15,368 bases of DNA from Promethearchaeota archaeon. GTDB lineage: Archaea > Asgardarchaeota > Lokiarchaeia > Sigyniarchaeales > SOKP01. A program made the position numbers and the translations under genes. Below are positions 1 through 15,368 of the stretch, piece by piece. Within the stretch, counting starts at the first letter, position 1. Each line of letters starts with the position of its first letter. The notes beneath the pieces are model-generated. The model was not told the DNA's origin. It ran no database searches and saw only the letters and a program-made list of their open reading frames with translations. The stretch lies in assembly GCA_048938025.1 (NCBI GenBank), contig JBHLMP010000067.1, forward strand, positions 1 to 15,368, in the 5' to 3' direction.

Positions 1-1158
1 GTTGATGTGAGAGTAGTTTCAGAGATGACAATATACTTTAATAACAAGTTTGCTAATCCATCTTCTTTACATTGCGATGGGGATGATGCAACTGATGCTT
101 TAGTTGAATCTCGCCAAAAAATTGCTGATTTTATTAATGCTCCAAATGCATCAGATATAATCTTTACTTCAAGTGCTACTGAATCAAACAATCTAGCACT
201 TATTGGTTCAGCAATGAGAAATAAAAAGAAGGGTAACCATATAATTATTTCTGAAATAGAACACATTTCTATATTAAATATCGCTAAATATTTGGAACGT
301 GAAGGTTTCAAGGTTAGTAGAGTTCCTGTAGATCAATTTGGAATTATTAAGTTTGACAAGTTGGAGAAATTAATAACTGATCAAACAATTTTAATTTCAA
401 TCTCAACTGCGAGCAATGAGGTTGGATCTCTTCAGCCAATAAAAGAAATTAGTGAAATTGCGACAAAAAAGAATATTTTATTACATACTGATGCTGTGGC
501 TAGTGAAAGTGTTATTCCGATAGATGTACAAAAAATACCAATAGATATGATTACCTTATCTTCGAATGATATTTATGGACCTAGGGGCGTCGGAGCACTT
601 TATTTAAAAAAGGGTGTCCGTGTAAACCCTATAATAATAGGTGGTGGTCAAGAACGAGGATTAAGATCTGGTTCAGAGAATGTTCCCGGTATCGTAGGTT
701 TTGCTAAGGCAGCTGAAATTATGAGATCAGAAATTAAAACAGAAGCAATGCGGCTAAAAAGTATGCGAGATAAACTGATTCAACAAGTATTAAGTAAAGT
801 TCCAAATTCATATTTAAATGGACATCCTGAAAAACGTCTTCCTAATAATGCACATTTTAGATTTGATTATATTGAAGGAGAATCATTAATATTATCTTTA
901 AAGGATCAAAAAGTAGCAGCAGCAACTGGTTCTGCATGCTCATCAAAGACCTTAGAACCATCTCATACTTTAATTTCAATGGGTTTATTACATGAAGAGG
1001 CTCATGGAAGTTTATTATTCACATTGGGCAGATTTACGAAAGAGACTGATGTTGATAAAGCAATAGAAGTTCTACCTGATATTGTTAAACGATTACGATT
1101 ATTATCCCCTTTAACGCCTCCTGATTTAATAAAAAAATATAATGAGGTGAATGAATAG
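1..1158 (+). CDS. iscS: IscS/NifS-family cysteine desulfurase homologue, 5'-truncated by the window edge; PLP-binding Lys replaced by Asp
   Basis: Frame is open from base 1 (VDVRVVSEM...), so the true start is probably upstream. Motifs: ANPSSLH, IIFTSSATESNN, EH, SNEVG, HTDAV, GGGQERGLRSG, and GSACSS with the catalytic-loop Cys at 937-939. The usual S(G/S)HKxYGPKG motif reads SSNDIYGPRG. Confidence 0.95.
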   Translation, partial: VDVRVVSEMTIYFNNKFANPSSLHCDGDDATDALVESRQKIADFINAPNASDIIFTSSATESNNLALIGSAMRNKKKGNHIIISEIEHISILNIAKYLEREGFKVSRVPVDQFGIIKFDKLEKLITDQTILISISTASNEVGSLQPIKEISEIATKKNILLHTDAVASESVIPIDVQKIPIDMITLSSNDIYGPRGVGALYLKKGVRVNPIIIGGGQERGLRSGSENVPGIVGFAKAAEIMRSEIKTEAMRLKSMRDKLIQQVLSKVPNSYLNGHPEKRLPNNAHFRFDYIEGESLILSLKDQKVAAATGSACSSKTLEPSHTLISMGLLHEEAHGSLLFTLGRFTKETDVDKAIEVLPDIVKRLRLLSPLTPPDLIKKYNEVNE

Positions 1159-1159
1159 A

Positions 1160-1966
1160 ATGAAATCTACACAGTATTCTGAAAAAGTATTAGATCATTT
1201 TAGAAATCCAAGAAATGTTGGTGAGATCGAAGATGCAGACGGAATCGGGAAAGTTGGTAATCCTGTTTGTGGTGATTTAATGTGGATTTACATTAAAGTC
1301 GGTAAAAATGAAAAAAACGAAGAAATAATTGAAGACATAAAATTCAAGACTTTTGGATGTGGTTCTGCAGTAGCAACATCTTCAATGATAACAGAAATGA
1401 CTAAGGGAATGACTCTTGATAAAGCGTATAAAGTAACGAGAGCGGATGTAGCAGAGGAACTTGAAGGTTTGCCACCAATTAAAATGCATTGTTCCAACTT
1501 GGCTGCAGATGCTTTAAAAGCAGCAATTGATAATTATCGTTATGGTGCAAAACCAGATGTTGAAGTTGCTACTTCATGTCAGTTAGAAGTAAAAATAATT
1601 CTTGGTGCTGATGAGTTTTTAGACAAAGGAGTATATAAAGAAATTAAGGATTTAGAGAATCTTAAAGATAAAAGAACTTTGATATTAGATACAGGAGATA
1701 ATGCGTTAGAACTCGCTTTGAAATTAACAGAATACACAGGAAGAGTAATAGTTGTTACTTCAAGCAAATCAATACCAGGTTCTATAGAGATCCAAAAGAA
1801 GTTAAAACTTTCAGATGTAAAAATATTATTCCAATCAGAACTTCTAGAAATCAAAGGTACTGATGATGTTGAGAAAGTTACTTTACAGGATTTCGAAGAA
1901 AATGAGACATATGAACTTTACGTTGATGCGGTCGTTATTTTAGATAAGAGATATTTTTTAAAATGA
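1160..1966 (+). CDS. iscU: IscU/NifU-type Fe-S scaffold fused to a C-terminal degenerate thioredoxin-reductase-like Rossmann domain
   Basis: YSEKVLDHFRNPRNVG, GNPVCGD, FKTFGCGSA and LPPIKMHCS retain all three Cys. SD GAGGTGA at 1144-1150 favours ATG 1160 over ATG 1151. The C-terminal ~125 aa resemble the TrxB NADPH domain (GADEFLDKGV...KDKRTLILDTGDNALELAL...EIKGTDDVEKV...VDAVVI). Confidence 0.9.
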   Translation: MKSTQYSEKVLDHFRNPRNVGEIEDADGIGKVGNPVCGDLMWIYIKVGKNEKNEEIIEDIKFKTFGCGSAVATSSMITEMTKGMTLDKAYKVTRADVAEELEGLPPIKMHCSNLAADALKAAIDNYRYGAKPDVEVATSCQLEVKIILGADEFLDKGVYKEIKDLENLKDKRTLILDTGDNALELALKLTEYTGRVIVVTSSKSIPGSIEIQKKLKLSDVKILFQSELLEIKGTDDVEKVTLQDFEENETYELYVDAVVILDKRYFLK

Positions 1967-2141
1967 TTTTTATTGTTTAAAATTAATCTCTTTATTTTTT
2001 ATTATTTATTGGACTATTGTCCTTTTGTATTAAGTTAATTAAGTAATATTTAATGTTTAATAAAAATTCATAGGTATGATTTATAATTTCCTTGAATAAA
2101 AGTTAATAAAAAAATTAGATTTTTACGTAGGAGAAAATTTA

Positions 2142-4529
2142 ATGAAGAAAGTGGTAATAGTTGGAGGTGTAGCAGGAGGAGCTTCTGCTGCTGCACGATT
2201 AAGACGTCTAAAAGAAGATTACGAAATTATTATGGTTGATAAGGGTCCATATGTATCATTTGCCAACTGCGGACTTCCATATTATGTGGGAAATGTAATC
2301 AAGGATCGCGAGTCTTTAGAATTGGTCACACCAGAGAGATTCCTAGAAAGGTTTAATATTGATGTTAGAGTTAATAGTGAAGTAATTTCAATAGATAAAG
2401 AGAAAAAGCAGGTAAAAGTTAGAGACTTAAAAAAATTGAAAGAATATTTCTTAGATTACGATAATTTGATCTTAGCAACAGGCTCAGCTCCTATTGTACC
2501 GTCTTTTAATGGTCTTGAGGAGGTACCTTACTTTACAGTCTGGACAATACCAGATGCAGTAAAAATCAGAGATTATGTTGAAAAAAATAATATAAAGAAT
2601 GCTATTATCGTTGGTGGAGGTTTTATTGGATTAGAAATGGCTGAAAACTTAGTTGAGAAGGGAGTGAAAGTGAAAATAGTGGAAATGATAGATCAGGTAA
2701 TGCCACCAATAGATAAGGAAATAGCGCAATTTATTCATCAAGAATTAATATTAAATGGAGTTTGTCTTGTTTTAGAAGATCCAGTAGATTCCTTTGGAAG
2801 AACTGAAGCTGATAAACCTTTTGTTAAAACCAAAAGTGGTCGGGTTATAGAGACAGATCTGATAATTTTATCAATAGGCGTTAGACCAGAAAGCAAGTTA
2901 GCTAAAGAAACAGATTTAGTATTAACAGAGAAAGGTTACATAAAGGTTAATCGTGGAATGCGAACATCAGATCCAAATATTTATGCTGTAGGAGATGCTA
3001 TTCAAGTTCAACATTATCAAACGAATCAACCAATATCTATAGCTTTGGCAGGTCCAGCAAATAAACAGGGAAGAATTGCCGCAGAGAATATTACTGGAAG
3101 AAATTCAGAATACAAAGGAATTTTGGGAGCATCTGTTGTTAAAATTTTTGATGTCACCGTTGCGTCTGTAGGATTAACAGAAAAACAACTCAAAAATACC
3201 ACCATTAAATATGACAAAATATATGTACATCCAAATAATCATGCTGGTTATTATCCAGGAGCTATACCAATAACAATTAAATTAATTTTCGAAGTACCTA
3301 GTGGTAAAGTTCTTGGAGCTCAAGCTGTTGGGGGTCCAGGCACAGATAAAAGAATTGATGTCATCTCAACTACAATTAAGTTTGGTGGGACAGTTTTCGA
3401 TTTGGAAGAATTAGAGTTAACTTATGCTCCTCCATATGGTTCTGCAAAAGATCCAATAAATATGGCTGGATTTGTTGCTGCAAATTATCTTAGAGAAGAT
3501 ATGCCTATTTGGCATTGGCATGACATTGATGAAGTTAAATTTAATGGAGGAATTTTATTAGATGTTAGAACACCAGAAGAGAATACTGCTAGGGCAATCG
3601 AGGGTTCAATGAACATACCGATTGAAGAATTAAGAAAACGATTAGATGAAATACCTGATAATGGACCAATCTATGTTTATTGTGAAGTAGGATATAGAAG
3701 TTATTTAGCTACTAGGATTCTTTTGCAAAGCGGATTTAAAGAAGTCTATGAACTGACTGGAGGATTAAAAATTTTTGAAATGGCAAATGCAACCACAGAA
3801 GAAATTATGGCAGCTTGTGGAGGATCTGAAAACGTTATTGAAGAATTTGTAAAAGAAAAAGCTACTGAAACAGATGATTATATAGAGGTTGATGCTTGCG
3901 GGTTATCCTGTCCAGGGCCTCTCAATGCATTAATCAAATCACTTGATTCATTACCTGAAAATAAAAAATTAAAAATCTATGCTACTGACCCTGGATTTAA
4001 ATCTAGTGTTGAAGCATATTCTAAATTAAATGAAAATGTAAAATTATTAGGACTTGGGAAGGCAGAAGGGAAGTTGATAGCCACTTTAGAAAAAATTCAA
4101 CCTACTATAGAAGTCGTACCTCCTGTTAAAAAGAAAACTAGAAAAGAATTAAGACCTCCTGATGCTCCTCCAATCTCAAATATTAGCGTTGATGAGCTAT
4201 ATGAACGCCTTGATACTGAAGATGCGCCTCCACTTTTAATCGATGTTCGAACATCACAGGAGTTTTATGGTGCAGGAGGGCATATCAAAAATTCCAGACT
4301 AATTCCTTTAGGAGAATTATTAAATAATACAGATATCATAAAAGATTACAAGAATGAAGAAATAGTGGTGATTTGTCATTCTGGGTCTCGCTCTATGATG
4401 GCAGCACAAATATTAGCTCAAGCAGGATTCAAAGATGTTAGAAATCTCGTAGGTGGGATAATGATGTGGCACCGAAATGGTTATCCCGTAAAGTTAGAAG
4501 AAGAAAGAATGACAGAAACATTTTATTGA
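2142..4529 (+). CDS. CoA-disulfide/persulfide reductase (CoADR/Npsr-like) fused to rhodanese, TusA/SirA-like and a second rhodanese domain
   Basis: GGVAGG FAD motif, SFANCGLPY redox Cys, GGGFIGLE, YAVGD and YAPPYG. Rhodanese 1 has LDVRTPEE...YCEVGYRS, the TusA-like domain has VDACGLSCPGP...ATDPG, and rhodanese 2 has IDVRT...ICHSGSRS...GGIMMW. SD AGGAG lies upstream. Confidence 0.92.
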   Translation: MKKVVIVGGVAGGASAAARLRRLKEDYEIIMVDKGPYVSFANCGLPYYVGNVIKDRESLELVTPERFLERFNIDVRVNSEVISIDKEKKQVKVRDLKKLKEYFLDYDNLILATGSAPIVPSFNGLEEVPYFTVWTIPDAVKIRDYVEKNNIKNAIIVGGGFIGLEMAENLVEKGVKVKIVEMIDQVMPPIDKEIAQFIHQELILNGVCLVLEDPVDSFGRTEADKPFVKTKSGRVIETDLIILSIGVRPESKLAKETDLVLTEKGYIKVNRGMRTSDPNIYAVGDAIQVQHYQTNQPISIALAGPANKQGRIAAENITGRNSEYKGILGASVVKIFDVTVASVGLTEKQLKNTTIKYDKIYVHPNNHAGYYPGAIPITIKLIFEVPSGKVLGAQAVGGPGTDKRIDVISTTIKFGGTVFDLEELELTYAPPYGSAKDPINMAGFVAANYLREDMPIWHWHDIDEVKFNGGILLDVRTPEENTARAIEGSMNIPIEELRKRLDEIPDNGPIYVYCEVGYRSYLATRILLQSGFKEVYELTGGLKIFEMANATTEEIMAACGGSENVIEEFVKEKATETDDYIEVDACGLSCPGPLNALIKSLDSLPENKKLKIYATDPGFKSSVEAYSKLNENVKLLGLGKAEGKLIATLEKIQPTIEVVPPVKKKTRKELRPPDAPPISNISVDELYERLDTEDAPPLLIDVRTSQEFYGAGGHIKNSRLIPLGELLNNTDIIKDYKNEEIVVICHSGSRSMMAAQILAQAGFKDVRNLVGGIMMWHRNGYPVKLEEERMTETFY

Positions 4530-4532
4530 TCC

Positions 4533-4554
4533 AAATCTAACTTTTAGATTTTTT
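4533..4554 (+). terminator. Inverted repeat followed by a T-run downstream of the CoADR fusion gene (possible terminator or operator)
   Basis: AAATCTAA-CTT-TTAGATTT followed by TTT, 3 nt after the stop codon. Confidence 0.35.
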
Positions 4555-4567
4555 ATGAAAAATAAGT

Positions 4568-4580
4568 GAAAAAGTTATAA
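4568..4580 (+). promoter_or_regulatory. Putative archaeal BRE/TATA promoter of rubrerythrin
   Basis: GAAAAAGTTATAA upstream of SD AGGAGGT and ATG 4656. Confidence 0.45.
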
Positions 4581-4655
4581 TTAACGTCAAATAATTTAAA
4601 TCAAAAATATTAATTTATTACGAAATTTCCAAATTACCATTAGGAGGTAAAAATT

Positions 4656-5246
4656 ATGAAAGAAACAGCTAAAAAATTATATACCGCATACGTAGGAGAA
4701 TCGCAAGCAAGAAATAGATATAATTACTTTTCTAAAATTGCTAAAAAAGAAGGATACGTATTAGTATCTAAAATTTTCGACGAAACATCAGATCAGGAAA
4801 AGGAACATGGCTCTTGGTTTTACAAGATGCTCCAGGGCTTCAAGAAGGAAGAGCCTTTCGATGAAATGAAAGTTCTCCCAGACGCAGAGTTTCCAACAAC
4901 CCATGGAACCACAATAGAAAATTTAAAATCAGCGATCGCAGGTGAAAATATGGAATGGCAAATCTTATACCCAGATATAGTTGAGACTGCTGAAAAAGAG
5001 GGGTATCCCGCCATTGCTCAAAGAGTACGTGCAATTATAAAAGCAGAAAAACATCACTCTGAGAGGTATGGCAAACTTCTTAAACTGGTTGGTGATGATG
5101 CCTTCTTTAAACGCGGTAAGAAAGTTGTCTGGGTTTGTATGGAATGCGGCTATGAGGTAGAAATGGATGAGTTACCTAAAGACTTCAAATGTCCATCATG
5201 TGATCATGATAGATCATATTATAGGAAAAAATGTGAAGATTTTTAG
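4656..5246 (+). CDS. rbr: Rubrerythrin
   Basis: GESQARNRY, EKEH, AIAGE and AEKHH diiron ligands; C-terminal rubredoxin-like CMECG...CPSCDH; strong SD AGGAGGT. Confidence 0.96.
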   Translation: MKETAKKLYTAYVGESQARNRYNYFSKIAKKEGYVLVSKIFDETSDQEKEHGSWFYKMLQGFKKEEPFDEMKVLPDAEFPTTHGTTIENLKSAIAGENMEWQILYPDIVETAEKEGYPAIAQRVRAIIKAEKHHSERYGKLLKLVGDDAFFKRGKKVVWVCMECGYEVEMDELPKDFKCPSCDHDRSYYRKKCEDF

Positions 5247-5346
5247 AAAAAAATTCGACCATTTTTAATTTAAAATGAAAACTATTAAATAGAAAAATGT
5301 ATGTCTTAAAGCATAAAATATTTAAATCTAAAATTGGTAAACAAAA

Positions 5347-5736
5347 ATGAAACGAAAAGATATCGTGAAATGTGAGGTTTGTGGAAAAGTAATTGAGATT
5401 CTTAATCCAGCAGCACCCGAGACAATCTGTTGCGGTAAAACAATGAAATTAATGGACCCTAAAACTACTGATTGGACAAAAGAGAAGCATGTTCCTAAGA
5501 TTACAGTTGAAGGTAATAAAGTGACTGTTGATGTTGGAATCTCAATGGGAACTCCTCATCCAATGACAATGGAGCATTGGATTATGTGGATTGAGATAAT
5601 GTGCAAAGATAGTTGCTATGAACGAAGGTTTTTAAATCCTGGAGATGAGCCTAAAGCAACTTTTACTGTTGCAAATCCTGAGGAGCTCATAGCAAGGGAA
5701 TATTGCAATATCCATGGATTATGGATATCTGAGTAA
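5347..5736 (+). CDS. dfx: Desulfoferrodoxin (2Fe superoxide reductase)
   Basis: Centre I CEVCG...CCG; centre II EKHVP, HPM, EHWI and CNIHG. Confidence 0.95.
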   Translation: MKRKDIVKCEVCGKVIEILNPAAPETICCGKTMKLMDPKTTDWTKEKHVPKITVEGNKVTVDVGISMGTPHPMTMEHWIMWIEIMCKDSCYERRFLNPGDEPKATFTVANPEELIAREYCNIHGLWISE

Positions 5737-5842
5737 GTGAACCAGTAAATTAACTTTTTCTTTTTTTTTATTAATTAAAAATTAAATATTTAAAGTCTAG
5801 ATTTAATTAAGAAATTTATAATTATTTAATGAAATAATCTTT

Positions 5843-7198
5843 ATGTTAATCATTTTACAATTTTTTGTAATCTTTTGTTTTTCTATTGTTATAATTGCTC
5901 TCTTTCGTGAGAAAACAGATTTTTTAACTTATAGTATTGCAGCTATGCTAGCAGCAGCTACTGCAACATATCTTTTCTCACCAGAATCCTTCTCTATTGA
6001 TGATTTTATACTTGCAATAGATTGGCCCGTTATTTTCTTCTTAATCTCCTCATTTACAATTGTTGTTATATTAGAAGATCAATTAATTTTTCAAGAATTA
6101 GCTTTAAGAATTACTAAAAAATTTAGTACAAACACTCGAAAGTTCTTTTGGGTTATATGCTTAATCTCAACCTTGAGTGCTGCGTTTATTGAAGATATTT
6201 CTGTAGCTGTAATTTTTATTCCCATGATTATAAGTACCAGCGAAAAAATGAGAATAAATCCTACGCCTATACTTTTGGGAATGACTATTTGCATTAATCT
6301 TGCCGCAACTTTAACTCCATTTGGTTCGGCACAGAGTATATTAATAGCAAACAAATTTACATTATCAACGGGCTGGTTTTTTGCTAATTTAGCAATATAT
6401 TTTATTTTTGGTACATTAATGACTCTCTTTTTTTTAGATTATTTTATTCTTAGGAAACATTTAAAAGAGATATGGATTCCACATTGTGTGGAATATGAAG
6501 AACCTTTAAAAACTGAGTATATAGAAGAACATGAATTAGTTATTATGGAAGAGCCAATCAATCCTAGAATTTTTTATCGCAATTTAATTACTTTATTCAT
6601 TTTTTTCATAATGTTAATTGTTATTCCAGACATTTTATTTGTAGGGTTATTTGGGATGTTATTATTTGTATTTATTAACCCACGAAGAGGAGAGGGTGGT
6701 AGAAAGAAACCAGACATTTCTTATTATTTTAGTAAAGTAGATTTCAAATTACCGTTCTTTTTTATAACTTTATTTGTATTAGTGTTCTGTTTTGATAAAG
6801 TAGGGCTTATTGACATTATTGAAGACATTGTAGTAGCAATTTCTCCGAGCAATCTCTTCCTGTTATCTATCTTCATCTTAATTATAACGTCTATTCTTTC
6901 AGGATTTTTAGATAATGTTCCTGTTACAGTACTTTTTATCCCAATTGTAGAAGTTTTAATAAATTCTGGTTTTTCATCAATCCCATTATTAATAGCTTTT
7001 ATTTTAGGGATAAACTTAGGAGGAAATTTTCTACCTCAAGGTTCAGCAGCAGATATGATGACACTTGATCTATCTACAAAATATTGTGTAGATGGGATGA
7101 ATTATAAAAAGCTGCTAAAGATAGGAGGTACATTTGCTTTATTTCATATAATTCTTGGTATAGGGTATTTAGCATTAATTATTTTTATCTTCTATTAA
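5843..7198 (+). CDS. Ion-transporter superfamily permease (ArsB/NhaD/SLC13/CitMHS-like)
   Basis: Many hydrophobic segments; IDWPVIFFL, LSAAFIEDI, NLAATLTPFGS, LSGFLDNVP and LGINLGGNFLPQGSAA hairpin motifs. Substrate is unknown. Confidence 0.85.
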   Translation: MLIILQFFVIFCFSIVIIALFREKTDFLTYSIAAMLAAATATYLFSPESFSIDDFILAIDWPVIFFLISSFTIVVILEDQLIFQELALRITKKFSTNTRKFFWVICLISTLSAAFIEDISVAVIFIPMIISTSEKMRINPTPILLGMTICINLAATLTPFGSAQSILIANKFTLSTGWFFANLAIYFIFGTLMTLFFLDYFILRKHLKEIWIPHCVEYEEPLKTEYIEEHELVIMEEPINPRIFYRNLITLFIFFIMLIVIPDILFVGLFGMLLFVFINPRRGEGGRKKPDISYYFSKVDFKLPFFFITLFVLVFCFDKVGLIDIIEDIVVAISPSNLFLLSIFILIITSILSGFLDNVPVTVLFIPIVEVLINSGFSSIPLLIAFILGINLGGNFLPQGSAADMMTLDLSTKYCVDGMNYKKLLKIGGTFALFHIILGIGYLALIIFIFY

Positions 7199-7222
7199 AA
7201 AAGTGAGGTTATATATTACCAA

Positions 7223-7774
7223 ATGAGGAAAAATAAAGCAATCTTCTTAGATAGAGATGGTACAATAATTGAGGATAAAAATTATGCCTATAAAGTTGAA
7301 GATTTAGAACTTTTACCTGGAGTAATCGAAGGTTTAAAATTATTACAAAAGGACTTCACTTTTTTCATAATAACAAATCAATCCGGGATTGGAAGAAATT
7401 ATTATACTGTGGCGGATTTTCATAAATTTAACAATCATTTAATTAAGCAATTAAAAAAAAATAGCATTAAAATAGAAAAAACCTACTTTTGCCCGCATTT
7501 AAAGGAGGATAACTGTGAATGTAGAAAACCAAAAACAAAATTCATTGATACGATAGTATCTGAATATAATATAGACATTAAAAATTCGTGGATGATTGGT
7601 GATCACCTTTCAGATGTTCTCTGTGGTATTAATGCAGGGTGCAGAACAGTTTTTCTTTTAACAGGTCATGGTCAAGAACACATTCATGACTTAGAAAAGA
7701 ATGGAATTTCTCCAAATATTATAACGAACAGTTTTTATGAAGCAGCAGAAGAAATAATTAAAGAATTTAAATAG
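7223..7774 (+). CDS. gmhB: HAD-IIIA phosphatase, D-glycero-D-manno-heptose-1,7-bisphosphate phosphatase / HisB-N-like
   Basis: FLDRDGTI, ITNQSGIGR, Zn site CPH...CECRKP, and MIGDHLSD. Confidence 0.85.
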   Translation: MRKNKAIFLDRDGTIIEDKNYAYKVEDLELLPGVIEGLKLLQKDFTFFIITNQSGIGRNYYTVADFHKFNNHLIKQLKKNSIKIEKTYFCPHLKEDNCECRKPKTKFIDTIVSEYNIDIKNSWMIGDHLSDVLCGINAGCRTVFLLTGHGQEHIHDLEKNGISPNIITNSFYEAAEEIIKEFK

Positions 7775-7834
7775 AGAATACTTTTCCAACAAGACTAAAA
7801 AAAAAATTAAAAATAAATGACTTATGAGATAAAT

Positions 7835-9013
7835 TTATCCTCTCTTTTTTCCAAGATAAGGCATTGCGTGTTCATATCTTTTCATCGCAAATCTAGAAAT
7901 AATTATCCTCTGTATTTCTGATGTTCCTTCATAAATTTGGTATAACTTTGCATCCCTAAATAATTTCTCAACCGGATATGTCCTCAGATATCCATATCCA
8001 CCAAAAATTTGTATAGCTTCGGTAGTTACATTCATAACAATATCAGAAGCAAAAGCTTTAGCAATTGAAGAACTCAAATTATTGTCCATTCCTTGATCCG
8101 CTTCCCATGCCGCTTTGTAAGTTAATAGTCGTGCAGCCTCAATATCCTTATACATATTAGCGATTTTTTCTTGAATTACTTGATAATTTCCAATCGGACG
8201 ACCAAAAGCTTCTCTCTTTTGAGCATAATCAATAGAATATTCCATTGCTGAACGAGCACAACCTATTGCAAAAGCACCTATTGCTGGACGAGTATGTGCA
8301 AAGGTTTGCATAGCTAAAACAAAACCTCTTCCTGGTTTAGCAAGTATATTTTCTTTTGGAATTCTAACATCTTTCAAACCTACTGAAACAGTATTTGATG
8401 CTCTTTGACCAAGTTTAGGGATATGTTTCCCTAATCTTACCCCTTCGCTTTTTGTATCTACAATAAAAGCAGCAATTCCCTTGTGTTTTTTCTCTGGATC
8501 AATTGTGGCAAATACAGTAATATAATCTGCGTATCCTCCATTTGTTATCCAAAATTTATTTCCATTTAAAATATATTCATCTCCGTCTTTTTCGGCAAGA
8601 CATTTCATACCAGCAACATCAGAACCCATAGCTGGTTCAGAAGTGGCAAATGCTATTAACTTAAATTCATTTATTAACTCAGTTAATATTCTTTGTTTTT
8701 GTTCTTCATTTCCTCCAATAACAATAGGTTCTGCTCCTAAATTATTATCAAAAATCGAAGTAGCAATACCAGGGCAAGCAGAAGATATCTCTTCAACAAC
8801 AATACAAGATTCTAACAAACCATAATCAGGTCCACCATATTGTTTAGGGATCCCTAAATTTAATAATTTCTCTTCCCATGCCTTTTTGATAACATCTAAG
8901 GGGAATTCTTCTGACTCATCATATTTTGGAGCAACTGGTAATACTTCTCTTATAGCGAATTCTCTTGCTTTTTTCTGTAAAGCTTTTTGTTCTTCGTTTA
9001 AAACGAAATCCAT
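7835..9013 (-). CDS. Acyl-CoA dehydrogenase (short/medium-chain, butyryl-CoA dehydrogenase-like)
   Basis: FATSEPAMGSD, LNGNKFWITNG, KLGQRAS, REAFGRPI, QIFGGYGY and IYEGTSEIQR (catalytic Glu); SD GAGGT upstream. Confidence 0.95.
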   Translation of the reverse strand: MDFVLNEEQKALQKKAREFAIREVLPVAPKYDESEEFPLDVIKKAWEEKLLNLGIPKQYGGPDYGLLESCIVVEEISSACPGIATSIFDNNLGAEPIVIGGNEEQKQRILTELINEFKLIAFATSEPAMGSDVAGMKCLAEKDGDEYILNGNKFWITNGGYADYITVFATIDPEKKHKGIAAFIVDTKSEGVRLGKHIPKLGQRASNTVSVGLKDVRIPKENILAKPGRGFVLAMQTFAHTRPAIGAFAIGCARSAMEYSIDYAQKREAFGRPIGNYQVIQEKIANMYKDIEAARLLTYKAAWEADQGMDNNLSSSIAKAFASDIVMNVTTEAIQIFGGYGYLRTYPVEKLFRDAKLYQIYEGTSEIQRIIISRFAMKRYEHAMPYLGKKRG

Positions 9014-9028
9014 ATTTTTAACCTCTTA

Positions 9029-10234
9029 TTAATCCATCTTTTCAATTAATTTATCTACAATTTCTTTGAAATCCAAATCTTCTGGTTTTGGGACAAATTT
9101 GATTTCAATTGTCTCATCCATAACGTCTATTTTAGTAGCTTTCATAAGTTCAACAATTTCTTTTACAGCACCTCCACCCCAACCATAGGATCCAAAAGCT
9201 AAGCCAATCTTATTCATTGGTTTTAAACCTTTTTGATATGTAAGATATTCTGCAACGGTAGGATATAATCCATTATTTAAGGTTGGACTTCCTATTAAAA
9301 TTGCCCTAGCCTTCATAGCTTCTGTTATTACATCAGAGTAATCTGCATTAGTTAATCTATATCTTTTTACTGAAATTCCTCTATGACTAATCTCTTTAAA
9401 TAATGCTTTGGCAATTTTACTTGTGCTTTCCCACATTGTATCGTAAACAATTAAAACACTCTTTTTATCAATTTCCCCTTTAGACCATTTAGTATATTTC
9501 TCAATTATTTCTGGAATATGACTTCGCCAACATACTCCATGTGAAGTGCAAATAATATCAATTGGTAAGGCTCCTACCTTTGGTAATGCCTTTGCGATAA
9601 GGCCTGATAAATGGAGTAAAATATTTGCATAATATTTTTCTGCTTCTTCCATAACCTCACATAAGTCATTTTCATCATCCCAATGTTTGGATGTAGCATA
9701 ATGTTGGCCAAAAGCGTCATTGGAAAAAAGTACATTTTTACCATTCTCATCAGACATAAAAGAAACCATTGAATCAGGCCAATGTATCATTGGAATTGGT
9801 ACGAACGTAAACTTTTTACCATTCCCTATATCTAAAGTATCACCTTCCTTGACAGCTCTTATTTTGTTAAATAGATCTTCTTCAATCTCTTCATGAAAAT
9901 GTGCCTTTAATGCCTCAACTCCTCTCTGAGATGCGATCAATTCTGCATTTGGTAAATATTTAATTATTAGTGGAAATGATCCAGAATGGTCCATTTCAAC
10001 ATGGTTTGTAATGTAATAATCAATTTCTGTTGGATTACATACAGCTTTTATACTTTTTAAGAAAGATTCAAAATATGGGCGCTTTACGGCATCAATTAAT
10101 ACAGTTTTTTCACCTTTAACAATATAAGCGTTATAAGAACTCCCCCGATGAGTAGAATATCCATGAAAGCTCCTTACTTCCCAATCTATATAACCAACAT
10201 AATAGATATCTTTCATTAATTCTAAATGTGTCAT
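9029..10234 (-). CDS. fprA: Flavodiiron protein (FprA, O2/NO reductase, two-domain class A)
   Basis: GSSYNAY, NHVEMDHSGS, HWPDS, NDAFGQH and SHG diiron ligands; flavodoxin domain YDTMWEST, GSPTLN and FGSYGWGG. Confidence 0.96.
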   Translation of the reverse strand: MTHLELMKDIYYVGYIDWEVRSFHGYSTHRGSSYNAYIVKGEKTVLIDAVKRPYFESFLKSIKAVCNPTEIDYYITNHVEMDHSGSFPLIIKYLPNAELIASQRGVEALKAHFHEEIEEDLFNKIRAVKEGDTLDIGNGKKFTFVPIPMIHWPDSMVSFMSDENGKNVLFSNDAFGQHYATSKHWDDENDLCEVMEEAEKYYANILLHLSGLIAKALPKVGALPIDIICTSHGVCWRSHIPEIIEKYTKWSKGEIDKKSVLIVYDTMWESTSKIAKALFKEISHRGISVKRYRLTNADYSDVITEAMKARAILIGSPTLNNGLYPTVAEYLTYQKGLKPMNKIGLAFGSYGWGGGAVKEIVELMKATKIDVMDETIEIKFVPKPEDLDFKEIVDKLIEKMD

Positions 10235-10380
10235 TTTTCTTTCACTTTTATTATTTTAGGATTTAGTTGATATTTATTATATTTTAAATCAAGTTAAAAA
10301 GTTACTTTCTATCAATTATAAAATTTTATAGAAACCAAGTAAATAAAAAAAAATATTATTATAAAAAAAATTATTAGGTT

Positions 10381-10518
10381 TTATTCGATTTTTTCAAACA
10401 TATCTTTTCCAACACCACATACAGGACATGTCCAATCATCTGGTAAATCTTCAAATTTGGTACCTTCAGCCTCTTCATCATATACGTATCCGCAGGCTTG
10501 ACATTCCCATTTTCCCAT
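10381..10518 (-). CDS. rub: Rubredoxin (45 aa; absent from the ORF track)
   Basis: Manual translation gives [45 protein letters not shown], with SD AAGGAG upstream. Confidence 0.96.
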
Positions 10519-10611
10519 TAGAATCTCCTTAATTATTTTAATTTTAAAAATATTTATGGATTTAAATTTGAGTATTGTTAAAAATATTAATCTAATATTT
10601 TATAAAAATAT

Positions 10612-10752
10612 TTAAGATACTTTTTCGAACAACCTTTTAGACGTTTTACATCTAGGGCATTTAAACTTAGACTCTTCAATTTCTTCAAATGCTTTTTCAT
10701 GTTGTTCATCAATATAAAGGTACTTACACTTTTTACACCGATAGGTTGGAAT
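10612..10752 (-). CDS. Divergent rubredoxin-like CxxC...CxxC protein (46 aa), probable ATT start codon; absent from the ORF track
   Basis: Manual translation gives (M/I)PTYRCKKCKYLYIDEQHEKAFEEIEESKFKCPRCKTSKRLFEKVS*. SD GAGGTGA lies 6 nt before ATT. There is an in-frame TGA within the SD and no in-frame ATG/GTG/TTG before the first Cys. Confidence 0.8.
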   Translation of the reverse strand: MPTYRCKKCKYLYIDEQHEKAFEEIEESKFKCPRCKTSKRLFEKVS

Positions 10753-10924
10753 GTGTATTCACCTCTTTATTTGCGTTTGTTAACCTTTTTTAGACTTTAA
10801 ATTTAAGGTATTTAATATAATATACAAATTTTTAAAATGCAGTTAAATCTTTATTTTTAACTATTTTTATATTTTGAACTTTATATTATTTTAGAAATAT
10901 AAAGCCAATCTAAGATTCAAAATG

Positions 10925-12271
10925 TTAATCTTTTATTTTGAATTCATCTTTTGGAGCCCCACATTCAGGACATTTGAAATTATTAGGTAAATCTTTGAAA
11001 AGAACATCCATTTTAGCTTCATCATATAACATTCCACAATTTGAACATTCATATATGTTTACTTCTAAAAGTTTTCTAAGTTCATGTTTGTCTACATCTT
11101 CTTCCATTTTATTATATATATAAGAAATTGCTTTATTATCACCAAATAGAATAGCTCCTTTAAGCTTATTATCTTTTAAAACTATTTTTTGATAACAACA
11201 ATCTTTTTTATCAGCTTTTTTTAAAATATCCCATCCACCGCCCTCATCTTTGGTGGGATCGATGATTCCAATCGATGTTAAATCTATTCCAACGATTTTT
11301 AGAGTATTTTTTGGTGTAGTTCCTTCATATTCAACATTTTTTGCACCAATAATAGAAGCGGCGACTATTTTAGATTGTTCCATACATGCAGGAATAATTC
11401 CCCAAATTTGGTTTTTATACTCAATACAATCTCCAACCGCAAAAATATCTTTTTCACTTGTTTCTAAAAACTCATTAACAATAATTCCTCTATTCGTTTG
11501 AATTTTTGCTTCTTTAGCAATATCGATCGTAGCTACAATTCCTGCTTGAATTAAGATAATATCCGCAGCAAATACTCTTCCATCTTTTAATCTAATACCT
11601 GTTATCTTGTCATTTCCTAAAATCTCTTCGGTTGTAGCATTTAAAATGACTTTGATTCCACGATCTTCAATTTCTTGCTGTAACATATCGCCACATTCCT
11701 TATCTAATTGTTTTGGTAGTAATTGAGGGAAAAATTCTACAACTGTTGTTTCTAACACAATATCTTTTATTTGATTCGCTAATTCTAATCCAAGTAGACC
11801 CCCTCCAATAACAATTGCTTTTTTAGCCCGATTAATTTCAATATAATTTTTGATCTCTAAAGCATCATCAATGCTTCTTAATGTAAATACTCCTTTTTTT
11901 TGTTGATTCATAGCTACTGCATTTTTTATTGGGGGAATATTGGGAGTACTTCCCAATGCTAATAGTAACCTATCATATGAAATTGGGTTTACTTCCCCTT
12001 CAATAAATATTCTTTTATTAGCCGGATCAATTTTTTCAACTTTTTTCTTTAAATTTAACTTTAAATTTATATTTTCATACCAATCTTCCTTAAAAACAAT
12101 CAAATCCTCAATTTTTACCTTACCTGAGATCAATTCAGGTAATTTAATTCTTGTATAGTAAGGATAATTTTCTTGTGTGAATATCTCAATCTCTATTTCA
12201 TTATTAAGATATTTGATATTCTGCGCTGTAAATGTCCCGGCAACATTGTTTCCTATAATTACAACTTTCAT
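10925..12271 (-). CDS. NAD(P)H:rubredoxin oxidoreductase (NirB/NROR-like flavoprotein) with fused C-terminal rubredoxin domain
   Basis: IIGNNVAG, YTRIKL, LALGS, GVFTLRSIDDA, IGGGLLGLE, FAVGDC and LKIVGIDL; C-terminal YECSNCGMLYD...FKDLPNNFKCPECGAPKDEF. Confidence 0.9.
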   Translation of the reverse strand: MKVVIIGNNVAGTFTAQNIKYLNNEIEIEIFTQENYPYYTRIKLPELISGKVKIEDLIVFKEDWYENINLKLNLKKKVEKIDPANKRIFIEGEVNPISYDRLLLALGSTPNIPPIKNAVAMNQQKKGVFTLRSIDDALEIKNYIEINRAKKAIVIGGGLLGLELANQIKDIVLETTVVEFFPQLLPKQLDKECGDMLQQEIEDRGIKVILNATTEEILGNDKITGIRLKDGRVFAADIILIQAGIVATIDIAKEAKIQTNRGIIVNEFLETSEKDIFAVGDCIEYKNQIWGIIPACMEQSKIVAASIIGAKNVEYEGTTPKNTLKIVGIDLTSIGIIDPTKDEGGGWDILKKADKKDCCYQKIVLKDNKLKGAILFGDNKAISYIYNKMEEDVDKHELRKLLEVNIYECSNCGMLYDEAKMDVLFKDLPNNFKCPECGAPKDEFKIKD

Positions 12272-12295
12272 AAATGTTATAGTCTTACCATTTTA

Positions 12296-12308
12296 TTTTA
12301 AAGTTTTT
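12296..12308 (-). promoter_or_regulatory. Putative BRE/TATA promoter for the NROR gene (probably a leaderless transcript)
   Basis: Minus strand reads AAAAACTTTAAAA(T) about 25 nt upstream of ATG 12271; no SD is visible. Confidence 0.4.
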
Positions 12309-12396
12309 ATTATAAAATGTTAATCCTAGTGTAATTCGAGTTTGAATGAACATGTTCGAAATGAAAAATATATTCGAATCTCCATACTAAATAATT

Positions 12397-13208
12397 ATGA
12401 CAGAAGCAAAACCAAAAATGATCAATAGGAAAATTATTAAAATTGACGATGATCTTTGTACTGGTTGTGGAAATTGTGTAGTCGCCTGTGCAGTGGCATA
12501 AGACTTCCCGTATGTAGCATAAAAGGCGCACTACAAATCATCGATGGAAAAGCTAAAGTAGTAAATGAAATTTTCTGTGATGGATTAGGAGCATGTTTAG
12601 GAGAATGTCCTGTAGGAGCTCTTGAAATTATAGAAAGAGAGGCACTAGAATTTGATGAGGAAGCTGTTGAAAACCATTTAGAATCATTGAAATATAAGAA
12701 AAAAGTGATGAATGTTCATGAAGAACATACTGTAAAAGAAGAGACACTTCCCTGTGGTTGTCCCTCTTCAAAAACAATGGTATTTAGTGATCTTAAGGAA
12801 GAAACAGAGGTTGCTGGAAAAATCTCTTCAGCATTACGACAATGGCCTATTCAAATGCATTTAATCTCTCCAACAGCGCCATATTACCATGGGGCGGATG
12901 TTGTCCTTTCAGCAGATTGTGTTGCTTACTCGTATGGAGATTTTCATAGGGATTTTCTAAAGAATAAATCTATTGCTATTGCTTGTCCTAAACTGGATCA
13001 AGGTCGAGATATTTATATCGAAAAAATTAAAGTCTTGATAGATGACGCGAAAATTAACACTCTAACTGTTGCGATGATGGAGGTTCCTTGTTGTTCGGGA
13101 TTGTTAGCGTTAACCCAAGAAGCAGTTAAGAGAGCAAATCGAAAAGTTCCAATAAAATTTATTATCGTTGGCATACAAGGAGATATTTTAAAAGAAGAAT
13201 GGATCTAA
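12397..13208 (+). CDS. 4Fe-4S dicluster (ferredoxin-domain) Fe-S protein, split gene: join(12397..12493,12523..13208), 260 aa after splicing
   Basis: Exon 1 encodes MTEAKPKMINRKIIKIDDDLCTGCGNCVVACA and exon 2 encodes GALQIIDGKAKVVNEIFCDGLGACLGECPVGAL...CGCPS...LRQWPIQ...ADC...ACPKLD...MEVPCCSG. The exons total 97+686=783 nt = 261 codons, and the junction codon G|AA = Glu gives the expected CAEGAL. An alternative start is ATG 12418. Confidence 0.88.
12494..12522 (+). other. Putative 29-nt archaeal bulge-helix-bulge (BHB) mRNA intron
   Basis: Intron sequence UGGCAUAAGACUUCCCGUAUGUAGCAUAA. Exon-exon stem: 12477-12487 pairs with 12524-12535 (11 bp, C12529 bulged). Central 4-bp helix: GUGC 12488-91 with GCAU 12517-20. 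Three-nt bulges: AG^U (12492-94) and AA^A (12521-23). Intron stem: GCAUA/UAUGU closed by a G-A apposition. Confidence 0.85.
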
Positions 13209-13223
13209 TTTTTTTTTATTTTT

Positions 13224-13877
13224 TTAGAGTTCAAACATTACCTTTTTCTTAATTATCTTTCTCAGCATAACCGATAAGGCAGATTTAGATTTCCCTAGTT
13301 TATTAGCTAATTCTTCTAAGGATATATTTCTAGGGATCTCAAAAAAGCCTAAAGAAATTGCCTTATCAAGAACATTAGATTCATTATAAGTTAACTTATG
13401 TTTTTCATCCTCCAGGAGATAAGGAGATTTTCCAATCCTTAACAGTTCAAAATCAATATTTCTTTGCTCGAAAAGCGTCAATAATTGATCAATACTTTTT
13501 CTACTAGATATTAGACGCCAATAAGCATAACCATCTTTAACCCTCACTGGAAAATTTATAAGAACTCCACATTTAATTACGGCGTACAATAGATATGGGT
13601 CCTTGGTTTTAATGTTAAACTTAACTTTTTTATCTTCTTGCTCCAGAATGCTTAATTCAAATACAGATGGATGGTTTCTGATTTCCTGAATGATCGAATC
13701 TATTTTATAATGCATTATCTCAATTATTGAGTTTCCTATTGACTTTTCCAGATCATAAGGAAGAAAATATGAAATCTCCATTTTCATATCAGGAAAATTT
13801 TTAAAGAGATCTGAAATCCATAACTTATCTGGAAATTTTATCTTGATTCTAGCCAAGCTAGATTTACTTGAATCCAT
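13224..13877 (-). CDS. Archaeal transcriptional regulator with C-terminal HTH_10 (bacterio-opsin activator-type) domain
   Basis: C-terminal LTYNESNVLDKAISLGFFEIPRNISLEELANKLGKSKSALSVMLRK matches the family pattern LT..Q...L..A...GY(Y/F)..PR...L.ELA..LG.S..T....LR. Confidence 0.88.
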   Translation of the reverse strand: MDSSKSSLARIKIKFPDKLWISDLFKNFPDMKMEISYFLPYDLEKSIGNSIIEIMHYKIDSIIQEIRNHPSVFELSILEQEDKKVKFNIKTKDPYLLYAVIKCGVLINFPVRVKDGYAYWRLISSRKSIDQLLTLFEQRNIDFELLRIGKSPYLLEDEKHKLTYNESNVLDKAISLGFFEIPRNISLEELANKLGKSKSALSVMLRKIIKKKVMFEL

Positions 13878-13962
13878 CCTTAGATATTAGTGTATAAGAA
13901 TTTAAAACTTTTTTTTAGATATTAACAATATATAATTATATCATTAGCAAATTTGTATTAAA

Positions 13963-14562
13963 ATGGTTGAAAATCAGAATTTGTTATTAGGGATATGTGG
14001 AAGCCCAAGGAAACAAGGAACTGAGTATGCAGTCCAGTATGCTTTAAACCATGCTGCTGAAAAGTTTGGCTTTGAAACAGAATATTGGACTGTACGAAAT
14101 AAAGATATCAAGTTTTGTATTCATTGTGATTATTGTATTAGAGAGAAAAAAGGCTGTGTTCATGAAGATGATCTGCTAGAACTTTATCCAAAAATAGAGA
14201 TGGCTAAATTTTTACTCTTTGGAACACCTGTATTCCAAGGAAACTTATCTGGACAACTAAAAACGGTAATGGATCGATGTCGTGCATTAGTAGCAAAAAG
14301 TCCAAATGTATTAGAAGGTAAAGTTGGAGTGGCTTTAGCAGTTGGTGGAGATCGAAGTGGAGGGCAAGAAATTGCTATTAGAAGTATATTAGATTTTTAT
14401 CAACAAAACCATATTCACTCAGTCTCAGGTGGAGCTTTTGGAGCAAATTTAGGAGCAAGTCTGTGGAGTAGGGATATTGGTAAACAAGGTATCGAGCAAG
14501 ATGAAGAAGGTTTGAGGACAATTAGAAAAGTAATAAAAAAGTTATCAGAATTTAAAAAATAA
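13963..14562 (+). CDS. isf: Iron-sulfur flavoprotein (Isf; flavodoxin/WrbA-like FMN fold with compact 4Fe-4S motif)
   Basis: GICGSPRKQGT, CIHCDYCIREKKGC (CX2CX2CX6C), GTPVF, QLKTVMDRC and VGGDRSGGQE. Confidence 0.88.
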   Translation: MVENQNLLLGICGSPRKQGTEYAVQYALNHAAEKFGFETEYWTVRNKDIKFCIHCDYCIREKKGCVHEDDLLELYPKIEMAKFLLFGTPVFQGNLSGQLKTVMDRCRALVAKSPNVLEGKVGVALAVGGDRSGGQEIAIRSILDFYQQNHIHSVSGGAFGANLGASLWSRDIGKQGIEQDEEGLRTIRKVIKKLSEFKK

Positions 14563-14582
14563 ACAAAAAAGTTTAAAAAAAA

Positions 14583-14876
14583 TTATTTTACTCCAAATAA
14601 TTTCTTAGCCTCTTTTTCTCTGAGGCCAGAAATACCCCATAGCTCTTTAAACCAATATTTTCCTTTATGTATTACTACGGGGGTATTCACAATACATCCA
14701 TCAGCATCACAAAACGTTGTTAGAAAATTATCATCGTGTAATAAGTTATGTACAAATTCTTCATCATTTATATCTCGTTCAACGTATTTAACATCACGCT
14801 CATTCAGCCATTCTTTTAATTCCTTACAATGATGACAGTCTTCTTTTGTGATGATTATCGGTGTTTTTGCTTCCAT
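14583..14876 (-). CDS. Glutaredoxin/NrdH-like redoxin
   Basis: TKEDCHHCKELKEWL active site, YVERDI and cis-Pro motif NTPVV; extra CDADGC. Confidence 0.8.
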   Translation of the reverse strand: MEAKTPIIITKEDCHHCKELKEWLNERDVKYVERDINDEEFVHNLLHDDNFLTTFCDADGCIVNTPVVIHKGKYWFKELWGISGLREKEAKKLFGVK

Positions 14877-15126
14877 ATTTATAAAATAAGTAAAGATAGT
14901 AAAAAATCTTTATCTTCTAAATTATAAATATAGCAAACGTAAAAACAAGGTATCAATAGATTTAGAGAAGAAAGTCTTATAAATCATATAAAAATGTCAA
15001 AATTTAATATTTTAAAAAATAAAAGGATAAAATCAATTTCTCTTAACATTCTTTTTCATTTTCAGAATTTCTTAATAATTTATTATGATCAGATTCTTAT
15101 TTTTCAAGTTGCTTTTCTTGATTAAG

Positions 15127-15368
15127 ATGGATCAAAAAACTCAAAATGAAGCCTTAAATAAATACATAAAACAGTTATTTGAGGGTTCCAGTTGGAAAGA
15201 AAGGGCAATAGCCGCTCAAAGTATTGGTAATTTAAGAGAAGCTAGAGCAACAAATTTGCTTGCGAGAGCTTTGCAATCTGAAAATGATCCTGTTGTTATC
15301 AACCGAATTATTGAAGCAATGGGAGAGATTAGGGACGCGAAAGCAACTATGCTAATTATTAATTTCTT
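15127..15368 (+). CDS. HEAT-repeat (PBS-lyase-like) protein, 3'-truncated by the window edge; absent from the ORF track
   Basis: Manual translation gives MDQKTQNEALNKYIKQLFEGSSWKERAIAAQSIGNLREARATNLLARALQSENDPVVINRIIEAMGEIRDAKATMLIINF..., with two R..AA..(L/I)G.(L/I)....A...L repeats. Confidence 0.85.
   Translation, partial: MDQKTQNEALNKYIKQLFEGSSWKERAIAAQSIGNLREARATNLLARALQSENDPVVINRIIEAMGEIRDAKATMLIINF

What the first reader, a model, noticed from the sequence alone, without database searches (positions are those of the whole stretch)
12477..12535. Bulge-helix-bulge intron (29 nt) interrupting a protein-coding Fe-S gene: candidate tRNA-endonuclease-spliced mRNA
Seen in sequence: the ferredoxin motif CTGCGNCVVACA (frame from 12397) meets TAA at 12499-12501, while its continuation GALQIIDGKAKV lies in another frame. 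The RNA folds into an 11-bp exon-exon stem (UGUAGUCGCCU / AGGCG-c-ACUACA), a 4-bp central helix (GUGC/GCAU) and two opposed 3-nt bulges (AGU and AAA), then an intron hairpin (GCAUA/UAUGU, with a G-A apposition next to the bulge, so slightly relaxed). Established: the archaeal splicing endonuclease EndA cuts after the second nucleotide of each bulge and RtcB ligates the exons. Applying that rule removes exactly 12494-12522 and creates G|AA = Glu, restoring both the frame and CAEGAL. Structure-based and protein-based junction predictions agree to the nucleotide. The well-established archaeal mRNA intron case is crenarchaeal cbf5. Inference: a BHB intron in a redox/Fe-S gene of a probable Asgard archaeon would extend mRNA splicing to a new gene class and lineage. 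Standard gene callers would hide it as a frameshift or a wrong N-terminus.
Basis: partly seen in the sequence, partly recalled or inferred. Interest (0 to 1): 0.96.

Follow-up and report, generated by a model that had tools for sequence, protein, structure and literature searches.

The report
Splicing-endonuclease intron inside an Asgard gene
A 29-base insert that splits an iron-sulfur protein gene of an Asgard archaeon has the shape and evolutionary behaviour of an intron cut out by the tRNA-splicing enzyme, which has so far been documented inside only one other archaeal protein-coding gene.

Summary
A 260-aa Fe-S protein gene is interrupted at 12494-12522 by 29 nt that carry an in-frame TAA and shift the frame. 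Uninterrupted Asgard orthologues read C-A-E-G-A-L exactly across the predicted junction.

The insert is genomic: contigs from 4 other runs in 4 studies bridge it without gaps. The same site carries a 29-nt insert, or 30 nt in one case, in 14 distinct sequences. [quoted passage not shown]
- The 4-bp central helix is invariant.
- 94% of cells are paired, against 27-48% in slid controls.
- 5 pairs show compensatory changes.

Further support:
- Exon-exon complementarity is raised only in insert-bearing alleles.
- Both exons are under purifying selection.
- Intronless alleles nest among intron-bearing ones, with the deletion exactly at the predicted junction.
- The genome encodes two EndA paralogues and RtcB, and 18 of its 32 detected tRNA genes are called with introns.

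No RNA data could be found, so splicing itself is inferred. My verdict is a new member of a known kind, a cbf5-like pre-mRNA BHB intron in a new gene and a new lineage. It occurs in 9 of 99 orthologue-bearing genomes of the family. Confidence is about 0.88 and interest about 0.7.

The parts
12397..12493 (+). Exon 1: ATG, 32 codons (MTEAK...CTGCGNCVVACA) and the first base of the Glu-33 codon. It holds the first CxxCxxCxxxC motif.
   Evidence: Fer4 family matches. It is kept with an ATG in 11 of 12 insert-bearing loci; the twelfth is cut by its contig end. pN is 0.00-0.09 against pS 0.07-0.85.
12494..12522 (+). The 29-nt intervening sequence, a candidate BHB intron.
12499..12501 (+). TAA stop in the exon-1 frame, inside the insert. 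Unspliced RNA would give a 34-aa peptide.
   Evidence: A stop in this frame inside the insert is present in all 12 loci.
12523..13208 (+). Exon 2: the last two bases of the Glu codon, then 227 codons (GALQIIDGK...EEWI) and the stop. It holds the second Cys motif and the C-terminal Cys-rich domain.
   Evidence: In one search, orthologues are 70-88% identical and carry the precomputed label PF27217.
12477..12487 (+). 5' strand of the outer exon-exon helix h.
   Evidence: 11 of 11 pairs form in the window, against 3-9 of 11 in 20 uninterrupted alleles.
12524..12535 (+). 3' strand of helix h, with C12529 bulged.
12488..12491 (+). 5' strand (GUGC, exon 1) of the 4-bp central helix H.
   Evidence: It is invariant and paired in 14 of 14 distinct sequences.
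12517..12520 (+). 3' strand (GCAU, intron) of the central helix H.
12492..12494 (+). 5' bulge AGU. The predicted cut lies between G12493 and U12494.
   Evidence: The rule was checked on tRNA-Ser(UGA), whose BHB reads CTTG[AGT]...CAAG[ATA].
12521..12523 (+). 3' bulge AAA. The predicted cut lies between A12522 and A12523.
   Evidence: In relatives the middle base is A, U or C.
12496..12500 (+). 5' arm of the intron hairpin h'. It is offset from the bulge by the G12495/A12516 apposition.
   Evidence: 94.9% of cells paired and 3 pairs with compensatory change. Four runs read 12498 as G, which keeps a G-U pair.
12511..12515 (+). 3' arm of the intron hairpin h'.

Best explanation
The 29 nt at 12494-12522 are an archaeal bulge-helix-bulge (BHB) intron inside the coding sequence of a 260-aa protein. 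That protein has a two-[4Fe-4S] domain and a Cys-rich C-terminal domain.

Proposed mechanism:
- In the primary transcript, the end of exon 1 pairs with the start of exon 2 (helix h) and with the 3' end of the intron (the 4-bp helix H).
- This presents two 3-nt bulges on opposite strands.
- The host's two-subunit splicing endonuclease EndA cuts after the second base of each bulge.
- RtcB joins the exons, creating the Glu-33 codon and a continuous frame. The intron is probably released as a 29-nt circle.
- Unspliced RNA can only give a 34-aa peptide.

Shown here: the insert, its genomic reality, the fold, its conservation and covariation, selection on both exons, precise absence in relatives, and the presence of the enzymes.

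Inferred: the cutting and joining themselves. Any regulatory role is unknown.
For: 1. Junction. Uninterrupted orthologues (P0004 at 88% identity, P0005, L001 and others) read C-A-E-G-A-L with 6 nt where the window has 35 nt. Only the cut pair predicted from the bulges gives Glu.

2. Not an artefact. Contigs of 4 runs from 4 studies span 12393/12421-12800, or 12300-12590, with 0 gaps. Their one difference, 12498 A>G, keeps the pair as G-U.

3. Recurrence at the same site.
- 2 of 19 Asgard-like loci inspected carry an insert.
- 9 metagenome loci were found with a pattern that constrains only the exons; 8 inserts are 29 nt and 1 is 30 nt.
- 7 of 400 phylum genomes match that pattern.
- 2 further genomes were found without the pattern, G183 and G173.
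- About 10 more public proteins are called at 244 or 240 aa with an N-terminus that reads through the insert.

4. Structure, on 14 distinct sequences.
- 94.0% of 350 cells are paired, against 26.9-47.7% when partners are slid.
- H is paired in 100% of cells.
- 5 pairs have compensatory changes (5-69, 12-63, 27-47, 28-46, 34-41).
- 0 of 500 shuffles reach the covariation score.
- In L084, L085, L095 and L105 the unconstrained MFE is essentially the BHB fold.
- In G173, whose protein is only 47% identical, the G/A apposition is a U-A pair. That allele is a strict hBHBh'.

5. Exon-exon pairing is specific to insert-bearing alleles. It is 11/11 in register A or 16/16 in register B, against 3-9/11 and 5-12/16 in 20 uninterrupted alleles. 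The synonymous sites of GTC, TGT, GCA and GGC at the junction are invariant in 9 of 9.

6. The 30-nt allele (L085) puts exon 2 in the exon-1 frame behind a TAA and puts a TAG in the other frame. Neither a -1 shift nor an upstream alternative start can rescue it.

7. Exon 1 is under purifying selection. pN is 0.00-0.09 against pS 0.07-0.85 over 36 pairs. The dicluster domain spans residues 14-65 of P0004, so neither exon encodes it alone.

8. Uninterrupted L015 and L017 nest with 100/100 support inside an insert-bearing clade. They keep the exon-2 codons typical of insert alleles, so the loss was precise.

9. Machinery.
- Two EndA-family genes are present. One is closest to A. pernix EndA chain B and keeps the His-containing stretch; the other lacks that His.
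- RtcB is present.
- 18 of 32 tRNA genes are called with introns.
- Passages of PMC5829648 say that Asgard archaea have the (alpha-beta)2 EndA with the L1 loop linked to broad specificity.
Against: - No RNA evidence of any kind exists. No RNA run holds the locus, so splicing is inferred.
- The window's own MFE does not form the central helix (-20.3 against -20.1 kcal/mol for the BHB fold). The fold z-score is only -2.42.
- The intron helix h' is offset by a non-pair in 13 of 14 sequences.
- The third pair of h (columns 16-58) is unpaired in 9 of 14 sequences.
- The central helix never varies, so it contributes no covariation.
- The 14 sequences fall into perhaps 4-5 intron types. The compensatory changes are therefore few events, and the shuffle control ignores relatedness.
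- Nine loci were retrieved with a pattern that fixes the exon-1 codons, which limits visible variation there.
- BHB-like motifs of equal score are common in this 29% G+C genome: 330 sites.
- A genome-wide search for other ORF-restoring BHB motifs showed no excess over shifted-junction controls. This would be a lone case in the genome.
Confidence: 0.88

Rival explanations
1. The insert is never removed. The gene is expressed as two products, a 34-aa peptide plus a 244-aa protein started at TTG 12474. Alternatively it is expressed through a programmed -1 ribosomal shift or a bypass, with about 10 insert-encoded residues inside the ferredoxin motif.
For: - The downstream frame is open from 12456 across the insert, and gene callers take it.
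- The frame stays open through the insert in the 29-nt alleles.
Against: - The 30-nt allele L085 has TAA in one frame and TAG in the other.
- The insert-encoded residues are not conserved (GIRLPVCSIK against DIKFDLYSIK), while the RNA pairs are.
- The TTG is simply part of the conserved Asn-Cys codons.
- I saw no slippery run on reading 12456-12499.
- The dicluster domain would be cut or disrupted.
- Exon-exon complementarity would have no reason to exist.
Confidence: 0.04
2. The gene is a pseudogene, inactivated by a small insertion that is inherited passively.
For: - The frame is broken and there is a stop in the insert.
- Only about 9 of 99 orthologue-bearing genomes of the family carry the insert.
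Against: - Both exons stay intact wherever the contig allows, and pN is far below pS.
- This holds across alleles whose exon-2 product is as little as 47-48% identical to the window's.
- No second lesion was seen in the 12 loci.
- The insert keeps its length and its structure while synonymous sites are near saturation.
Confidence: 0.03
3. EndA cuts the BHB, but the main outcome is control rather than plain constitutive splicing. Cleavage without efficient ligation would destroy the mRNA. Alternatively, splicing would be conditional and would gate production of this redox protein.
For: - In Haloferax a BHB intron in the 5' UTR of HVO_1309 affects expression (PMC7714728, passages).
- The gene sits among rubredoxin, rubredoxin reductase, FMN reductase and glutaredoxin-like genes and next to an HTH regulator.
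- The intron is retained although precise loss is evidently possible.
Against: - Nothing in the sequence data speaks to conditional splicing.
- Purifying selection on both exons requires that ligated mRNA is made.
- Most relatives do without the intron.
Confidence: 0.05

Closest known systems
The cbf5 pre-mRNA intron of Crenarchaeota (Watanabe 2002, Yoshinari 2006, Yokobori 2009). I saw passages of PMC2738675 and the citations in PMC7714728.
   Same: - A short BHB-type intron lies inside a protein-coding frame.
- The cleavage motif is partly relaxed.
- The host has a two-subunit EndA.
- Distribution is patchy, with gain or loss among close relatives.
- Gene callers misread the gene.
   Different: - The host gene is different: an Fe-S protein, not the pseudouridine synthase. 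cbf5 in this genome has an uninterrupted 337-aa frame.
- The lineage is Asgard, not Thermoproteota.
- The exon-exon helix is long, up to about 20 pairs.
- There is no experimental proof of splicing.
Archaeal tRNA introns with hBHBh', hBH or HBh' motifs, including the intron-rich tRNA genes of Asgard archaea (bioRxiv 10.64898/2026.10.13.758758, passages).
   Same: - The geometry and cut rule are the same. The genome's own tRNA-Ser(UGA) intron has an AG|U 5' bulge like this one.
- The enzymes are the same.
- By that preprint's rule (four central pairs plus one outer helix of at least 2 pairs) this site is 'canonical'.
   Different: - The substrate is an mRNA.
- The outer helix is built from codons of both exons, so RNA structure and protein sequence constrain the same bases.
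The BHB intron in the 5' UTR of Haloferax volcanii HVO_1309 (PMC7714728, passages).
   Same: It is an mRNA substrate of the splicing endonuclease.
   Different: That intron lies in the untranslated leader of a euryarchaeon. This one interrupts the reading frame, so splicing is obligatory for the protein.

Membership tests
Archaeal BHB intron (substrate of EndA) | [quoted passage not shown] | tested here: met
   GUGC/GCAU lies between the bulges AGU and AAA. The four pairs form in 14 of 14 distinct sequences.
Archaeal BHB intron (substrate of EndA) | At least one flanking helix of 2 or more contiguous pairs (hBHBh', hBH or HBh'). | tested here: met
   Helix h has 5 contiguous pairs next to the bulge in the window. 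Its first two pairs form in all 14 sequences. Helix h' is offset by one non-pair in 13 of 14 and is adjacent in G173.
Archaeal BHB intron (substrate of EndA) | The cuts in the bulges give a functional joined product. | tested here: met
   The predicted junction equals the sequence of uninterrupted orthologues. The rule reproduces the 37/38 intron of tRNA-Ser(UGA). The cut position as a general rule is recalled knowledge.
Archaeal BHB intron (substrate of EndA) | The host encodes the splicing endonuclease and an RNA ligase. | tested here: met
   There are two PF01974 genes, an alpha-like and a beta-like one. RtcB scores 566 bits.
Archaeal BHB intron (substrate of EndA) | The intron is absent from mature RNA, or a circular intron is detectable. 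| not testable with these tools
   No RNA run was listed for the locus.
Archaeal BHB intron (substrate of EndA) | EndA cleaves at the two sites in vitro. | not testable with these tools
   This needs a bench experiment.
cbf5 intron family | The intron sits in the cbf5 (TruB-family) gene. | tested here: not met
   The host gene is a ferredoxin-domain protein. cbf5 of this genome is uninterrupted. So this works like the cbf5 intron but is not a member of that family.
Group I or group II self-splicing intron | A ribozyme core of hundreds of nucleotides that matches the Rfam models. | tested here: not met
   The insert is 29 nt, and there is no Rfam match at E <= 1 in 12200-12800.
Programmed -1 ribosomal frameshift | A slippery site, with a frame relation conserved among relatives. 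| tested here: not met
   I saw no slippery run on reading the sequence. The 30-nt allele has a different frame relation and stops in both frames.

The most novel reading that the evidence does not exclude
The intron may be a mobile or recurrently transferred element rather than a relic. Its scattered distribution needs at least 4 changes on well-supported branches. It is also present in orthologues only 47-48% identical (genus g11) as well as in three clades of the window's own genus. This would reflect spread of a BHB intron between alleles of one gene in Asgard populations, by recombination or reverse splicing. The excised circle could also have a trans function. It is complementary in 19 of 20 nt to the RtcB ligase mRNA of the same genome.
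Probability: 0.12. Interest if true: 0.85.

Novelty: new member of a known kind. Interest (0 to 1): 0.7.

Why it matters
In the papers I could search, BHB introns that interrupt a protein-coding frame are described for one gene only, crenarchaeal cbf5, which has stood as the single case since 2002. A 2020 paper says so explicitly (PMC7714728). Six full-text searches found no report for Asgard archaea.

If confirmed, this would matter for four reasons:
- A second, unrelated gene in the closest archaeal relatives of eukaryotes would show that endonuclease-mediated mRNA splicing is not a cbf5 curiosity.
- It would offer a natural presence/absence polymorphism for studying intron gain and precise loss.
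- It is a clear case where codons on both sides of an intron are co-constrained by RNA structure.
- It exposes a systematic annotation error. Public databases hold these genes as 244-aa proteins with false N-termini.

Tried and rejected
RNA evidence. The look-up of sequencing runs listed no RNA holder, so expression and splicing could not be examined. Only DNA contigs were laid.

Genome-wide search for further coding-sequence introns in the organism's own genome. A BHB scan plus an ORF-merging filter gave 2164 candidates, against 2228-2420 when the junction was shifted by 1-2 nt. For high-scoring motifs the figures were 48 against 42-48. There was no excess. One look-alike on contig C84 turned out to be an intact gene. 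The scan had little power, so it does not show absence.

Local blastn and tblastn found no second copy of the intron and no paralogue carrying it.

Test of the cut rule. I removed BHB-rule introns from the 18 intron-called tRNA loci and asked aragorn for an intron-free tRNA. 17 of 18 passed, but so did most controls with the cuts shifted by 1 nt, so the test does not discriminate. Only the exact agreement for tRNA-Ser(UGA) is used.

Rfam gave no match.

The Pfam copy at hand has no model for the C-terminal domain; PF27217 appears only as a precomputed label. PDB sequence matches cover the ferredoxin domain only.

A bypass from GCA-TAA to the second GCA-TAA was considered and rejected, because the second copy is in the same frame and also ends in TAA.

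I looked for a target-site duplication flanking the insert and saw none.

The census was redone.

Supplementary files of the papers were not opened. The supplements of the 2026 tRNA-intron preprint could list non-tRNA BHB sites that I could not see.
Full report
WHAT IS IN THE SEQUENCE

The window holds an ORF 12397-12501 that reads MTEAKPKMINRKIIKIDDDLCTGCGNCVVACAVA and then stops. In another frame there is a 227-codon continuation, GALQIIDGKAKVVNEIFCDGLGAC...EEWI, from 12525 to 13205, with its stop at 13206-13208. Both pieces match 4Fe-4S ferredoxin families.

- Helix h: 12477-12487 with 12524-12535, 11 pairs, C12529 bulged.
- Helix H: GUGC 12488-12491 with GCAU 12517-12520.
- Bulges: AGU 12492-12494 and AAA 12521-12523.
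- Helix h': 12496-12500 with 12511-12515.
- G12495 faces A12516.

RNAfold finds h and h' but not H, at MFE -20.3 kcal/mol with z = -2.42; 6 of 200 shuffles fold as well. The full BHB fold costs -20.1 kcal/mol. On its own the fold is unremarkable.

THE PROTEIN JUNCTION

A search with exon 2 found thousands of relatives. The best are named Promethearchaeota, Hodarchaeota, Hermodarchaeota, Heimdallarchaeota or Thorarchaeota, and Promethearchaeota is a phylum of the kingdom Promethearchaeati.
- Most relatives are 260-261 aa and read ...CGNCVV[SA]CAEGAL[EQ][VI]IDGK.... That is exactly what removal of 12494-12522 gives.
- In an uninterrupted homologue one dicluster domain covers residues 14-62/65. 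The insert at codon 33 therefore cuts a single domain.
- Of the 120 proteins listed, 11 carry only the C-terminal domain label. These include the window's own database entry P0003 (244 aa). The other ten, at 244 or 240 aa, begin with residues such as MRSRLCSDIKFDLYSIKGAL. This is the wrong-frame reading of the end of exon 1 plus an insert, so the same interruption exists elsewhere and is routinely mis-called.

THE INSERT IS GENOMIC

No RNA run holds the locus. Contigs from four DNA runs in four studies other than the probable source bridge the insert without gaps:
- X2: 12300-12590.
- X3 and X4: 12393-12800.
- X8: 12421-12800.

Each has a single difference, 12498 A>G. This turns the A-U pair with U12513 into G-U.

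RELATIVES AT THE DNA LEVEL

- Of 19 Asgard-like loci inspected, L006 and L011 have 35 nt between the last Cys codon and the Gly codon. The others have 6 nt, or 9 nt where the match starts one codon later.
- A metagenome scan with a pattern that fixes only exon codons and allows a 14-44 nt gap returned 9 loci. All have an insert at this site; 8 are 29 nt and one (L085) is 30 nt.
- The same pattern matches 7 of 400 genomes of the phylum, counting the window's own. All are in one family: 6 of 134 genomes, in three genera.
- An orthologue is present in 99 of 135 genomes of that family.
- I looked at 8 further N-terminal regions chosen for short open frames. G183 and G173 also carry the insert, and the pattern had missed them. 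The other 6 are uninterrupted.
- Of 13 more regions, 12 are uninterrupted and one is cut by its contig end.
- So at least 9 of 99 orthologue-bearing genomes have the insert. I did not inspect the remaining rows one by one. Their open frames of 260 aa or more fit an uninterrupted N-terminus.

STRUCTURE ACROSS RELATIVES

On 14 distinct sequences (alignment A3), the named structure pairs 94.0% of 350 cells. With partners slid by 1-3 columns the figure is 26.9-47.7%.

| Helix | Cells paired |
|---|---|
| H (invariant) | 100% |
| h' | 94.9% |
| inner h | 90.2% |
| outer h | 94.0% |

- Five pairs show changes on both sides (5-69, 12-63, 27-47, 28-46, 34-41).
- 0 of 500 shuffles reach the covariation score or the number of such pairs.
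- Earlier counts on 10 distinct sequences gave 85.9% and 93.0% for two registers of the outer helix.
- The unconstrained MFE is essentially the BHB fold in L084, L085, L095 and L105.
- In G173, whose exon-2 product is only 47% identical to the window's, the G/A apposition is a U-A pair. That allele is a strict hBHBh'. The G-C pair 12-63 has become A-U through a Val-to-Ile change in exon 1 and a synonymous Leu change in exon 2.

Caveats:
- H never varies.
- Pair 16-58 is unpaired in 9 of 14 sequences.
- The sequences fall into only a few intron types.
- The shuffle control does not correct for relatedness.

THE EXONS CARRY THE RNA CONSTRAINT

- Insert-bearing alleles pair 11 of 11 positions (window, register A) or 16 of 16 (six alleles, register B) of the exon-exon helix. 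Twenty uninterrupted alleles reach 3-9 of 11 and 5-12 of 16.
- Among 9 insert alleles the synonymous positions of the GTC, TGT, GCA and GGC codons at the junction never vary. Typical conserved-residue codons elsewhere show pairwise identities of 0.2-0.8.
- Uninterrupted alleles use GGA, GGT or GGG there in 11 of the 13 printed.

BOTH EXONS ARE USED

- Eleven of 12 insert-bearing loci keep exon 1 with its ATG; the twelfth is cut by its contig end. All 12 keep a stop inside the insert. Exon 2 is intact wherever the contig allows.
- For exon 1, pN is 0.00-0.09 against pS 0.07-0.85 in 36 pairs. Exon 2 behaves alike.
- This rules out a decaying pseudogene.
- The 30-nt allele rules out a -1 shift and an upstream alternative start as general explanations. 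There exon 2 shares the exon-1 frame but lies behind TAA, and the other frame meets TAG.

HISTORY

In a maximum-likelihood tree of 44 exon-2 products, the 19 insert-bearing rows are interspersed with uninterrupted ones.
- The tree needs 10 changes, and well-supported branches force at least 4.
- L015 and L017 are uninterrupted. They sit with 100/100 support beside L084 and L086 and keep the GGCGCGCTCGCA exon-2 wording of insert alleles.
- This looks like a recent deletion exactly at the predicted junction.
- The pattern is the one described for cbf5 (PMC2738675, passages).

MACHINERY

- The genome is 3.52 Mb in 88 contigs with 29.3% G+C.
- It has two PF01974 genes. One (201 aa) is closest to A. 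pernix EndA chain B (E = 2.4e-35) and aligns EHSPF with DHAPF. The other (200 aa) has KDSAKF where the M. kandleri enzyme has EHSKY.
- That this His is catalytic is recalled knowledge, not a result of a call.
- RtcB is present.
- aragorn tRNA genes, 18 of them with introns. For tRNA-Ser(UGA) the BHB rule used here returns exactly aragorn's 19-nt intron at the canonical position.
- Passages of PMC5829648 state that Asgard archaea have the (alpha-beta)2 enzyme with the L1 insert tied to broad specificity.
- Passages of the 2026 preprint report two EndA paralogues in 44 of 60 Asgard genomes. They define 'canonical' BHB as four central pairs plus one outer helix. This site meets that definition.

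CHANCE

- The organism's own genome holds 92,582 BHB-like sites under my loose rule. This site ranks 329th.
- Sites of that quality occur about once per 21 kb of single strand, so the motif alone proves nothing.
- The chance of one at a given position and length is about 5e-7. Here the position and length are fixed independently by the orthologues.

COMPARISON AND NOVELTY

The mechanism is that of cbf5 pre-mRNA splicing in Crenarchaeota and of tRNA intron removal. It is not a member of the cbf5 intron family, because the host gene differs and cbf5 here is uninterrupted.
- A 2020 paper states that cbf5 is the only reported additional BHB intron besides the HVO_1309 leader it describes (PMC7714728, passages).
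- Six full-text searches returned no report of such an intron in an Asgard protein-coding gene.
- The 2026 Asgard tRNA-intron preprint does not contain the word mRNA.
- I did not see supplements, and the library lacks most subscription journals.

VERDICT

This is a real feature and very probably an EndA/RtcB-spliced intron in an mRNA. It is a new member of a known kind, in a new gene and a new lineage, and it is polymorphic among close relatives. Splicing itself remains to be shown.

Noticed in passing
window 12503-12522 and G000:C68:33844-33863: The loop and 3' half of the intron match 19 of 20 nt on the strand opposite to the RtcB ligase gene (C68:33115-34422, minus strand). The excised intron would therefore be antisense to RtcB mRNA. 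E = 0.03 in a local blastn-short run, so this may be chance.
   Followed up: no
window 10381-14876: The interrupted gene sits in a redox cluster: a rubredoxin-like ORF (10381-10518, minus; judged by eye from its two CxxC pairs, not searched), a rubredoxin reductase with a fused rubredoxin (10925-12271, minus), an HTH_10 regulator (13224-13877, minus), an FMN reductase (13963-14562, plus) and a glutaredoxin-like protein (14583-14876, minus).
   Followed up: partly
L085:4164-4237: One metagenome allele has a 30-nt insert instead of 29 nt, with one extra base in the hairpin loop region. A length that is free to change by one base fits removal at the RNA level and no translational rescue.
   Followed up: yes
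L105 (G173:C266:2370-2670) and L095 (G169:C17): Orthologues whose exon-2 product is only 47-48% identical to the window's, from another genus of the family, carry a 29-nt insert at the same codon. G173 has a strict hBHBh' and a UG|A 5' bulge.
   Followed up: yes
whole genome G000: aragorn finds only 32 tRNA genes, and 18 are called with introns, several at odd positions. The true set is probably larger and more interrupted than this tool can see.
   Followed up: partly
G000:C68:18733-19074: The cbf5 (TruB_N) gene of this genome lies in an uninterrupted 337-aa frame, so the classical archaeal mRNA intron is absent here.
   Followed up: yes
P0018: One 244-aa database protein reads ...LYNIKGAL where the others read ...LYSIKGAL. 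That implies a change in the GCAU strand of the central helix.
   Followed up: no
window 12304-12317: An A+T-rich stretch, TTTTTATTATAAAA, lies about 80 nt upstream of the ATG in the 125-nt gap between the divergent genes. It looks like an archaeal TATA box. This is read from the sequence only.
   Followed up: no
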